DNA of 64,000 nucleotides from an uncultured Clostridia bacterium. Its GTDB lineage: Bacteria; Bacillota; Clostridia; Christensenellales; UBA1242. The stretch spans positions 14,527-78,526 of the forward strand of contig CAKVNM010000004.1 in the NCBI GenBank assembly GCA_934777505.1, written 5' to 3'. Under the pieces are notes generated by a model. The model had not been told where the DNA came from. It did not search any database and saw only the letters and a program-made list of their open reading frames with translations. Made by a program: the position numbers and the translations under genes. Below, piece by piece: positions 1 through 64,000 of this stretch (the stretch's first letter is position 1; each line of letters begins with the position of its first letter).

Positions 1-797
1 TTAATGTATTTAAAAGACTTTATAGCTCTTTCAATAAATGGTTTTTGTGTTTTATCTGTTGCCTCTAGAATTATTGACCAAAATTCTGTATCTGTAATGT
101 CTTCAATGGAAATTGGATATTTATCTCCGTGAGAATGTCTTGTGCTAAGATTAAATTTATCACAATTATCGAAAACATTTCCATACTCACCATTAAAATC
201 AATAAACACAAACTTAGTGTTTTGACTAAATTTTTTATTTTTTGCAAATTTTGCAATGGCATCATGATAAATCTTGGCCAGAGTGTTAGATTTTCCACTT
301 CCAGTGTTTCCAAATATTCCAATATGACTACATAATAAGTTTTGGCAATTGACAGAAAACGGATAATCTCCAACACCAATCAAGTTTCCCAATACTAAAT
401 TATCTTCACCAGTATTTGTAAAAATTTCATTTACTATTTGTTCCGTTGCGACATAAACATAATTACCAACCATTGGTAAACTATCTAATCCATGAATAAA
501 TTTATTTTTCTTAATACAACCAAGTATAGATATACTAATAACTCTATTAATATTCTTACCTTTAAAATTACTGGTAATATCTACAGTATTTTCTTTTATA
601 AATTCGCCTTCAACTTTACCAACAATATTAGTGTATGATTTTCGAATAATAACGAAACTGCCAATGCTCACATTTTTTATTACATCACCATTAAAATTTA
701 AAAATTCAGTGTTTTTCTCATAATAAATTCCTGCTTTGATTTGTTTCCCAGATACCTCTGAAACTTCGCCTATTCTCAATTCATCATTCAATTTCAT
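1..797 (-). CDS. HerA-like P-loop ATPase, N-terminal part (gene runs off the left window edge)
   Basis: Manual minus-strand translation from ATG at 797 (GAGG 6 nt upstream) gives MKLNDELRIGEVSEVSGKQIKAGIYYE... (HAS-barrel-like start), then Walker A GIFGNTGSGKSN. The frame stays open to position 1. It is absent from the ORF track because no stop lies in the window. It overlaps the upstream SIR2 gene by 14 nt. Confidence 0.75.
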   Translation of the reverse strand, partial: MKLNDELRIGEVSEVSGKQIKAGIYYEKNTEFLNFNGDVIKNVSIGSFVIIRKSYTNIVGKVEGEFIKENTVDITSNFKGKNINRVISISILGCIKKNKFIHGLDSLPMVGNYVYVATEQIVNEIFTNTGEDNLVLGNLIGVGDYPFSVNCQNLLCSHIGIFGNTGSGKSNTLAKIYHDAIAKFAKNKKFSQNTKFVFIDFNGEYGNVFDNCDKFNLSTRHSHGDKYPISIEDITDTEFWSIILEATDKTQKPFIERAIKSFKYI

Positions 798-1815
798 TAG
801 ATACCTCTTCTAAAATCTTATTTACTTCAGTGAGTGGAAATTTAACAAATTGTTCATTTTCATCTTGTAAATAAAAACATATACAATTTTTATTAAGTTC
901 AAATATAGCATCAAATTTGTCTAGATCTGTTTTAGAATACGCAAACAAAATTAAAGTAAGAGTGGGATTTATTTTTAAGGTTCTCTCAATTATGGTATAG
1001 ATATGTTCATCCGCAAAAGAAAAACCAAATGAAATAAGCAAAGCATTTTGTTTTTCTAATTCATTGCTCATTAATCTTAATTGGTCATAATAATTTATAT
1101 TAAGTAATGTAGAATTCAATTTTTCTTTAGTTGGGTTTATGATAGCAAACTTGTTCTCATATTCTTTTATATACGAATCACTAGTGTTGTTTGTTTTTTC
1201 AAATTCCTCTAACTTTTGTTTAAAGTCTTCAAATTGAATTTCATTTTCTAATTGTTTCCAAAATAATGACCCATGTAACTTATATAGATTGATTGCTGTT
1301 ATTTCAGTTGATCTGTTAGAAATGCCACTTTGACGGCCAAAAAACTTGCCATAGTTTGTTGTAGAAAATATTGCAGGAGAACGACCTTCAAATCCATCAA
1401 AATAAGGAATCTTATTAATTTCCAAAGAACTTTCAATAAGATTATCATAATTTGTTGTATATATATTTATCATCTTATGTAAAGTTGAGCTATCCCTAGA
1501 ATCTGCAAAATTATAAATGTATTTTATGAATTGATTTCTTGCATTAATATTGGACTTATCATCAGTTTTCTTTATCAAAGGTAACATAGAGCCTTCAAAA
1601 AATTTCTTATATAATTCTGCTTGTTTGTTAATATCATTATTTTTTTTAGCTTCCGTCAAATCCTTCTCGATGTTAGCTAAAGTTTTTAATAGTGGCATTG
1701 AAAAACCTGAACCAAGTAAAATATTAATATGCGAAGATGAAAATATGTTTGTTAACTTTTTGATTTCATATTTTCTTTCTTCACTATTATCATTGTAAAT
1801 ATTTATTTTTTTCAT
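784..1815 (-). CDS. SIR2-family (SIR2_2-like) protein, partner of the HerA-like ATPase
   Basis: The N-terminal INILLGSGFS glycine-rich motif and overall length are typical of defence-associated SIR2 domains. The likely start is ATG 1815 (MKKINIY) with GAGGGA just upstream. A TATAAT lies further upstream on the minus strand. The stop overlaps the herA-like start. Confidence 0.7.
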   Translation of the reverse strand: MKKINIYNDNSEERKYEIKKLTNIFSSSHINILLGSGFSMPLLKTLANIEKDLTEAKKNNDINKQAELYKKFFEGSMLPLIKKTDDKSNINARNQFIKYIYNFADSRDSSTLHKMINIYTTNYDNLIESSLEINKIPYFDGFEGRSPAIFSTTNYGKFFGRQSGISNRSTEITAINLYKLHGSLFWKQLENEIQFEDFKQKLEEFEKTNNTSDSYIKEYENKFAIINPTKEKLNSTLLNINYYDQLRLMSNELEKQNALLISFGFSFADEHIYTIIERTLKINPTLTLILFAYSKTDLDKFDAIFELNKNCICFYLQDENEQFVKFPLTEVNKILEEVSNEIE

Positions 1816-1872
1816 ACGGTCCCTCACTAGTGTAATTATATCATATCGCTGTAAATAAAAAAAGATATATCA

Positions 1873-1905
1873 CAAAAAAAGAAGAAGTATTTTTCAACTT
1901 CTTCT
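1873..1905 (-). terminator. Intrinsic terminator after the 80-aa gene
   Basis: Hairpin AGAAGAAGT / ACTTCTTCT (1880-1905), followed on the minus strand by a T-run (A-run 1873-1880 on plus). Confidence 0.7.
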
Positions 1906-1915
1906 CGCAGTTGTT

Positions 1916-2158
1916 CTATTGATTGGTTTGCAAGTGGGAATAAACTTCTTTTGCAGTAAGATTTTGAGAATTGCCAAAGGTTTCAGCAAAGTTTTTTAAG
2001 TCTGTCGCAAATATTAAACTTATTCGTTTAAGTTGTTGATTTGGCAAACTTGTTTTACCTAATTTTAAGGTATTACCTTCAAAATTAAATTTGGCTGTGT
2101 TCTCTTGTAATTCTTCACAATCAACAAAACTTTTTGTTTTGGTATCAGTCATAAGCAT
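1916..2158 (-). CDS. Hypothetical 80-aa protein (own promoter and terminator)
   Basis: ORF track entry. It is bracketed by an extended -10 (TGcTATAAT, minus strand around 2233-2241) and the terminator at 1873-1905. It has no convincing RBS and I recognise no family, so coding status is uncertain. Confidence 0.4.
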   Translation of the reverse strand: MLMTDTKTKSFVDCEELQENTAKFNFEGNTLKLGKTSLPNQQLKRISLIFATDLKNFAETFGNSQNLTAKEVYSHLQTNQ

Positions 2159-2206
2159 TTATATTTTCATATAAAAACTTGTTAGCAGTGATACCAATTA
2201 CAATCC

Positions 2207-2226
2207 AGACTTCAATTTTGAAGTCT
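2207..2226. promoter_or_regulatory. Operator-like palindrome AGACTTCAA-TT-TTGAAGTCT
   Basis: 9-bp perfect arms. It begins 7 nt downstream of the minus-strand TATAAT (2233-2238), so it would cover the transcription start of the 80-aa gene. Confidence 0.4.
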
Positions 2227-2517
2227 ACATTTATTATAGCATAAACAAGTAAAAATTACTATATTTTTAACAAAAAACAAGTGGGTTTCACACTTGGTTT
2301 AAGCCTTGGGGAAATAGACTCAAAATCGACTCTTTTATATTTTGGGTGTGAGTCGCCTAAAAGCCCGATAAAATGGGACTTTTTGAACTCCAAAAATCGA
2401 TTTTGAGCCAATTCCCTTATCCTGCTCGATATTTTTTCTATAAAATCTAGTTGACTTTCTACTATACTATGTATTAAAATATTGTAAATCCGATAAATTA
2501 ACACATAGGAGTTTTGT

Positions 2518-3816
2518 ATGGTAATTTCTGAACTTATTAAAGATATAATGTATGAAGAAAATCTTAATCAAATGGATTTTGCAAAAAAAATAAGTTGCAC
2601 TCAAACTCAGATTTCAGAATGGATAAATGGCAATAGCAAACCGAGTTATGATAACTTGCAAATGATAGGTAAGATTTTTAATATTGATGGGAACAAAATT
2701 TTAGATTTAGAACAAAAAAATAAAAAGCCTGGTTTAGATAACAAAAGATTAACAGTTGTAGATTTATTTGCGGGTGTTGGTGGATTAAGTTATGGCTTTA
2801 CTCATAATGATAATTTTAAAGTCATATTAGCTAACGAGTATGAAAAAGACATTGCAAAAGCATATTCGCTAAACCACCCTGATGTAAAAATATTGGATTG
2901 CGATATTAGAGATTTAACAGAAGAAATTTTAAATAAAGAAATTACTATGCAAGTTGATATTGTTGTTGGTGGACCACCATGCCAATCATATTCAACATTA
3001 GGCAAAAGACAAAATGATGATAGGGCCCATTTATTTGAAGAATATTGTAGGATACTCAAAATATTAAAACCTAAGATGTTTTTATTTGAAAATGTTACTG
3101 GCATTTTAAGCATGAATAATGGAAAATTATTCAAGGATGTTCAAGAATGTTTTAAAGATATAGGCTATGAATTAAAATATAAAGTATTAAATGCTGCTAA
3201 CTATGGTGTTCCTGAAATACGTGAAAGGGTAATCTTAGTTGGAACAAAATGTAAAAACAATTTCAACTATCCAGAACCAACGCATGGCAATCAACCAGGT
3301 TTAAAACCTTATGTCACATTAAAGGATGCTTTAAGTGATATGCCTATATTAGAAAGCGGAGAAGAATGTTCAAATTACTTAACAAATCCATCAAACGATT
3401 TTCAGCATTTCGTGCATGATTGTGATAAATTAAGAGATAATCAATCTCCTAAAAATGGAGAACATCTAATTAAAATAATGCAAGCTTTACCTGATGGTGG
3501 TTCAAAAGGTGACTTACCAGAAGAATTAAGACCTAAAAGTGGTTTTGGGAATACATATGCTAAAATGTGGTGGGAAAGACCTGCCCCTACCATAACAAGA
3601 AATTTTGCTTGTCCATCTTCTTCAAGATGTGTACATCCTAGAGATTCTAGGGCACTATCAACACGAGAAGGTGCGAGATTGCAAAGTTTCCCAGATAGTT
3701 ATAAATTTTATGGCTCAACAAGTATGAAAAATTTAGAAATTGGTAATGCCGTTCCACCACTATTATCAATTGCGTTAGCAAAACAAGTAAAAAAGTTTTT
3801 TGAAGAAAAAAAATAG
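2518..3816 (+). CDS. DNA (cytosine-5)-methyltransferase with N-terminal XRE-type HTH domain
   Basis: Motif I DLFAGVGGLSYGF, motif IV GGPPCQSYS, motif VI FENV, QSFPDSYKF, and motif X GNAVPP. The N-terminal roughly 60 aa (NLNQMDFAKKISCTQTQISEWINGNSKPS) looks like an XRE HTH. RBS AGGAG lies upstream. Confidence 0.9.
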   Translation: MVISELIKDIMYEENLNQMDFAKKISCTQTQISEWINGNSKPSYDNLQMIGKIFNIDGNKILDLEQKNKKPGLDNKRLTVVDLFAGVGGLSYGFTHNDNFKVILANEYEKDIAKAYSLNHPDVKILDCDIRDLTEEILNKEITMQVDIVVGGPPCQSYSTLGKRQNDDRAHLFEEYCRILKILKPKMFLFENVTGILSMNNGKLFKDVQECFKDIGYELKYKVLNAANYGVPEIRERVILVGTKCKNNFNYPEPTHGNQPGLKPYVTLKDALSDMPILESGEECSNYLTNPSNDFQHFVHDCDKLRDNQSPKNGEHLIKIMQALPDGGSKGDLPEELRPKSGFGNTYAKMWWERPAPTITRNFACPSSSRCVHPRDSRALSTREGARLQSFPDSYKFYGSTSMKNLEIGNAVPPLLSIALAKQVKKFFEEKK

Positions 3817-3824
3817 GTATGCTC

Positions 3825-4496
3825 CTATTTTTTTCTTTTTATAATATCTATTAAATTTTTAATTATATCTGCTATTTTAAAATCATAAAAATTTATGTTC
3901 TTTAAATTTATTTGATATGCAGGTTTTCCACCATAAGGACGATGATAAGGAATAAATCTAAATTCTAAGTTATTATCTATAGGTATTAATGAATAAGTCT
4001 TATTTACCAACGATACAGCTAATAAAACACTGTTAGTTTGTAAAAGTTTATTAAACTTATTATCTCTTAAATCAAGGGTATTATATTTTCCCCAATAGTT
4101 TGAGTAATCATTCATTATTTCAATATTTAATATCTGGTTATCATAATTAAAAATTACATCACTATCTGAACCAACTTTACTATGAGGAAGGATAACTCTT
4201 TCTTTATCTTTGCCAGAAAGATATAAGTTATAACCTAAACTATTGAATTTTTGAACAATATAATCTTCAAATATCCATGAAGAAACTAAATCTCTTGCAT
4301 ACTCCATAGGGGAACGCCCATCACGATTGTGAACACATGATAAGATATTAGCATAAACACTAGGATATAAATCTTTTAATTTTTCTTCATTTCCTTCTAA
4401 CACCAGGAAGTTACTCTCACTATAATTTAATTTTTTAGCCAAACGCTCTAACGGCATTTCAAAAAATTTTGATAATTCTTGATATGTATGTGTCAT
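3825..4496 (-). CDS. Unknown protein, third gene of the C/nuclease operon (possible PD-(D/E)xK-like nuclease)
   Basis: The likely start is ATG 4496 (MTHTYQEL), with GGAG 8 nt upstream and 1 nt after the TAA of the HNH gene. The weak nuclease-like pattern is WIFED ... SDSDVIF ... NIEIMND. I recognise no family. Confidence 0.6.
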   Translation of the reverse strand: MTHTYQELSKFFEMPLERLAKKLNYSESNFLVLEGNEEKLKDLYPSVYANILSCVHNRDGRSPMEYARDLVSSWIFEDYIVQKFNSLGYNLYLSGKDKERVILPHSKVGSDSDVIFNYDNQILNIEIMNDYSNYWGKYNTLDLRDNKFNKLLQTNSVLLAVSLVNKTYSLIPIDNNLEFRFIPYHRPYGGKPAYQINLKNINFYDFKIADIIKNLIDIIKRKK

Positions 4497-4497
4497 T

Positions 4498-5220
4498 TTA
4501 ATTCTCCGAAGGTTTTTCTCCATGAAACTTTTTGTATAATCTAGCGTAAATTTCTTTTTGGATTTTAATAGAACAATTGTCTATAACTTTTGGGTTTGCA
4601 ATTTTTACAACTCTTCCTTTTTCATCATAAATCCAGTAATTTCTATCTGCACGATTACATTTTTCACATTGCGGGATTATATTTCCTTCTTCTAGTGGCT
4701 TATTTGGGTCCATATGTCCCTTTTGAAGCTTTGTTATCGTTTCTGGCCAATTATAATTTGGTTCGCCTTCCTTTGAGCCACAAGTCGCACATCTATAATC
4801 ATAAGACTTTTTTAAATCTTTCCAATAATTCCCAGTAAATTTTTCAATTCTTTTTTGAGCATTAAATCCAGGATATGCCCTTTCTAATGAAATAAGTTTA
4901 TATTCGCCGGATTTTATATCTGTTATATTATCATTTCTAGTGCCGGAAGCAATAAACCAACCTTTTTGTGCAGCCAAATGTCTTGCTTGTTGAACATCAT
5001 TAACATCTGGATAAAATCTCTGTATAAATCTCGTTAATTCTGATTTTGTAATTACTTTAGTATTTGGGTAATTTAAAGATAGAAAAATTAAAGTTAAAGC
5101 ATCCTTTGTATAATTATTTCCAGATTTCAAATTGGGCATTTTTACTCCAAGAATTTTTAAATATTTTTCATAATATGTTTTTATCATCTCATATTGTAAT
5201 TTAATTTCATTATCATTCAT
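4498..5220 (-). CDS. HNH (beta-beta-alpha-Me) nuclease, candidate restriction endonuclease
   Basis: CATCGS ... QKGHMDPNKP ... NIIPQCEKCNRA is a CxxC/HNH/CxxC zinc-finger nuclease signature. The likely start is ATG 5220 (MNDNEIK) with AGGTGA upstream. It lies directly downstream of the C-protein gene. Confidence 0.75.
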   Translation of the reverse strand: MNDNEIKLQYEMIKTYYEKYLKILGVKMPNLKSGNNYTKDALTLIFLSLNYPNTKVITKSELTRFIQRFYPDVNDVQQARHLAAQKGWFIASGTRNDNITDIKSGEYKLISLERAYPGFNAQKRIEKFTGNYWKDLKKSYDYRCATCGSKEGEPNYNWPETITKLQKGHMDPNKPLEEGNIIPQCEKCNRADRNYWIYDEKGRVVKIANPKVIDNCSIKIQKEIYARLYKKFHGEKPSEN

Positions 5221-5236
5221 AATTTCACCTTTTCCT

Positions 5237-5443
5237 TTATTCAAAATCAAAAAATTGATTTAAAGTCATATTGAATGCTTTTGCAATTTTCTCTAAATTT
5301 TCAAGTGATACATTGCGTTTGCCCCTTTCAAGGCTTGTGATGTATGTTCTGTCTAAATCGCACTTGAAAGCAAACTCTTCTTGGCTCATACCTTGTTGTT
5401 GTCTTAATTCTTTTATTCTTTTACCAACTTTTTCTTTAATCAT
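5237..5443 (-). CDS. Controller (C) protein, XRE-family HTH
   Basis: 68 aa: GKRIKELRQQQGMSQEEFAFKCDLDRTYITSLERGKRNVSLENLEKIAKAF. This size and sequence are typical of R-M controller proteins. It is the first gene of the nuclease operon, and a C-box lies upstream. Confidence 0.8.
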   Translation of the reverse strand: MIKEKVGKRIKELRQQQGMSQEEFAFKCDLDRTYITSLERGKRNVSLENLEKIAKAFNMTLNQFFDFE

Positions 5444-5482
5444 TGACTTTCTCCAAATTTATTTATATAATATTACCAATAA

Positions 5483-5515
5483 TGTGACTTATTTTACAAC
5501 CGACTTTAAGTCACA
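5483..5515. promoter_or_regulatory. C-box operator pair
   Basis: Plus strand reads TGT-GACTTATTTTA-CAACC-GACTTTAAGTC-ACA. There is one perfect GACT-N3-AGTC palindrome (5502-5512, distal to the C gene) and one degenerate copy proximal to it. Outer TGTGACTTA/TAAGTCACA inverted repeats flank them. This matches the classical strong-distal / weak-proximal C-box layout. Confidence 0.6.
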
Positions 5516-5538
5516 TTTTATAAAAAGGAGTAATAATT

Positions 5539-7071
5539 ATGAAAAAAGCTGTTATATATGCAAGATATTCTAGTGACAGTCAGACAGAGCAAAGCATTGA
5601 TGGGCAATTAAGAGTTTGCAAGGAATATGCTGAAAAGAATGGGTATGAAATTGTTGCTGAATATATCGACAGGGCTATGACTGGCACAAACGATAATCGC
5701 CCAGACTTCCAACGAATGATTAAAGACAGTTTTAACAAAAAATGGGAGTATGTTCTTGTATATAAATTTGACAGATTTTCGAGAGATAAATATCAATCAA
5801 CATTGCACAAGCACACTTTAAAACAAAACGGTGTTAAAGTTATTTCCGCAATGGAAAATATTCCTGACACTCCCGAAGGCATAATACTTGAAAGTTTACT
5901 TGAAGGTATGAACCAATATTATTCTGCTGAACTTTCTCAAAAGGTTAAGCGTGGTTTAAAAGAAAGTAGAATTAAAGGCTTGTTTACTGGTGGTCCAACT
6001 CCTTATGGCTACAATGTAAAAGACAAGAAAGTTAGCATAAACGAAGAACAAGCGAACATTGTTTGTGAATATATGTTTAATCAATATTATAGTGGCAAGC
6101 GAATTAAAGAAATTGTTACTTTGCTTGCAGAAAAAGGAATTAAAAATACTTATGGTAAACCTTGGAGAATAAATATGGTTTCAAGAGTTTTGAGAAATCC
6201 AAACTATAAAGGCTGTGTTTATGCTGACAACACTTGCTACACAAATATTTTTCCTGCAATAGTAAGTGAACAAGTGTTTGACGAAGTAAATGCTCGTTTA
6301 AAAGTCGCAAAACGCACTTCTGCACACTTTAAGACTGATGTTAATTATCTTTTAAGTGGCAAACTCATTTGTGGCAAATGCGGTGGTTTAATGACTGGAG
6401 ATAGTGGCAAAGGTAAAATGGGCAAGATTTACAACTACTACAAATGCTTTACAAAGAAAAAGAACAAAGACCTTTGCGATAAAAAGTCTATCTCGCAAGA
6501 ATATATTGAAAATATAGTTTTGCTCGCTACAAAAGAATTTTTAAATCAAACTGATTTGAATGAACTTTCCACTTGTCTTGCTGATACATACAACAAAAGC
6601 ATTGAAAAAGATAAAGTTTTGGAAAGTTTAAATAAGCAACTGCAAGAAAATAACAAAAAACTTGCAAACTTTGTTCGTGCAATAGAAAATGGAATTTTTA
6701 ACGATACAACAAATGAAAGAATGAGAGAACTTGAAATAGCAAAAAAAGACTTACAAGAAAAAATAACAAGCCGAGAAATGCTTGTTATTAAACCACTTGA
6801 TAAAAATGTTATTTACTCATTCTTGTGTTCTTTTAAAGATATTGAACTAACTGACAAACTCGCTTGTCAGCGACTTGTTGATATGTTTATAAACAAAGTT
6901 ATTCTTTACGATAAATATTGCGAAATTTATTTTAACACAAATGGTGATAAATCTAAACAACTCAAACTCAAAGAACAACCTGATATTGATAGTGAAATTT
7001 TGTTTGAAAGCAATAAAAAAGAGCAATCCTACTCAAAAAGTTCGGATTACTCCCTAATGGCGGAGAGTTAG
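5539..7071 (+). CDS. Large serine recombinase (integrase)
   Basis: N-terminal resolvase catalytic domain AVIYARYSSDSQ, a recombinase domain, a zinc ribbon (CGKCGG ... YYKC), and a coiled-coil-rich C-terminus. RBS is AAGGAG. The stop TAG at 7069-7071 lies inside the convergent tRNA gene. Confidence 0.9.
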   Translation: MKKAVIYARYSSDSQTEQSIDGQLRVCKEYAEKNGYEIVAEYIDRAMTGTNDNRPDFQRMIKDSFNKKWEYVLVYKFDRFSRDKYQSTLHKHTLKQNGVKVISAMENIPDTPEGIILESLLEGMNQYYSAELSQKVKRGLKESRIKGLFTGGPTPYGYNVKDKKVSINEEQANIVCEYMFNQYYSGKRIKEIVTLLAEKGIKNTYGKPWRINMVSRVLRNPNYKGCVYADNTCYTNIFPAIVSEQVFDEVNARLKVAKRTSAHFKTDVNYLLSGKLICGKCGGLMTGDSGKGKMGKIYNYYKCFTKKKNKDLCDKKSISQEYIENIVLLATKEFLNQTDLNELSTCLADTYNKSIEKDKVLESLNKQLQENNKKLANFVRAIENGIFNDTTNERMRELEIAKKDLQEKITSREMLVIKPLDKNVIYSFLCSFKDIELTDKLACQRLVDMFINKVILYDKYCEIYFNTNGDKSKQLKLKEQPDIDSEILFESNKKEQSYSKSSDYSLMAES

Positions 7072-7145
7072 GGATTCGAACCCCAGTAGGCTTTCACCTA
7101 AACGGTTTTCAAGACCGCCGCTTTCGACCGCTCAGCCAACTCTCC
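7058..7145 (-). tRNA. tRNA-Ser (anticodon UGA), CCA encoded
   Basis: The reverse complement is GGAGAGTTGGCTGAGCGGTCGAAAGCGGCGGTCTTGAAAACCGTTTAGGTGAAAGCCTACTGGGGTTCGAATCCCTAACTCTCCGCCA. It folds as a class II cloverleaf: 7-bp acceptor, anticodon loop CT-TGA-AA, long variable arm TAGG/CCTA, and T-loop TTCGAAT. Confidence 0.9.
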
Positions 7146-7624
7146 AAATTATTTTATCAATGATAAATTGACAAACATCTAGTTTAGTATACATGATTTT
7201 TTGTTTTATTGCAACACTTTTTTTGAATTTGATAAAACAATTTTCAAAACTTAAAAAATATTTTTACAGAGATTAACAAAACGCATTACTAAACTTTTTG
7301 TAAGTGAAGAAGAATTGTTAGATATACAAAAGTAATTTGGTTGAGTGATATTTGTCAAATGTAAAAAAGAGTGATAACACTTTTGTTTTCATTACAATAT
7401 AATTTAGTTGTTTTGAAATAATAAGTTGTTAATATTTTATCTATTTAATTTTACACAAGATAGTCTATAAGAATTAAAAATATTATTTTGTAAAATATTT
7501 GTAAAATTAATTTAATATTTACAAAATATGCAAAAAGTAGTATTAGGAAGTTGTATTTTGGATTAAGTATGTTCCAAATTCTTGTTAATCTACCTTTATT
7601 TTTATCATAAAATAGGCTATAATA

Positions 7625-7641
7625 TGTCGAAATTTGTCGAA
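7625..7641 (+). repeat. Tandem TGTCGAA direct repeat, 10-bp phasing
   Basis: TGTCGAA at 7625-7631 and 7635-7641, immediately downstream of a TATAAT hexamer. Confidence 0.6.
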
Positions 7642-7717
7642 TACATAAAAATTAAGGCATAGTATAATTAAATTTAACGGTTATGAAAAATAATTTTCTG
7701 TTTATATATAATTTCTC

Positions 7718-7746
7718 TTGACTAAATTAGTATAAACTGACATAAT
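7718..7746 (+). promoter_or_regulatory. Putative sigma-A promoter of the HTH gene
   Basis: TTGACT (7718-7723), 17-nt spacer, CATAAT (7741-7746), about 45 nt upstream of the ATG at 7791. Confidence 0.5.
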
Positions 7747-7790
7747 GACAATATAGTGACAAGTCAATAAATAAAACAAAGGAGAAATTT

Positions 7791-8522
7791 ATGCAAAACA
7801 CTATAAAAAAGCCAGAACTCGGTGAGTTAATCAAGCAAAAAAGAAAATCAATGGGACTCACTATTGAGCAAGCCGCTAGAAAGGCAGGTGTTGGGACGAA
7901 AACATGGTGCAGATATGAGGCTGGTGAACCAATTAGGCAAGACAAGTTTAAAAATATTAGTAGGTTACTGAATTTATCAAAAACGCAGACTGAACAAGAT
8001 GACAATTATACTGTCGAAAATTGTCGAAAAGATAAATTTTGGTCAAACTTCCTAGAAAAAGAATATGGCCCTGTGTCTGCATTATCATTTGCGGTAGGCA
8101 GTGAAATCTTGCTAGATGAAATTGAAGAAGAACTTGAAGAGTTGGCAAAAATGCCAAAAAATTCTCATATTGGGCAACTTAAAATTTCATGTATTAAAGT
8201 CTTGTTGCCACCACAATTCTTAACATTCTACGACTACGATTTTTTATATGCAACAAGGGCTGCTTTAAAACAATTAATGAATATTGCTGAGAGAAATAAT
8301 AAGATGATTGCTCGTCGAGTGATAGACGAAATTTTGCTAACAATGATTGTTGAAGAAGCATGTGATGTTATTGATGTAAATAATGATGAGTGTACAGACT
8401 GGATTTACGATATGTTTGGAGATAGTGACATTGATTTTTTGTTTTATGATAATATTTATTTGTTAAAGGATTCAATATATCATTTTTCACATTGGTTTGA
8501 TGAACAATTTTATTGTGAATAA
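7791..8522 (+). CDS. XRE-family HTH protein with unknown acidic C-terminal domain
   Basis: The N-terminus LGELIKQKRKSMGLTIEQAARKAGVGTKTWCRYEAG is an XRE HTH. I do not recognise the remaining roughly 170 aa. RBS is AAGGAG. Confidence 0.7.
   Translation: MQNTIKKPELGELIKQKRKSMGLTIEQAARKAGVGTKTWCRYEAGEPIRQDKFKNISRLLNLSKTQTEQDDNYTVENCRKDKFWSNFLEKEYGPVSALSFAVGSEILLDEIEEELEELAKMPKNSHIGQLKISCIKVLLPPQFLTFYDYDFLYATRAALKQLMNIAERNNKMIARRVIDEILLTMIVEEACDVIDVNNDECTDWIYDMFGDSDIDFLFYDNIYLLKDSIYHFSHWFDEQFYCE
8012..8028 (+). repeat. Tandem TGTCGAA direct repeat inside the HTH gene
   Basis: TGTCGAA at 8012-8018 and 8022-8028, with 10-bp phasing, within the CDS 7791-8522. Confidence 0.6.
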
Positions 8523-8708
8523 AAATAGTAAAAATAGATTTGCGGGGCGTGGTGTTTATTCTTTTTGATATACCGTTGCATTTTTGTCAATATTTTAGCT
8601 TGTCGAAATATATTTTTATAAATTTTACAAAATATTTTACAATAATATTAAACTTGTGTTTTTTTTAAATTAAAAACATTTTTCAACGCTGGCTATTTTT
8701 GCGAAAAA

Positions 8709-8734
8709 TGTCGAATTTGTCGGGTAATGTCGAC
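8709..8734 (+). repeat. Triple TGTCGAA-like direct repeat
   Basis: TGTCGAA at 8709, TGTCGGG at 8718 and TGTCGAC at 8728, with 9-10 bp phasing. Single exact copies also occur at 8601-8607 and 8914-8920. Confidence 0.55.
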
Positions 8735-8967
8735 TTAGGTGGGGTGGACTGAAATATACCGTTGCAGATTTGGTGGTTTTTTCTGTGATTTTCTTGTGCA
8801 AATAGGTAAATATTTGACTTAATTTTGACTGCGGGGATATACTAAATCCGTAGTATTTTTGCTTAGTTTGTCAAGAAAAATTGGAGTTTAAAACAAAAAG
8901 ACTTGATAAATTTTGTCGAAAAATGTAAAATATATTTTAGAAAAAATATAATTTTAGGTTTGAAAAA

Positions 8968-9822
8968 ATGAAATATTTACGGAAGATAATCATAGGAGTA
9001 GTAATCGTTGCGGTTGCAATAACGGGCATGGTTTTAATCAAAAATGGCATACGAAAAGACGCCACAATTAGCATTGACCAAAACAGCCTAACGCTCACAA
9101 TTCACGACAAAGTTGACATCAACAAAGCCTGCGGGATTAGAGTTGAAAACACCAATCAAAGTCCGTTTTACACCAGCGGAAATGTTAGCCTTGTAAAAAT
9201 TGACCCAACCACCGGTGTGATTGAATGTTTGGCGAGCGGTCAAGCGGTCGTTTCCGTAAATGTCAGGGTGGACGAAGACACCTTGATTCGTGAAGATATC
9301 GACATAACAATTTTGGACGAAACGGTTTTTGCAACCAACGCTGTGATTGAAAAAGAAACTGTTACTTTGACTAAAAATTCGACCACAACAAACCAACTTT
9401 CGCATAACGGAAGCAATCTGGAAATTTTGGTTAGATATGAAAACTCGCTCGTTACATACGACCCAGAAACTGGTGTGATTACAAGCGGGAACACTGCTGG
9501 AACGGACACAGTTTTTGTGTATGTACCAAAGAACGAAACCGAATATTTTATTCTAAGTTTCACAGTTGAAGTCCGTGACAATGTGACTACAATTAGCAAA
9601 ACAATTAGCCTAAACTCTACCACCAAAATTGATTTTGGTGATGAGATAACGGCGGAGTTTGTTCCAAATATGAATGATGTTTCAGTCTTGGACGACAGTA
9701 TTTTGACAGTGCTAGACTACGATTGTAGTTTTCTAATCGTCAACGCCAAAAAAGTTGGCACAACAACGATTGCAATTAGAAATAACGCCATTAATGTGGT
9801 AATCGATGTAAGTGTTGTATAA
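8968..9822 (+). CDS. Membrane-anchored protein with bacterial Ig-like (Big_2-like) repeats
   Basis: N-terminal TM segment IIIGVVIVAVAITGMVLI. Repeated segments such as VKIDPTTGVIECLASGQAVVSVNV, YDPETGVITSGNTAGTDTVFVYV and VNAKKVGTTTIAI are typical of Big_2 strands. Confidence 0.6.
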   Translation: MKYLRKIIIGVVIVAVAITGMVLIKNGIRKDATISIDQNSLTLTIHDKVDINKACGIRVENTNQSPFYTSGNVSLVKIDPTTGVIECLASGQAVVSVNVRVDEDTLIREDIDITILDETVFATNAVIEKETVTLTKNSTTTNQLSHNGSNLEILVRYENSLVTYDPETGVITSGNTAGTDTVFVYVPKNETEYFILSFTVEVRDNVTTISKTISLNSTTKIDFGDEITAEFVPNMNDVSVLDDSILTVLDYDCSFLIVNAKKVGTTTIAIRNNAINVVIDVSVV

Positions 9823-9877
9823 ATGATTGATTTTGTTTGAGTAATGCGTTAGAATATATATGTTTTTAGGAGAAAAT

Positions 9878-10468
9878 ATGAGAAAGTTTTTTAGAGAATT
9901 TAAGGAATTTATTTCAAGAGGCAATGTGTTTGATATGGCAGTAGGTTTGATTATTGCTACTGCGTTCAACAAAATTGTTTCCAGTTTGGTTAACGACATT
10001 ATCATGCCACTCGTAACATGGGCTACAGGTGCAGCAAGTCTTGCAGATTTGAGTGTTGTTCTAAGATGGAACGAAGCAGGCGAACCAACATTAACTTGGG
10101 CATACGGCAACTTTATTCAAACAGTAATCGACTTTTTGATTATTGCATTCTCAGTGTTCTGCATGGTAAAAATTGTTAATTCGTCAAGAAAGAAATTCAA
10201 AGAAATTGAAGAATATGCAATCAAGCAAAGCAACAAGGAAATCAAGGCAGAGAAGAAGGCTGTAAAAATTCAAGCAAAGCAAGAAGGCAAACCTTTTAAA
10301 CAGGCTTGGAAAGAACATGAAGAAGCCAAAAAGGCAAAACTAGAAGCCGAGAAAAAAGCACTCGAAGAACAAAAGGTGCTTGAAGAAGCCAACAAGCCAA
10401 AACCAGAAACCACAGACGATATTTTAAAAGATATTCGCACATTGCTAGAAAAAAATAAAACGGAATAA
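9878..10468 (+). CDS. mscL: Large-conductance mechanosensitive channel with Lys/Glu-rich C-terminal extension
   Basis: MRKFFREFKEFISRGNVFDMAVGLIIATAFNKIVSSLVNDIIMPL is the canonical MscL N-terminus. ATG at 9878 follows AGGAG. Confidence 0.85.
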   Translation: MRKFFREFKEFISRGNVFDMAVGLIIATAFNKIVSSLVNDIIMPLVTWATGAASLADLSVVLRWNEAGEPTLTWAYGNFIQTVIDFLIIAFSVFCMVKIVNSSRKKFKEIEEYAIKQSNKEIKAEKKAVKIQAKQEGKPFKQAWKEHEEAKKAKLEAEKKALEEQKVLEEANKPKPETTDDILKDIRTLLEKNKTE

Positions 10469-10555
10469 TCTTCCGTTTTTTTATGCCAAAATATAATAAA
10501 AATTTCAGAAAACTTGAATTAAACGCTGAAAAATTTTCTAAAAATGCTTTAAAAA

Positions 10556-11656
10556 TTACATTTTATCGTTAGGACTTTTACGGTCAAGTTCTGCAAAAAA
10601 CTTTTTGTTTGCTTGCACTGAAATGTTGTTTTTATCAAATTTTTCAGCACGAGAATTGTAGTGTTTGGAACTTGCTATATTGCCCAGTTTGTAGTTGCAA
10701 ACACAAAGTTGTAGGCAAGGGTAGATTTCGTAATATTCTCGCTCAACAAATGCACCGGATTTTAAGTTTGGCGAAGATTTTAATGCGTTTTTAAACCAAA
10801 ACATGGCAGTTTTATAATCGTTTTCTTGCATGAGCAAATCGCCGAGTTTACAGCAGATTTCCGCTCTCGGCAGTCCAAAAAGCAAACTCATCAAAAGGCT
10901 ATACTTTGCACTTTTTCTATCACCGATAGCCAAAAAACAATCGCTCATGTCTTTGCAGGCAGAAATTGCATTTTCGCTCCAAATGTTTGGCATTTTCAAA
11001 AATTTTGAAAACTCCTTTATCGCCCGAGAGTATTTTTGATTAAACATCAGTTCACGAGCGTAGTAATACATTTGTCGTTCGCTAAAAATTATGCCTTGCT
11101 TTCTAAGGTTTTCGTAGATTTTTAGGTTGCGGTTGGATTTTTTTGTTTGAACAATTTTTCTGTGCTCTATGCTGGTGTCAAGATAGCAGATTTTGCCGTG
11201 CGGACTGATTACTTCATGCACGGGGTCTTGCCATAAAAACGAGCCATCATTTTTTACAATTCGCTCCCGATAGTAACTAAAATTTGGCTTGCCAGCGCTG
11301 TCAAAACTTATGTCGTATTTTAGCATAACAACATCAAAATTCGTTTTTTCAAGACTCTGTTTTAACTTTTTTAGTTGCTTAACGGTTTTGCTTGGCATTA
11401 CATCGTCTGCGTCCAGCCACATAACATAGTCCATGCTTGCTTTGGAAAACGCAAAATTTCGGGCGAGCGAAAAATCATTTTTCCACTCAAAATCAAACAC
11501 TTTGTTGGTGTAATTTCTTGCTATTTTCTTGGTAGAGTCGGTCGAGCCAGTATCGACAATGATAATTTCGTCAAACACGCCTTTGCAACTGTTCAAGCAC
11601 CTAGCAAGCACTTTTTCTTCGTTTTTAACAATCATTGCAAGTGATAAAGTTTTCAT
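10556..11656 (-). CDS. Family 2 glycosyltransferase with C-terminal TPR-like domain
   Basis: LSLAMIVKNEEKVLARCLNS ... IIIVDTGSTDST ... WLDADD is the GT-A DxD signature. The helical-repeat C-terminal half is TPR-like. Confidence 0.75.
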   Translation of the reverse strand: MKTLSLAMIVKNEEKVLARCLNSCKGVFDEIIIVDTGSTDSTKKIARNYTNKVFDFEWKNDFSLARNFAFSKASMDYVMWLDADDVMPSKTVKQLKKLKQSLEKTNFDVVMLKYDISFDSAGKPNFSYYRERIVKNDGSFLWQDPVHEVISPHGKICYLDTSIEHRKIVQTKKSNRNLKIYENLRKQGIIFSERQMYYYARELMFNQKYSRAIKEFSKFLKMPNIWSENAISACKDMSDCFLAIGDRKSAKYSLLMSLLFGLPRAEICCKLGDLLMQENDYKTAMFWFKNALKSSPNLKSGAFVEREYYEIYPCLQLCVCNYKLGNIASSKHYNSRAEKFDKNNISVQANKKFFAELDRKSPNDKM

Positions 11657-11868
11657 AATTCCTCACATAATTTATTTAGGTTTTGGTGCAAAAAACAGAC
11701 GAAAAACAACAAATATAACGATTTTGGCTATGCTATCATGCGGACTAATGCCAATTAGGCGGTGAGTATAAAAAAATCGTTTGCTATTTTTTTGTTTTAA
11801 ACCTATAATTATATATGTTCAATCTTATTAAATAAGATATAGTACTTTTTAGATAATATGGGGATAAA

Positions 11869-12666
11869 ATGGATTTCATAAACGAAAGCGAGCAGGGAGA
11901 CAGTAATTCAAAAGCGAATGTTCACGCAGGACACCGAAGTAGATTTAGGCACGCCCTAACGGCTAGTCAGTGGGAAAGTTGCAACGAGCATCAACTTTTG
12001 GAGTATATCCTTAGCGTTGTTATTCCACGCAGAGATACAAACCCGCTGGCTCACGACTTAATCGAAGAGTTTGGAAGTCTTGCAAATGTGTTAGATGCTA
12101 GTTGCTACGACCTAATGCAAATCAAAGGTGTTGGCGAAGTCACAGCGACTTTTCTTCATAGCATACCAAGTTTGTTTAAAGCATATAAACTAAGCAAGGT
12201 TGCTGAAAAGCCAACGCTAACCTGTGCGTCAAATGTTTTCAAATATTTTGGAACGGCGTTCAACCATATGCCGATGGAAGAATTCCACATTTTGTGTGTT
12301 GATTCTAGTGGAAGACTCATCAGCAAAAAGTTGGTGGCAAAAGGTTCTAACAACGAAGTCGCATTTTCTTTAAAAACAGTTTTGGAGTATGCAATAAGAA
12401 CACAAGCCGCTGGCATAATTTTGATGCATAATCACCCAAACGGCGAGCCAAAACCGAGTCCAGAAGATGTTAAACTCACGCATCAAATCTATAACAATTT
12501 GATGTTAAACGGGATTGCAGTTTTGGACCACTTAATCGTTGGCAGACAAGACAATAGTTATTATAGTTTTAAACAAAGCGGACTTATGGACGACTTTGAT
12601 AAAAAATTAAGAACGCTATCGTTGGCGGGGAATGTAAAGAGCAATCCGCCACCATACACAGCGTAG
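11869..12666 (+). CDS. radC: RadC-like JAB/MPN domain protein
   Basis: C-terminal JAMM-type motif HNHPNGEPKPSPEDV, and an HhH-like segment EEFGSLANVLDAS ... IKGVGEV. Confidence 0.8.
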   Translation: MDFINESEQGDSNSKANVHAGHRSRFRHALTASQWESCNEHQLLEYILSVVIPRRDTNPLAHDLIEEFGSLANVLDASCYDLMQIKGVGEVTATFLHSIPSLFKAYKLSKVAEKPTLTCASNVFKYFGTAFNHMPMEEFHILCVDSSGRLISKKLVAKGSNNEVAFSLKTVLEYAIRTQAAGIILMHNHPNGEPKPSPEDVKLTHQIYNNLMLNGIAVLDHLIVGRQDNSYYSFKQSGLMDDFDKKLRTLSLAGNVKSNPPPYTA

Positions 12667-12680
12667 TAAGGAGTATATAT

Positions 12681-14060
12681 ATGGAAAAACTAAAAAATTT
12701 GGATAAAATCGTAAATCTTTGCAAGTCTAGGGGCTTTATTTTTCAAGGTAGCGAGATTTATGGCGGAATGGGAAACACTTGGGACTATGGTCCAGTTGGT
12801 GTTGAACTAAAAAACAATGTTAAAAGAGCATGGTGGAAAAAGTTTGTTCAAGAAAACGACAACAGTTTTGGCGTTGACGCAGATATCTTGATGAACAGTA
12901 GAGTTTGGGACGCAAGCGGTCACACTCAAAGTTTTAGTGACCCAAAAATGGATTGCAGAAATTGCAAAACTCGTCACAGAGCCGACAATCTTATCGAAGA
13001 ATACAACAGAAAGCATAACATTGAAATGCCAGTTGATAGCATGACAAGAGAAGAAATGCAAGCCTACATTTTGGAACACCAAATCAAGTGCCCAAATTGC
13101 GGAAAATGCGATTTTACTGAAATCAAGAATTTTAATCTTATGTTTTCAACCAAGCGTGGAGTAACAGACGATAGTCAGGATATAATCTATCTTCGTCCAG
13201 AAACAGCGCAAGGCGAATTTGTTAACTTTTTGAATGTTCAACGAACAACCCGAGCAAAAGTGCCTTTTGGAATTGCTCAAATCGGCAAGGCGTTTAGAAA
13301 TGAAATTACACCGGGCAACTTTATTTTTAGGACTATCGAGTTTGAACAAATGGAACACCAATTTTTCTGCAAGCAGGAAGACAGCGAAAAGTTCTATAAC
13401 GAATACAAGCAAAAAGCATGGGATTTTGCAACAAGTGTTGGTCTAAAAGCCGAAAATTTGCGTTTTAAAGACCACGACAAACTTGCTCACTACGCAAAAG
13501 CCGCTTGCGATATTCAATACAACTTCCCAATCGGCTGGAACGAACTAAACGGCATTCACAACCGTAGCAACTACGACCTTAGTCGTCATCAAGAGTTTTC
13601 TGGAAAGAGTATGCTTTATCTCGACCCAGTAACAAACGAAAAGTATATTCCTTGCGATATTGAGTATTCTATCGGTTGCGACAGACTCGTGCTTGCACTT
13701 CTTTGTGAAGCGTATGATGAAGAACTTTTGGACGATGGCGAAACAAGAGTTGTTATGCACTTCAAGCCACAAATTGCTCCATACAAGGTTGCAATTTTGC
13801 CACTTCAAAAAAATTTAAGTGAAAAAGCGAAAGAAGTTCTTGCTCTCTTAAAATCAAAATTCATGACTTCGTATGATGAAGCAGGAAGTATTGGTAAAAG
13901 ATATCGCCGTCAAGACGAAATTGGAACACCTTATTGCGTTACAATCGACTTTGATACTCTCGAAAAAAACACAGTTACTGTTAGAGATAGAGATACGATG
14001 AAGCAAGAGATTGTTTCGGTTGACAATTTGGTTAGTTTTCTTCAATCAAAAATAGACTAA
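12681..14060 (+). CDS. glyQS: Glycine--tRNA ligase (alpha2 type)
   Basis: Class II aaRS with the typical GlyRS N-terminus (CKSRGFIFQGSEIYGG), RPETAQG, and a C-terminal anticodon-binding domain. Confidence 0.9.
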   Translation: MEKLKNLDKIVNLCKSRGFIFQGSEIYGGMGNTWDYGPVGVELKNNVKRAWWKKFVQENDNSFGVDADILMNSRVWDASGHTQSFSDPKMDCRNCKTRHRADNLIEEYNRKHNIEMPVDSMTREEMQAYILEHQIKCPNCGKCDFTEIKNFNLMFSTKRGVTDDSQDIIYLRPETAQGEFVNFLNVQRTTRAKVPFGIAQIGKAFRNEITPGNFIFRTIEFEQMEHQFFCKQEDSEKFYNEYKQKAWDFATSVGLKAENLRFKDHDKLAHYAKAACDIQYNFPIGWNELNGIHNRSNYDLSRHQEFSGKSMLYLDPVTNEKYIPCDIEYSIGCDRLVLALLCEAYDEELLDDGETRVVMHFKPQIAPYKVAILPLQKNLSEKAKEVLALLKSKFMTSYDEAGSIGKRYRRQDEIGTPYCVTIDFDTLEKNTVTVRDRDTMKQEIVSVDNLVSFLQSKID

Positions 14061-14065
14061 CAATT

Positions 14066-14093
14066 ATGCTCTCAAATTTGGGAGCATTTTTTT
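14066..14093 (+). terminator. Intrinsic terminator after glyQS
   Basis: Hairpin ATGCTCTC / GGGAGCAT followed by a T-run. Confidence 0.75.
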
Positions 14094-14167
14094 CACTGAT
14101 TTTTGCTTTTGTACAAATATTTTTTTATGATATAACATATATAAATTAATGTAATTATGGGAGAAGT

Positions 14168-16816
14168 ATGGATTATTACACAAAAAGTACTGACGAAGTC
14201 TTAAAAAAACTTGAAACTAGCAAAAACGGACTCGTTTCTTCACAGATTCAGGAAAGACTTGACCCAAGTCACTTAAACAAACTTCACGAAGGCAAGAAAA
14301 AATCCATCTTTGCCAAGTTTTTTGCGCAATTTAGCGATATAATGGTTATTATATTGCTGATTGCTGCCGTTATTAGCACAGCACTTGCAATCTATCAAAA
14401 GGAATATTCCAACTTGTTTGAAGGCGGAATAATCTTTTTTATCGTTATTTTAAATGCGACTATGGGCGTTATTCAGGAAAACAAGGCAGAAAACGCTCTT
14501 GAAAGTTTGAAAAAAAGCACCGAGCCGTTTTGCGAAGTAATCCGTGACGGCGTTCAACAAAAAATCAAGACTGTTGAACTTGTAAAAGGCGATATTGTCG
14601 TGCTGGAAGCAGGCGATATCGTTCCCGCCGATTTAAGGTTAATCGAAACTCATTCCATGAAAATTGACGAGTCCAGTTTGACGGGCGAAAGTTTGACGAT
14701 TGAAAAAAATGCAAACCTTGAACTTGCTCAAAACACACCTCTTAGCGAACGCAAAAACATGGCGTATTCTGGAACGGTTGTGGCTTATGGCAGGGGCATG
14801 GGTGTTGTGGCCGAAATTGGAACAGACACCGAGTTTGGCAAAATTTCTGTTTTAATTCAAACGGGTAAAAAGGAACTCACTCCACTTCAAAAAAGTTTAA
14901 ACAAAATTGGCAAAATCATCAGTTATTCTGTTCTAGCAATAGCAGTTATAATATTCTTTATAGAAATTTTCTTTGCACATCAAAATAGCATAATCGAAGC
15001 ATTTTTAACAGCCGTTGCTCTTGCTGTAGCAGCAATTCCAGAAAGTTTGCCAGCGGTTGTAACAATTATTATGGCTCTTTCCGTTCAAAAACTTGCCAGC
15101 AAAAATGCAATCATAAAACGACTCCACGCAGTCGAGACTTTGGGCAGTTGTCAAGTAATCTGCTCGGACAAAACAGGCACACTCACTCAAAACAAAATGA
15201 CGGTTAAAAGCCTGTTCTACTCAGGAACAATGTTTGACGAAAACGCCACCCACAACTATCAAAGCAAGCAGTTTATAGAACTGTTAAAAGACATGGTGCT
15301 TTGCAATGATTCGTCTGTTAACAAACGAGTTGCCATTGGCGACCCAACCGAAACTGCACTCATAAATTTTGGTTTTCAGTGTGGGCAAGATGTTAATTCT
15401 ATTATCAAAGATTGTAAGCGAGTTTACGAAATTCCGTTTGATAGCAACCGAAAACTCATGACAACCGTCAATAAGTGCGGAGACAAAATCTGTTCATACA
15501 CAAAAGGAGCGGTTGACGGACTTTTAAAAAGATGTACGCACATTTTGCTTGGCGGAAAGAAAGTTAAGATAACCGAGCAAGATATTTCAGCAATCAGCAC
15601 CGCAAACGAACAAATGGCGGGCAAGGCGTTAAGAGTTCTTGCTTTTGCCTACAAAGAACATGACGAGTTTGATAAAAACGAAAAGTTTGAAGAAAACATG
15701 GTGTTTTTGGGACTCGTTGGAATGATTGACCCACCAAGACCCGAAACAATAGAAGCAATCAAAAGATGTTTTAATGCAAGTTTAAAACCAGTCATGATTA
15801 CTGGCGACCACGCCGTTACTGCTTTTGCTATCGCAAAGGAACTTGGTATCGCTAGCAAAAAAACTCAGGTTATCACTGGCGAACAACTAGACAAACTCAG
15901 CGACAACGAATTTTTGGAAAAAATCAATCGTTATTCGGTGTTTGCTCGTGTAAGCCCAGGGCATAAAGTAAGGATTGTAAAAGCGTATCAAAAACTTGGC
16001 AAGGTTGTTGCAATGACTGGCGATGGTGTAAATGACGCACCAAGTTTAAAGATTGCCGATATCGGCGTTGGCATGGGAATTACGGGAACAGATGTAACCA
16101 AAGATGTTGCTGATATGATTATTAGTGACGACAATTTTGCAACCATTGTTGTTGCGGTGGAAGAAGGCAGAAAAATCTACTCCAACATTCAAAAAACAAT
16201 TCAGTTTTTGCTTTCAACCAATGCGGTCGAAGTTGTAACACTGTTTTTGGCGTGTATTTTCTTGCCACAATATACTTTCTTAGTTCCTTCGCAACTACTG
16301 TTTATCAACTTTATAACCGACAGTTTGCCAGCAATCGCTCTTGGACTTGAACCCGCTGAGTACGACATCATGGACAGACCACCACGGGAAAACAGTTCAA
16401 ACATTTTGAGTAACGGAGTTGGCTACAATATCTTGTATCAAGCGGGACTTCAAATTGTCATAATCATGCTAATGTTCACGCTTGGCGTAAAGTTCTACGG
16501 CAACAAGGTTGCAACCACAATGGTGTTCTTCACAATCAGCCTTATTCAAGTGTTCCACTCGTTCAATCTAAAAACCAATCATAGCCTAAAAACCATCAAT
16601 ATTTTCAAAAATAAAGTGTTCAACTATTCCGTTTTGATAGAATTTGGACTAATCGCACTTGTGGCTTTTGTTCCATTTTTAACAAGCATTTTTGGACTAT
16701 GTTCACTCACATGGGTGCAATGGTTAATCGTGCTAGCGTCATCAATCTGCATTATTCCTTTTGTAGAACTTTCCAAATTTTTGGTGGATAAACTAAGAAT
16801 AGAGCGAGTAAAATAA
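14168..16816 (+). CDS. Cation (Ca2+-type, P2A-like) P-type ATPase
   Basis: Phosphorylation site DKTGTLT, hinge TGDGVNDAP, TGES, IPESLPAVVT, and about 10 TM segments. Confidence 0.85.
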   Translation: MDYYTKSTDEVLKKLETSKNGLVSSQIQERLDPSHLNKLHEGKKKSIFAKFFAQFSDIMVIILLIAAVISTALAIYQKEYSNLFEGGIIFFIVILNATMGVIQENKAENALESLKKSTEPFCEVIRDGVQQKIKTVELVKGDIVVLEAGDIVPADLRLIETHSMKIDESSLTGESLTIEKNANLELAQNTPLSERKNMAYSGTVVAYGRGMGVVAEIGTDTEFGKISVLIQTGKKELTPLQKSLNKIGKIISYSVLAIAVIIFFIEIFFAHQNSIIEAFLTAVALAVAAIPESLPAVVTIIMALSVQKLASKNAIIKRLHAVETLGSCQVICSDKTGTLTQNKMTVKSLFYSGTMFDENATHNYQSKQFIELLKDMVLCNDSSVNKRVAIGDPTETALINFGFQCGQDVNSIIKDCKRVYEIPFDSNRKLMTTVNKCGDKICSYTKGAVDGLLKRCTHILLGGKKVKITEQDISAISTANEQMAGKALRVLAFAYKEHDEFDKNEKFEENMVFLGLVGMIDPPRPETIEAIKRCFNASLKPVMITGDHAVTAFAIAKELGIASKKTQVITGEQLDKLSDNEFLEKINRYSVFARVSPGHKVRIVKAYQKLGKVVAMTGDGVNDAPSLKIADIGVGMGITGTDVTKDVADMIISDDNFATIVVAVEEGRKIYSNIQKTIQFLLSTNAVEVVTLFLACIFLPQYTFLVPSQLLFINFITDSLPAIALGLEPAEYDIMDRPPRENSSNILSNGVGYNILYQAGLQIVIIMLMFTLGVKFYGNKVATTMVFFTISLIQVFHSFNLKTNHSLKTINIFKNKVFNYSVLIEFGLIALVAFVPFLTSIFGLCSLTWVQWLIVLASSICIIPFVELSKFLVDKLRIERVK

Positions 16817-16878
16817 GTTTTAGATATTTACAAACAATAATTTATGTGATAAAATATCATAGAAATTGGAGAAAAATT

Positions 16879-17256
16879 ATGAAGACAATAACAAAAAATG
16901 TTGAAGTATTATGGAAGGACACAAAGCGTATTTTTGGAATGCCACTTTCGTTTACAAAGTATGCAATCATTTCAAAACCAGGTCAATGGGTAAAACTTGT
17001 TGAGGAAAGCGGAGTTCTTTCCACCAATGTAGAAGAAGTTATGGCTTATCGTGTTGACGATGTGGGCGTGTATCAATCGGTGTTTGGAAAACTTTTTAAT
17101 GTCGGCAATGTTGAAGTTTACTGCAAAGACGCTTCAACCGATGTTTTGGTATTTAAAAATGTTAAAAACCCATATCAAGTAAAAGACTTAATCACTGATG
17201 TTGTTGAAAGGGAGCGAAAAGCCCGCAACATTCATTACTCGGAAGTTCAGTATTAA
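16879..17256 (+). CDS. Small bacterial PH-domain-like protein (function unknown)
   Basis: ATG at 16879 follows GGAG. The pattern ...YRVDDVGVYQSVFGKLFNVGNVEVY... resembles the bPH/YdbT-type fold. The family call is tentative. Confidence 0.45.
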   Translation: MKTITKNVEVLWKDTKRIFGMPLSFTKYAIISKPGQWVKLVEESGVLSTNVEEVMAYRVDDVGVYQSVFGKLFNVGNVEVYCKDASTDVLVFKNVKNPYQVKDLITDVVERERKARNIHYSEVQY

Positions 17257-17260
17257 TTTT

Positions 17261-17292
17261 AAACCACAAACTTTTTGATTTGTGGTTTTTTT
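17261..17292 (+). terminator. Intrinsic terminator
   Basis: Hairpin ACCACAAA / TTTGTGGT followed by a T-run. Confidence 0.7.
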
Positions 17293-17308
17293 GTGCTATA
17301 ATCATCGT

Positions 17309-18559
17309 ATGGAATATATTTTAATTGGATTAATCGCACTTTGCGTGGTGCTTCTACTCATTCTAATTTTTAAAAAATCAAAAGTGGAGTTTGGCGGAAA
17401 TATCGACAAAATGGTCGTTGACCTAAACGAAAAAAACAAGCAGGACTTAACCAATCTTTACTCGCTGATTAAGCAACTTCATGACTCGCAACTGGAAATG
17501 ATAAAACTATATAACGACAGCGTTGTTGCAAACATCAATAATATTAACAAAGCCACCGAACAAAACCTAAAAATGATGGCAGAAAAGATTGCAGAACTCA
17601 GTGCAAAAACCGAAAATCAAATGGACAAGTTGATTTATCAAACCAATCAAAGTTTGAGCGAAATCAACCAAAACAACTCCAAAAAATTGGACGAAATGCG
17701 TGTTATCGTTGACGACAAGTTGACTAGCACTTTAAATGATAGGTTAACAAAGAGTTTTCAGGTTGTCAGCGAACAACTTTCTGCCGTAACCAAAGGACTT
17801 GGCGAAATGCAGTCGCTTGCTAGCGGTGTTGGCGACCTAAAAAAAGTGCTAACAAATGTTAAAACTCGTGGAACTTTTGGCGAAGTTCAACTTGGAGCGC
17901 TTCTTGAACAAATGCTTGCTCCAAATCAGTTTTCAAGCCAAGTTATGCTCACAAAAAACAGCACCGAGCGTGTGGATTATGTTATCAACCTACCGGGAAA
18001 AGACGACAAGATTTTGTATCTTCCAATAGACGCAAAATTCCCAATCGAAGATTTTGTTAGACTCGTTGACGCCACCGAACAAGGCACGCTTGATATGATT
18101 CAAGCCAGCCAAAAGCAACTTGCCAAGCGTGTTAAGGAAGAGGCAAAATCAATCAGTGAAAAGTATATTCAAGTGCCAGACACCACCGATTTTGCTATCA
18201 TGTACTTGCCAACCGAAAGTTTGTATGCCGAAGTCATCAAGCAAGCAGGTTTGTTCGAACAAATCCAGCGGGACTACAAGGTTACAATTTGCGGTCCAAC
18301 AACACTTTCAGCACTCCTAAACAGTTTGCAAATGGGCTTTAAAACTCTAACGATTGAAAAGCGAAGCAGTGAAATTTGGACAATGCTTTCCACTTTCAAA
18401 AAAGAGTTTTCAACCTATGTTGAACTCTTAACCAAAACACAGAAAAAACTTAGCGAAGCCACCGACACTATCGAAAGTGCAACAAAAAAATCGGCTAAAA
18501 TTCAAAAGCAACTTTCAAAAGTTACTGATTTTGATGACGGCACGGGCTTGCTAGAATAA
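17309..18559 (+). CDS. rmuC: DNA recombination protein RmuC
   Basis: N-terminal TM, a long coiled coil, and a conserved RmuC C-terminal nuclease-like domain (RVDYVINLPG ... LPIDAKFP ... FAIMYLPTESLY). Confidence 0.8.
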   Translation: MEYILIGLIALCVVLLLILIFKKSKVEFGGNIDKMVVDLNEKNKQDLTNLYSLIKQLHDSQLEMIKLYNDSVVANINNINKATEQNLKMMAEKIAELSAKTENQMDKLIYQTNQSLSEINQNNSKKLDEMRVIVDDKLTSTLNDRLTKSFQVVSEQLSAVTKGLGEMQSLASGVGDLKKVLTNVKTRGTFGEVQLGALLEQMLAPNQFSSQVMLTKNSTERVDYVINLPGKDDKILYLPIDAKFPIEDFVRLVDATEQGTLDMIQASQKQLAKRVKEEAKSISEKYIQVPDTTDFAIMYLPTESLYAEVIKQAGLFEQIQRDYKVTICGPTTLSALLNSLQMGFKTLTIEKRSSEIWTMLSTFKKEFSTYVELLTKTQKKLSEATDTIESATKKSAKIQKQLSKVTDFDDGTGLLE

Positions 18560-18562
18560 AAA

Positions 18563-18597
18563 AACAAACAACTTGATTTTCAGGTTGTTTTTTTGTT
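18563..18597 (+). terminator. Intrinsic terminator after rmuC
   Basis: Hairpin AAACAAC / GTTGTTT followed by a T-run. Confidence 0.6.
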
Positions 18598-18650
18598 TGT
18601 ACATATTTTTTGTTTTTCTCCACAAAACTAATTTGAAATTGGAGAAAGAT

Positions 18651-20210
18651 ATGGATAATAGAAATCTTAATGAACATCAAAAAAACATGAAAAACAAGTC
18701 GAAAAAGCGAAACTTTTGGATAGGTTCGGGCTTTTTGGCTCTTGTTTTAATCATTGCTCTTGTTGGGCAACTGCAACTTTCCAACACGCCAAACGACACC
18801 TTTGGGAACGGAACATATATCAACGGGCAGTCCGTTTCGGGTTACACTGTCGAAAAGGCTAGCCAAGTTGTTGCTGACCAAATGAAAGACCAGATTGACG
18901 GCATAAAAGTGGAAATTATCTATAAAGACAAAATTTGGACTTTTACGCAAGACGATTTTGAAATTAACGAAGCCGTAAAAACAGTGGTTCAAAACGCATA
19001 TAACACTTATAAGTTCAGCACTGTGAATAATTCAAAAACAAGCAATTCTAATATTTTAAAGGGACTAAGTTCTACCGACAAAACCTATCGTGTTTCGCTC
19101 AAATCAACATTCAAAAACTTTAACGAAAAGATTGACGAAATCGTTGCTCAAATTCAAAAAGAGCCAAAAAATGCGATTGTTTCGTTCAATCCAGACGCCA
19201 CCGAAATGTTCACAGTTAGCGAAGGCGAAAGTGGAATACAAGTCGACACTGAAAAACTTTATCAAGACTTAGAAAATCAGTTTTTGCGAACAAAAGACAT
19301 CAAAGTTTATGTTAACACAACGGGCATAAAGCCAGAAATCGACAAATCATACTACGACAACAAACTAAACCTTATGAGCAAATTTTCAACAACCCTAAAA
19401 GACTCGCAAGAAGGCAGAAGGGCAAATGTTGACTTGGCTCTAAAAAAATTTAACGGAAAAGTTGTCAAGGCGGGCGAAAAAGTTTCGTTCAACGAAATCA
19501 CAGGCCCACAAACAGCCGAAGGTGGCTATAAGCCAGCAGTTGTTATCTACAATGGAAAGTTCACAACTGGAATTGGCGGTGGAATTTGTCAGGCAAGCAC
19601 AACGCTCTACAATGCTCTTGTGCTAGCAAACTTGGAAATTGACGAAGTTCACAAGCACACTTTGCCAGTTGGCTATGTTGAGTTATCGCTTGATGCAATG
19701 GTCAGCGAAGGATATAGCGACATGGTGTTTACAAATAACAGCGAAGACGATATCTATATCAAATGCTACACAAATCAAGACGAAGCAGTTGTTGAAATCT
19801 ATGGCAACAGCATTCCAGACGGTGTAACAATCAAGCGAGTTGCGGAATTTATCGGCAATATTCCACACAATGGCGACAAGATTATTGTTGACGAAAAAGG
19901 CGAGTATGCCGACAAGGTTCTCTACAAAGGCGAGTACTATCGAGTTAAGTACCCACGAGAAGGCTACGAAGCCAAAGCATACAAGGAAACTTTTGAGAAT
20001 GGCGAACTTGTCAAAAAAGAAGAAATCAGGCATGAAAAATATCAGCCAATAGACGGCATAATCGTGGAAGGCGCAAAAGAGCCACCAGAAGATTATGTTA
20101 TTCCAGAAACAGATGTTGAATTTATTAAACCACAAAAAATTGAAAACACCAATGTTGAAACAGTTGTTAAAAAAATAAAAAACCAAAACCCACCAAAATT
20201 CAATCCTTAG
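18651..20210 (+). CDS. VanW-family protein with C-terminal G5-like domain
   Basis: ATG at 18651 follows GGAG. It has a TM anchor, the VanW core GGGICQASTTLYNA, and a G5-like C-terminus (YKETFENGELVKKEEIRHEKYQPIDGIIVEG). Confidence 0.8.
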   Translation: MDNRNLNEHQKNMKNKSKKRNFWIGSGFLALVLIIALVGQLQLSNTPNDTFGNGTYINGQSVSGYTVEKASQVVADQMKDQIDGIKVEIIYKDKIWTFTQDDFEINEAVKTVVQNAYNTYKFSTVNNSKTSNSNILKGLSSTDKTYRVSLKSTFKNFNEKIDEIVAQIQKEPKNAIVSFNPDATEMFTVSEGESGIQVDTEKLYQDLENQFLRTKDIKVYVNTTGIKPEIDKSYYDNKLNLMSKFSTTLKDSQEGRRANVDLALKKFNGKVVKAGEKVSFNEITGPQTAEGGYKPAVVIYNGKFTTGIGGGICQASTTLYNALVLANLEIDEVHKHTLPVGYVELSLDAMVSEGYSDMVFTNNSEDDIYIKCYTNQDEAVVEIYGNSIPDGVTIKRVAEFIGNIPHNGDKIIVDEKGEYADKVLYKGEYYRVKYPREGYEAKAYKETFENGELVKKEEIRHEKYQPIDGIIVEGAKEPPEDYVIPETDVEFIKPQKIENTNVETVVKKIKNQNPPKFNP

Positions 20211-20400
20211 TTAAGAATGTTTGATATTACAAATATAAAGTGTGTTTAAAAAATTTGTGAATTAATGGCGAGCATAGATATTAAGTGTGCTAAGTTTGGA
20301 AACGCTTACAATTTTGCATAACAAATTGTCAGTTAAAAAGCAGAGTGAATACGATATTCACACGGCGTGCATAAACACAAATCAATGTGAATAGAAATAT

Positions 20401-20438
20401 AGAGATAGTTTAAAAACAAGGCAAACTATCTCTTTTTT
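20401..20438 (+). terminator. Intrinsic terminator
   Basis: Hairpin AGAGATAGTTT / AAACTATCTCT followed by TTTTTT. It lies about 190 nt after the vanW-like stop. Confidence 0.7.
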
Positions 20439-20447
20439 GTGGAAAAG

Positions 20448-20658
20448 TTATACACACTTATTCACAGTTGTTCACTTTTTTGGCACAAAAAGTGCCACCA
20501 AATAAAAATTTACAAAAATAAATTGTGGATAACTTGGGTATATTTGGTGGATAAGTGGATAACTTTTGTATATTTATGACTCAAAGGGTGCATTTTTATG
20601 CAAAATTCATAAATATTCATGCAAATTTATAATTATAAGTGTGTGTATAAGTGGATAA
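20448..20658. promoter_or_regulatory. DnaA-box cluster
   Basis: Seven 9-mers within one mismatch of TTATCCACA: TTATACACA at 20448, TTATTCACA at 20458, TGTGGATAA at 20524 (perfect), GGTGGATAA at 20546, AGTGGATAA at 20554, TGTGTATAA at 20642 and AGTGGATAA at 20650. Confidence 0.6.
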
Positions 20659-20804
20659 CTTTGTGCCACTTGTGTTTTTGCTTGATATTTCGTTAAAAAT
20701 TGGTGTTGATAAGTTTTTTTGGACTGTGAATTACTTTTCGTTTGATGAATTGTTTATTCATATTTTGCTTGGACAAGCCATATAGATATTGTAAAGGTGG
20801 AATT

Positions 20805-22325
20805 ATGAGTAAAAGAAAAAAACTTGCACTAATTTTATTTATAGGAATGATTGTTGTTTCCAGCATCGGTTTTGTTGGGTGTTCGAACAACTTTATTTCT
20901 AGTTTTAGCAAAGATGTAAACGAGTACACTCTTAGCGTGTCGGTGGACGAAGTCAATCACAAACTGTCCGCCACGCAGTCGGTGGACTACATTAACAAGA
21001 CAGACAAAAATCTGTCCAATGTGTGCTTTCACTTGTATGCAGACTCCTTTCAAAAGGGCGTATCAAACAAGCCAGTTAGCGTGCTGTATGAAAACAAGGC
21101 GTATCCAAACGGCGAAAGTTTTGGCGGAATAACTAGCCTAAAAGTTAGCCTAAACGGCAAGGAAGCAAACACTGAGCGAGAAGGCACGGATAAAACAATT
21201 TTAAAAGTAAACTTGGCGGAAGAACTCTGCCCACGGGAAAGAGTAAAAATTGATTTTGAATACACAATCGACTTGCCAAACATTAATCATCGTTTTGGCT
21301 ATGGCGACAACACAATCAATCTTGGTAATTTTTATCCCGTGGCTTGCGTGTTTGAAAACGGCGATTTTAACAAAAGCGAGTATCACTACAATGGCGACCC
21401 ATTTTATAGCGATATGGCAAACTATGATGTGACCATTAGCCACTACGATAACTATACACTAGCGTCAACTGGAAATGTTGTGTCTAGCGAAACCACTGAC
21501 CACCAAACCACCGAAAAAATCAAAGCGTTTGCAGTTAGAGATTTTGCCATGGTTCTTAGTAGCAAGTTTCAAGTTAAATCCGCAAAAGTTCAAAACACAA
21601 CAATAAATTATTACTACTACAGCGACCAAAATCCAGAGAAGTCACTGCAAACGGCGGTGGATAGCCTTAACACATTTAACAGCATGATTGGATTATATCC
21701 ATATCAAACGCTTGCGGTGGTCGAAAGTAATTTTGTTCATGGTGGAATGGAATTTCCAAACCTAGTTTTAATCAGCGATTGCCTAGAAAAGTACGAAGAT
21801 TATCAAAACACCATTATTCACGAGATTGCTCATCAGTGGTGGTATGGAATGGTAGGCAACAACGAGTATGACTATGGCTGGCTGGACGAAGGCTTGACCG
21901 AGTACACCACAGCGCTGTTCTACGAAAAAAATCCGTCATATAATCTTAGTTATGACGAGATTGTAAAGAATGCAAACAGTTCGTATTGTATGTTTGTTGA
22001 AGTGTATGACGACATTTTTGGCAAGGTCGACACCAGCATGAATAGAGCCTTGAACGAGTATAAAACCGAGCCAGAATATATCTATATTTCATATGTGAAA
22101 GGCTTGCTACTTTTTGATAGCCTTAGAGATGTGCTTGGAAGCAAAACATTTTTTAAGTGTCTAAAAAACTATTTCAAAACCTATCAAGGCAAAAATGCCA
22201 CTCCGCAAAGCATGATTGATAGTTTTGAAAGCACGAGTCTTAGAAATCTTGACAGTTTTTTTGATAGTTGGATTGACGGCAAAGTGGTTGTTGTTCCAAA
22301 AGAAGTCTTGCATCAAAACTCCTAG
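20805..22325 (+). CDS. M1-family zinc aminopeptidase-like lipoprotein
   Basis: HEIAHQWWYGMVGNNEYDYGWLDEGLTEY is the HExxH-18-E gluzincin motif. The signal peptide has lipobox FVGC. ATG at 20805 follows AAAGGTGG. Confidence 0.8.
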   Translation: MSKRKKLALILFIGMIVVSSIGFVGCSNNFISSFSKDVNEYTLSVSVDEVNHKLSATQSVDYINKTDKNLSNVCFHLYADSFQKGVSNKPVSVLYENKAYPNGESFGGITSLKVSLNGKEANTEREGTDKTILKVNLAEELCPRERVKIDFEYTIDLPNINHRFGYGDNTINLGNFYPVACVFENGDFNKSEYHYNGDPFYSDMANYDVTISHYDNYTLASTGNVVSSETTDHQTTEKIKAFAVRDFAMVLSSKFQVKSAKVQNTTINYYYYSDQNPEKSLQTAVDSLNTFNSMIGLYPYQTLAVVESNFVHGGMEFPNLVLISDCLEKYEDYQNTIIHEIAHQWWYGMVGNNEYDYGWLDEGLTEYTTALFYEKNPSYNLSYDEIVKNANSSYCMFVEVYDDIFGKVDTSMNRALNEYKTEPEYIYISYVKGLLLFDSLRDVLGSKTFFKCLKNYFKTYQGKNATPQSMIDSFESTSLRNLDSFFDSWIDGKVVVVPKEVLHQNS

Positions 22326-22443
22326 TTTGTTTTTGATAACTTAGTCAAGGTTTTATTAAGAAATATTTTAGTTGCATAGTTATATTTTGTTGCGATTTAG
22401 CATTTAAGACCAAAACTGCAAACAAAATTTTGACATTGTTAAA

Positions 22444-22477
22444 CAAAAAAAATCCCGCTAAAAAAGTGGGATTTTTG
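22444..22477. terminator. Bidirectional terminator between convergent genes
   Basis: Hairpin ATCCCGC / GTGGGAT flanked by an A-run and a T-run. Confidence 0.7.
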
Positions 22478-22480
22478 CGA

Positions 22481-23278
22481 TTAATTTTCGTCAATCTCGA
22501 ACAAGTTACCAAGGTTGTGCTGAGTTGCAACATCAATATATAGGTGCTTGCCTTCAATAATGCCGTAGTTAGCGAGTTCTGCCTTAACGGTGTTGTAGGC
22601 AAGGAGTGGATTGTTGTTTTCTTCGCTAAGGTGTGCTAGTATCACTTGTTTTAAGTTTGTGGAGTAGATATCTCGAATAATTCCTGCACAACTTCTGTTG
22701 GAAATATGACCCACTCTCGATAAAATTCTGTGTTTTAACGAAGATGAATATTTTGGATTGTTGAGCAAAAGATTTTCGTCATGATTAGATTCCAAAATCA
22801 AAATATTGCTGTCTTTTAGGTTGTCCAAAACAGTTTTGGTGGCATAGCCAAAATCGGTGGCAATGCTAATTTTGTTGCCCATGTGATAAAACGAGTAGCC
22901 AAGACAAAGATTGCAGTCGTGCGACAACTCAAAAGCACAAACGGTCAAATCTTGAATGTAGAAAGTTCCTGCCCTAAACGAGATTTTTTGAACATCGTCA
23001 AGTCTGCCAATTTTCTTTTCAAGAGTCTGCCATTCTCTTTCTTCCGCAAACACAAAACAGCCATATTTTCTTGCAAACGCTCCCACGCTTTTTATGTGGT
23101 CGCTGTGTTCGTGAGTTACACAAATTCCGTATATTTGCTCGGGTGCAACGGCAAGAATTTTTAGTTTCTGCTCGATTTCTTGAAGTGTAATGCCTGCGTC
23201 AATAAGTATCTTTGTATTATTAGTTTGTAGTAGCGTGCAGTTGCCTTTGCTACCACTTGCGAGTGTGATAAGTTTCAT
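22481..23278 (-). CDS. MBL-fold metallo-hydrolase (YycJ/WalJ-like)
   Basis: GNCTLLQT ... ILIDAG ... THEHSDH metallo-beta-lactamase motifs in a protein of about 265 aa. Confidence 0.8.
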   Translation of the reverse strand: MKLITLASGSKGNCTLLQTNNTKILIDAGITLQEIEQKLKILAVAPEQIYGICVTHEHSDHIKSVGAFARKYGCFVFAEEREWQTLEKKIGRLDDVQKISFRAGTFYIQDLTVCAFELSHDCNLCLGYSFYHMGNKISIATDFGYATKTVLDNLKDSNILILESNHDENLLLNNPKYSSSLKHRILSRVGHISNRSCAGIIRDIYSTNLKQVILAHLSEENNNPLLAYNTVKAELANYGIIEGKHLYIDVATQHNLGNLFEIDEN

Positions 23279-23427
23279 AACGCACTAATTATATCACAAA
23301 ATTTTCAAAAATTTTACTATTATAACGCAGTTTTTTGCTAATTTTTTACATTTTCCGTTTGTTTTTCCAATATTTTGCAATACGCTCTCAAAAGAATTTT
23401 TACTCACTTTTTACGCATACTAAAAGT

Positions 23428-24498
23428 ATGAAAACAAGTAGAATTTTTTTAGTATTGCTAATTTTAATATTATCGTCAAATATTTTTTGCGGTTGCAATA
23501 TGAGTAGTAGTGGAAGCGTCAAAAACGAGCCAAATTTGCTCATTCAATCGTCTTCGTATATTGACGCAAGCGAGTCCAAAACGCAAGAAGAACTTTTAAA
23601 AACTGTTTCGCCAGCGGTGGTTGGCATTAGTGCAATCAGTGGCAGAGAACAGTCTATTGGAACGGGCGTTTGTGTAGACTCAAAATCGTATATTTTAACA
23701 AACAATCATGTGGTCGAAAATGGCGATGTCTTAACGCTATATTTGTTTGACGGCTCAACTTGCAAGGCTAATCTGGTGTGGCGAGATGCGGGCTATGACC
23801 TTGCAATACTCCAAGCAACAAACCCAATCCCATATCTAAAAATGGCGGAAAGCGGAAGTTATAGTGCGGGCGAAGAAGTCATCGCCATTGGGACTCCGCT
23901 TGCACTTGCGTTCAAACATAGTGCAACAAAGGGAATTGTTAGTGCAACCAACCGAACTGTGCAGGTCGACAACTCGCTTGGCGAAAGCACTCTTGACAAT
24001 CTTATTCAACACGATGCGAGCATTAACCCCGGCAACAGCGGTGGCCCACTAATCAATATGCAAGGCGAAGTTATCGGCATCAACACCGTAAAAGTTGCCG
24101 ATGCGGAAGGTATGGGTTTTGCAATCCCAGTTGACACAATCCACCCACTTGTACAAAAACTTGGGGCAAACGGTCACTACGACACTGCTTATATGGGTGT
24201 GTTTGGCTATGATGCAAATCTTACTCACATCTTTGGCGGAAAGACGGGCTACTATGTTCAAAGCGTAGCGACAAAAAGTCCAGCCAGCATGGTGGGACTG
24301 GAAAAAGGGGATATTATTTTAAAAGTTAACGGCATAACGATTGATGACACTATGAGCCTTAGAAAACTGCTTTATTCGTTTGACTGTGGCGAGCAAGTGG
24401 AAATTGAATATTCCCACAACGGCGAAATTATGACCACAACTCTAACTTTGGACAAGCACCCTTGCTGTTATAAATCTCAAACAATTCCACAATATTAG
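23428..24498 (+). CDS. HtrA/DegP-like S1C serine protease with PDZ domain (lipoprotein signal)
   Basis: TNNHV (His), DLAIL (Asp), and GNSGGPL (Ser). The PDZ-like C-terminus is GLEKGDIILKVNG. The signal peptide has FCGC. Confidence 0.85.
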   Translation: MKTSRIFLVLLILILSSNIFCGCNMSSSGSVKNEPNLLIQSSSYIDASESKTQEELLKTVSPAVVGISAISGREQSIGTGVCVDSKSYILTNNHVVENGDVLTLYLFDGSTCKANLVWRDAGYDLAILQATNPIPYLKMAESGSYSAGEEVIAIGTPLALAFKHSATKGIVSATNRTVQVDNSLGESTLDNLIQHDASINPGNSGGPLINMQGEVIGINTVKVADAEGMGFAIPVDTIHPLVQKLGANGHYDTAYMGVFGYDANLTHIFGGKTGYYVQSVATKSPASMVGLEKGDIILKVNGITIDDTMSLRKLLYSFDCGEQVEIEYSHNGEIMTTTLTLDKHPCCYKSQTIPQY

Positions 24499-25025
24499 AA
24501 CTGGCTCAGTTGAGCAAAATTTGCAAAAAAGTTGGACAAACAAAAATTATAATTTTGCTTTAATAATATTAAAAAACCACAAAAAACATTAAAAAATCAG
24601 CAAAAAAGCCTAAAAAAATAGGTTTTTTGCTTTTTTTTCTTATAAAAAATCGTTTTTAAGTGTTGTTTTTATTAAATGTTGTTAATTTTTCATTAAAGTT
24701 TTATGATTAAATATTTTTCTATCTAAGTTTCATTGTAAAATTAATATTACTAGTTTTGATAACTTAGTTTTAAGGTTGCATGAATTAGTTATTCATTGAA
24801 AGAGTAAGATTGAAAAAATAATTATAAGCAAGACCCAAAAAGTCATAGTGCAAAGCCTAGCAAAAAGTTTATATAATAATTTTTTAAATCATTGTTGAAA
24901 ACCTTAGCGTTTTAACTCACACTTATTCAATAAAAAAAATCTACAAACTTTTACAATCCAACTTTGCAAAATCTAATGCAATAATCCCAAAATTATGATA
25001 TAATATTTTTATATAGGAGATTATT

Positions 25026-26136
25026 ATGTTAATTGATAGGGAAATTGAAATATTAGAAAACTGTCATCAAAAATTAGATGTAATAAAGCACTGCCTTTGA
25101 CATCGACAAACTAAACGCTGACTTAAAAGAATTACAAGCACTTCAAGCCAAGGACGATTTTTGGACTGATATCAAAAACGCCGAAGCCGTAAACAAAAAG
25201 GTTAGCAACATTCAAAACAAACTTGCACACTTTGGAAAAATCAGTCAGGAGTATTCTTCGCTGAGCGACTTTGCAATCCTTTTAAAAGATAGCGATGACG
25301 AAAGTTTGTATCACGACTTTTTGACCGAACTTGACGCACTCACAAAACTCATCGACCAAACATATTTGGAATCGCTTTTAAGCGGGAAGTACGATTCGCT
25401 CAATGCAATCATCACAATTCACTCGGGAGCGGGCGGAACGGAGAGTCAGGACTGGGCGGAAATGCTACTTAGAATGTATTTAAGATACGCCGAGCGAACA
25501 AAGTATAAAGTAAAAATGCTCGACTATCAAGCGGGCGATGATGCGGGCATAAAGTCGGTTAGTTTTATGCTCGAAGGCGACAATGCTTATGGCTATCTAA
25601 AAAGCGAAAAAGGCGTTCACAGACTTGTTAGAATCAGCCCTTTTGACGCAAACAAGCGTAGACACACATCATTTGCAAGCGTTGATGTTGTTCCAGAAAT
25701 CATCAACGATGACGAAATAAAAATTAACCCAGACGACCTTAGAATTGATACTTTTAGAAGCAGTGGGGCGGGTGGACAGTACATCAACAAAACAGATAGC
25801 GCAATAAGAATAACGCATATTCCAACTGGGATTGTTGTTGCTTGCCAAAGCGAGCGAAGTCAAATTCAAAACAAAGAAAGTGCTATGAAAATGCTCTATT
25901 CAAAACTTGCCGAACTAAAAGAAGAAAAGGAACAAGCCGAACTCAAAAACATTCAAGGCGACCTTAAAAAAATCGAGTGGGGCAGTCAAATTAGGTCTTA
26001 TGTTTTTTGCCCATACACCATGGTCAAAGACCACCGAACAGGTTTTGAAACGGCAAACATTCAGGCGGTTATGGACGGCGACATCGGCGACTTTATTAGC
26101 GAGTACTTAAAAAAGAGTTCTGTTGCAAAAAGTTGA
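25026..26136 (+). CDS. prfB: Peptide chain release factor 2, programmed +1 frameshift at CTT TGA C (25095-25101)
   Basis: Frame 0 reads MLIDREIEILENCHQKLDVIKHCL, then TGA at 25098. The +1 frame continues DIDKLNADLKELQ ... and joins the track ORF 25306-26136. SPF (RISPFD) and GGQ (SGAGGQ) motifs are present. Confidence 0.9.
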
Positions 26137-26435
26137 TTTTTTAAAAAAATATCTAAAAAAACAGTAAAAAAAACATAAAAAATCAAAAAAATTGCAAAAA
26201 TTATGAAAAAGTGCTTTTGATTTTTCACAAAAATATTTCAAAAAAACATATCATTATTATTTTGAAACTTTGATAAACTAATTTAAAGAAGCAGATAATT
26301 CTTGATGACTACATTAATATTAACAATAAAGAAAATGTTTTAAATATTGACATTTTCTTTTTTTATGTTACAATATTAATATATAAGTTATCGGTGCATA
26401 ATTTGCAAAACTAGGCAAGTTAAAGGAAAGTGTTT

Positions 26436-27503
26436 GTGGAAAAATTTGAAATCAAAAATTTTAGAATCAAAAAGTTTTTTATGGAGCATGATTATGAGCC
26501 TGAGTCTTATCTTGATGCTGTAAATTTTTTTAACGGCTACTATGGACTTTTGCCAAAAGCAAGTTTTGTAATTCAAGCACCAATCAATGACGAAGTTGTT
26601 GATGTGTTGGTTGACGAGTCTTATCCGTTTTCCGCCTTCATTCCAGAAGTTTGGGATATGCTAACAATTTCGCAACGAATGACTGCAATCAACATGGTTA
26701 AAAATTATTTTGCTAATCGTGACCAACTCAATCAATCCAAAAAACTTAGACTTTCTTTTATTAGTGCGTATCAAGACAACACGGGTGCTAGTGCATATAT
26801 TGCAACTTATGACTCGCACAGAATGTTATATATTAACGACAAGTATTTGTTTTTAAACACTGAAAGTTCGCTTGAACTTCTTGCAAATTTGTTCCACGAA
26901 CTAACTCATGTTTCTCAGCGTGACAAACAAGAAAGAATTGTTAAACAAAATATCACAGATGCTCAAACTTTTTCTAAACTTGTGATTGACTCATATAGCA
27001 CATTAAAAATATTGAGAAATGTTCTTAACGAGTGGCAAATCGACAATGTTATCAAAGTAAACAAAACTGTTCGTGGAAATCTAACAGACGAAGATATTAA
27101 CACGCTTTTGGAAATGTCAAAGCCAAACAATCAAGAAACTAGTTATCTAATTCAACTACTATATGCTTCGCTTCCATACGAAGCAGGTGCGGAAAACAGA
27201 GCCAGCAAACTTTACTCACAAGTTGTTAAAGATTTCAAAGATAGATATGGCTACAAAGCACGCTATTATCGTGAAGAGTACTATATGCAATATGCAAGAT
27301 ATCTTGAACACAAATATGGTTACAAACTTTCCAAAGACGATATTTTAAATTTTGGCAAAGTAAATGCGTTGATTTCAAATTTTGATACTCTTGGCGAAGG
27401 CTTGAAAGTTTTGGCAGAACTATATCGCAACAAACAGTTAACCTACACCGTAAACGAAAAAGATTATAAATCGGCGGTCGAAGAAACTTTTAAATTGCAT
27501 TAA
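26436..27503 (+). CDS. Unknown protein with a single HExxH motif (HELTHVSQ)
   Basis: ORF track entry. A GTG start at 26430 or 26436 follows AAAGGAAAG. I recognise no family. Confidence 0.55.
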   Translation: MEKFEIKNFRIKKFFMEHDYEPESYLDAVNFFNGYYGLLPKASFVIQAPINDEVVDVLVDESYPFSAFIPEVWDMLTISQRMTAINMVKNYFANRDQLNQSKKLRLSFISAYQDNTGASAYIATYDSHRMLYINDKYLFLNTESSLELLANLFHELTHVSQRDKQERIVKQNITDAQTFSKLVIDSYSTLKILRNVLNEWQIDNVIKVNKTVRGNLTDEDINTLLEMSKPNNQETSYLIQLLYASLPYEAGAENRASKLYSQVVKDFKDRYGYKARYYREEYYMQYARYLEHKYGYKLSKDDILNFGKVNALISNFDTLGEGLKVLAELYRNKQLTYTVNEKDYKSAVEETFKLH

Positions 27504-27623
27504 AAGTTGTATGACTGCAAGTTAGTTTAAGCATTTGATATAACATAATATAAAAAAGTCAGTTTGTTCTGGCTTTTTTTGTTAAATATTTGTTATTTAA
27601 TTTTTTTGGAGTATAATATAGGC

Positions 27624-28778
27624 ATGGAATATAAAGAATTAGTACAAGAGAAGTTGAATCAAATTCAGCAAAAAAAGAAAAACGGCGAAGATATCATCGT
27701 TCTTAGCATAGAGTCAAGTTGCGATGAAACCAGCATCGCAATCGTAAAAAACGGCAGAGAAGTAATGAGCAATGTTATTTCCAGCCAGATTGAAATTCAC
27801 AAGCGTTTTGGTGGTGTTGTTCCAGAAGTTGCAAGTCGAAATCATGTTGTTGCAATCAATAATGTTTTGGCTGATAGTTTGGAAAAAGCAACCGAATATC
27901 AAATCAAGCAAAAGCAAGAAAAACTTGGCAGAGAGTTGACAGATAGCGAAAAGCAAAAGCAACAATTCACGCTTGAAAATGTTGACGCCGTGTGCGTAAC
28001 TTATGGTGCGGGACTTGTTGGTGCGCTCATGGTTGGCGTTAGTTTTGCTAAAAGTTTGGCATATAGTTTGGGTGTTCCACTCGTTGCTGTAAATCACATA
28101 AAGGGCCATATTGCCGGCAACTATATTGCAAACAAAGACTTAGAGCCACCTTTCATTTGTTTGGTTGTTAGTGGTGGTCACACCGCAATTTTGCGAATTG
28201 ACGATTATCTAAACCACACATTGATTGGCGAAACGCTTGATGACGCCATTGGAGAAGCGTTCGACAAAGTGGCAAGAGTTATTGGACTTGGCTATCCGGG
28301 TGGGCCAAAGATTGACAAACTTGCCAAGGTGGGAGAAAATAACATTCAGTTCACTCACAAATCTAGCCTTGACAAAACATATAATGTTAGTTATAGTGGA
28401 CTAAAAACTGCGGTTATAAACTATGTCCACAAACTTGAACAAGCGGGGCAGGAACTTCCAGTTGCCAACATTGCAACAAGTTTTGAATATCAAGCAGTTG
28501 ATATGCTAGTTGAAAAAGTTGTAAAGGCAACCAGAGACTATGGCTTTAAAAAAATCGCCATTGCAGGCGGTGTGGCAGCCAATAGTTATCTTAGAGAAAA
28601 ACTAACTTTTGAAGCGAAGAAATTTGACATTCAAGTTTTCTATCCACCACTAGTTCTTTGCACAGACAATGCAGCAATGATTGGTTGTTGCGGATACTAC
28701 GACCTTATAAACAATTATTCAATCGCAGACTTAACACTTTCGCCAGACCCAAGTTTGAAACTTAGCAAAGGCAAGTAA
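27624..28778 (+). CDS. tsaD: tRNA N6-adenosine threonylcarbamoyltransferase
   Basis: VLSIESSCDETSIAIV, GGHT, and GYPGGP Kae1/TsaD motifs, with an internal Lys/Gln-rich insertion of about 30 aa. Confidence 0.9.
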   Translation: MEYKELVQEKLNQIQQKKKNGEDIIVLSIESSCDETSIAIVKNGREVMSNVISSQIEIHKRFGGVVPEVASRNHVVAINNVLADSLEKATEYQIKQKQEKLGRELTDSEKQKQQFTLENVDAVCVTYGAGLVGALMVGVSFAKSLAYSLGVPLVAVNHIKGHIAGNYIANKDLEPPFICLVVSGGHTAILRIDDYLNHTLIGETLDDAIGEAFDKVARVIGLGYPGGPKIDKLAKVGENNIQFTHKSSLDKTYNVSYSGLKTAVINYVHKLEQAGQELPVANIATSFEYQAVDMLVEKVVKATRDYGFKKIAIAGGVAANSYLREKLTFEAKKFDIQVFYPPLVLCTDNAAMIGCCGYYDLINNYSIADLTLSPDPSLKLSKGK

Positions 28779-28849
28779 AATTTGTAGAATATTAAAAAAA
28801 AATCTCAACTTGTTTGAACTTCAAACGCTTTGGCTGAGATTTTTTTTGC

Positions 28850-29593
28850 TTATTCTTTGTCTTTCTTTTTAAAAATACTTAAAATCGAAAAACGCTTTTT
28901 TGGCTTTGTTTCGATTGGTCTTGGTGTAATTTTGCCTTCTTGCTTTGTTGGAATTGTTGGAGCAGGAATTCCAGTGCCGACTCTAACAAACGAAATGCTT
29001 GCGTTGTAGAGCCTTAACATATTATATCGGTGGGCGGAAATTTCGCTCCTATCCAAAAACGCCATTCCAGTGCCTTCCCACAAAAAGAACCATGTCATAA
29101 TAAGAGTGCTTTCGTAGGCAGGAAAGTAACTATCTTGAAACCACTTGTAAACAAAAGGGGAGAGTATTAAACATATAAACCCGCAAATCAAAAATAGTCC
29201 TGCCCAAAGGTCATTACGCCTGATTTTAACTTTGTCGGTTGTGATTTTAAATCCAAAGTGATTTTTCAATGCTTTTTTAACTTGATTTTCATTGTCGGTT
29301 GTAAAGTTGTCGTCAACATACATCTTGATTGCAACATTTTCAGTCATTGGAATAATCTCGACTTCGTCCATCAAATACTTTTCAAAGTCGTCTGTGATTG
29401 TTCTTTGTTTGGCAAGGTCGTACTGATTAAAAATATTTTCCGCTTTTCCAATCTTACATTCAATCAATGCTTCGCCGTTTTCGTTATAGATTATCTCGTT
29501 GTCTGGGTCAAAAATTTCACTTTTCAACTGCTTTTTGTATTCTTTAATTTTTTCCTTGTTTAATCGTTTTAATTCCTTTTCTTTGTTTGTCAT
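28850..29593 (-). CDS. Unknown membrane protein
   Basis: Lys/Glu-rich N-terminal region, then hydrophobic segments (WAGLFLICGFICLILSPFV; TLIMTWFFLWEGTGMAF). Family unknown. Confidence 0.55.
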   Translation of the reverse strand: MTNKEKELKRLNKEKIKEYKKQLKSEIFDPDNEIIYNENGEALIECKIGKAENIFNQYDLAKQRTITDDFEKYLMDEVEIIPMTENVAIKMYVDDNFTTDNENQVKKALKNHFGFKITTDKVKIRRNDLWAGLFLICGFICLILSPFVYKWFQDSYFPAYESTLIMTWFFLWEGTGMAFLDRSEISAHRYNMLRLYNASISFVRVGTGIPAPTIPTKQEGKITPRPIETKPKKRFSILSIFKKKDKE

Positions 29594-29667
29594 ATCTTTA
29601 CTATACCATTTGTAGACAAAAAAATCAATCGCTTAAAATGTTTCAAAGCAACTGATTTTGTCTTTTT

Positions 29668-30123
29668 TTACTTTTTAACTGTGCTTCCAAATCCGCCAAC
29701 ACGGGTTTCTGTGATTTCTTTTTCGTCATCGACTGTTAGGAATTTCATAAAAATTCCTTGACCGATTTTATCGCCTTTTTTAATCACATAGTCCTGAGTT
29801 GAAAAATTATATAACCTGAAACCAAGGTTTCCGTCATTGGAAATGTTGGAGTAGTAATCGCTATCAATCACGCCAATCGTGTTGGCAATCATAACGCCCC
29901 TTTTTCCCATGCCACTTGTAACGCACAAAATCAAAACTTCGTCACTGTTCATTTGTGCTTTAAAGTTTGACCAAATCATTTCCATGGTTTGTGGTTTTAT
30001 AACAACATCTATTGGAGAGTAGAAATCATACCCCGCACTGTTTTTTGTGGCTCTAACTGGACACTTAAATTCTGTTTGACCATATTCAATGGCATCTTGT
30101 CTAACAACTTCTATTTTTCTCAT
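29668..30123 (-). CDS. dut: dUTP diphosphatase (trimeric type)
   Basis: SAGYDF, GVIDSDY, and C-terminal RVGGFGST motifs. Confidence 0.85.
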   Translation of the reverse strand: MRKIEVVRQDAIEYGQTEFKCPVRATKNSAGYDFYSPIDVVIKPQTMEMIWSNFKAQMNSDEVLILCVTSGMGKRGVMIANTIGVIDSDYYSNISNDGNLGFRLYNFSTQDYVIKKGDKIGQGIFMKFLTVDDEKEITETRVGGFGSTVKK

Positions 30124-30553
30124 ATATTTATTATATCACATTTTGACGATTTCCCCAACAAAAAAACATAAGAAAAGATTTTATAATTTTAACATTTTAC
30201 GATTATTGTTTTGAACACTCGACAAAAACCATTTTTAATAGTCGATAAAAGTAATATAAAAGGTTTGCAAATAGTTTTATAAAATAGTTTCGAATTTGTA
30301 AAATAATTTTTATTAACCTAAAATATTTCATAATCAATAAAAACAATGCAACTTGTTTCTAAAACAAAATGAGTTAATTTATTAAAACAATGTATATCTT
30401 TTATAAATCAAGGATTTTCTAACAAAAAACTAGCCAAAGTGCTATCAAAACAAAAAAAACGATAATTTTTTTAATAACTATTCTTATTTCTTGTTGTTTC
30501 GGTCTGTATTTGTTAAAATATCTATGTAAAATCTACATAAACTAAGGATAATT

Positions 30554-32443
30554 ATGAAAGTAAACATTCGTAACTCAATTTTAAAAATTTCACTTTTAAC
30601 GCTTGTTGCACTAGTTTTAACGGCGTTTGTTCCTATGTTTTCTAGTCCAAAAAATGTGAGTGCGTCTGCAACTGATGTTTTGGTGCAGTCATACTACGAA
30701 GAAAACAATAACAACAACGGCGGAGTGTATAGTTTTGGTGGAAATGGTGGAACGGTCAGCGTGGACAATGCGTCATATTCTGCACAAGTTATTGCCGACA
30801 CAACTTCGTCCAGCACGCTATATATCAAAACTAGCGACTCCTACACTTTGGAAGGAGTGTATAGCGAATATGCAAGCGGAATGTTTGGCGGAACAAGTTT
30901 TGACTTCACAGAACAAGACGACCACTACACCGTGGACCTAAGCAACGCAGTTTTGTACACAAACAACTTGTATGTTAAGTTTACTTTAAAAAGAGTTAAT
31001 ATCATAATTGAGTCAAACGAATATTTTTCGTTCACAGGTTCAGGAAAATATATTGTTGGCAGTCCCATTTCGATTAACGCTCAGCCAAACGGAGCATCTG
31101 CAATATTTAGCAGATGGGTCAGTGTTGTTGGTGACACCGAAACCACATTTTCTACCAACAAAACAGATTCCTTTACGGCAAGTCAAGATTTAAGACTAAA
31201 AGTTGTTCCAAAATATCTGTTAAATATCGTTCCAAACGACAATGGACAAATCAATGTCTTAAAAGACGGCGTTTTGACAACCGAAACATACTTCGAACCA
31301 AAAACCGATTTGATTGTGGAGGCGGTGGCAAACAATGGCTACAAGTTTGTCGACTTCAAAGACGCCTATGCGGGCAATCCATCAAGTTTTAGAATTAGAG
31401 TTTCTGGACCAGTCACAATTGAAGGTATTTTTGAAAGCAAGGGTGCAAACATCACAATTTCTTCAACAAATATCGACCACAGTTCGCTTGAAGGCTCAAC
31501 CAACACCGAAAACATTGAATACTATGTTGGCGACACCGTTCGCTTGAATGTTACAGTGGGCGAAAGATACAAGTTTACTGGCTGGCTAACAAACGCTTCT
31601 GGACAAATTGATTTAAACAGCGAAAGTTTGACCTACACCGTTACAGCGCAAGATGTTGAAAGGGGGAATATCTACTTTACAGCAAGTATTATTAAAGAAT
31701 ATGCCTACGCAAGCCTTGTTGTGTATGGCGGTGGAGTGGTTTCGACCAACGGAGTTTCGTCCACCACTGGATTTACTCAAAACAAACTTTTAAACACTTC
31801 CTACAAAATGGAATTTTTGCCAAACAATATGTATGAACTCAGTGAGTTAAAATATACAAATCTTGAAACAAGAGAAACAAAATATTTGCTCCCACTTCAA
31901 GACGGCAAGTATGAATTTGATGTTACCGAAGACTTTGAAATCAGTGCAACATTCACTCAAATTTTGTGGTCACAACACTATACTATGCCTTCTGGCAGTG
32001 GAACAAAAGACGACCCATATATGATTACCACTCCCGAAGAATTTGCCTTTATTGCATACGCTGTCAACAACTCAATTTGGCAGTCGGACACAAAAAAAGT
32101 GGACTATCACAAAGCATACTATATGCTAACCAAGAACCTTGATTTTACTGGCAAGTACTGGGAAAAAGTTAGCACAAGATTTATCGGCACGCTCGATGTT
32201 AATTTTAGGACAATCGAAAATGTAACCTTGCAAGACGAAACCAAAACAACAAACTACAAAGATTTGTTTGCGGGCAAAGTCAATATCAAGCGAGAAATTG
32301 GCACAGTTTGGACGATTGCAGGAATTTCAATCAGTGCAATTTTGACGATAACAATCATTTTGATTTTAATCTATATGAGCAAGTCAAAAACCAAAATCAA
32401 AAAGGTTGTAATCTTGCCACCAGACTTGAATGAGAAAAACTAA
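30554..32443 (+). CDS. Large surface protein with signal peptide, repeated beta-rich modules and C-terminal TM anchor
   Basis: Signal peptide ending SASA. Recurring (Y/F)KF(T/V)(G/D)(W/F)-type motifs (FSRWV, YKFVDF, YKFTGW) resemble Listeria-Bacteroides-type repeats. The C-terminal segment is WTIAGISISAILTITIILILIYM. Confidence 0.65.
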   Translation: MKVNIRNSILKISLLTLVALVLTAFVPMFSSPKNVSASATDVLVQSYYEENNNNNGGVYSFGGNGGTVSVDNASYSAQVIADTTSSSTLYIKTSDSYTLEGVYSEYASGMFGGTSFDFTEQDDHYTVDLSNAVLYTNNLYVKFTLKRVNIIIESNEYFSFTGSGKYIVGSPISINAQPNGASAIFSRWVSVVGDTETTFSTNKTDSFTASQDLRLKVVPKYLLNIVPNDNGQINVLKDGVLTTETYFEPKTDLIVEAVANNGYKFVDFKDAYAGNPSSFRIRVSGPVTIEGIFESKGANITISSTNIDHSSLEGSTNTENIEYYVGDTVRLNVTVGERYKFTGWLTNASGQIDLNSESLTYTVTAQDVERGNIYFTASIIKEYAYASLVVYGGGVVSTNGVSSTTGFTQNKLLNTSYKMEFLPNNMYELSELKYTNLETRETKYLLPLQDGKYEFDVTEDFEISATFTQILWSQHYTMPSGSGTKDDPYMITTPEEFAFIAYAVNNSIWQSDTKKVDYHKAYYMLTKNLDFTGKYWEKVSTRFIGTLDVNFRTIENVTLQDETKTTNYKDLFAGKVNIKREIGTVWTIAGISISAILTITIILILIYMSKSKTKIKKVVILPPDLNEKN

Positions 32444-32644
32444 AACAACAAAAATGTCGAAAAATTTTTCAAAAAATTTTGCATTTAGGTATTGACAAAT
32501 AAAAATTTTGTGATAAACTAAGCACCGTAAAACATTTTTACCATTTTGTTTTATTGATATATAAACCTAGCGCTCCGCTAGGTTTTTTTGTTTTAATATT
32601 GACAAACGCCGTTATTATATTTATAATAAAGTTAGAGGTTTAAA

Positions 32645-33481
32645 ATGAAAACATTTTTAAAATATTTTATAACAATCGTGCTAATTGTTGCTATTATTTT
32701 TGGAGTAAAGACTTTGATTGACCGTGGAAGCGAGTCAAACAATCTTTATGCCACAATCAATCAACAAGCACTCGAAAAGATTGATAATTCCAAAATGCAG
32801 GCAAGCGTTAAGGGAATGAGCGACTACTACAACACTCACAACGCAGATAGCACTTTCCCAAGCGATATCAAAGTGTCTTGGTCGGTTGGAGAAATGAAGG
32901 CATATCTTGAAATGTATCAAGAATGTGACGCTATCATCGGCGAGTTGAAAGATTTAATCAACCTAAATATCTCTCAAACAGATAGTTTGGTCGAAGCCGT
33001 AAAATTTTACTATAACAAAACAGTTTCCAGTCTAAATAGTCAAAACGAAATTGCAAGCCAACTAAACGACTACTTAAAAGAGTCAAATGTTAGCGAAAGC
33101 GACTTTTTGTTCTTCTATAACGCACTTGCTAAATCAGTAAAGACAACTTTAACAAACTACACAAACCTTGCAAAAGCAATGAGTAATTTTGTTTTGAAAG
33201 ATGTTTATGCTGGACAAACTGTCAACTTTGCTTTTATTGTCGACAGTGTAAAAGTTAACATGATGAATATCTTTGTTGGTGATTATGACTATCTTGACGA
33301 ATACAAAGCACTTAGCAGAAATATATTGACAGTTGATGAACCACAGTTTGTTTTGAACTATAACAACGCAGGCGATATTAACCTGCTATTAAGTGCAAAA
33401 GACAAACAAGAGTTTGTTAACAACTCATCAAACGAAAGCGTTAAATATCTTGCACAAGTATTATTTGGAATTGGTGCATAG
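32645..33481 (+). CDS. Unknown membrane-anchored/secreted protein
   Basis: N-terminal TM FLKYFITIVLIVAIIFGV. I recognise no family. Confidence 0.55.
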   Translation: MKTFLKYFITIVLIVAIIFGVKTLIDRGSESNNLYATINQQALEKIDNSKMQASVKGMSDYYNTHNADSTFPSDIKVSWSVGEMKAYLEMYQECDAIIGELKDLINLNISQTDSLVEAVKFYYNKTVSSLNSQNEIASQLNDYLKESNVSESDFLFFYNALAKSVKTTLTNYTNLAKAMSNFVLKDVYAGQTVNFAFIVDSVKVNMMNIFVGDYDYLDEYKALSRNILTVDEPQFVLNYNNAGDINLLLSAKDKQEFVNNSSNESVKYLAQVLFGIGA

Positions 33482-33492
33482 GAGAGAATAAT

Positions 33493-34545
33493 ATGAACAA
33501 AAAATTTTTTAGTATTTTTGTGCTAGCAATTATGGTTACGGGATTAATGTTCTCGGGCTGTACAAAAGCAAATTCCGCTAGTTATAGCGAAGTATATAGC
33601 CACTTCAAAACCAATGTGGCTTCAAAGGTGTATGTTGACGACAACAATGTTGGCTCATATATTATCAGCAAAAAAGGTTCAGATGTTTACTACTTTGAGT
33701 TCACTTTGGACTCGGCGAACGCCAACCTTAGACAGCGTGTAAACTCAGCAGGCGAAAACAATATTTTCAATGCACTTGCAAACAACAGAGAGTATGGCGT
33801 TGTTATTGGTCATGCGTCAAACTACTTTTTCAAAAAGTTTAATGACAGTGCAATGCTTGTTTATAGCGAAGATAAACTAAAAACAATCCCACAAAATTTG
33901 CTCACAACACTATACAATCAAGTTGACGATGTTACTTCTAACATCTCCAACTTTGCTAGCGGAACAAGAAAGTTAATCACAAGTTACAACGAACTTGACC
34001 CAGAAAGCAAAAGCACAAAATTTGCTCTTGAAGATTTGTTAAATGCCTACAAAAACTTGATTGGCTCAGTTATCGACATGAACATGACAACCGAGCAAAT
34101 TATAGACGGTGTTTTGTTCGACTATGCTAGCGGTAGCGAAGAAGTTTCGCTTCTTGAACTCAACCGCATTGTTGATGCGTTTGAACTTTACGCAACAAAA
34201 TATATTTATCAAAAATATATGCAGTTTGACAAAAATACTCAACTAAGTTTTCTTGATAGCAACTTGGTTAGCAAACTAAATCAAATGTTAACCCTAAACG
34301 AAAACGCAAAGAAAACTGGCAAAACAAGCACAGACCTTGACACTTACAACTATCTTAGAATGGTTGAAAAAAACATTCGCAATCAATTTGAAATCAATCA
34401 ATCAGCAATAAATCAACTAAACGGCACTAAGCCAGTTGAAGGTAGCAAGAACTACGAACACAACTTGGCAGTTTATAACAACTTTATGAACTACGAAGAC
34501 GAGATGATTGCATATCTTAACCTAATCATTTCAATGCTTGGTTAA
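33493..34545 (+). CDS. Unknown lipoprotein
   Basis: Signal peptide with lipobox MFSGC. Only 11 nt separate it from the upstream gene, so they are likely co-transcribed. Confidence 0.55.
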   Translation: MNKKFFSIFVLAIMVTGLMFSGCTKANSASYSEVYSHFKTNVASKVYVDDNNVGSYIISKKGSDVYYFEFTLDSANANLRQRVNSAGENNIFNALANNREYGVVIGHASNYFFKKFNDSAMLVYSEDKLKTIPQNLLTTLYNQVDDVTSNISNFASGTRKLITSYNELDPESKSTKFALEDLLNAYKNLIGSVIDMNMTTEQIIDGVLFDYASGSEEVSLLELNRIVDAFELYATKYIYQKYMQFDKNTQLSFLDSNLVSKLNQMLTLNENAKKTGKTSTDLDTYNYLRMVEKNIRNQFEINQSAINQLNGTKPVEGSKNYEHNLAVYNNFMNYEDEMIAYLNLIISMLG

Positions 34546-34625
34546 CTTATAAAAAAAATATTGGCGAGTATTTGCCTTTATTTTTTTAAGTGTGATATAA
34601 TCTATTAGTTTAAGGAGAAATATAT

Positions 34626-36287
34626 ATGGACTATAAAAAACTTGCTGATATGCTTTTTCCAGATGTCACATTAACACTTGACGACCTAGAAAAGATGTAT
34701 CCAGAAAGAAAACTAGAAAAAGGTGCAATCGTAACAAGATTTGCTCCATCTCCAACAGGCTTTTTGCATATTGGAAGTGTGTTTACTTGCCTTGTTGCAA
34801 GCAATTTTGCAAAAAAATCTGGTGGAAAATTTATATTAAGAATTGAAGATACCGACCAAAACAGACTTATTCCGGGGGCTATTGGTCTTATTATTGACGG
34901 ATTAAAACGCTATAAAATTGAGTTTGACGAAGGCAGAACCGAAGACGGCAAAGACTTTGGCGACTACGGAACATATATGCAGAGTTTAAGAAAACCAATC
35001 TATATGGCAATGGCAAAATACTTGGTTTCTATCGGCAAAGCATATCCTTGTTTTTGTGATGAACAAACAACCGCTCGTGACAAAATGATTCAAGAGGCCA
35101 ACAAGGAACTTATCGGCTACTACGGGGCTTATGCTCATTGCAGAGATTTGACACTAGAAGAAGTTGAAGAAAACCTAAGACAAGGCAAAAAGTTTGCTAT
35201 TCGTCTTAGATGCGAAAGCAATGCCGACAACAAGATTATTGTTGAAGACGCAATTCGTGGAACGCTAAAACTCAGCGACAACTTTAAAGATGTTGTTATT
35301 CTAAAAAGAGATTTCTTGCCACCATACAACTTTGCTCATGTTTGCGATGACCACTTTATGAGAGTTAACTTGGTTGTTCGTGGTGATGAGTATATTCCAT
35401 CAATCGCAGAACACTTGCAAATTTTTAAGGCTTGCGGATTTGAACCAATCAAGTATGCTCATGTTGCGCCAATTCAAAAAATGGAAGGCGATTCAAAGCG
35501 TAAAATTTCCAAGCGTAAAGACCCAGAAGCAAATGTTGAATATTATATGCTAGAAGGCTACCCAGTTGAATCGGTTAGGGAATATTTGCTAACAGTAGCA
35601 AACTCAAACTTTGAAGAATGGAGAAAACAAAATCCAGACCGTAGTAACGAAGATTTTGTTGTTTCGCTCGACAAAATGAGCAAGAGCGGAGCATTATTTG
35701 ATATGCCAAAACTCAACGATGTTAGCAAGAATGTTATTTCAAAATTCACAGCAGACTATGTTTACGATTTGGCTTACGAATGGGCAGAAAGATACGACAA
35801 AGAATTTGCTGAAATTATGAAAAACCACAAGGACTACACTTTGATTATTATGTCTATCGAGCGTGGAACTCCAAAGCCAAGAAAAGACATTGCAAAGTGG
35901 AACGATATCAAATCAACATATTTCTATTTCTACAAGGAACTTTTCAATCCACAAAAAGTGGAAGACTATGGCTTTGATTTAACAAAGTTTAACCTTGCCG
36001 ATATCAAAGAAATTTGTTCACGCTATGCAAGAAATTACACACAAGAAACCGACAAGCAAGTTTGGTTTGACAAAATCAAACACCTTGCAACCGATATTGG
36101 TTTTGCAGACGACATGAAAGCCTACAAGGCAAATCCTGCAAACTTTAAAGGTCACTATGGCGATGTTTCAACAATCCTTCGTGTTGCTTTAACAACAAAG
36201 ACCAACACACCAGACCTTTTTGAAATCATGAACCTTCTTGGAAAAGATGAAGTTGTTTCAAGACTCCAAAAAGTTTGCAAACTATAA
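34626..36287 (+). CDS. gltX: Glutamate--tRNA ligase
   Basis: Class I HIGH (PTGFLHIGS) and KMSKS-like (KISKRK) motifs in a GluRS-type layout. Confidence 0.85.
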   Translation: MDYKKLADMLFPDVTLTLDDLEKMYPERKLEKGAIVTRFAPSPTGFLHIGSVFTCLVASNFAKKSGGKFILRIEDTDQNRLIPGAIGLIIDGLKRYKIEFDEGRTEDGKDFGDYGTYMQSLRKPIYMAMAKYLVSIGKAYPCFCDEQTTARDKMIQEANKELIGYYGAYAHCRDLTLEEVEENLRQGKKFAIRLRCESNADNKIIVEDAIRGTLKLSDNFKDVVILKRDFLPPYNFAHVCDDHFMRVNLVVRGDEYIPSIAEHLQIFKACGFEPIKYAHVAPIQKMEGDSKRKISKRKDPEANVEYYMLEGYPVESVREYLLTVANSNFEEWRKQNPDRSNEDFVVSLDKMSKSGALFDMPKLNDVSKNVISKFTADYVYDLAYEWAERYDKEFAEIMKNHKDYTLIIMSIERGTPKPRKDIAKWNDIKSTYFYFYKELFNPQKVEDYGFDLTKFNLADIKEICSRYARNYTQETDKQVWFDKIKHLATDIGFADDMKAYKANPANFKGHYGDVSTILRVALTTKTNTPDLFEIMNLLGKDEVVSRLQKVCKL

Positions 36288-36652
36288 TATGTTTTTAAAA
36301 ATTAAAGTTCACATTTTGTGAACTTTTTTTGTTGAAGTGCTAAGTTGTTTGGACTTGTAAGAATTATTTAACACTTGTTTTAGCCCTTATGTTTTAAAAA
36401 GTAAATTTTGTAATTAAACAATGAGAAAAAGTTTCTTGATTTGGAAAAAATCAAAGCAATCTTTTATTAATGATAATAAGACTCAATATGTAAAATATTT
36501 GTCAATCTGTATGAGTCGTTATTTAAATTAAATTTAGAAGTTGCAAAGCAAAAATATGTTATTGATACTTTTTATCATTAAATATTGTTTTATTGTCTAA
36601 TTAAATAGATTTTTAGCGTTGATTTTTTGTAAGTTTGTGATATAATTAATGC

Positions 36653-38212
36653 ATGGGACTAATCGACTTTAACAATTTTTCACTCGCATTTGGCGAAAAG
36701 GTGCTTTTTACAAACGCCAATTTTTTCGTGAACAAATTTGACAAAATGGGAGTTGTTGGAGTCAACGGGGCTGGCAAAAGTACGCTTCTAAAAATGCTAA
36801 CTGGCGAAGTGTTGTTCGACAAGGGAGAACTTGTTATCAATCCAAACATCAAACTTGGCTATCTTGACCAGCACGCATTAATAGACAGCAATCTTTCAGT
36901 GTTCGACTATCTTAGAGAAAGTTATAAAGAGATTTATGACGCCGACAAAAAACTAGCCGAAACATATAACAAAATGGCGTTTGCCACTGACGAAAATCAA
37001 CTGATTGCTTTGACAAATCAAACGGAAAAGTTGCTAGAATTTTTGGATACTAACGATTTTTATGCTCTTGATGGAAAAATTAGGAGAGTGGCAGATGGCC
37101 TTGGTATAACTGATTTTGGACTAGATACGCCTGTTAGAACTTTGAGTGGCGGTCAAAGAGCAAAAGTTCGTTTGGCAAAATTGCTCCTTGAAAAACCCGA
37201 TGTTATTTTGCTTGATGAGCCAACCAACTTTTTGGACGCAAGCCATATTGAGTGGTTAACAAATTATATTGTAAACACCGAAGGCACTTTTGTTGTTGTC
37301 AGCCATGATGAAACATTTTTGCAGGGCATTACAACTTGCATTTGCGATATTGATAACAAGGTTGTAACAAGATATAATCAAAACTTTAAGGATTATGTAA
37401 AGGAAAAACAGTTGCGACACGAACAGCAAACCAATGCCTACAATCGTCAGCAAAAAAAGATAGAGGCCACAACAAAACTTATTGATAGATTTAGATACAA
37501 AGCCACAAAGGCTAGCATGGTGCAAAGCAGAATCAAGGCTCTTGACAAGTTGGAATTAATCGAAAAACCAAGCGAACACGCAAGACCCACTTTTTTGTTT
37601 AACTACAAGCCACTTGGCTCAAAAATTTTGCTAGAAGTCACCAACCTAAAAATTGGCTATAATGGCAAATCACTTCTTGCTAGACCTATCAATATTACGC
37701 TTGAAAAAGGCGAAAAACTTGCTATCACTGGATTTAACGGAATTGGAAAGTCAACATTTTTAAAAACGCTTTCGGGAATTATTCCAGCAATCAGCGGAGA
37801 GTTTAAGTTTGCAACCAACACAATCATTGGCTACTACGAGCAGGACAACATTTTTGAAGACGACAGCATGACCCCGCTAGCATATATTTTGAGCGAATTT
37901 CCAAAACTCACGCAAACCGAAGCTCGTTCGTTTCTCGCTCGTTCGGGCCTCACCGCAAAGGAAGTTTTAGAACCGATAAAGTCACTCAGTGGCGGAGAGC
38001 AAGGTAAAATCAAAATTTGTAAACTGATGCTCATACCTTGCAACATTCTAATTTTGGACGAACCAACAAATCACTTAGATGCAAATGCAATCAAGCAACT
38101 ATCTTTTGCAATCAAAAAGTTTGACGGAACAGTTCTGTTTGTTAGTCACGACAAAGAATTTGTAAAAAACAATGCCGATAAGATTATTAGTTTTGAAGAT
38201 TTACTGGCGTAA
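36653..38212 (+). CDS. ABC-F family ATPase (two ABC domains, no TM)
   Basis: Walker A GVNGAGKST and GFNGIGKST, signatures LSGGQ and LSGGE, and an inter-domain linker. Confidence 0.85.
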   Translation: MGLIDFNNFSLAFGEKVLFTNANFFVNKFDKMGVVGVNGAGKSTLLKMLTGEVLFDKGELVINPNIKLGYLDQHALIDSNLSVFDYLRESYKEIYDADKKLAETYNKMAFATDENQLIALTNQTEKLLEFLDTNDFYALDGKIRRVADGLGITDFGLDTPVRTLSGGQRAKVRLAKLLLEKPDVILLDEPTNFLDASHIEWLTNYIVNTEGTFVVVSHDETFLQGITTCICDIDNKVVTRYNQNFKDYVKEKQLRHEQQTNAYNRQQKKIEATTKLIDRFRYKATKASMVQSRIKALDKLELIEKPSEHARPTFLFNYKPLGSKILLEVTNLKIGYNGKSLLARPINITLEKGEKLAITGFNGIGKSTFLKTLSGIIPAISGEFKFATNTIIGYYEQDNIFEDDSMTPLAYILSEFPKLTQTEARSFLARSGLTAKEVLEPIKSLSGGEQGKIKICKLMLIPCNILILDEPTNHLDANAIKQLSFAIKKFDGTVLFVSHDKEFVKNNADKIISFEDLLA

Positions 38213-38567
38213 ACTTATAAAAATTTGAAGATATATTGAACAAAAAGCACGGTTTTTCCGTGTTTTTATTTATTGATACTTTTTCTTAATAATTATAATT
38301 AAATTTATACTAACAAAAACAAATTAAAATTTTTATATTATTCTTATAAAAATTACTTTTGAGAATTAATATCAATATGTGATTTTATCTCTTGCTTGCT
38401 TTAATAAATATGCTTTTTCTTTAAGATTCTACTGATATTCCCAGTATAAAAACGACTATCACGCTTTAAAGAATTGACATTTTTGATTAATTGTTGTAAC
38501 TTTAAATTATATTTATTAATTTACTTGGTGGTGTTTTGTTGCCACTCGATTTTAAGGAGCATTAATC

Positions 38568-39653
38568 ATGAAAAATATTATTTTAACAGCCGACCGTCCA
38601 ACAGGCAGACTTCATATCGGTCACTATGTTGGGTCTTTAAGAGAAAGAGTAAGACTTCAAAACGAAGGTAACTATGACGAACTTTATGTTATGATTGCAG
38701 ACGCTCAGGCTTTAACCGACAACGCCGACAATCCAACAAAAGTCAGGGAAAATGTTATGGAAGTTATGCTTGACTATTTGTCGGTTGGTCTTGACCCACA
38801 AAAGACAACATTTTTTGTGCAATCTCAAATTTCGGCACTTCCAGAAATCACACTTTACTTTATGAACCTTGTAACGCTTCCAAGACTGCTTAGAAATCCA
38901 ACCGTAAAAAACGAAATCAAGGCTCGTGGTTTTGACAACTCAGGCGTTCCAGTTGGCTTTGCAAACTACCCAATCAGTCAAGCAGCAGACATTGCAACAT
39001 TCAAGGCAAACTTAATTCCAGTTGGAATTGACCAAGAACCAATGCTCGAACAAACCAGAGAGATTGTTAGAAGTTTTAACCGCACATATAACACCGATTG
39101 TTTGGTGGAATGTAAATCAATCCTAGCCAAAAACGAATCTTGTCTTCGTTTGCCAGGGACAGACGGCGATGCAAAAATGAGCAAATCGCTTGGAAATTGC
39201 ATTTATCTTAGTGACGAACCAGAAGTTATCAAAAAGAAAATCAATTCTATCAAAACTTTCCCAAGACAAATCACGGAAGCGGGAATTTTGGAAAATAATG
39301 TGCTATTTATTTATCTTGACGCATTCTGCTTGGACGAACACTTCAAAATGTTCTACCCAGAATTTAACAACCTTGACGAATTAAAATCTGCATATCAAAA
39401 AGGTGGCATTGGCGATGGAAAAATCAAGAGTTTCCTAAACGAAATCATGCAAAGCACCTTAAAACCAATCAGGGAAAGACGAAAAGAATATCAAAAGCAA
39501 ATTCACTCAATTATGCAAATTTTAAAGGACGGAACAGAAAAGGCAAACAAAGTTGCAAATCAAACTTTAAGCGAAATCAAAAAAGCAATGTGCATTGACT
39601 ATTTTGATAGCGACACCTTTGAAAAAGAACAAATCAAAAAGTTCGGCAACTAA
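38568..39653 (+). CDS. trpS: Tryptophan--tRNA ligase
   Basis: TGRLHIGHY (HIGH), KMSKS, and a size of about 360 aa. Confidence 0.85.
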   Translation: MKNIILTADRPTGRLHIGHYVGSLRERVRLQNEGNYDELYVMIADAQALTDNADNPTKVRENVMEVMLDYLSVGLDPQKTTFFVQSQISALPEITLYFMNLVTLPRLLRNPTVKNEIKARGFDNSGVPVGFANYPISQAADIATFKANLIPVGIDQEPMLEQTREIVRSFNRTYNTDCLVECKSILAKNESCLRLPGTDGDAKMSKSLGNCIYLSDEPEVIKKKINSIKTFPRQITEAGILENNVLFIYLDAFCLDEHFKMFYPEFNNLDELKSAYQKGGIGDGKIKSFLNEIMQSTLKPIRERRKEYQKQIHSIMQILKDGTEKANKVANQTLSEIKKAMCIDYFDSDTFEKEQIKKFGN

Positions 39654-39725
39654 AAAAGTTAATGTTCTTGAAGATATAAAAAAATGGTCAAAACTGACCA
39701 TTTTTTGTTGCTTATTGAGTTTTGC

Positions 39726-40325
39726 TTATTCGCCCATGTCAAGCGGAACTTCGGCATAGCCTTGTGGGAAGTGGCAGAGCGGACATTCCTTCCATGCTTC
39801 CTTTGCGGTGTGTTCAAATCCACATTGACCACATTTCCACTTTGTGCTTTTTGGCATTTTGTAAAGTTTTTTAGACTTCATTTTGTCGCATAATTGTTTT
39901 AACAAATTGCTGTGGCAGTTTTCCACCGTGGCAACAAGTTTGAACGAGTGTGCAATGTCGTCATAGCCTTCGTCTTGGGCAATCTTTGCAAAAGCGGGAT
40001 AGATGTTTTCAAAAAGTTCATACTCGTTTTTTGAGTGATACTTAAAGTTTTCACAAAGCGTTCCACATTCAAAAGGGTAGCCGTAGGTCATGTCGATGTT
40101 ATTTTCCACTTTTTTGGAATTTTGTTGCAAATAATCCCAAAAAATTTTTGCGTGGCTCATTTCGTGTTTTGCGAGTGTTTTTAGGGTGGTCTTAACAAAT
40201 TCTAGTTCTTCCGCTTCGGCTTGCTTTGCCATAAACTGATATTTTGCTCCTTCCATGCACTCGGCACTAAAACTTCGTGCCAAATTAACTTTTGTTTTGC
40301 TTTTTTCAAAATCAACTTTGCTCAT
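39726..40325 (-). CDS. rbr: Rubrerythrin
   Basis: Ferritin-like di-iron domain (E..H pairs) plus a C-terminal rubredoxin-like CGQCG ... CPLC. Confidence 0.85.
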   Translation of the reverse strand: MSKVDFEKSKTKVNLARSFSAECMEGAKYQFMAKQAEAEELEFVKTTLKTLAKHEMSHAKIFWDYLQQNSKKVENNIDMTYGYPFECGTLCENFKYHSKNEYELFENIYPAFAKIAQDEGYDDIAHSFKLVATVENCHSNLLKQLCDKMKSKKLYKMPKSTKWKCGQCGFEHTAKEAWKECPLCHFPQGYAEVPLDMGE

Positions 40326-40425
40326 AAAAATCTCCTTATTTGATATTTTGTAATGATTGCCTAATTTGTAAATTTTTAATCATAATTTGTTTTATAATTT
40401 CAAAAAATGTAATATAATAGCCTAT

Positions 40426-41259
40426 ATGAAAAAGTTTTTTTGCGTACTATGTGTTGCTATTTGTGGATTACTTTGCTTTGCAGGTTGTGCAGAAGTAAAG
40501 TATTCCGTTTTGATGCGAACAGACGGCTCTATCGTTCAGGGATTTCAAATCAATCTTGACAAGTCAGCCATTGAGTCTGCGGGCTATAACTATGACGATG
40601 CCAAACAGCATATCGAAAATCAACTTGCTAGTGTTAGGTCAAGACAGATTTTGCGAATTGCATCTTTCAAAAACAGCATCATAAACCCAGATGCAATCTC
40701 TATTGAGTGTTATGTGCAAGAACTTAGCAACCAGTCGCTTTATATCTGCATAGAATTTGACTCAGCAAGAACATTTAATGCATACAACAGGTTTACTAGC
40801 GGAACAACGGAAGAACCAGCAGAAGATGACGAAATACTAGAAGAACACTTTTTCTATGTTAAACACATTACTCGTTCGACCACTGCGTATGCAGACCTTG
40901 CAAACAATCCTTTTGCACAAGATATGCTTGAATATTTTGACGGTTCAACAGAAGGCACAACGGCATTTACTTTGGACGATTGTACTTATGAATTTTACTA
41001 CGGAATGCCATCTTCAAAAGTCTACTCCAATGCAGACAAGGTGTTCTATCAAGACGGAATAAAAATTCATTGCTGGCAGTTTTCGGCTAGCCAAACAGAT
41101 AACGAAATCGAAATCTACACCATAGAAGTCAAGCCAGTTAGTTGGTACTTGCTTGCTCTTGCGTTAACTCTTGTGCTAGTTTTGGTGTTACTCGTTGTTA
41201 TTCTAATTCAAAAAAAATTCAAAAAAAATACAAATACTATTGCAGATGAGCAAAATTAG
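40426..41259 (+). CDS. Unknown lipoprotein with C-terminal TM segment
   Basis: MKKFFCVLCVAICGLLCFAGC has a lipobox. The C-terminal TM is WYLLALALTLVLVLVLLVVILI. Confidence 0.55.
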   Translation: MKKFFCVLCVAICGLLCFAGCAEVKYSVLMRTDGSIVQGFQINLDKSAIESAGYNYDDAKQHIENQLASVRSRQILRIASFKNSIINPDAISIECYVQELSNQSLYICIEFDSARTFNAYNRFTSGTTEEPAEDDEILEEHFFYVKHITRSTTAYADLANNPFAQDMLEYFDGSTEGTTAFTLDDCTYEFYYGMPSSKVYSNADKVFYQDGIKIHCWQFSASQTDNEIEIYTIEVKPVSWYLLALALTLVLVLVLLVVILIQKKFKKNTNTIADEQN

Positions 41260-41337
41260 TGATATACTTTGCTTTGTAAATAGTTATACTATATTAAAAT
41301 AGGTGCAAAACCTATTTTTATTTGTAAAGGTGGAAAA

Positions 41338-43173
41338 ATGAAAAACGAAAAGATTAGAAACATTGCGATTATCGCCCATGTTGACCATGGCAAAACAAGT
41401 CTTGTTAACGAAATGTTAAAGCAAGGCGGAGTTTTTAGAGATAACCAAGTAGTTCAAGATAGAGTTATGGACTCAGGCGACCTTGAAAGAGAAAGGGGAA
41501 TCACAATTCTTGCAAAAAACACAGCGTGTATGCATAACGGCATTAAGATTAACATTGTCGACACTCCGGGACACGCCGATTTTGGTGGCGAAGTTGAGCG
41601 TTCACTAAAAATGGTAGACGGTGTTTTGCTTGTTGTTGATGCGTTTGAAGGACCAATGCCACAAACAAGATTCGTTCTTGAAAAGGCTCTTGCATTGAAC
41701 CTAAAAGTTATCACTGTTATCAACAAGATTGACCGTCCAGATGCAAGAATTAAAGAAGTTGAAGACGAAATTTTGGAACTATTCATGGATTTGAATGCTA
41801 GTGACGAACAACTCGACAGCCCAGTGGTTTACTGCTCGGCTAGAACAGGTCAAAGCAGTTTGAATAGAGATAAAATGGAAGACTCGTTTGTTCCACTATT
41901 CGACAAGATTATTGAGTACATTCCAGCACCAGAAGGCAATATTGACGAACCATTTAGAATGCTTGTTTCGTCAACCGAAAACAACGCCTTTGTTGGTAAA
42001 CTTGGAATTGGCAAAATCACAAGCGGTATTGTAAAGAACGGTCAACAAATTGTTTTAACAAACTATCACAAAGAAAAAGCGGACGAAAAATGCAAGATTT
42101 CCAGCGTGTTCCAATTTGAAGGAATGAAGAAAGTTCCAGTGGAAACAGCCGAAGTTGGAGATATCGTTGCTATTGCTGGTTGCGCTAATGTTAGAATTGG
42201 CGACACAATGTGCGCTACCGAAAGAGTTGAAGCACTACCTTTTGTAAAGATTAGTGAACCTAGTGTTGAAATGACATTTAGAGTTAACGATAGCCCATTT
42301 GCTGGCAAAGAAGGCAAGTTTGTTACTAGCCGTCACCTAAGAGAAAGATTGTATCGTGAAGCCGACAGAGATTTGAGTTTGAGAGTAACCGACACCGAAA
42401 CCACCGAAGCATTTAGAGTTTGTGGCCGTGGTGAAATGCACCTTTCAATCTTGATTGAAAACATGAGAAGAGAAGGCTACGAATTTCAAGTTTCAATGCC
42501 AAAAGTTTTGTATCAAATGAGAGATGGCGTTAAGTACGAACCTATCGACTTGCTCGTTGTCGATGTTCCAGCAGACAACATGAACGCTGTTATGTGCAAA
42601 ATGGGAATTAGAAAGGGCGAACTTGTAAACATGACCGCTCACGGAAGCCGTATTAAAATGGAGTTCAAAATTCCAAGTCGTGGACTTTTTGGCTACAAGA
42701 GCGAACTTTTGACAGATACTCGTGGCGAAGGCATTATGAGTTCTGTTCACTTTGGCTTTGAACCATACAAGGGCGACATTGAAAGAAGAACAGTTGGAAG
42801 TTTGATTTCTTACGAAACAGGTGAAAGCATTGTTTATGGACTATTCAACGCACAAGACCGTGGCAAATTGTTTATTGGCCCAAATGTTCCAGTTTATATG
42901 GGCATGGTCGTTGGCGAAAATCCAAAGAACGAAGACTTGGTTGTTAATGTTTGCAAAACAAAACACCTTTCAAACTGCCGTTCAAGTTCTAGTGACGAAG
43001 CATTAAGACTTGAACCACCAAAGATTATGAGTCTTGAAGAAGCAATCGAATTTTTGGGTGATGACGAACTTTTGGAAGTTACTCCAAGGTCGATTAGAAT
43101 TAGAAAAATCATTCTTGACCACCAAATGAGAATGAGAGAAAGAGCAAAAAAACTTGGTCTAAATAGCAAGTAG
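41338..43173 (+). CDS. typA: Translational GTPase TypA/BipA
   Basis: IAIIAHVDHGKTSLV, DTPGHADF, and NKID G-motifs, with an EF-G-like domain order. Confidence 0.9.
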   Translation: MKNEKIRNIAIIAHVDHGKTSLVNEMLKQGGVFRDNQVVQDRVMDSGDLERERGITILAKNTACMHNGIKINIVDTPGHADFGGEVERSLKMVDGVLLVVDAFEGPMPQTRFVLEKALALNLKVITVINKIDRPDARIKEVEDEILELFMDLNASDEQLDSPVVYCSARTGQSSLNRDKMEDSFVPLFDKIIEYIPAPEGNIDEPFRMLVSSTENNAFVGKLGIGKITSGIVKNGQQIVLTNYHKEKADEKCKISSVFQFEGMKKVPVETAEVGDIVAIAGCANVRIGDTMCATERVEALPFVKISEPSVEMTFRVNDSPFAGKEGKFVTSRHLRERLYREADRDLSLRVTDTETTEAFRVCGRGEMHLSILIENMRREGYEFQVSMPKVLYQMRDGVKYEPIDLLVVDVPADNMNAVMCKMGIRKGELVNMTAHGSRIKMEFKIPSRGLFGYKSELLTDTRGEGIMSSVHFGFEPYKGDIERRTVGSLISYETGESIVYGLFNAQDRGKLFIGPNVPVYMGMVVGENPKNEDLVVNVCKTKHLSNCRSSSSDEALRLEPPKIMSLEEAIEFLGDDELLEVTPRSIRIRKIILDHQMRMRERAKKLGLNSK

Positions 43174-43181
43174 TAAAATAT

Positions 43182-43212
43182 AAAAAAACAAGGTTTATTT
43201 GCCTTGTTTTTT
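43182..43212 (+). terminator. Intrinsic terminator after typA
   Basis: Hairpin ACAAGG / CCTTGT followed by a T-run. Confidence 0.75.
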
Positions 43213-43332
43213 GTACAACTAATTAAATCGCAGTTGGCTCAGCAAAATTTGATGAGTTATTTTCACACAAAAATTATTTTTTTTAAGCATTAACTTGATT
43301 TTAGTTTGCATTTATTTTACAATAATAACGAT

Positions 43333-43611
43333 ATGAACAAAAAAGATATAGCAAAAATTTTCAAACGATTTTTCATAACATTTTTGATTTGTTTGCCAAT
43401 CTTTATTTTGATTGGAGTATTTTTGACGGACAAAATTGGAAATGTTTGGACGGTTGTTTTGTTCATTTTGATTGGTGCGATAGCCTTTGTGCTGGAAGAA
43501 ATTTGGCATAAGGCATATCAAAAAAAACAAGAACAAAAACGAGAAAATGCAAGAAATAATCGCAGAACAAGATATATAGAAAACACAGACGAAAAAGTGT
43601 CAAAGGATTAA
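43333..43611 (+). CDS. Small two-TM membrane protein
   Basis: ATG at 43333. There are two hydrophobic segments and a basic C-terminal tail. It ends 2 nt before dnaB. Confidence 0.5.
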   Translation: MNKKDIAKIFKRFFITFLICLPIFILIGVFLTDKIGNVWTVVLFILIGAIAFVLEEIWHKAYQKKQEQKRENARNNRRTRYIENTDEKVSKD

Positions 43612-43613
43612 TC

Positions 43614-45065
43614 ATGGAAAACAAAAAACAAGTTAGACAAATGCCATATAGTATCGAAACCGAGCAAGCAGTTCTTGGTTGTGTTTTGATTAGTGAAAAC
43701 GCAGCAAGTTTTATTTGTAGTGCGTTCAAAGAAGATGCATTTTATTCAATCAGCCACAAAAAAATCTTTGGGGCAATGCTTAAAAACTATCAAGAAAACA
43801 AGCCAGTTGATTATGTTACTGTTTCCAGCACACTAGACAAACAAGGCGAACTTGAAACTGTTGGCGGACTTGAATATCTAACAACCTTAACAAACATTGT
43901 TCCAACTGCTGCAAACTATTCTCACTACACAGACATTTTAAAGCGTGACATGGTTCTAAGGCAACTAATTGACGCAGGCGAAAAGATTGTTCAAAATGCC
44001 TACGAAAGTGACGACATGGTTCAGGCGTTAAAGTTTGCCGAAAAGTTGATTTATGATATTGGCGACAAGCAATCTGTTTCCAGCCTTGAAAAAATTTCAG
44101 GTGCAATCAAAGAAGTTTTGGATAAATTCCAAACAATCAGCCAAGACAAAGATGCCCTTAGGGGACTTAGAACAGGTTTGTATCAACTAGACAAAATGAC
44201 AAACGGGCTTCAAAAAGGCGACCTTATTTTGCTTGCGGCTCGTCCAGCAGTTGGTAAAACTTCGCTCGCAATGAATATTGTTAACAACTGCGCGCTTCAA
44301 GAACACGCCCATGTTGCAATCTTCTCGCTAGAAATGCCAAAAGTTCAACTTGCTCAAAGAAGTTTGTGTTCGCACGCTTTTGTTAGTATGGAAAGAGCCT
44401 TAAAAGGCGAACTAACAAGTGACGAGTGGGCAGCACTTTGGCAGGCAAACAAGGACTTTATGAACGCCGAAATCTATGTTGACGACTCTTCGCTCAACAC
44501 TCCTATTGATATTTTGTCTAAGTGCAGAAAGTTGAAGCGTGAAAAAGGTCTTGACCTTATCATGATTGACTATCTTCAACTTATGACAAGTAGCACAAGC
44601 GGTCGAGATGCAAACCGTCAGCAACAAATCAGCGATATGACTCGTATGTTAAAGATTGCTGCCAAGGAACTAGAAGTTCCAATCATATTGCTTTCTCAAT
44701 TATCTCGTGCAACCGAGCAAAGAACCGACCACAGACCTATGCTTTCCGACCTTAGGGAATCAGGTGCAATCGAACAGGACGCAGATATTGTTATGTTCAT
44801 TCACAATCCAGACAACTACGAAACAGACGAAAGCAAGAAAAAAGGCATTGTGGAATTAATTTTAGCAAAGCACAGAAACGGTCCAGTTGGAACTATCAAC
44901 TTGAAGTTTATCAGGGAACACACAACCTTTACAAACCTAACAAAGGATAGCGAAGCAAGCAGTTTGGAAAAATCCATGCCAAACTTTGACGCTAGCAAAA
45001 TCGACAAGACAAAGTTGCCAGAAATGACTTCGATTGCCGATAGCGATATTACAGATATTTTCTAA
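43614..45065 (+). CDS. dnaB: Replicative DNA helicase (DnaB family)
   Basis: N-terminal PYSIETEQAVLGCVL, Walker A ARPAVGKTS, IMIDYLQLM, and LSQLSRATEQR. Confidence 0.9.
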   Translation: MENKKQVRQMPYSIETEQAVLGCVLISENAASFICSAFKEDAFYSISHKKIFGAMLKNYQENKPVDYVTVSSTLDKQGELETVGGLEYLTTLTNIVPTAANYSHYTDILKRDMVLRQLIDAGEKIVQNAYESDDMVQALKFAEKLIYDIGDKQSVSSLEKISGAIKEVLDKFQTISQDKDALRGLRTGLYQLDKMTNGLQKGDLILLAARPAVGKTSLAMNIVNNCALQEHAHVAIFSLEMPKVQLAQRSLCSHAFVSMERALKGELTSDEWAALWQANKDFMNAEIYVDDSSLNTPIDILSKCRKLKREKGLDLIMIDYLQLMTSSTSGRDANRQQQISDMTRMLKIAAKELEVPIILLSQLSRATEQRTDHRPMLSDLRESGAIEQDADIVMFIHNPDNYETDESKKKGIVELILAKHRNGPVGTINLKFIREHTTFTNLTKDSEASSLEKSMPNFDASKIDKTKLPEMTSIADSDITDIF

Positions 45066-45140
45066 AAATTACTATAATGTGATTAAAAGTTTACAAATTA
45101 GTTATAAATTGATATAATACACATGACGGAGGTGCTTATT

Positions 45141-46313
45141 TTGGAAGCAAATACACTCAAATATCGAAGACAAGATGTTGAGGGCGGTTATATTTACGAT
45201 AAGCAAGATATTGATTATTTTAGAACGACTCAAAGAAATGATGTCATAGACAACTCACTTCTTGGAGATTTTAACATGGTTGGTAGTTATGTTATCAACA
45301 ACAATTTGATTACAGAACTCATTAAAATGAAAAAAATTTTCACCGATTCATATTCAAAAGCAATCTTTTGCGAAAGTTTGAAAAAGTTTGACGGCGAAAG
45401 TTACAAGTTCAGGCTCAATATCATTTCCAATTCCCCAAGCAAGGGAAAAGTTACTGCGTCACTAGAACTTTTGGAAGAAATTTCAAGAACTAATGGCTAC
45501 TATAAAAACACAAACTCCGTTATGATAGACTCAAAAGTGTTCCCAGACACAAAAGATGTCGACAGCAAAATTTTCAAAACATATAACATTCTAAACAAAG
45601 ATAGTATCACAGGAGATGCAAAAATCGAAAACGATTTTGAATTTCCTAACATTATTAGAAGACGCTCCACTTTAAAACAACTAAAAGAAATGGGACTTAA
45701 TATCAACGCAAGAGTGGAAAAAGAACTTTTTGAAAAGCGTATTGAAGTTTTAAAATCCAGTCCAAAATGTGCTCCACTTTTGGAAGAATTTAATCGTCAA
45801 ATATTCCATGTTAAAGACAGATTTTTGGACAAAAACAGTAAGCAGTATTACAGACATTTAAATCAAGTGTTAGACGGTGTGTTTGATATGTACGGCTACT
45901 TGCTTGCGGACGAAAAAGATTTGCTTTCTGCCTACAAAAAGGTTAATTCTGTTTATGCAGAAAGATTAATGAAAACCGATATGATTTTGACCAGCGAGTT
46001 GACCCACAACTTGGAAATGAAAGACAAAAAAGCGTATGAAGAACTTGCAAAATCCACTCCAAAGGTAAAGGTCATCGAGCCAAAGAAAGCCGAAGAAGTC
46101 AAGGAGTCAAAACCAGAGAAAAAAGAAGAAAAGAAGGCGGAACAAGTGGAAATCAAAAAGCCAGTTGCAAAACCTGCTCCAAAACAAGTAAAAGCAAAAA
46201 AATCCAAACTTTCGCTTGGAGAAATCAAGACCGAAGCCAACGGCTTGGAGAAAAAATCCAAACTCACTCAAAACAAGTTTGAAGCATTTGTTGAAGAAGA
46301 AGAAAACTTTTAA
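45141..46313 (+). CDS. Unknown protein with Lys/Glu/Pro-rich C-terminal tail
   Basis: ORF track 45123-46313. GGAGG lies 8 nt upstream of the in-frame TTG at 45141, which favours that start over ATG 45123, which has no RBS. I recognise no family. Confidence 0.5.
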   Translation: MEANTLKYRRQDVEGGYIYDKQDIDYFRTTQRNDVIDNSLLGDFNMVGSYVINNNLITELIKMKKIFTDSYSKAIFCESLKKFDGESYKFRLNIISNSPSKGKVTASLELLEEISRTNGYYKNTNSVMIDSKVFPDTKDVDSKIFKTYNILNKDSITGDAKIENDFEFPNIIRRRSTLKQLKEMGLNINARVEKELFEKRIEVLKSSPKCAPLLEEFNRQIFHVKDRFLDKNSKQYYRHLNQVLDGVFDMYGYLLADEKDLLSAYKKVNSVYAERLMKTDMILTSELTHNLEMKDKKAYEELAKSTPKVKVIEPKKAEEVKESKPEKKEEKKAEQVEIKKPVAKPAPKQVKAKKSKLSLGEIKTEANGLEKKSKLTQNKFEAFVEEEENF

Positions 46314-46466
46314 AAAAAGGCATGAAATTTATTCATGCTTTTTTCTTCCAAAATTTTTAATATATCTTTTCAAATATTCAAAATTACAGTTGACTTTGAC
46401 TTTTTTATATGCTACAATAACTTTGCACTTTTGAAAGGTGCTATTTTTTAGGAGGGAAAAGTACCC

Positions 46467-46616
46467 ATGAGAGACAAAATTACACTCGCTTGCACAGAAT
46501 GTAAGCAAAGAAACTATGATGATATGAAAAACAAGAAAAATACACCAGACCGTATTGAACTTAAAAAGTATTGCAGATTTTGTAAGAAACACACAGTTCA
46601 CAAAGAAACAAAATAA
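46467..46616 (+). CDS. rpmG: Ribosomal protein L33
   Basis: Manual translation gives [49 protein letters not shown] (49 aa, below the ORF-track cutoff). RBS is GGAGGG. Confidence 0.9.
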
Positions 46617-46633
46617 TAAAAATGAGGTTTAAA

Positions 46634-46966
46634 ATGGCAGAACTTGAAAACAAGGAAGTTTTGGAAGAATCGAGTCCCGAAGTAGTTAGCGAAGCGAAAG
46701 TGGAAAACACTCCAAAGTCAGCAGAAAAAACACCAAAGAAAGATAAGAAAAAAGACAAGAAACCAAAAGAACGCAAGGTTGCTAGAAAGGTTAAAGAAAC
46801 CACTAGCGAACTAAAAAAGGTTTCATGGCTCTCTTTTGGACAAGTTTGCAAAAGAACAGGCATTGTTGTTGGGTTTGTTTTACTCTCAGCATTAGTTTTG
46901 TTTGGAATTGATAAACTTCTCAGTTTGCTTTACGAACTAATCATCAATTCAATTAAGTCTGTATAA
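46634..46966 (+). CDS. secE: Preprotein translocase subunit SecE (long basic N-terminus)
   Basis: Position between rpmG and nusG. The conserved segment is ELKKVSWLSFGQVCKRTGIVVGFVLLSALVLFGID. Confidence 0.85.
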   Translation: MAELENKEVLEESSPEVVSEAKVENTPKSAEKTPKKDKKKDKKPKERKVARKVKETTSELKKVSWLSFGQVCKRTGIVVGFVLLSALVLFGIDKLLSLLYELIINSIKSV

Positions 46967-46980
46967 GGAGGCATTTAGCG

Positions 46981-47538
46981 GTGCAGGATCATTTGGAAGA
47001 AATCAAGCCAGAAGGCAAGGCAAAATGGTATGTTTTGCACACAATCTCTGGTTATGAAAATGTTGCCAAAGAAAATTTGCAAAGAGTAACAGAAAAAAAC
47101 AATTTGCAAAACAGAATCTTTGATATCGTAATTCCAACCGAAGAAGTTATCGAAGAAAAACCAGATGGCAAAAAAGTGCTAGTTGAAAGAAAGTTAATGC
47201 CAACATATTTGCTTGTAAAAATGATTTACGGCGATGACATTTGGCACAGAGTAACAGGCACTCGTGGTATTACTGGTTTTGTTGGTCCAAAAGGTAGACC
47301 TTTGGAACTAACCGAACAAGAAATTATTAATATGCGACTTGAAAAGAACAAAGTAGACACATTAATTCAAGTTGGCGACAAAGTGGAAATTCTTGATGGA
47401 GCGCTCAATGGAATGTTTGGTTCAGTTAGTGAAGTTGAACCAGAACAAAACAGAGCAAAAGTAGTCGTAGAAATGTTTGGCAGAGAAACACCAGTAGATG
47501 TTGCTTTTGACCAAATAAGAAAAATCAATCAGTTTTAA
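46981..47538 (+). CDS. nusG: Transcription termination/antitermination factor NusG
   Basis: KWYVLHTISGYENVAKENL NGN domain and a KOW motif (VGDKVEILDGALNGMFGSV). The GTG start follows AAGGAGG. Confidence 0.9.
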   Translation: MQDHLEEIKPEGKAKWYVLHTISGYENVAKENLQRVTEKNNLQNRIFDIVIPTEEVIEEKPDGKKVLVERKLMPTYLLVKMIYGDDIWHRVTGTRGITGFVGPKGRPLELTEQEIINMRLEKNKVDTLIQVGDKVEILDGALNGMFGSVSEVEPEQNRAKVVVEMFGRETPVDVAFDQIRKINQF

Positions 47539-47573
47539 TTAATCCAAACTTTATTGTTTGTATTAATAAATAG

Positions 47574-47614
47574 TGGGAGAGGTGTAAATCTTTATGCACT
47601 TCGATAAACCACAA
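47574..47614 (+). promoter_or_regulatory. L1-type r-protein leader hairpin, copy 1 (upstream of rplK)
   Basis: TGGGA, then stem GAGGTGTA / TGCACTTC (loop AATCTTTA), then GATAAACCACAA. It is paralogous to the element at 48074-48114. Confidence 0.4.
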
Positions 47615-47643
47615 GACTCTTTTTATAAGAGTAGGAGGAAAAA

Positions 47644-48069
47644 ATGGCAAAGAAAATTAAAGCAGTCATTAAATTACAACTCCCAGGCGGAAAAGCAGTT
47701 CCAGGTCAAAGCGTAGGTTCTGCCCTTGGACCACACGGAATTCAAACCATGGAGTTCTTGAAACAATTTAATGAAAGAACAGCAAATCAGGTGGGAATGA
47801 TTATTCCAGTAATCGTTACAGCATACGAAGATAGAACATTTAGTTTTATCACAAAAACTCCACCAGCAGCAGTTTTGATTAAAAAGGCTTGCGGAATTGA
47901 AACCGCATCTGCAACTCCAAACAAATTGAAAGTTGCAAAAATCACAAAAGAACAAGTAAGACAAATTGCAGAAACAAAAATGACTGACCTTAATGCCGCT
48001 AGCATTGAAGCCGCTATGAGTATGGTAGCAGGTACTGCTAGAAGCATGGGCGTTGAAGTTATTGATTAA
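47644..48069 (+). CDS. rplK: Ribosomal protein L11
   Basis: [18 protein letters not shown] ... [10 protein letters not shown]. Confidence 0.95.
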
Positions 48070-48073
48070 TTTA

Positions 48074-48114
48074 TGGGAGAGTGAAAATCTTTCATTCACT
48101 CGCTAAAACCACAA
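48074..48114 (+). promoter_or_regulatory. L1-type r-protein leader hairpin, copy 2 (upstream of rplA)
   Basis: TGGGA, then stem GAGTGAA / TTCACTC (loop AATCTTTCA), then GCTAAAACCACAA. Confidence 0.4.
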
Positions 48115-48131
48115 AAAAGGAATTTTAATTT

Positions 48132-48809
48132 ATGAAACAAGGAAAAAGATATTTGGAGGCTAGCAAACTCGTTGACAGGTCAAAAATCTATGAAGTTAAC
48201 GAAGCAATCGACCTAGCACTTCAAACAGCAAAAGCAAAGTTTGATGAAACACTTGAACTTCATGTTAAACTTGGTGTAGATGGCAGAGATGCTAATCAAC
48301 AAGTTCGTGGCGTTGTTGTTTTGCCAAACGGAACAGGTAAAACTGTAAAAGTATTAGTAATTGCAAAGGGTACTCCTGCTGAAATAGCAGAAAAAGCAGG
48401 CGCTGATTATGTTGGTGCAGAAGAAATCATCGCAAAAATCAACGGTGGTTGGACAGATTTTGATGTATGTATCACAACTCCTGATATGATGGGTGTTGTT
48501 GGTCGTGTTGCTAAAATCTTAGGACCTAAGGGCTTAATGCCAAACATCAAGAGTGGCACAGTAACAATGGATGTTGAAAAGGCTATTCACGATGTTAAAG
48601 CAGGTAAGGTTGAATACAGACTAGACAAAAACAACATTGTCCATGTTATCTTTGGAAAAGCATCTTTTGGAACAGAAAAACTTGCTGAAAACTTGTCAGC
48701 AGTTATGGACGCCATTATCAAGGCAAAACCATCAGCAGCAAAAGGTATTTACTTAAAGAGCGTTGCAATCGCAACAACAATGGGACCTGGCATTAGAGTT
48801 AGATATTAA
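48132..48809 (+). CDS. rplA: Ribosomal protein L1
   Basis: [11 protein letters not shown] ... [14 protein letters not shown] ... typical L1 sequence. Confidence 0.95.
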
Positions 48810-48906
48810 AAAAAGTCCACTTTTGTAGTGGATTTTTTTATGCAAAAAAATTAGCCATTAAACGAACAAATATATCAATAAACTGTAACAAAGTGTTAAC
48901 AAACTA

Positions 48907-48935
48907 TTGACAAACTATCTAATTTTGTGTATAAT
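48907..48935 (+). promoter_or_regulatory. Sigma-A promoter of rplJL
   Basis: TTGACA (48907-48912), 17-nt spacer, TATAAT (48930-48935) with an upstream TG (extended -10). Confidence 0.65.
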
Positions 48936-48941
48936 CTCTCA

Positions 48942-49107
48942 GTAAATAAATAAAATATCTATGCCAAAGACCGCAAGTGTTGAGTTTTCAACTTAAATTA
49001 TTATAGGCTTGCCGAGGTTAAAGAATATAGTGAACTCTTTTTGTTCCTTATGCTTTTGGCATAAGGAATTTTGTTATTTATAACACATTATAAAAGGAGG
49101 AAATATC
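48942..49107 (+). promoter_or_regulatory. rplJ (L10) leader with attenuator
   Basis: A leader of about 165 nt between the promoter and rplJ. It contains AAGACCGCAAGTG ... GCCGAGG and a strong terminator hairpin just upstream of the RBS. This is the expected position of the Firmicutes L10 leader. Confidence 0.5.
49044..49079 (+). terminator. Attenuator terminator in the rplJ leader
   Basis: 10-bp stem TTCCTTATGC / GCATAAGGAA, 5-nt loop, then TTTTGTTATTT. Confidence 0.7.
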
Positions 49108-49587
49108 GTGAACGAAAATTTACAACAAAAACAACAAGTAGTTGCTGAAATCAAGGATAAGTTTTCAAGAGCAAAAAGTTTGGTATTCGTTGAATACGCT
49201 GGAACAACAGTTTCACAAGTAACAGCACTTAGAAGCAATATTAGAAAAGCCAACGCAGAATACAAAGTTTACAAAAACAAACTTATGCTAAGAGCACTTA
49301 AAGAACTTGGTATCACAGGAGTAGATACTCTTGAAGGCACAACCGCAGTTGCAATCAGTTATGATGACGAAGTTGCACCAGCAAATGTTGTTGTTAACGC
49401 AGGAAAAGATAATGCAAACCTAAAAGTTAAGTTTGGTATTATCAATGGTCAAGTTGTTGATGCAAACTATGTTAATGTTTTAGCAAGCATTCCATCAAGA
49501 GATGTTCTTATTGCTCAATTACTTGGTATGTTGCAAGCACCAATTAGAAACTTGGCTTGCACATTAAAGGCTATTGCAGAAAAGTAA
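49108..49587 (+). CDS. rplJ: Ribosomal protein L10
   Basis: The GTG start follows AAGGAGG. Sequence and gene order are typical of L10. Confidence 0.9.
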   Translation: MNENLQQKQQVVAEIKDKFSRAKSLVFVEYAGTTVSQVTALRSNIRKANAEYKVYKNKLMLRALKELGITGVDTLEGTTAVAISYDDEVAPANVVVNAGKDNANLKVKFGIINGQVVDANYVNVLASIPSRDVLIAQLLGMLQAPIRNLACTLKAIAEK

Positions 49588-49632
49588 TAGTATCAATCAA
49601 AAAATTATTTAAAAATTAAGGAGAAATTAAAA

Positions 49633-50007
49633 ATGGCAGATTTAAGCAAATTTGTAGAAGAAGTTAAAGGTCTATCAGTTGTAGAACTTAATGACTTAGT
49701 TAAAATGTTAGAAGAAGAATTTGGAGTTAGCGCAGCAGCTATGGCAGTTGCAGCTCCAGCAGCAGGTGCTCCAGCAGCAGCCGCAGAAGAAAAGAGTGAA
49801 TTCAATGTTAACATCACAGCAGTTGATGCAACAAAGAAAATCGCAGCAATCAAGGTTGTTAGAGAAATCACAGGTCTTGGTCTTGGTGAAGCAAAGGCAT
49901 TGGTTGACGGTGTTCCAAGCACAGTTAAAGAAAATGTTCCAACAGAACAAGCAAAGGCTATGAAAGAACAACTTGAAGCAGCAGGTCTTACTGTTGAACT
50001 TAAATAG
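49633..50007 (+). CDS. rplL: Ribosomal protein L7/L12
   Basis: Ala-rich hinge, then [24 protein letters not shown]. Confidence 0.95.
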
Positions 50008-50027
50008 TAGTTTATTTATAATGTGTT

Positions 50028-50058
50028 AAAAAAAATCACCCAATCGGGTGATTTTTTA
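50028..50058. terminator. Bidirectional terminator after rplL
   Basis: Hairpin ATCACCC / GGGTGAT flanked by an A-run and a T-run. Confidence 0.8.
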
Positions 50059-50166
50059 TTGCTTGTTTAATTTTAATAAAGATAGAAACCGTTTTTACAA
50101 AAATCAATTTTCTTCAAAAAATATCAAAATTTTTAGATATTTTATAGCAAAACATCAAAAAAATGA

Positions 50167-50481
50167 CTATTTTTCGATAAATGTTCCGCAAATTCCATCT
50201 TTTTTGCCGTCCAAAATTGTTATTCCGTTGGCTGTGCATTTGCCGTCTTTGTTGAACAAGCAGTGAGCGTGACACAAAACTTCTATGTTGGCTTTGGCTC
50301 TAAAAGGAGCAATCTCTGGCGATTGTTCAAACATGGTGTTTGAAAGTTTTTCAATCCCGTCCTTGTTTTTGTCGTGTTCGTAAGTTCGGCAGTCGGTGCA
50401 TTTGCTAACATGAATGCCGTTTGCCTTGCAAGAATATCTGTCGTTAAACTTGCAGTTTGTTTTGTTACATCTTAAATCCAT
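50167..50481 (-). CDS. DUF1540-like Cys-rich protein
   Basis: Two repeats of the C-x2-C ... C ... C pattern (CNKTNCKFNDRYSCKANGIHV; CHAHCLFNKDGKCTANGITI), as in DUF1540. Confidence 0.65.
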   Translation of the reverse strand: MDLRCNKTNCKFNDRYSCKANGIHVSKCTDCRTYEHDKNKDGIEKLSNTMFEQSPEIAPFRAKANIEVLCHAHCLFNKDGKCTANGITILDGKKDGICGTFIEK

Positions 50482-50584
50482 TTTTCACCTTCCTAGGTTA
50501 TAATTTTTGCCAAAACATAGTGATTATATACAAGTTTTTGTTTGTCAATAATGTTTTTGAAAACTTGTAAAACACAATCAAGTA

Positions 50585-50613
50585 TTGACTAAATTTTTTG
50601 TTTGATATATAAT
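50585..50613 (+). promoter_or_regulatory. Sigma-A promoter of rplI
   Basis: TTGACT, 17-nt spacer, TATAAT (50608-50613). Confidence 0.6.
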
Positions 50614-50632
50614 ATACGCAGGAGAGAAATCT

Positions 50633-51076
50633 ATGAAAGTAATTTTATTAGTTGATGTTAAAGGCACAGGCAAAAAAGGAGATGTTTGCGAAGTTAGTGC
50701 AGGCTACGCTCAAAACTTTTTGCTAAAAACAAAAAAGGCAAAGATTGCTGACAACACTGCTCTAAACGAAAACAAACAAGCAAAGCAAGCAAAAGAATAT
50801 CACTACGAGCAAGACAAGTTGCGTGCTCAGGCAATGAAGGAAAAACTTAATAATGTTGAAGTTTTTGTTTCAATCAAGGGTGGAGAAAACGGAAGAACTT
50901 TTGGCTCTGTTACAACCGCAGAAATCGCTCAGGCTCTAAAACAACAAGGCTATGAAATCGACAAAAAGCAAATCAATCTTGCACAATCTATTAAAAATGC
51001 AGGCACTTACGATGTTGAAATTAAGTTGTTTGTTGGCATCACTGCAAAAATCAAAGTGATAGTTGAAGTTAAATAG
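50633..51076 (+). CDS. rplI: Ribosomal protein L9
   Basis: [30 protein letters not shown] is the canonical L9 N-terminus. Confidence 0.9.
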
Positions 51077-51091
51077 GGAAGACAGTAAAAC

Positions 51092-51940
51092 ATGGGAAGT
51101 TACAAAAATTTAGTTAAAGACGATATGCTTTCACAAAACACGCTCGACAAGGTGTTTCTTGACAGTGAAAAAATTAAAAAATTGAAAGCAAACAGAAAGA
51201 AAAAAAATGATAAAATCAAAACCATTTGCAGTTATACATTTTGTATATCGTTGCTATTTGGCGTTGGCGGAACAACAGTAAATTCTTGCGTGCAATCATT
51301 TGATAGATTTTCGGGAGTCAACACAAATTTGATTCGTAAAACAGTGTTCCAAACACCAGTTTGTTTAGATACAAAAGACGGCGAAGTTTTGATTAATATC
51401 AAAGATGCCTTTACAGACACACAAAAGCAACAAATTGTTGATGGAATTACAAAACTTGACAACATTCTTGATGGAATCAACTATACTGTTACATTTGAAG
51501 ATAAAGATGTAAAAAAAGCAATCAATATCACAAGTGCGGATTCAACTATCATTAAAAACGCTATGGCAGAAACCAGAAGTTATATCAATACTTTTACAGC
51601 AAGAGTAACATATCCAATGAGTATTGTTGTTAATAGCGATAGCATACGAAAAAATCCAAAGGCTCTAACAAGAATAATTCAACACGAACTTTTGCATACA
51701 CTAGGTTTTGAAGATTTGTATGACAATGACCATTTTGGATGCATGATGTATTATAGTTATACTCCACAGGATAAGTATTCGCCAGAAGAACTAGCAATAT
51801 TAAAACAAGTTTACTCCAAAGACTTTACAGGATTAAAAGAGTCTAGACCAACAACAATTATTAGACCAACCGAACTAGAAGTAATCGACAAAACCGAAAC
51901 AGAAACTTCTAGCGAACAAGATTCACAACTAATTTTTTAG
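51092..51940 (+). CDS. Membrane-anchored metzincin-like zinc protease, paralogue 1
   Basis: TM anchor. HELLHTLGFEDL (HExxHxxGxxD) followed by MMYY (Met-turn-like). Confidence 0.6.
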   Translation: MGSYKNLVKDDMLSQNTLDKVFLDSEKIKKLKANRKKKNDKIKTICSYTFCISLLFGVGGTTVNSCVQSFDRFSGVNTNLIRKTVFQTPVCLDTKDGEVLINIKDAFTDTQKQQIVDGITKLDNILDGINYTVTFEDKDVKKAINITSADSTIIKNAMAETRSYINTFTARVTYPMSIVVNSDSIRKNPKALTRIIQHELLHTLGFEDLYDNDHFGCMMYYSYTPQDKYSPEELAILKQVYSKDFTGLKESRPTTIIRPTELEVIDKTETETSSEQDSQLIF

Positions 51941-51950
51941 GAGAGAAAAA

Positions 51951-52739
51951 ATGAGAAGAAAAAAAGATGAATACAAAATTGCAGATGATGAATATGCTGA
52001 CTACGAAGCATTAACATGGAAAGACAAAGCACTCAATATTATTCTAGGATTAGAAATTACAGTTGTAATTGGTGCTATAGCAGGTGGTGTTGCAGGAAAA
52101 ATTGTTGCCGACAACAGATTTCAAGGCGTTGATGAATCAAGGTTTATCAAAACAATTTTTAATGTCCCAGCACACTTGCCAATTTCTAATGGAGAAGTTC
52201 ATTTGAACATTCTTGATGAATTTTCAGATGAAGAAAAAATGCAACTTGTAGAAGGTATTAGAAGTCTTGATGAAGATGCATCTGGCTTTAACTACAAAAT
52301 CACATTTGATAATAATGAAATAACAAAAGGTATCAATATTAAAACAAAAAAGCATGTTGAAAAAGATAGTGATTTACAAGTTATTGCGGATACTTCATTG
52401 CGTATGGGCTTTTTGTCTGCAACGATAAAATATCCTATGTCAATTTCGTTTGATATGGAAAATGTGCAAAAATATAAAGCAAATATTTCAACTGTTGTAA
52501 AACATGAATTATTGCATACTCTTGGTTTTGCTGACTTGCGAGAAGATAAAGACAGACATGAGTTGATGTACTATTGCTGTGGTGAAGATTTGAGTCTTAC
52601 TGATGAAGAGAAGAAAACTTTGAACACAGTATACTCACCTGCAAGAACAGGATTATATCAAGTTGATTATCCAACGAGCATAAAAGTTGTTGAGAATAAA
52701 AAAGTTGAAGAAGCAGAAGAAGAAATAGTTTTACAATAA
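51951..52739 (+). CDS. Membrane-anchored metzincin-like zinc protease, paralogue 2
   Basis: TM anchor. HELLHTLGFADL followed by LMYY. It is colinear with and similar to the upstream gene over most of its length. Confidence 0.6.
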   Translation: MRRKKDEYKIADDEYADYEALTWKDKALNIILGLEITVVIGAIAGGVAGKIVADNRFQGVDESRFIKTIFNVPAHLPISNGEVHLNILDEFSDEEKMQLVEGIRSLDEDASGFNYKITFDNNEITKGINIKTKKHVEKDSDLQVIADTSLRMGFLSATIKYPMSISFDMENVQKYKANISTVVKHELLHTLGFADLREDKDRHELMYYCCGEDLSLTDEEKKTLNTVYSPARTGLYQVDYPTSIKVVENKKVEEAEEEIVLQ

Positions 52740-52767
52740 AAAAACAGGAATTTTCCTGTTTTTTTGT
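52738..52767. terminator. Bidirectional terminator
   Basis: Hairpin ACAGGAA / TTCCTGT flanked by an A-run and a T-run, between convergent genes. Confidence 0.7.
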
Positions 52768-52787
52768 GCTTTTTTATTAAATTTTTG

Positions 52788-53828
52788 CTATTTTCTAACT
52801 CTTTGATAGAAAACTTCGCCTTCTTGGCTCTTAAAGTAAACGCCGATGATTTTCTTTTTCTTTGCATTGATGATAGAGAACACGGCTCTTTTTCTTGCGC
52901 CACCATAAATATTAACAGTGGTGGTGTCGCTCTTTACAAACACATTATATGCTCTAATTCTGCCCATATTGTCAACCACGGTTATGCCGTCATAGTTGAG
53001 CATATCCAAGAACAAATTGCTCATTCCAATAAGTTTTGCTTCACTCGCACTTTTGGATTGAGTGAATAGTTTATTAAAGCAGATTGGTTCTTTTAGCCAA
53101 ATTCCGTCTTTCAAAAAGCCGTCATCTTCGTAGTTTTTGTCAATAACAACGCAGATAGTGCCATGAACATTTTTAAACACATTTTCAAAAATATTGCCGT
53201 AGAGAGTTTTAATTTCTTCTAACTTTTTCTTTGTTGTTCTAAGTTTAGAAAAACTTGCGTCCACAAACTCGTTGATTTCTTCTTTGTAATTCAAAACTTT
53301 TTTGGTACATAGACCAAAGTTGATTCTAAGTTCGTTTTCTTTTAAGCCTTTAACAATAATGCAACTGTTTGTGTAGGCACTGGTTAAAAACGCATGGATT
53401 TTGTCCGCCTTTTCTTTTAGTGACCTTTTTTCAAACAAGATTGTGTTAAAATTTTTGTCTTTAATAGAATTAATGCATCTGTATATTCCATATACCAATT
53501 TGCCGTTTTCTTCAACATTGATATAAATATTCCAGTCGTGAACGCAGAAAGGGGCAAGTGCTTTCATTCTAGAGATGAACATACCTTCGTTTTCGTCATG
53601 GAACATTTCAAGAGTGTAGGAGTTTGGAATGGCTCTATCGATACTTTCGATGTCGTTGGTTATCAAAATGTTTGGCTTGATGCAAGTGCCTTCTTCTTCG
53701 TAGTTTGTTAGTTTATTAAAAAAATTTATGTACTGATTGAGCAATCCTTGTGGAAAATTCTCCCACTCCATGTTGATAAAATTAATCAAATTATCGCTAG
53801 CACTTTGATAAAAAATGTTTTCAAGCAT
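52788..53828 (-). CDS. Protein with divergent diadenylate-cyclase (DAC/DisA_N)-like C-terminal domain and unknown N-terminal domain
   Basis: The C-terminal roughly 85 aa read LNYDGITVVDNMGRIRAYNVFV ... YGGARKRAVFSI ... IGVYFKSQEGEVFY. This parallels the DAC motifs HDGAvII ... GTRHRAAlGiS ... vvVSEETG. I do not recognise the N-terminal roughly 250 aa. Confidence 0.5.
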   Translation of the reverse strand: MLENIFYQSASDNLINFINMEWENFPQGLLNQYINFFNKLTNYEEEGTCIKPNILITNDIESIDRAIPNSYTLEMFHDENEGMFISRMKALAPFCVHDWNIYINVEENGKLVYGIYRCINSIKDKNFNTILFEKRSLKEKADKIHAFLTSAYTNSCIIVKGLKENELRINFGLCTKKVLNYKEEINEFVDASFSKLRTTKKKLEEIKTLYGNIFENVFKNVHGTICVVIDKNYEDDGFLKDGIWLKEPICFNKLFTQSKSASEAKLIGMSNLFLDMLNYDGITVVDNMGRIRAYNVFVKSDTTTVNIYGGARKRAVFSIINAKKKKIIGVYFKSQEGEVFYQRVRK

Positions 53829-54005
53829 AATTAATCACATTCCTTGTTTGTTTTTGTATATTTTTTTGGGTAAAACCGCCCGAAATTCTTTTTTTCAGTG
53901 TAGCAAAAAAGGTGGACAAAGTAAAGTGTTTTAAAAAAATTCTATTCACAATTTTTGCGGTGTTTTTAAAAAGTAAAGATTAACGCTTTATTAATTTAAA
54001 ATATA

Positions 54006-54039
54006 ACAAAAAAGGCTATCTTAGTTTACTAAGACTGCC
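54006..54039 (-). terminator. Intrinsic terminator after divIC-like gene
   Basis: Interrupted hairpin (GGC..CTTAG / CTAAG..GCC) followed by a T-run on the minus strand. Confidence 0.55.
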
Positions 54040-54312
54040 TTAATATAACACTTCTTCGTTATCATATTTCATGTTTTCGTTTTCCTTGCATTTGTCTTCA
54101 ACATATTGGTTGTAGTTGTCTTCAAGGTCTTTTTTAAAATCGCTTTTTTCGTTGTACTCAGTTTGGGCTTTGCCGTATTCGCTATCAAGGGCATTGCTTT
54201 GATTTGTTAGTTTTGCAAGGCTGATATATTGAACAAGTAGCACAACGCCAAGCACAATCATCACGCTAAACGCTAGGTATTTTACAAATTTCCAAACTCT
54301 TGAACTATCCAT
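54040..54312 (-). CDS. Septum formation initiator (DivIC/FtsB-like)
   Basis: One TM (YLAFSVMIVLGVVLLV) followed by a coiled coil. The ATG at 54312 shares its A with the yabQ TGA (TGATG coupling). Its position after yabP-yabQ matches Bacillus. Confidence 0.6.
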   Translation of the reverse strand: MDSSRVWKFVKYLAFSVMIVLGVVLLVQYISLAKLTNQSNALDSEYGKAQTEYNEKSDFKKDLEDNYNQYVEDKCKENENMKYDNEEVLY

Positions 54313-54692
54313 CACTTCAACAATTTTTGCATAAGTCTTGATTTTGGCTTTGTGCAAAAAATTCTCCTATAAATTTTTACACAACCATTATACAAGAATA
54401 AAAATATTTTTTCAACTAAAAATCCTATCGAAATATGTTCAATAATGTTGCCAAGCACAAAAGCAATCAACAGGTAGAGCCTAAACTCGCCAAAATTTAA
54501 CAAGTTTTTTGCTAGAACAAAAACAACTGCGCAAAAAGTGACAAAAGCAATGTCGGTGGCAAGGCAAACAAATTTTTGATTGTTAAATGTTTTGCAAACA
54601 AGATTTTTTGCTTCAAATACTGCGCCCGACAAAACGCCAAAGTATAACATTCCCAAAAAGATTAGGGGTTGGCAAAGTGTTTCGTAAAGCAT
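54312..54692 (-). CDS. yabQ: Spore cortex biosynthesis protein YabQ
   Basis: Small multi-TM protein with NFGEFRLYLLIAFVLG, typical of the YabQ family. It lies directly after yabP. Confidence 0.7.
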   Translation of the reverse strand: MLYETLCQPLIFLGMLYFGVLSGAVFEAKNLVCKTFNNQKFVCLATDIAFVTFCAVVFVLAKNLLNFGEFRLYLLIAFVLGNIIEHISIGFLVEKIFLFLYNGCVKIYRRIFCTKPKSRLMQKLLK

Positions 54693-54699
54693 GGGCTAC

Positions 54700-54978
54700 C
54701 TATGAAAAAATCCTTTTAAAAAAGTTCTTGCCAGATTTGTTCGAGTTAAGTTTGAGCGACTTAACTTCGCCTTCGATGTCGATAAGACCCGCTGTGGTGT
54801 CGAGTTTTAAAACATGAAGTCCGCTCCCTTCCAAACTTGCAGGCTCGCCACAAATCGTCATGTTGATGCATTGCTCGGTGGCGCTAATCACTTTTGTTAC
54901 TCCTGCAATGCTTGTTTGATTTTTGTTGGTTATAACAATTTTGGAATTTTTTACTTTTTCAACCGTTTGATTTTCCAC
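54700..54978 (-). CDS. yabP: Sporulation protein YabP
   Basis: ITNKNQTSIAGVTKVISATEQCINMTICGEPASLEGSGLHVLKLDTTAGLIDIEGEVKSLKL matches the YabP family pattern. The likely start is GTG at 54978, 7 nt after GGAGAG. The track ORF extends further upstream. Confidence 0.75.
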   Translation of the reverse strand: MENQTVEKVKNSKIVITNKNQTSIAGVTKVISATEQCINMTICGEPASLEGSGLHVLKLDTTAGLIDIEGEVKSLKLNSNKSGKNFFKRIFS

Positions 54979-55170
54979 ACTATCACTCTCCAATTTTTGA
55001 TTTATATATTTTATTTTATATGTTACTAAGATATGCAAATAAAATTTTAAAAATCCCGCAATTTTGACATATTTCTTTTGAATTTGACAAAACAAGCACC
55101 TAAAATTCAAAATTTTTACTAACAGTGTTATTTTCATGAATACTATAATTTTTTTGATAGGGGAGTGTTT

Positions 55171-57483
55171 ATGAAAAAAGAAATTTTTGAAAGCAAAAAA
55201 AGTTTTAACTTTGTTATTCTAATCAAGTATATAATTTTTTTGGCTCTCATGTTTGTAATGTGGAAAGCGGTAATAAAAAACACAATTTTTCCGTTTGCAG
55301 TTGGACTTTTTGTGGCTCTATGTTGGTGCAATCAAAATGTTTTAATAATGTCGGCAATATTTGTTCTGACGGGCTATCTCGCCAACTTTTCAACAAATAT
55401 GCTGTTTGTAAACTTGTTTGCCAGCATCGTAATAATATCGGCGTTTTTCTTTCACAAAATCGCAAAAAAGCCAATCAAGGTGTGGCTACTTGCAGTATAC
55501 TTGGTGCTGAGTCAAGCACTGTTGGTTTACTTTAATATTTCGCCATATCAAGTGCTACTAAATTCTCTCATCAGCATTTTAATTAGTGCAATTTTCATGC
55601 TGGCGTGCATTAAAATTTTTAAAACTTTGCTTGTTAGGGGAGTGGGACTAAAACTCACGATTGACGAAATCATCTGCCTTTGTTTTGTACTTTTGAGTGT
55701 TAGCGTGGGACTGTCGAACATAACGATAGCACACATCGAACTTGCCAAAATATATGCAATGTTTATGATTTTGCTGTCTTGCTACTTGTTTTCGGGAACG
55801 GAAAGCATTGTTATCGCAACCGTGCTGGGACTAGGCGAAGCACTCGCCACCAATAATATTATGGTGTGCGGTGGATACGCAATCATAAGTCTTTGTGCGC
55901 TAACTTTTAGAACCAGCCACGCATACTTTTCAATCCTTGCAGGATTGCTCGCCGAAGTTGTGCTTGGATTATATTTTAACATATATGGTTCTTACACAAT
56001 CTTTTCGTTTTTGCCAATTCTTATTGGTGCGGGAATGTTTGCACTTCTTAATAAAAACACTATTTCCGTTTTAAAAATTTTGTTTGGAAGTGACCGTAAC
56101 ACGCAGGCGTCAAGAAATGTTATCAACCGAAGCCGAAACGAACTGTGCAAAAAAATGTACGAAATATCAAACATTTTTGAAGACATGAACAAGACTTTTA
56201 GAAACACTGTTCGGGGCGTTTTGCCACCAAACGAAGCCAAGCAAATGCTCACGCAAGAAGTTATGCAAAGCGTGTGCAAGGATTGTCCCGAAAGGTTTAA
56301 GTGCCTTAGAAATCTGGAAGAAGAAACTACAAAAGTGTTTGCCGAAATCGTTGCGAGCGGACTCGAACGGGGCAAAGTAACAATTCTTGATATTCCACCA
56401 TTTTTGTCCACAAGGTGTAACAAAATCAATATCATTTTGCAAACGATTAACCAACTGCTCATTAGTTACAAACAATATTCCAACATGGTGTCGTCAATGG
56501 ACACGAGCAAAATTTTGATTGCTGACCAACTTGAAGGTGTTTCAAGACTGCTTTCGTCACTTGCAACCGACACTCAAAAACAAGTCACTTTTGACATCGC
56601 AAAAGAAAATCAAATCATGGAAGAACTCAATTATCATAACATTTTGGCAAGCGAAGTTATGCTTTTTGAAAACGACACCGACACGCTTAGCGTAACAATG
56701 GTGGTGCGGGAAAGCGACAAGGACGACCTAAACATCGTCAAGGTTTTGAATAAAATTTGCAAGTGCAAAATGCTCCTTTGCTCGTCAACAATTTCTAACA
56801 CTCCAAACTTTTTTGTTAACACCTACAAGACCGCTCCAAAGTATGATTTGGTCTATGGCAGTAGCGGTTGCCCAAAGTTTGGCAACAAGGTTAGTGGAGA
56901 TAGTTTTTCGTTCATCAAACTCACGCAAGACAAAGTGCTTGTTGCAATCTGTGACGGCATGGGTGCGGGCGAAAACGCTCATAAAACCAGCGATACTGCT
57001 ATCAGTTTGATTGAAAATTTTTATAAAGCGGGCTTTGATAGTGAAATTATATTGAACAGCGTTAACAGATTTTTGAGCATGAACAGTGAAGAGAACTATT
57101 CCGCTCTTGACCTTTGTGTTGTGGATTTGAAAAACAGTAGTGCCGACTTTATCAAGGTGGGTGCGCCCGAAGGCGTAATCAAACACACGGACGAAGTCGA
57201 AGTTCTAACCGCTGGCGCTTTGCCACTTGGCATTCTCGAAGAAATGACTCCAACAATCCACAAAAAATTGCTCGTTTCTAGCGACATGATTATTCTTTTG
57301 AGTGACGGCGTGATTGATAACTTTGGAAAGTTTGAAAACTTACAAAAATTTGTTGGCATGATAGACACAACCAATCCGCAAGAGATGTCAAATATTATTT
57401 TGGAAGAAATGCTTTCAAGGTGCAACAAACGCCCAACAGACGACTGCACAGTTATCTGTGCAAGGGTGTTTGATAGGGTTTAA
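55171..57483 (+). CDS. spoIIE: Stage II sporulation protein E (PP2C phosphatase with about 10 TM segments)
   Basis: Polytopic N-terminal half. The C-terminal PP2C domain reads SGDSFSF ... ICDGMGAGENA ... LLSDGV ... DDCTVI. ATG at 55171 follows GGGGAG. Confidence 0.85.
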   Translation: MKKEIFESKKSFNFVILIKYIIFLALMFVMWKAVIKNTIFPFAVGLFVALCWCNQNVLIMSAIFVLTGYLANFSTNMLFVNLFASIVIISAFFFHKIAKKPIKVWLLAVYLVLSQALLVYFNISPYQVLLNSLISILISAIFMLACIKIFKTLLVRGVGLKLTIDEIICLCFVLLSVSVGLSNITIAHIELAKIYAMFMILLSCYLFSGTESIVIATVLGLGEALATNNIMVCGGYAIISLCALTFRTSHAYFSILAGLLAEVVLGLYFNIYGSYTIFSFLPILIGAGMFALLNKNTISVLKILFGSDRNTQASRNVINRSRNELCKKMYEISNIFEDMNKTFRNTVRGVLPPNEAKQMLTQEVMQSVCKDCPERFKCLRNLEEETTKVFAEIVASGLERGKVTILDIPPFLSTRCNKINIILQTINQLLISYKQYSNMVSSMDTSKILIADQLEGVSRLLSSLATDTQKQVTFDIAKENQIMEELNYHNILASEVMLFENDTDTLSVTMVVRESDKDDLNIVKVLNKICKCKMLLCSSTISNTPNFFVNTYKTAPKYDLVYGSSGCPKFGNKVSGDSFSFIKLTQDKVLVAICDGMGAGENAHKTSDTAISLIENFYKAGFDSEIILNSVNRFLSMNSEENYSALDLCVVDLKNSSADFIKVGAPEGVIKHTDEVEVLTAGALPLGILEEMTPTIHKKLLVSSDMIILLSDGVIDNFGKFENLQKFVGMIDTTNPQEMSNIILEEMLSRCNKRPTDDCTVICARVFDRV

Positions 57484-57557
57484 CTTAGAACCAACTTTTG
57501 TGTGACTAACAAATAATTTTCATTGAACAAACACAACTTAATGTTGGTTTATAATCA

Positions 57558-57624
57558 AGCATGAATTAAAAAAAGGAACTTTACTATAAAAGTATTGTTC
57601 CTTTATTTTTTTACAATTCATGCT
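57558..57624. terminator. Bidirectional nested hairpin between spoIIE and holA
   Basis: Outer arms AGCATGAATT / AATTCATGCT enclose inner arms AAAGGAAC / GTTCCTTT, flanked by A and T runs. Confidence 0.7.
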
Positions 57625-57751
57625 TTATTTGTGAAATATGTTTTTTAACTATTTGAGTTAACTATTTTCAAAACTTTACAATCATTAAAACTTACCAAGA
57701 GTGAAGTTTTGATAATTCAACTAATTCCACCGATTTTACTTAAAGAAAGTT

Positions 57752-58738
57752 TTAATTGGCTTTTAGTTCCAAAATTTTGAGTAGTAAAAAGTCGGTTGCG
57801 TTTTCAACGCTCATAAGTCCCGTTTTGGTTTTGTAGTCTAGTTCGGCACTAATAGTAACAATATCTTTTAGTTTTTTTGCACCAAATTTTTTTGCTTGTT
57901 CCTTGGATTTTATAACGGCATATTCCTTAACACCCAAGTTGCTTGCAATGGTTTTTGTGTCGTCACCGCTCACGATAGAGTAGAACAGTCTTCTAAAATA
58001 ACTTGACAAAATTCCCAGCACGCTCGACATTGTTTTGCGGTTTGCCATAAGGTCGTTTTTGATTAATTCTGCTTTTTTGTTGTCGCCTTTTGCAATGCTG
58101 TCGGTTAGTTCAAAAATCGAATATTCCAAGTCTTTTGGCACAAGTTCTTCAACATGATGCTTTTCGATTTTCCCACCCGAAAACGAAACGAGTTTTGTAA
58201 TCTCTTTGCTAATCTTGCTAAGATACGAGTTGCAGTAGTTTATAAGCGTTTCCATGGCGTCAATGGTTATGGTTGCTGGCGGATTGTACTGACTAAGGTT
58301 TTGCTTTATCCAGCCTTGCAAAATAGGTGCATCCAGCCTTGAACAGTCCACAACTTCGGCACTACTTTCTAGTGGCTTAAAGAACGAAGAATCTGGTAGC
58401 GTTACAATCACTAAAACAGTGCTAGCACAAGGTGTTTTCAAATATTCCTTTAACTGAGAAATAATCTCATTAGAGTTCTTGCAATCGTATTCTTTTAGTA
58501 TGACCAACTTTTTATCTGCAAAAAATGGCATGGTGTTAAGGGTGGTTACAAACTCTTTAATATCGAGATTTTCCGTGCTAAACGATTGCTTATTGATATT
58601 CGTTCTCGATAACTCGCCAAACATTTGTTTTTCAATAAGACTAACACTGCTTTCGCACAAAAAATAATCTTCGCCACTAACAATATAACATGGCAAAACC
58701 TCGGTTTGTAAACTTTTTTTCAACTGTGCAAATTTCAT
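57752..58738 (-). CDS. holA: DNA polymerase III delta subunit
   Basis: Typical N-terminus (LPCYIVSGEDYFL), a size of about 330 aa, and its position downstream of comEC as in Bacillus. Confidence 0.8.
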   Translation of the reverse strand: MKFAQLKKSLQTEVLPCYIVSGEDYFLCESSVSLIEKQMFGELSRTNINKQSFSTENLDIKEFVTTLNTMPFFADKKLVILKEYDCKNSNEIISQLKEYLKTPCASTVLVIVTLPDSSFFKPLESSAEVVDCSRLDAPILQGWIKQNLSQYNPPATITIDAMETLINYCNSYLSKISKEITKLVSFSGGKIEKHHVEELVPKDLEYSIFELTDSIAKGDNKKAELIKNDLMANRKTMSSVLGILSSYFRRLFYSIVSGDDTKTIASNLGVKEYAVIKSKEQAKKFGAKKLKDIVTISAELDYKTKTGLMSVENATDFLLLKILELKAN

Positions 58739-58755
58739 ATAATCATTTTAGCAAA

Positions 58756-60915
58756 TTAAAACGAATATGTAAAATAATAACTATTTATTGTTTTTAAAAA
58801 GTTGTTTTCTGCCTTTTTGCAAGCAATTCGTTTAACCAAAATTTTACCGTCTAAAATGCCGTTATAAATATCTGGCGTAATGTAGTCAAACACGGCATAG
58901 TAGCAAACTCTGTGTTCAAGATTACCCAACTTTTCTGCATCAATTTTGCTGTTAAAATAGCATACTTTTTCGCCACTATTGTCAATATAAAATCCGTTAA
59001 GTTTGCCGTCAAAAATGATTGCACTAAAATATGTGCTTGCCGTAATGTTCACTCCCAACAAATCGCACGCAACAACATCGCACGAAAGTGTGGAGTTGAT
59101 TCTAGCAATTTCGGTTTGTTCGAGTGCGGAACTGATATATGTTCGCTTTGCTTTAAACAACCTTGCAATAATTCCTAAATTATCAATGTTAGACGAGTCA
59201 CCTGTCAAAACCAAGTAGTCGATTTTGGAAACTTCCATGTTCGATAGCGTTTGTCTTAGCGTTAACATTTCGGTGTCGTCAAGTTCGTCCAAAATCAAAA
59301 TATTCCCGCTTGATTTTGTGCGAACAAGCATTGCGTTTTCGATATTTTCAAACACGGTGTAGTTGTCGTTAAAAGTCGTTGTGTCAACCACCGAAGTTAA
59401 AACAATCATGGTCACAACAAGCATTACGGAAACAACTTTCTTCCAGTTCACTTCTAGTATGTAGTTCGACAGCATGAATATCGCCACATAGTAAATCACT
59501 TCCACCAAACTGTGCATTTTGTTTAGCGTGATAAAGCCCGCAGAACCAATCACGGCGCTGACCGATAGGAACAGGTTGAACACAATTCCAAGCGGGTAGT
59601 AAAGCACGCCAAGTGGCAAAAGAATGTTGACTAGAAACACCACAAACAGTATTCCAAAGTAAATAGAGAATAGCGGAAGAATTAAAATGTTAGACAAAAA
59701 TCCTAGTATCGCAATCTTGCCAAACACACGGATTACAATCGGCAGTGTGAATAGTTGAGCCGAAATCGTAACCGCCAAACTGCTTGCAAAAATTTCTGGA
59801 ATACGGCACTTTTCAAACAATGTTTGAATTGGCCTTGCAATTAGAACAATTCCAAACACAGCGCCAAACGAAAGTTGAAATCCAATGTTGTAAAGATATA
59901 GCGGATTGAGTAGTAGCACAATTATTCCCGCCAGTCCCAAACTCGATAAGCCGTCACTTCTTTTTCCAACCACACGGCTAAGCAAAAAACATAGTGTCAT
60001 AATCGTGGCTCTAACAACACTGCTTGCCATTCCGCAAATTATGCAGTAAAAAATCAAAAATCCCATGCAACCAAAAAATTGCACTTTGCTGTTTGCTTTT
60101 AACTTTTTCAAAACAAACATTATCATCAGAACAATAAAGCCAACATGCAAACCCGACACACTCAAAATGTGTGCAATTCCACTTTTTTGGAACACAATAT
60201 ATTGGTTGTCGTCAATCCCGTTTTTGTCACCAAGAAGTAGCGCCTTCAAAATACCAGCATTTTCGCCACCATAAAGTTCTAGGTCAGCCGTGGTCTTGTT
60301 TTGTATTCTTTCAATCAGCGTCATGTTGTTTGATAAAACTTCAATGTCGCCACTTGCGTATCCGCTAAAAAATATGTTCTTTGTTATCAAATTTTGGTCG
60401 AAACTGGAACTTGCCACGCTTCTTATAAAAATCTTGCCTTCAAATCTTAGGTTGTCGCCAAGTTTGATTTCACTTGCTGTGGTGCTGATTGTAATCTTGC
60501 AGTCAAGGGTGGTGTCGTTAATCTTTATGCTTTCGAGTACTAGCGTGTTTTTGCTTTCGCCTTCCTTAATTTCGCACACTCTGCCAACAATCACTCCGCT
60601 AGCACTTTCGCTTCCGAACCTATTCAAAAGGTCATCACGCTTTTGTGCTTTATAGCCAATCACTGTGCAAAATAAACTTGCTCCCAAAACAATGCTCAGC
60701 ACAAACAAAGCCACAACTTTTAGTCGGTGTGGTCTGCACACTTTGTCTTTTTGAATGAACATCGAAATTATCAGCCCAGCAACGAGCAATCCGCACAAGA
60801 TTAGCAAATATTTGCCCAAACTTTTGCCTAGCAAAAAACTGCCAGACGCCAAAATGCCTGCCATCATTCCAACAAAACATATAAAGAATGGTCTGTAATG
60901 AAGCAATTTTTTCAC
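58756..60915 (-). CDS. comEC: ComEC/Rec2 competence channel protein; C-terminal MBL-like domain degenerate
   Basis: N-terminal TM plus an OB-like region. The polytopic competence domain reads GIAHILSVSGLHVGF. The C-terminal roughly 230 aa lack the HxHxDH motif. Confidence 0.8.
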   Translation of the reverse strand: MKKLLHYRPFFICFVGMMAGILASGSFLLGKSLGKYLLILCGLLVAGLIISMFIQKDKVCRPHRLKVVALFVLSIVLGASLFCTVIGYKAQKRDDLLNRFGSESASGVIVGRVCEIKEGESKNTLVLESIKINDTTLDCKITISTTASEIKLGDNLRFEGKIFIRSVASSSFDQNLITKNIFFSGYASGDIEVLSNNMTLIERIQNKTTADLELYGGENAGILKALLLGDKNGIDDNQYIVFQKSGIAHILSVSGLHVGFIVLMIMFVLKKLKANSKVQFFGCMGFLIFYCIICGMASSVVRATIMTLCFLLSRVVGKRSDGLSSLGLAGIIVLLLNPLYLYNIGFQLSFGAVFGIVLIARPIQTLFEKCRIPEIFASSLAVTISAQLFTLPIVIRVFGKIAILGFLSNILILPLFSIYFGILFVVFLVNILLPLGVLYYPLGIVFNLFLSVSAVIGSAGFITLNKMHSLVEVIYYVAIFMLSNYILEVNWKKVVSVMLVVTMIVLTSVVDTTTFNDNYTVFENIENAMLVRTKSSGNILILDELDDTEMLTLRQTLSNMEVSKIDYLVLTGDSSNIDNLGIIARLFKAKRTYISSALEQTEIARINSTLSCDVVACDLLGVNITASTYFSAIIFDGKLNGFYIDNSGEKVCYFNSKIDAEKLGNLEHRVCYYAVFDYITPDIYNGILDGKILVKRIACKKAENNFLKTINSYYFTYSF

Positions 60916-61205
60916 AAAAAAAGTGTATCACACTTAAAAATTTTTAACTAACACTTTTTGCTCATTGCCCAATATTGCTTAATTATATTATATATACTAT
61001 CATTCTTAATCGTTATATAATCTTAATATATACCTTTCAATCTGCAATAAAAAAACTTTTCGACAAAATTCGATTAAAAAAACTTTTTTAAAAATTTTGA
61101 AAAACCCCGTTTTTTTTGTTGACTACTTTTTTTTACTATCTTATACTATTCATGTTTATAACAAAAGTTGTAAACGATAAAATAAAAATAAAGGAGAAAA
61201 ACAAA

Positions 61206-61763
61206 ATGGTAAACTCAAAGAAAATGAGTAAATCAACAGTTGCGGTTATTCTTCTTAGCCTTCTTTTGGCTTTGAGTCTAATTTTAACAGCAACAGGTGC
61301 ATGGTTTACAGATAGCGCAAACGGCGAAGGCAACACAACTATCAAATTTGGTAAAGTTGATGTTAATGTAAACGGCACAGCAACATTTACAAAGGAGCAC
61401 AAAGCAGAACTTACAGTAGACGGTTGTTCTTGGACAATCAATGGTCTTACTCTTGAAAACGCTTCAACAGTAGACGTTTACTACTCTTACAAAGTAACAG
61501 TAGCAATGGACGGTCTAACAGAAGAAGAAGTTGCTTACTTTACAATCCCAGCAGGCGCATCAGCAGACGCTGTTAAATTGGCAGCTGGTACAGCTGCTCC
61601 AGCACTTAGCGATATCAAAGTTGAATTTAACTCTAATGGCGCTATGAACGGCAGTGCTAAAACTGGTACATTAAAGATTACAGTTAAAATTGCTGCAATC
61701 CAAGCTGACCACGTTACAGCAGAAAATGCTAAGACAGAACTAGACAGACTTCTAACTGCTTAA
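61206..61763 (+). CDS. TasA/camelysin-like secreted protein with SipW-type signal peptide
   Basis: KSTVAVILLSLLLALSLILTATGAWFTDSANG matches the SipW-dependent signal / TasA-family N-terminal motif (GAxFTD). ATG at 61206 follows AAGGAG. Confidence 0.7.
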   Translation: MVNSKKMSKSTVAVILLSLLLALSLILTATGAWFTDSANGEGNTTIKFGKVDVNVNGTATFTKEHKAELTVDGCSWTINGLTLENASTVDVYYSYKVTVAMDGLTEEEVAYFTIPAGASADAVKLAAGTAAPALSDIKVEFNSNGAMNGSAKTGTLKITVKIAAIQADHVTAENAKTELDRLLTA

Positions 61764-61777
61764 TTAGTTTAGCAAAA

Positions 61778-61810
61778 CAAAAAAGAACGGTATTAGCCGT
61801 TCTTTTTTTT
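61778..61810 (+). terminator. Intrinsic terminator
   Basis: Hairpin AGAACGG / CCGTTCT followed by T8. Confidence 0.8.
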
Positions 61811-61821
61811 GTGTATAAAAA

Positions 61822-61850
61822 TTGACTAACACAAATTACTATGTTAATAT
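61822..61850 (+). promoter_or_regulatory. Sigma-A promoter of the DUF3800-like operon
   Basis: TTGACT (61822-61827), 17-nt spacer, TAATAT (61845-61850). Confidence 0.55.
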
Positions 61851-61882
61851 GTTTATGAAAGTACGGAGGAAGTTTATAAAGT

Positions 61883-62599
61883 ATGAAATCAATAATGGAT
61901 TATTACAATATTTATTGTGATGAAAGCTGTCATTTAAAATCCGATAAATCTTCAAAAATAATGGGTATAGCTGGTTTAGTGTGTCCAAATAATAAAGTAA
62001 AAGAGGTTCGTGATGAAATAAATGAAATAAAGAAAAAATATAATATTTCAAAAAATATTGAATTAAAGTGGACTAAAATTTCTTCAAGTAAAAAACAAGC
62101 TTATTTAGATATTGTTAATTTATTTTTTAGGAAAAAATATCTGCATTTTAGAATTGTGCTGGTTGACAAAACAGCTGTTTATGATCAAAATGACGAGTTC
62201 TATTATAAAATTTGTTATTTGTTATTGAGTGCATTGGTAAAGTCCAAGTCGTCATACAATATTTACTTGGATAAGAAAGATACATTAGGTGGGGAGAGAG
62301 TAAATGTTTTAAGGAAATGTTTAAAGCACATAAAAAAGGATTATGATGCTAAGTTGACTAAAATTAAAAATGTTCAAAATATTCAGTCGCATGAAGTAGC
62401 AATAATGCAAATGCTAGATATACTTTTAGGTGCAGTGGTTTATTATAAAAGAGGACTTAAAGGTGTATTAGCAAAAATGGATATTATTAAGTTTATTAAG
62501 CAAGAAACGGGTCTAACACTTGATAAAACAACACCATTATATGAACAAAAATTTAATATACTTTATTTTAAATCGAGTGAATTAAATGAGAAAATGTAA
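61883..62599 (+). CDS. DUF3800-like protein
   Basis: The N-terminal YNIYCDESCH (D-E motif) and C-terminal SHEVAIMQMLDILLGAVVY (Q..D motif) match my recollection of DUF3800 hallmarks. Confidence 0.65.
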   Translation: MKSIMDYYNIYCDESCHLKSDKSSKIMGIAGLVCPNNKVKEVRDEINEIKKKYNISKNIELKWTKISSSKKQAYLDIVNLFFRKKYLHFRIVLVDKTAVYDQNDEFYYKICYLLLSALVKSKSSYNIYLDKKDTLGGERVNVLRKCLKHIKKDYDAKLTKIKNVQNIQSHEVAIMQMLDILLGAVVYYKRGLKGVLAKMDIIKFIKQETGLTLDKTTPLYEQKFNILYFKSSELNEKM

Positions 62600-63125
62600 A
62601 TTTCTAACAAACGCAATATATGTAGACCCTGACAATATAAAAAAATATATAGATGAACAATATGAAAAATTTAAAAAAGATTTCATTGATAATACAACTT
62701 ATGTTGATAATCTTCCTATAAAAGCGACAATTAAGGTAAATAATCAAAATTATGGTGAAATTCTAACGGATGAAAAATACACTCATTCTTGCTTTGCACA
62801 TATTGTTTCAAAAAAAATTAATAAAAATTCCATGAAAAGAAAATTGGATTTACAAAGATTAATGACATGTCATTGGCTTAAAGAATTGATTGAATATTAT
62901 AACACTAATAGTAACTGTCAAACTTGTCGACATTTGCTTACTAAAAAAATAAAGAAAAATAAAGAAGACTTGCTGTATATTTTCTGTGATTGTGTTAGAT
63001 ATTTAATTATCTTAAAGAAGATAAAGGAAAATGATGATGTTTACTACATAGTAAAAACGGCATATTATATAGATTCAGTGTATGAAACTACAGATTATGC
63101 ATATCATAAAAAATTATTATCATGA
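62586..63125 (+). CDS. Unknown Cys/His-rich protein, translationally coupled to the DUF3800-like gene
   Basis: 14-nt overlap with the upstream gene. It contains HSCFAH, CHW, and CQTC-x19-CDC (zinc-ribbon-like). I recognise no family. Confidence 0.6.
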   Translation: MRKCKFLTNAIYVDPDNIKKYIDEQYEKFKKDFIDNTTYVDNLPIKATIKVNNQNYGEILTDEKYTHSCFAHIVSKKINKNSMKRKLDLQRLMTCHWLKELIEYYNTNSNCQTCRHLLTKKIKKNKEDLLYIFCDCVRYLIILKKIKENDDVYYIVKTAYYIDSVYETTDYAYHKKLLS

Positions 63126-63381
63126 AAAATGTGTATAAAAAAACGCACATATGCAATAGTGCGTTTCTCATCTCCTCCTACTCTTGGTTAGGTGAGTATA
63201 GGAACACCTTTGTGTTCAATAAGATATTACAATATATTGGAACCGGTTGTCAACACTTTTCTAAAAAAAATCTAAAAAAGCAAATATTTTGTAATATCTT
63301 AATAATATTATATGTAGAAATTAGGAAAAAATCCATTAACGGTGCCATTTTAAGATGGAATAATAAATAAAATTTATTGAT

Positions 63382-63415
63382 AAAAAAAGAGCATATCAAA
63401 CTATGCTCTTTTTTG
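63382..63415. terminator. Bidirectional terminator
   Basis: Hairpin AGAGCATA / TATGCTCT flanked by an A-run and a T-run. Confidence 0.75.
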
Positions 63416-63427
63416 TTTATTATAGGT

Positions 63428-64000
63428 CTAAGAATTTTCTTCCGTTGTTTCGGTGTCTTGCAGTTTGTAGTAGTAAAATTTGTTATCTTTCACGGCAAAG
63501 TAGTCGTTGTTTGGCATTTCAAAAACTTTGTCATGATTTCCAAACTCGGTGGTTTCGATGATTGTAACGGTGGAATTATATTGTTTTATGTGGGTTTTTA
63601 GCATTTTGTCATAGTACTTGATGTAAAGATTTGCGTGGTAGTTTGTATTTTCCACAAAATCGTAGTATCTCATTGTAACATTTGTTCCGCTGTGGAGTTG
63701 CCAACGATTAGTATCTCTAAGAATTGAACCGTATGAGCAATCGCCTGTTTTTGTTACAGCCGTACCATAAATTGTTGGAATATTTGTAGTGTTATTGTTG
63801 TATAGCCTTGAACCAAAAAACATAAAGTAGTCGCCAGAAGTTAGTTTGGTTGACATACTAACATAGTTTTTTGTTTCTGGATAGTAGTTATAGTTTTCCA
63901 TTGATTTTTTATTTTTCATTGAGCAGGTAAACATTACAAAAGAATTTCCTTGTGTGACTGTATCGAACATATTAACATTATTAAGCAGGGTCTGGGTGCT
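63428..64000 (-). CDS. Unknown protein, C-terminal part (frame stays open to the right window edge)
   Basis: Track ORF 63428-63970. The same frame continues without a stop to position 64000, so the true start is probably outside the window. The sequence is Asn/Tyr/Thr-rich and I recognise no family. Confidence 0.5.
   Translation of the reverse strand, partial: STQTLLNNVNMFDTVTQGNSFVMFTCSMKNKKSMENYNYYPETKNYVSMSTKLTSGDYFMFFGSRLYNNNTTNIPTIYGTAVTKTGDCSYGSILRDTNRWQLHSGTNVTMRYYDFVENTNYHANLYIKYYDKMLKTHIKQYNSTVTIIETTEFGNHDKVFEMPNNDYFAVKDNKFYYYKLQDTETTEENS

Follow-up and report, generated by a model that had tools for sequence, protein, structure and literature searches.

The window, a 64,000-nt stretch of DNA from an uncultured Clostridia bacterium of the Christensenellales, carries on its minus strand a gene for a 346-aa protein in which an uncharacterised N-terminal domain precedes a real but very divergent diadenylate cyclase (DAC) fold. 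We regard this protein, on the strength of its conserved active-site residues, as most likely an active nucleotide cyclase that would be gated by its N-terminal domain. What is new relative to the first-pass annotation of the same DNA is a partner-bearing superfamily, of which the window copy is a partner-less form. The gene, its two domains and its conserved motifs are located as follows.

52788..53828, minus strand: DAC-like ORF of 346 aa, encoding a soluble, cytoplasmic two-domain protein (40.2 kDa, pI 8.5)
53295..53828, minus strand: N-terminal alpha/beta domain, residues 1-178, from the AF2 model, with no recognised fold relatives
53691..53702, minus strand: Y-E-E-E motif, residues 43-46, where conservation in the N-domain is highest
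52791..53294, minus strand: helical linker and divergent DAC-fold domain, residues 179-346, from Foldseek, profile comparison with the PDB, hhalign against CdaA and a weak Pfam DAC match
53142..53165, minus strand: HGTICVVI strand, residues 222-229, equivalent of the DAC GALIV strand
52980..52991, minus strand: DGIT, residues 280-283, equivalent of the catalytic DGA, with D280-G281 invariant
52884..52904, minus strand: GGARKRA, residues 309-315, equivalent of GTRHRAA
52815..52829, minus strand: SQEGE, residues 334-338, at the position of SEETG

The C-terminal domain is a very divergent DAC fold

The DAC-like gene is real and under strong purifying selection. It is present as a single copy in the genome, its GC content of 34.1% is close to that of the window (34.8%), and comparison with orthologs yields a dN/dS of ~0.06 at saturated dS, with values of 0.03-0.04 for the C-domain and 0.09 for the N-domain. 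No transmembrane segment is found in the protein, whose top 19-residue Kyte-Doolittle hydropathy is 0.99. The ORF with three DAC motifs in order, as read in the first-pass annotation, is present, and the motifs were verified against the DNA.

Evidence for the DAC fold of the C-terminal domain comes from structure prediction and from profiles. In a Foldseek search of the AF2 model against the PDB, the best ten chains are all DisA (probability 0.96-1.00, E 1e-3 to 3e-2), and beyond these ten the probability falls to ≤0.06; the comparison of an AlphaFold model with CdaA and DisA that had been proposed earlier leads to DisA as the nearest fold. The TM-scores are low when normalised to the full length of the 346-aa protein, and the pLDDT of the C-domain is only ~70, dropping below 50 at residues 300-323, exactly the GGARKRA stretch. 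Moreover, a profile of 80 diverse members (alignment A2) finds two DAC structures in the PDB and no further ones, namely DisA (E 0.011) and 2FB5, a CdaS homolog (E 0.044), in alignments that run colinear through HGxLI, DGI and GGARxRA. PDB searches with the single window sequence and with a close-family profile gave no match. Further, hhalign aligns the C-terminal half colinearly with 13 CdaA sequences over 104 columns (P = 6.7e-5). All three approaches agree with the DAC-fold assignment of the first-pass annotation. That assignment had been confined to the last ~85 residues; its C-terminal location stands, whereas the DAC-like domain spans residues ~204-346 and includes the HGTICVVID strand, with residues ~204-324 alignable to CdaA and DisA.

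The outcome of the Pfam comparison is divided. Pfam DAC (PF02457) scores 11.7 bits (E 0.2, residues 271-330) on the window protein itself, below its gathering threshold of 27 bits, yet DAC is the sole family that recurs among the homologs, in 10 of 40 close members (best E 2.3e-5) and in 7 of 80 diverse ones (best E 1.1e-5).

The motif changes recorded in the first-pass annotation, DGA to DGI and GTRHR to GARKR, are real, and A2 places them within a strongly conserved framework. HGTICVVI aligns with FGALIFLV of DisA and HGALIVV of 2FB5 in the A2 profile and with GALIV of CdaA in hhalign; G223 in this strand is invariant and H222 nearly invariant across the 80 sequences. The Ala of DGA is Ile here and Ile or Val throughout the family. 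In the third block, R312 is invariant and R314 nearly so, the Thr of GTRHRAA is replaced by Ala, and the His of RHR by K313 at a position that is variable across the superfamily; the Thr of GTRHR reportedly matters for catalysis in L. monocytogenes CdaA. In SQEGE, G337 is invariant, S334 and Q335 are nearly so, and position 336 holds E or D. The A2 alignment has a mean column identity of 24%; its invariant residues are D280, G281, G310, R312 and G337, and H222, G309, A311, R314, S334 and Q335 are conserved in at least 90% of its sequences. The Asp-Gly, both Arg, the glycine loop and the acidic residue of S-Q-E/D-G are retained down to ~22% identity. Dead enzymes usually lose the catalytic Asp-Gly and the arginines; since D280-G281, R312 and R314 are kept across the superfamily, an active enzyme is favoured. 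In canonical DACs, mutation of DGA or RHR abolishes c-di-AMP synthesis (PMC4568413), and catalysis needs head-to-head dimers (PMC8573169).

The N-terminal domain yields a confident stand-alone AF2 model (pLDDT 88.8, pTM 0.84), for which a PDB fold search gives a best E of 0.07 at probability 0.15 and TM 0.20; Pfam and PDB sequence searches likewise return no match for this domain. An uncharacterised N-terminal domain of 250 aa had been proposed, of which the lack of recognisable relatives holds and the size has to be reduced to ~175 aa. Across the superfamily, Y43, E45, E46, P52, K89, W99 and G114 show little or no variation; YEEE is invariant in alignment A1, and E45 and E46 in A2 and A4. We rejected a degenerate DAC repeat, like DACNH of CdaG, as the origin of the N-domain (hhalign P 0.38 against the C half and 0.56 against CdaA).

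Superfamily, helical partner and genomic setting

Homologs form a superfamily without a name that comprises at least 602 clusters at E ≤ 1e-3. Judged by its profile matches, the window protein belongs to this superfamily with both domains: the two A2 half-profiles hit the window ORF with E 6e-44 (N) and 3e-53 (C), and matches to relatives extend from end to end. In most lineages, a soluble all-helical partner of about 430-445 aa accompanies the gene, either fused to it or encoded in translational coupling with it. Four independent contigs carry such a partner (433-448 aa) next to the gene or overlapping it, in the company of type I or III R-M, TA genes and integrases, and the fused forms of 539-608 aa bear the C-terminal motifs of the partner and end in a helical region. 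The partner found in Christensenellales is homologous to the one in defence islands (hhalign probability 100%, E 6e-43). Distant members adjoin R-M systems, a CBASS-like pair, TA genes and integrases, and some reside on plasmids, as in a Vibrio cassette next to an R-M pair and an Agrobacterium cassette next to a nucleotidyltransferase and patatin pair. This coupling or fusion in defence islands and on plasmids points to a candidate two-gene nucleotide-signalling conflict module as the ancestral context. PADLOC and PHROGs return nothing meaningful for the window protein or 10 distant members, and no homolog of the DAC-like protein is found in phage genomes. The superfamily is, in addition, widespread in non-sporulating Proteobacteria.

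In the window's lineage, a 34-species sub-branch of ~1-Mb gut Christensenellales MAGs, the partner has been lost, and the solo gene is the derived form, located in stable housekeeping neighbourhoods. The window falls into a 34-row all-solo clade (SH-aLRT 98) of a quick SH-aLRT tree with midpoint root and long outgroup branches, in which outgroups and sister clades are partner-bearing, and no partner homolog is detected in the genome (best E 0.15 by hmmsearch --max and 0.027 by tblastn). The active-site residues named above and the YEEE motif are invariant or nearly so in this partner-less clade as well. Gene presence is consistent within genera, the neighbours are housekeeping genes (divIC, rplJ/L, pheST), and gene context follows the gene tree, with 9 label changes versus 49 in shuffles.

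In the window, the neighbourhood of the gene consists of sporulation-related genes and terminator-like elements.

54700-55137, minus strand: yabP (Pfam YabP, E 3.5e-10)
54312-54692, minus strand: yabQ (Pfam Spore_YabQ, E 1e-10)
54040-54357, minus strand: DivIC-like protein of 105 aa, named from position, architecture and a weak FtsL_2 match
54007..54041, minus strand: hairpin with U-run in the ViennaRNA fold, absent from the consensus terminator scan, directly after the divIC-like stop codon
52736..52767: A-run, hairpin and T-run resembling a bidirectional intrinsic terminator, just past the stop codon of the DAC-like gene

Here divIC is DivIC-like by position and architecture only, Pfam giving the weak FtsL_2 match. 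The yabP-yabQ-divIC unit lies on the strand of the DAC-like gene, 211 nt upstream, with spoIIE divergent upstream. The hairpin at 54007..54041 sits between this unit and the DAC-like gene, and the element at 52736..52767 is shared with a convergent metalloprotease-like gene; the earlier description of the gene as monocistronic is borne out by these two hairpins, which bracket it. Upstream of the gene there is no convincing sigma-70 promoter and none beyond shuffle expectation.

Related loci, gathered with a mid-diversity alignment, show how restricted this arrangement is. Adjacency to yabP-yabQ-divIC does not reach beyond the window's genus and a single sister group at 55-57% identity, and amounts to 8 of 80 species-level loci (9 tree rows with the window). 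In other branches of the same clade, the gene follows pheS-pheT, precedes a 513-aa membrane protein or lies in a cassette with the partner. The sporulation link drawn in the first-pass annotation is not supported as stated, given this narrow distribution and the hairpin that separates the gene from divIC: the position of the gene after yabPQ-divIC is probably a lineage-specific accident and provides no evidence of a sporulation role.

A canonical c-di-AMP system is missing from the genome. As to whether cdaA, disA or cdaS exist elsewhere in it, a point raised at the outset, a whole-genome search with PF02457 and a lineage-specific CdaA HMM found none, and searches of the genome for YbbR (CdaR), DarA, PgpH 7TM, RCK_C and the ydaO riboswitch were also negative. 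With no recognisable cyclic-dinucleotide receptor in the genome, a product would be without a known target. Canonical DACs are present in 142 of 151 genomes of the order versus 1 of 121 in the window's family. Because 65 of these 121 sibling genomes have neither the DAC-like gene nor a canonical DAC, the DAC-like gene is not an obligatory replacement for CdaA. Weak PF02457 matches in sibling genomes, considered as a second divergent DAC paralog, turned out to be a 6-phosphofructokinase in one case and unrelated ORFs in the rest. The three DHHA1 proteins of the genome, RecJ and two of NrnA/Pde2 type, are not diagnostic, and no extra DHH-DHHA1 phosphodiesterase co-occurs with the DAC-like gene (mean 2.05 versus 2.26 copies).

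Proposed function and alternative readings

The best explanation overall, which we hold with moderate confidence, is a partner-less, domesticated and autonomous signal synthase with a divergent DAC domain and the N-domain as its gate. The C-terminal domain would be an active nucleotidyl cyclase joining two NTPs into a cyclic dinucleotide, for which two DAC domains would pair head to head as in other DACs. The product would be c-di-AMP or a related cyclic dinucleotide; a different product is conceivable because the DGI/GARKR site is rewired. The N-terminal domain may serve as sensor or gate, and the solo synthase would act on a yet-to-be-found target. A more specific history is possible, and we put it forward tentatively: the lineage may first have dropped CdaA, CdaR and the known receptors, after which one half of a two-gene anti-phage module, the synthase, was domesticated and became the sole cyclic-(di)nucleotide synthase, with c-di-AMP or another product used for housekeeping signalling.

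Two alternatives concern the DAC-like domain itself. A pseudo-enzyme or receptor that binds ATP, c-di-AMP or some other ligand in its DAC-like domain, makes no cyclic dinucleotide and acts as sensor or adaptor via the N-domain would account for the DGI and GARKR substitutions, for the variable His position, for the sub-threshold Pfam score and for a genome with neither c-di-AMP receptors nor a co-occurring phosphodiesterase. We nevertheless consider it unlikely, given the near-complete invariance of Asp-Gly and both Arg to ~22% identity, the acidic residue kept in SQ(E/D)G and the lack of any DAC in the genome that could supply a c-di-AMP ligand. That the motifs resemble those of DACs by chance and the C-terminal domain is unrelated to them can hardly be true: three independent methods reach DAC proteins only, the four motif blocks are colinear and a wide gap in Foldseek probability separates DisA from everything else, even if no sequence E-value is better than marginal (Pfam gives 0.2 for the window protein, and the profile reaches 0.011 in the PDB) and the full-length TM-scores are low.

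The other two alternatives differ in the biological role. The solo protein could still be anti-phage and form a defence system by itself, its N-domain being sensor or effector, in line with the R-M, CBASS-like, TA and integrase neighbours and the plasmid location of distant and intermediate relatives. This appears improbable, as the conserved partner is absent and the gene behaves like a resident one, with consistent presence within genera, a context that follows the gene tree, housekeeping neighbours, a GC content equal to that of the genome and a low dN/dS; PADLOC and phage genomes, moreover, offer no match. A sporulation-specific cyclic-dinucleotide synthase, an analogue of CdaS co-regulated with yabP-yabQ-divIC, was the leading idea of the first-pass annotation and is improbable in our view as well. 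The shared strand at a distance of 211 nt, the divergent spoIIE, the adjacency kept in the genus and its sister group and the weak A2 match to the CdaS homolog 2FB5 speak for it; the restriction of that adjacency to 8 of 80 loci with unrelated neighbours in other branches, the terminator-like hairpin after divIC, the missing YojJ-type N-terminus and the spread of the superfamily in non-sporulating Proteobacteria speak against it.

In Firmicutes, c-di-AMP is considered near-essential, and its synthases are counted in surveys by means of Pfam DAC-type profiles. The present superfamily, with its 602 or more clusters, escapes such profiles and is possibly missing from current DAC classifications. 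If its members are active, the census of cyclic-dinucleotide synthases would have gaps, there would be a new two-gene nucleotide-signalling defence module to characterise, and gut Clostridia that look "DAC-less" may not lack such a messenger. The window copy, solo and highly conserved in a 1-Mb genome where candidate targets are few, would offer a handy entry to the product and to the role of the N-domain.

Comparison with known DAC systems

The window protein shares predicted fold and profile with the PF02457 enzymes CdaA/DacA, DisA and CdaS and keeps their Asp-Gly and both Arg, and its blocks are colinear with theirs (GALIV/HGxIC, DGA/DGI, GTRHRAA/GGARKRA and SEETG/SQEGE). In contrast to canonical DACs, it remains below the Pfam threshold and has Ile for Ala, Ala for Thr and, at a position that varies among its relatives, Lys for His. 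CdaA differs by its three N-terminal transmembrane helices and its cdaA-cdaR-glmM-type operon, neither of which is seen here, and the genome has no YbbR/CdaR. CdaS combines a YojJ two-helix domain with a DAC domain in ~200 aa, whereas the window protein has no YojJ match and carries a 175-aa alpha/beta N-domain instead. In DisA, the DAC domain is N-terminal and followed by a spine and a C-terminal HhH, whereas here the DAC-like domain is C-terminal, without an HhH match, and the protein ends 9 residues past the SQEGE block.

Multi-domain DAC proteins at immune loci are a further point of reference, for which Pfam results and the description in the PanDA preprint are our basis, both for CdaG and for the 22 DAC families. 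According to that description, CdaG comprises DACNG, DACNH, DAC and a C-terminal helix bundle in ~575 aa and occurs at immune loci (PMC13640721, citing Galperin 2023). As far as this description goes, CdaG resembles the fused forms (539-608 aa) in length and in having a helical C-terminal region. In contrast, Pfam recognises no domain in the window protein or the long forms, one of which has a weak sub-threshold DAC match, and hhalign gives no DAC-like signal for the N-domain. The PanDA anti-phage system itself consists of PanS, a minimal DAC of ~150 aa, in an operon with the 2TM-beta effector PanE (PMC13640721, preprint). Compared with PanS, the window protein has an extra 175-aa N-domain and stands without a partner, and the partner of the superfamily is soluble and all-helical rather than a 2TM-beta-barrel. 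Like PanDA, however, distant members of the superfamily pair a DAC-fold protein with one gene in defence-island contexts.

The DAC-like gene and its two domains

The open reading frame reported in the first-pass annotation is present in the window DNA, and the three diadenylate cyclase (DAC) motifs named for its product lie where they had been placed.

Features of the DAC-like gene
52788-53828 (-): DAC-like gene, 346 aa
Residues 280-283, read from DNA: DGIT
Residues 309-315, read from DNA: GGARKRA
Residues 334-338, read from DNA: SQEGE
54007-54041, strand of the DAC-like gene: terminator-like hairpin directly past the divIC-like stop codon
52736-52767, common to the DAC-like gene and the convergent gene: terminator-like A-run/hairpin/T-run

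Since the gene lies between terminator-like hairpins on its strand, its earlier description as monocistronic is reasonable; a search for a sigma-70 promoter gave nothing convincing. At 34.1%, its GC content matches the window's (34.8%), and the 40-kDa product (pI 8.5) is soluble as judged by a maximum 19-residue hydropathy of 0.99. Convergent with it, two tandem paralogous HELLHTLGF metalloprotease-like genes occupy 51092-52739 (+), a position at which same-genus relatives carry rplJ-rplL without this pair. The nearby yabP frame at 54700-55137 (-), called at 145 aa, bears a ~60-residue N-terminal extension ahead of the YabP domain (residues 66-128), and its true start is probably internal.

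The C-terminus is a divergent DAC fold with the catalytic core kept, extending over residues ~204-346, beyond the 85 residues first proposed. The Pfam DAC family (PF02457) matches residues 271-330 of the window protein at 11.7 bits (E 0.2), below the cut-off of 27 bits, and a PDB sequence search with this protein alone gave no match. Among its homologs, DAC is the sole recurrent Pfam family, being detected in 10 of 40 close members (best 2.3e-5) and in 7/80 diverse ones (best 1.1e-5). Further, the profile of 80 diverse members retrieves as its only DAC structures in the PDB DisA (E 0.011) and 2FB5 (E 0.044), the latter a B. cereus CdaS homolog (PMC8573169), in a colinear alignment of HGxLI with GALI, DGI with DGA, and GGARxRA with GTRHRAA. 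By hhalign, the C-terminal half aligns over 104 columns (P = 6.7e-5) with CdaA, represented by 13 sequences of the same order. In Foldseek, the AlphaFold2 model (pLDDT 76, poorest with <50 at residues 300-323, the loop bearing GGARKRA) finds ten DisA chains on top with probabilities of 0.96-1.00, followed by matches at ≤0.06, no non-DisA match exceeding 0.38. These four independent lines, Pfam in homologs, PDB profile, hhalign, and Foldseek, converge on DAC alone; that the likeness arose by chance, the sub-threshold Pfam score notwithstanding, is scarcely credible.

The N-terminal domain, put at 250 aa in the first-pass annotation, measures only ~175 aa, but is indeed without recognisable relatives: searches by sequence in Pfam, NCBIfam, and the PDB gave no match, and residues 1-178, modelled alone with confidence as an alpha/beta domain (pLDDT 88.8, pTM 0.84), have no meaningful Foldseek neighbour in the PDB (best E 0.07, probability 0.15, TM 0.20). 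It is thus a conserved domain without an assigned fold, and its hallmark is an invariant Y-x-E-E motif at residues 43-46. In hhalign it showed kinship with neither the C-terminal half nor CdaA.

Absence of the canonical c-di-AMP system

The canonical c-di-AMP system is absent from the window's genome (1.02 Mb, 99% complete). A canonical DAC elsewhere in the genome, for which the first-pass annotation had proposed a check, was found neither with PF02457 nor with a lineage-specific CdaA HMM at maximum sensitivity, and searches for CdaR/YbbR, DarA/PstA, a PgpH-type 7TM domain, an RCK_C domain, and a c-di-AMP riboswitch were equally blank. The genome encodes RecJ and two NrnA/Pde2-type DHH-DHHA1 proteins; across the family, DHHA1 copy number does not follow the occurrence of the DAC-like gene (2.05 vs 2.26).

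A CdaA-type DAC occurs in 142 of the 151 genomes sampled from the rest of the order and in 1/121 genomes of the window's GTDB family, the single carrier being fragmented (110 contigs) with 4% estimated contamination. Taken with the further absences from the window's genome, this has the look of a c-di-AMP network lost wholesale from a Firmicutes lineage of ~1-Mb gut Christensenellales in which the sporulation genes spoIIE, yabP, and yabQ are still kept. The DAC-like gene is present in 56/121 family genomes (25 of 58 genera), consistently inside each genus listed. As more than half of the sibling genomes (65/121) lack both this gene and a canonical DAC, it is not an obligatory substitute for CdaA.

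The superfamily, its partner gene, and the solo lineage

The window protein is a member of a large superfamily that has no name and that typically takes the shape of a module, either two-gene or fused, located in defence and mobile contexts. An exhaustive profile search yielded 602 clusters (50% identity) at E ≤ 1e-3, most of them 340-355 aa long with a match spanning both domains. Relatives at 22-34% identity to the window protein reside in conflict-type neighbourhoods, and on four independent contigs the next gene, adjacent or overlapping, encodes an unannotated partner of 433-448 aa (34-39% mutual identity).

Contexts of distant relatives, and partner genes (L-numbers, relatives' loci)
Context: type III R-M, DUF2326, and a Metallophos/NACHT giant protein
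Context: type I R-M and integrase
Context: PhdYeFM antitoxin
Context: PLD-DEAD-DUF3427 protein, SLFN-like helicase, MazG-like, AbiEii
Partner gene: L041:9033-10370
Partner gene: L044:4789-6135
Partner gene: L046:7868-9196
Partner gene: L050:7076-8377
Partner gene: 21 of loci L054-L133

The partner family (403-448 aa) is conserved and unnamed, and has no Pfam match above threshold; its gene always comes directly after the DAC-like one, the two often overlapping by 1-4 nt. Moreover, forms of 539-608 aa (proteins P0209, P0222, P0240, P0254) are fusions of the DAC-like protein to the partner's C-terminal region, including its motifs H-x3-NFY-x-EP and GN-x-YG. The same cassette, both genes annotated "hypothetical protein", is carried by a mobilizable Vibrio plasmid, beside a type II R-M pair and IS3, and by a conjugative Agrobacterium plasmid, beside a nucleotidyltransferase and patatin pair and a polymorphic-toxin gene. 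Neither the window protein nor any of ten distant members is covered by a PADLOC 2.0 model, and phage genomes contain no homolog. On Agrobacterium tumefaciens pAtCG920 (L138, locus 4689-9275), the cassette is divergent from a CBASS-like nucleotidyltransferase and patatin-like phospholipase pair, so that two putative nucleotide-signal synthases stand side by side.

Among relatives, the named ones are MAGs of uncultured gut and rumen Christensenellales/Clostridia.

Gene contexts among eighty species-level loci
yabQ-divIC-[gene]: window's genus at 76-78% identity plus a group at 55-57%; 8 loci
pheS-pheT-[gene]: ~50% identity; pheT in 14 loci (family size), 12 labelled as this group in the tree
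[gene]-partner with 1-4-nt overlaps: 45-50% identity; 21 loci
[gene] then 513-aa membrane protein: 39-45% identity; 16-18 loci

The Christensenellales partner is homologous to that of the defence islands (hhalign probability 100%, E 6e-43, 417 columns). In a quick maximum-likelihood gene tree, midpoint-rooted and with long outgroup branches, the window's copy falls inside a 34-row clade (SH-aLRT 98) all of whose members lack the partner, while one sister clade is entirely partner-bearing, as are 4/4 outgroups of known context. Given this distribution, and as the window's genome holds no partner homolog, the solo state is most simply a derived loss. Context labels change 9 times on the tree vs 49 times in shuffles, and this strong clustering indicates vertical descent in stable chromosomal positions. 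Against orthologs, dN/dS is ~0.06 (0.03-0.04 in the DAC-like half, ~0.09 in the N-terminal half), a rough value as dS is saturated. In the window's lineage, partner loss is thus derived, inheritance vertical, and constraint strong.

In one Christensenellales sub-branch (a subset of L083-L107), the cassette lies inside a fixed four- or five-gene arrangement of a 260-349-aa protein, an SDR-like protein (~276 aa), the DAC-like gene, the partner, and a 309-aa protein, which suggests a larger conserved operon. One MAG holds two DAC-like copies (L120, CAYSUG010000011.1; L130, CAYSUG010000020.1), each with the 513-aa membrane protein family after it; either a duplication or a mixed bin could account for this. 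The genes of L068 (Spirochaetales bacterium), L082 (Prevotella sp.), and L118 (Lachnospiraceae bacterium) nest within the Christensenellales clade, L082 in the pheS-pheT context and the other two in different ones; the cause of these titles is probably mis-binning or mislabelling, not horizontal transfer.

Proposed activity and relation to known systems

Across 80 aligned sequences (mean column identity 24%), E45, E46, G223, D280, G281, G310, R312, and G337 are invariant, and Y43, P52, K89, W99, G114, H222, F297, G309, A311, R314, S334, and Q335 are ≥90% conserved. The Asp-Gly of DGA and both RHR arginines are retained throughout; the Ala of DGA is replaced by Ile or Val, the Thr of GTRHR by Ala, and the middle RHR position is Lys in the window protein and variable across the family. 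In CdaS, replacing DGA or RHR abolishes c-di-AMP synthesis (PMC4568413), and DAC catalysis requires head-to-head DAC dimers (PMC8573169). The substitutions would suit a nucleotide-binding pseudo-enzyme, a reading we consider unlikely; such conservation is to be expected where an active site still works with some details changed, and not where it is dead. We therefore lean slightly towards an active nucleotide cyclase gated by the N-terminal domain. Its product might be c-di-AMP, which is possible but doubtful, or otherwise something related. The searched literature yielded no experimental work on any family member.

A residual single-gene defence function would accord with the contexts of the superfamily, but we judge it rather improbable and infer that in the window's lineage the gene now has a housekeeping role, not one in defence. 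Still less probable is the sporulation link proposed in the first-pass annotation: the yabQ-divIC adjacency on which the proposal rests is limited to one sub-branch and is interrupted by the terminator-like hairpin between divIC and the DAC-like gene.

Among characterised relatives, the DAC domains of DisA, CdaA, and CdaS come closest. As far as its description goes, the CdaG family (DACNG-DACNH-DAC-helix bundle, ~575 aa) resembles the fused forms in length and helical tail; Pfam detects in the window protein and the fused forms no domain beyond one weak sub-threshold DAC match on one long form. At the system level, the closest analogy for the superfamily is PanDA, which couples a minimal DAC to a 2TM-beta effector, although architecture and partner type differ between the two (PMC13640721).
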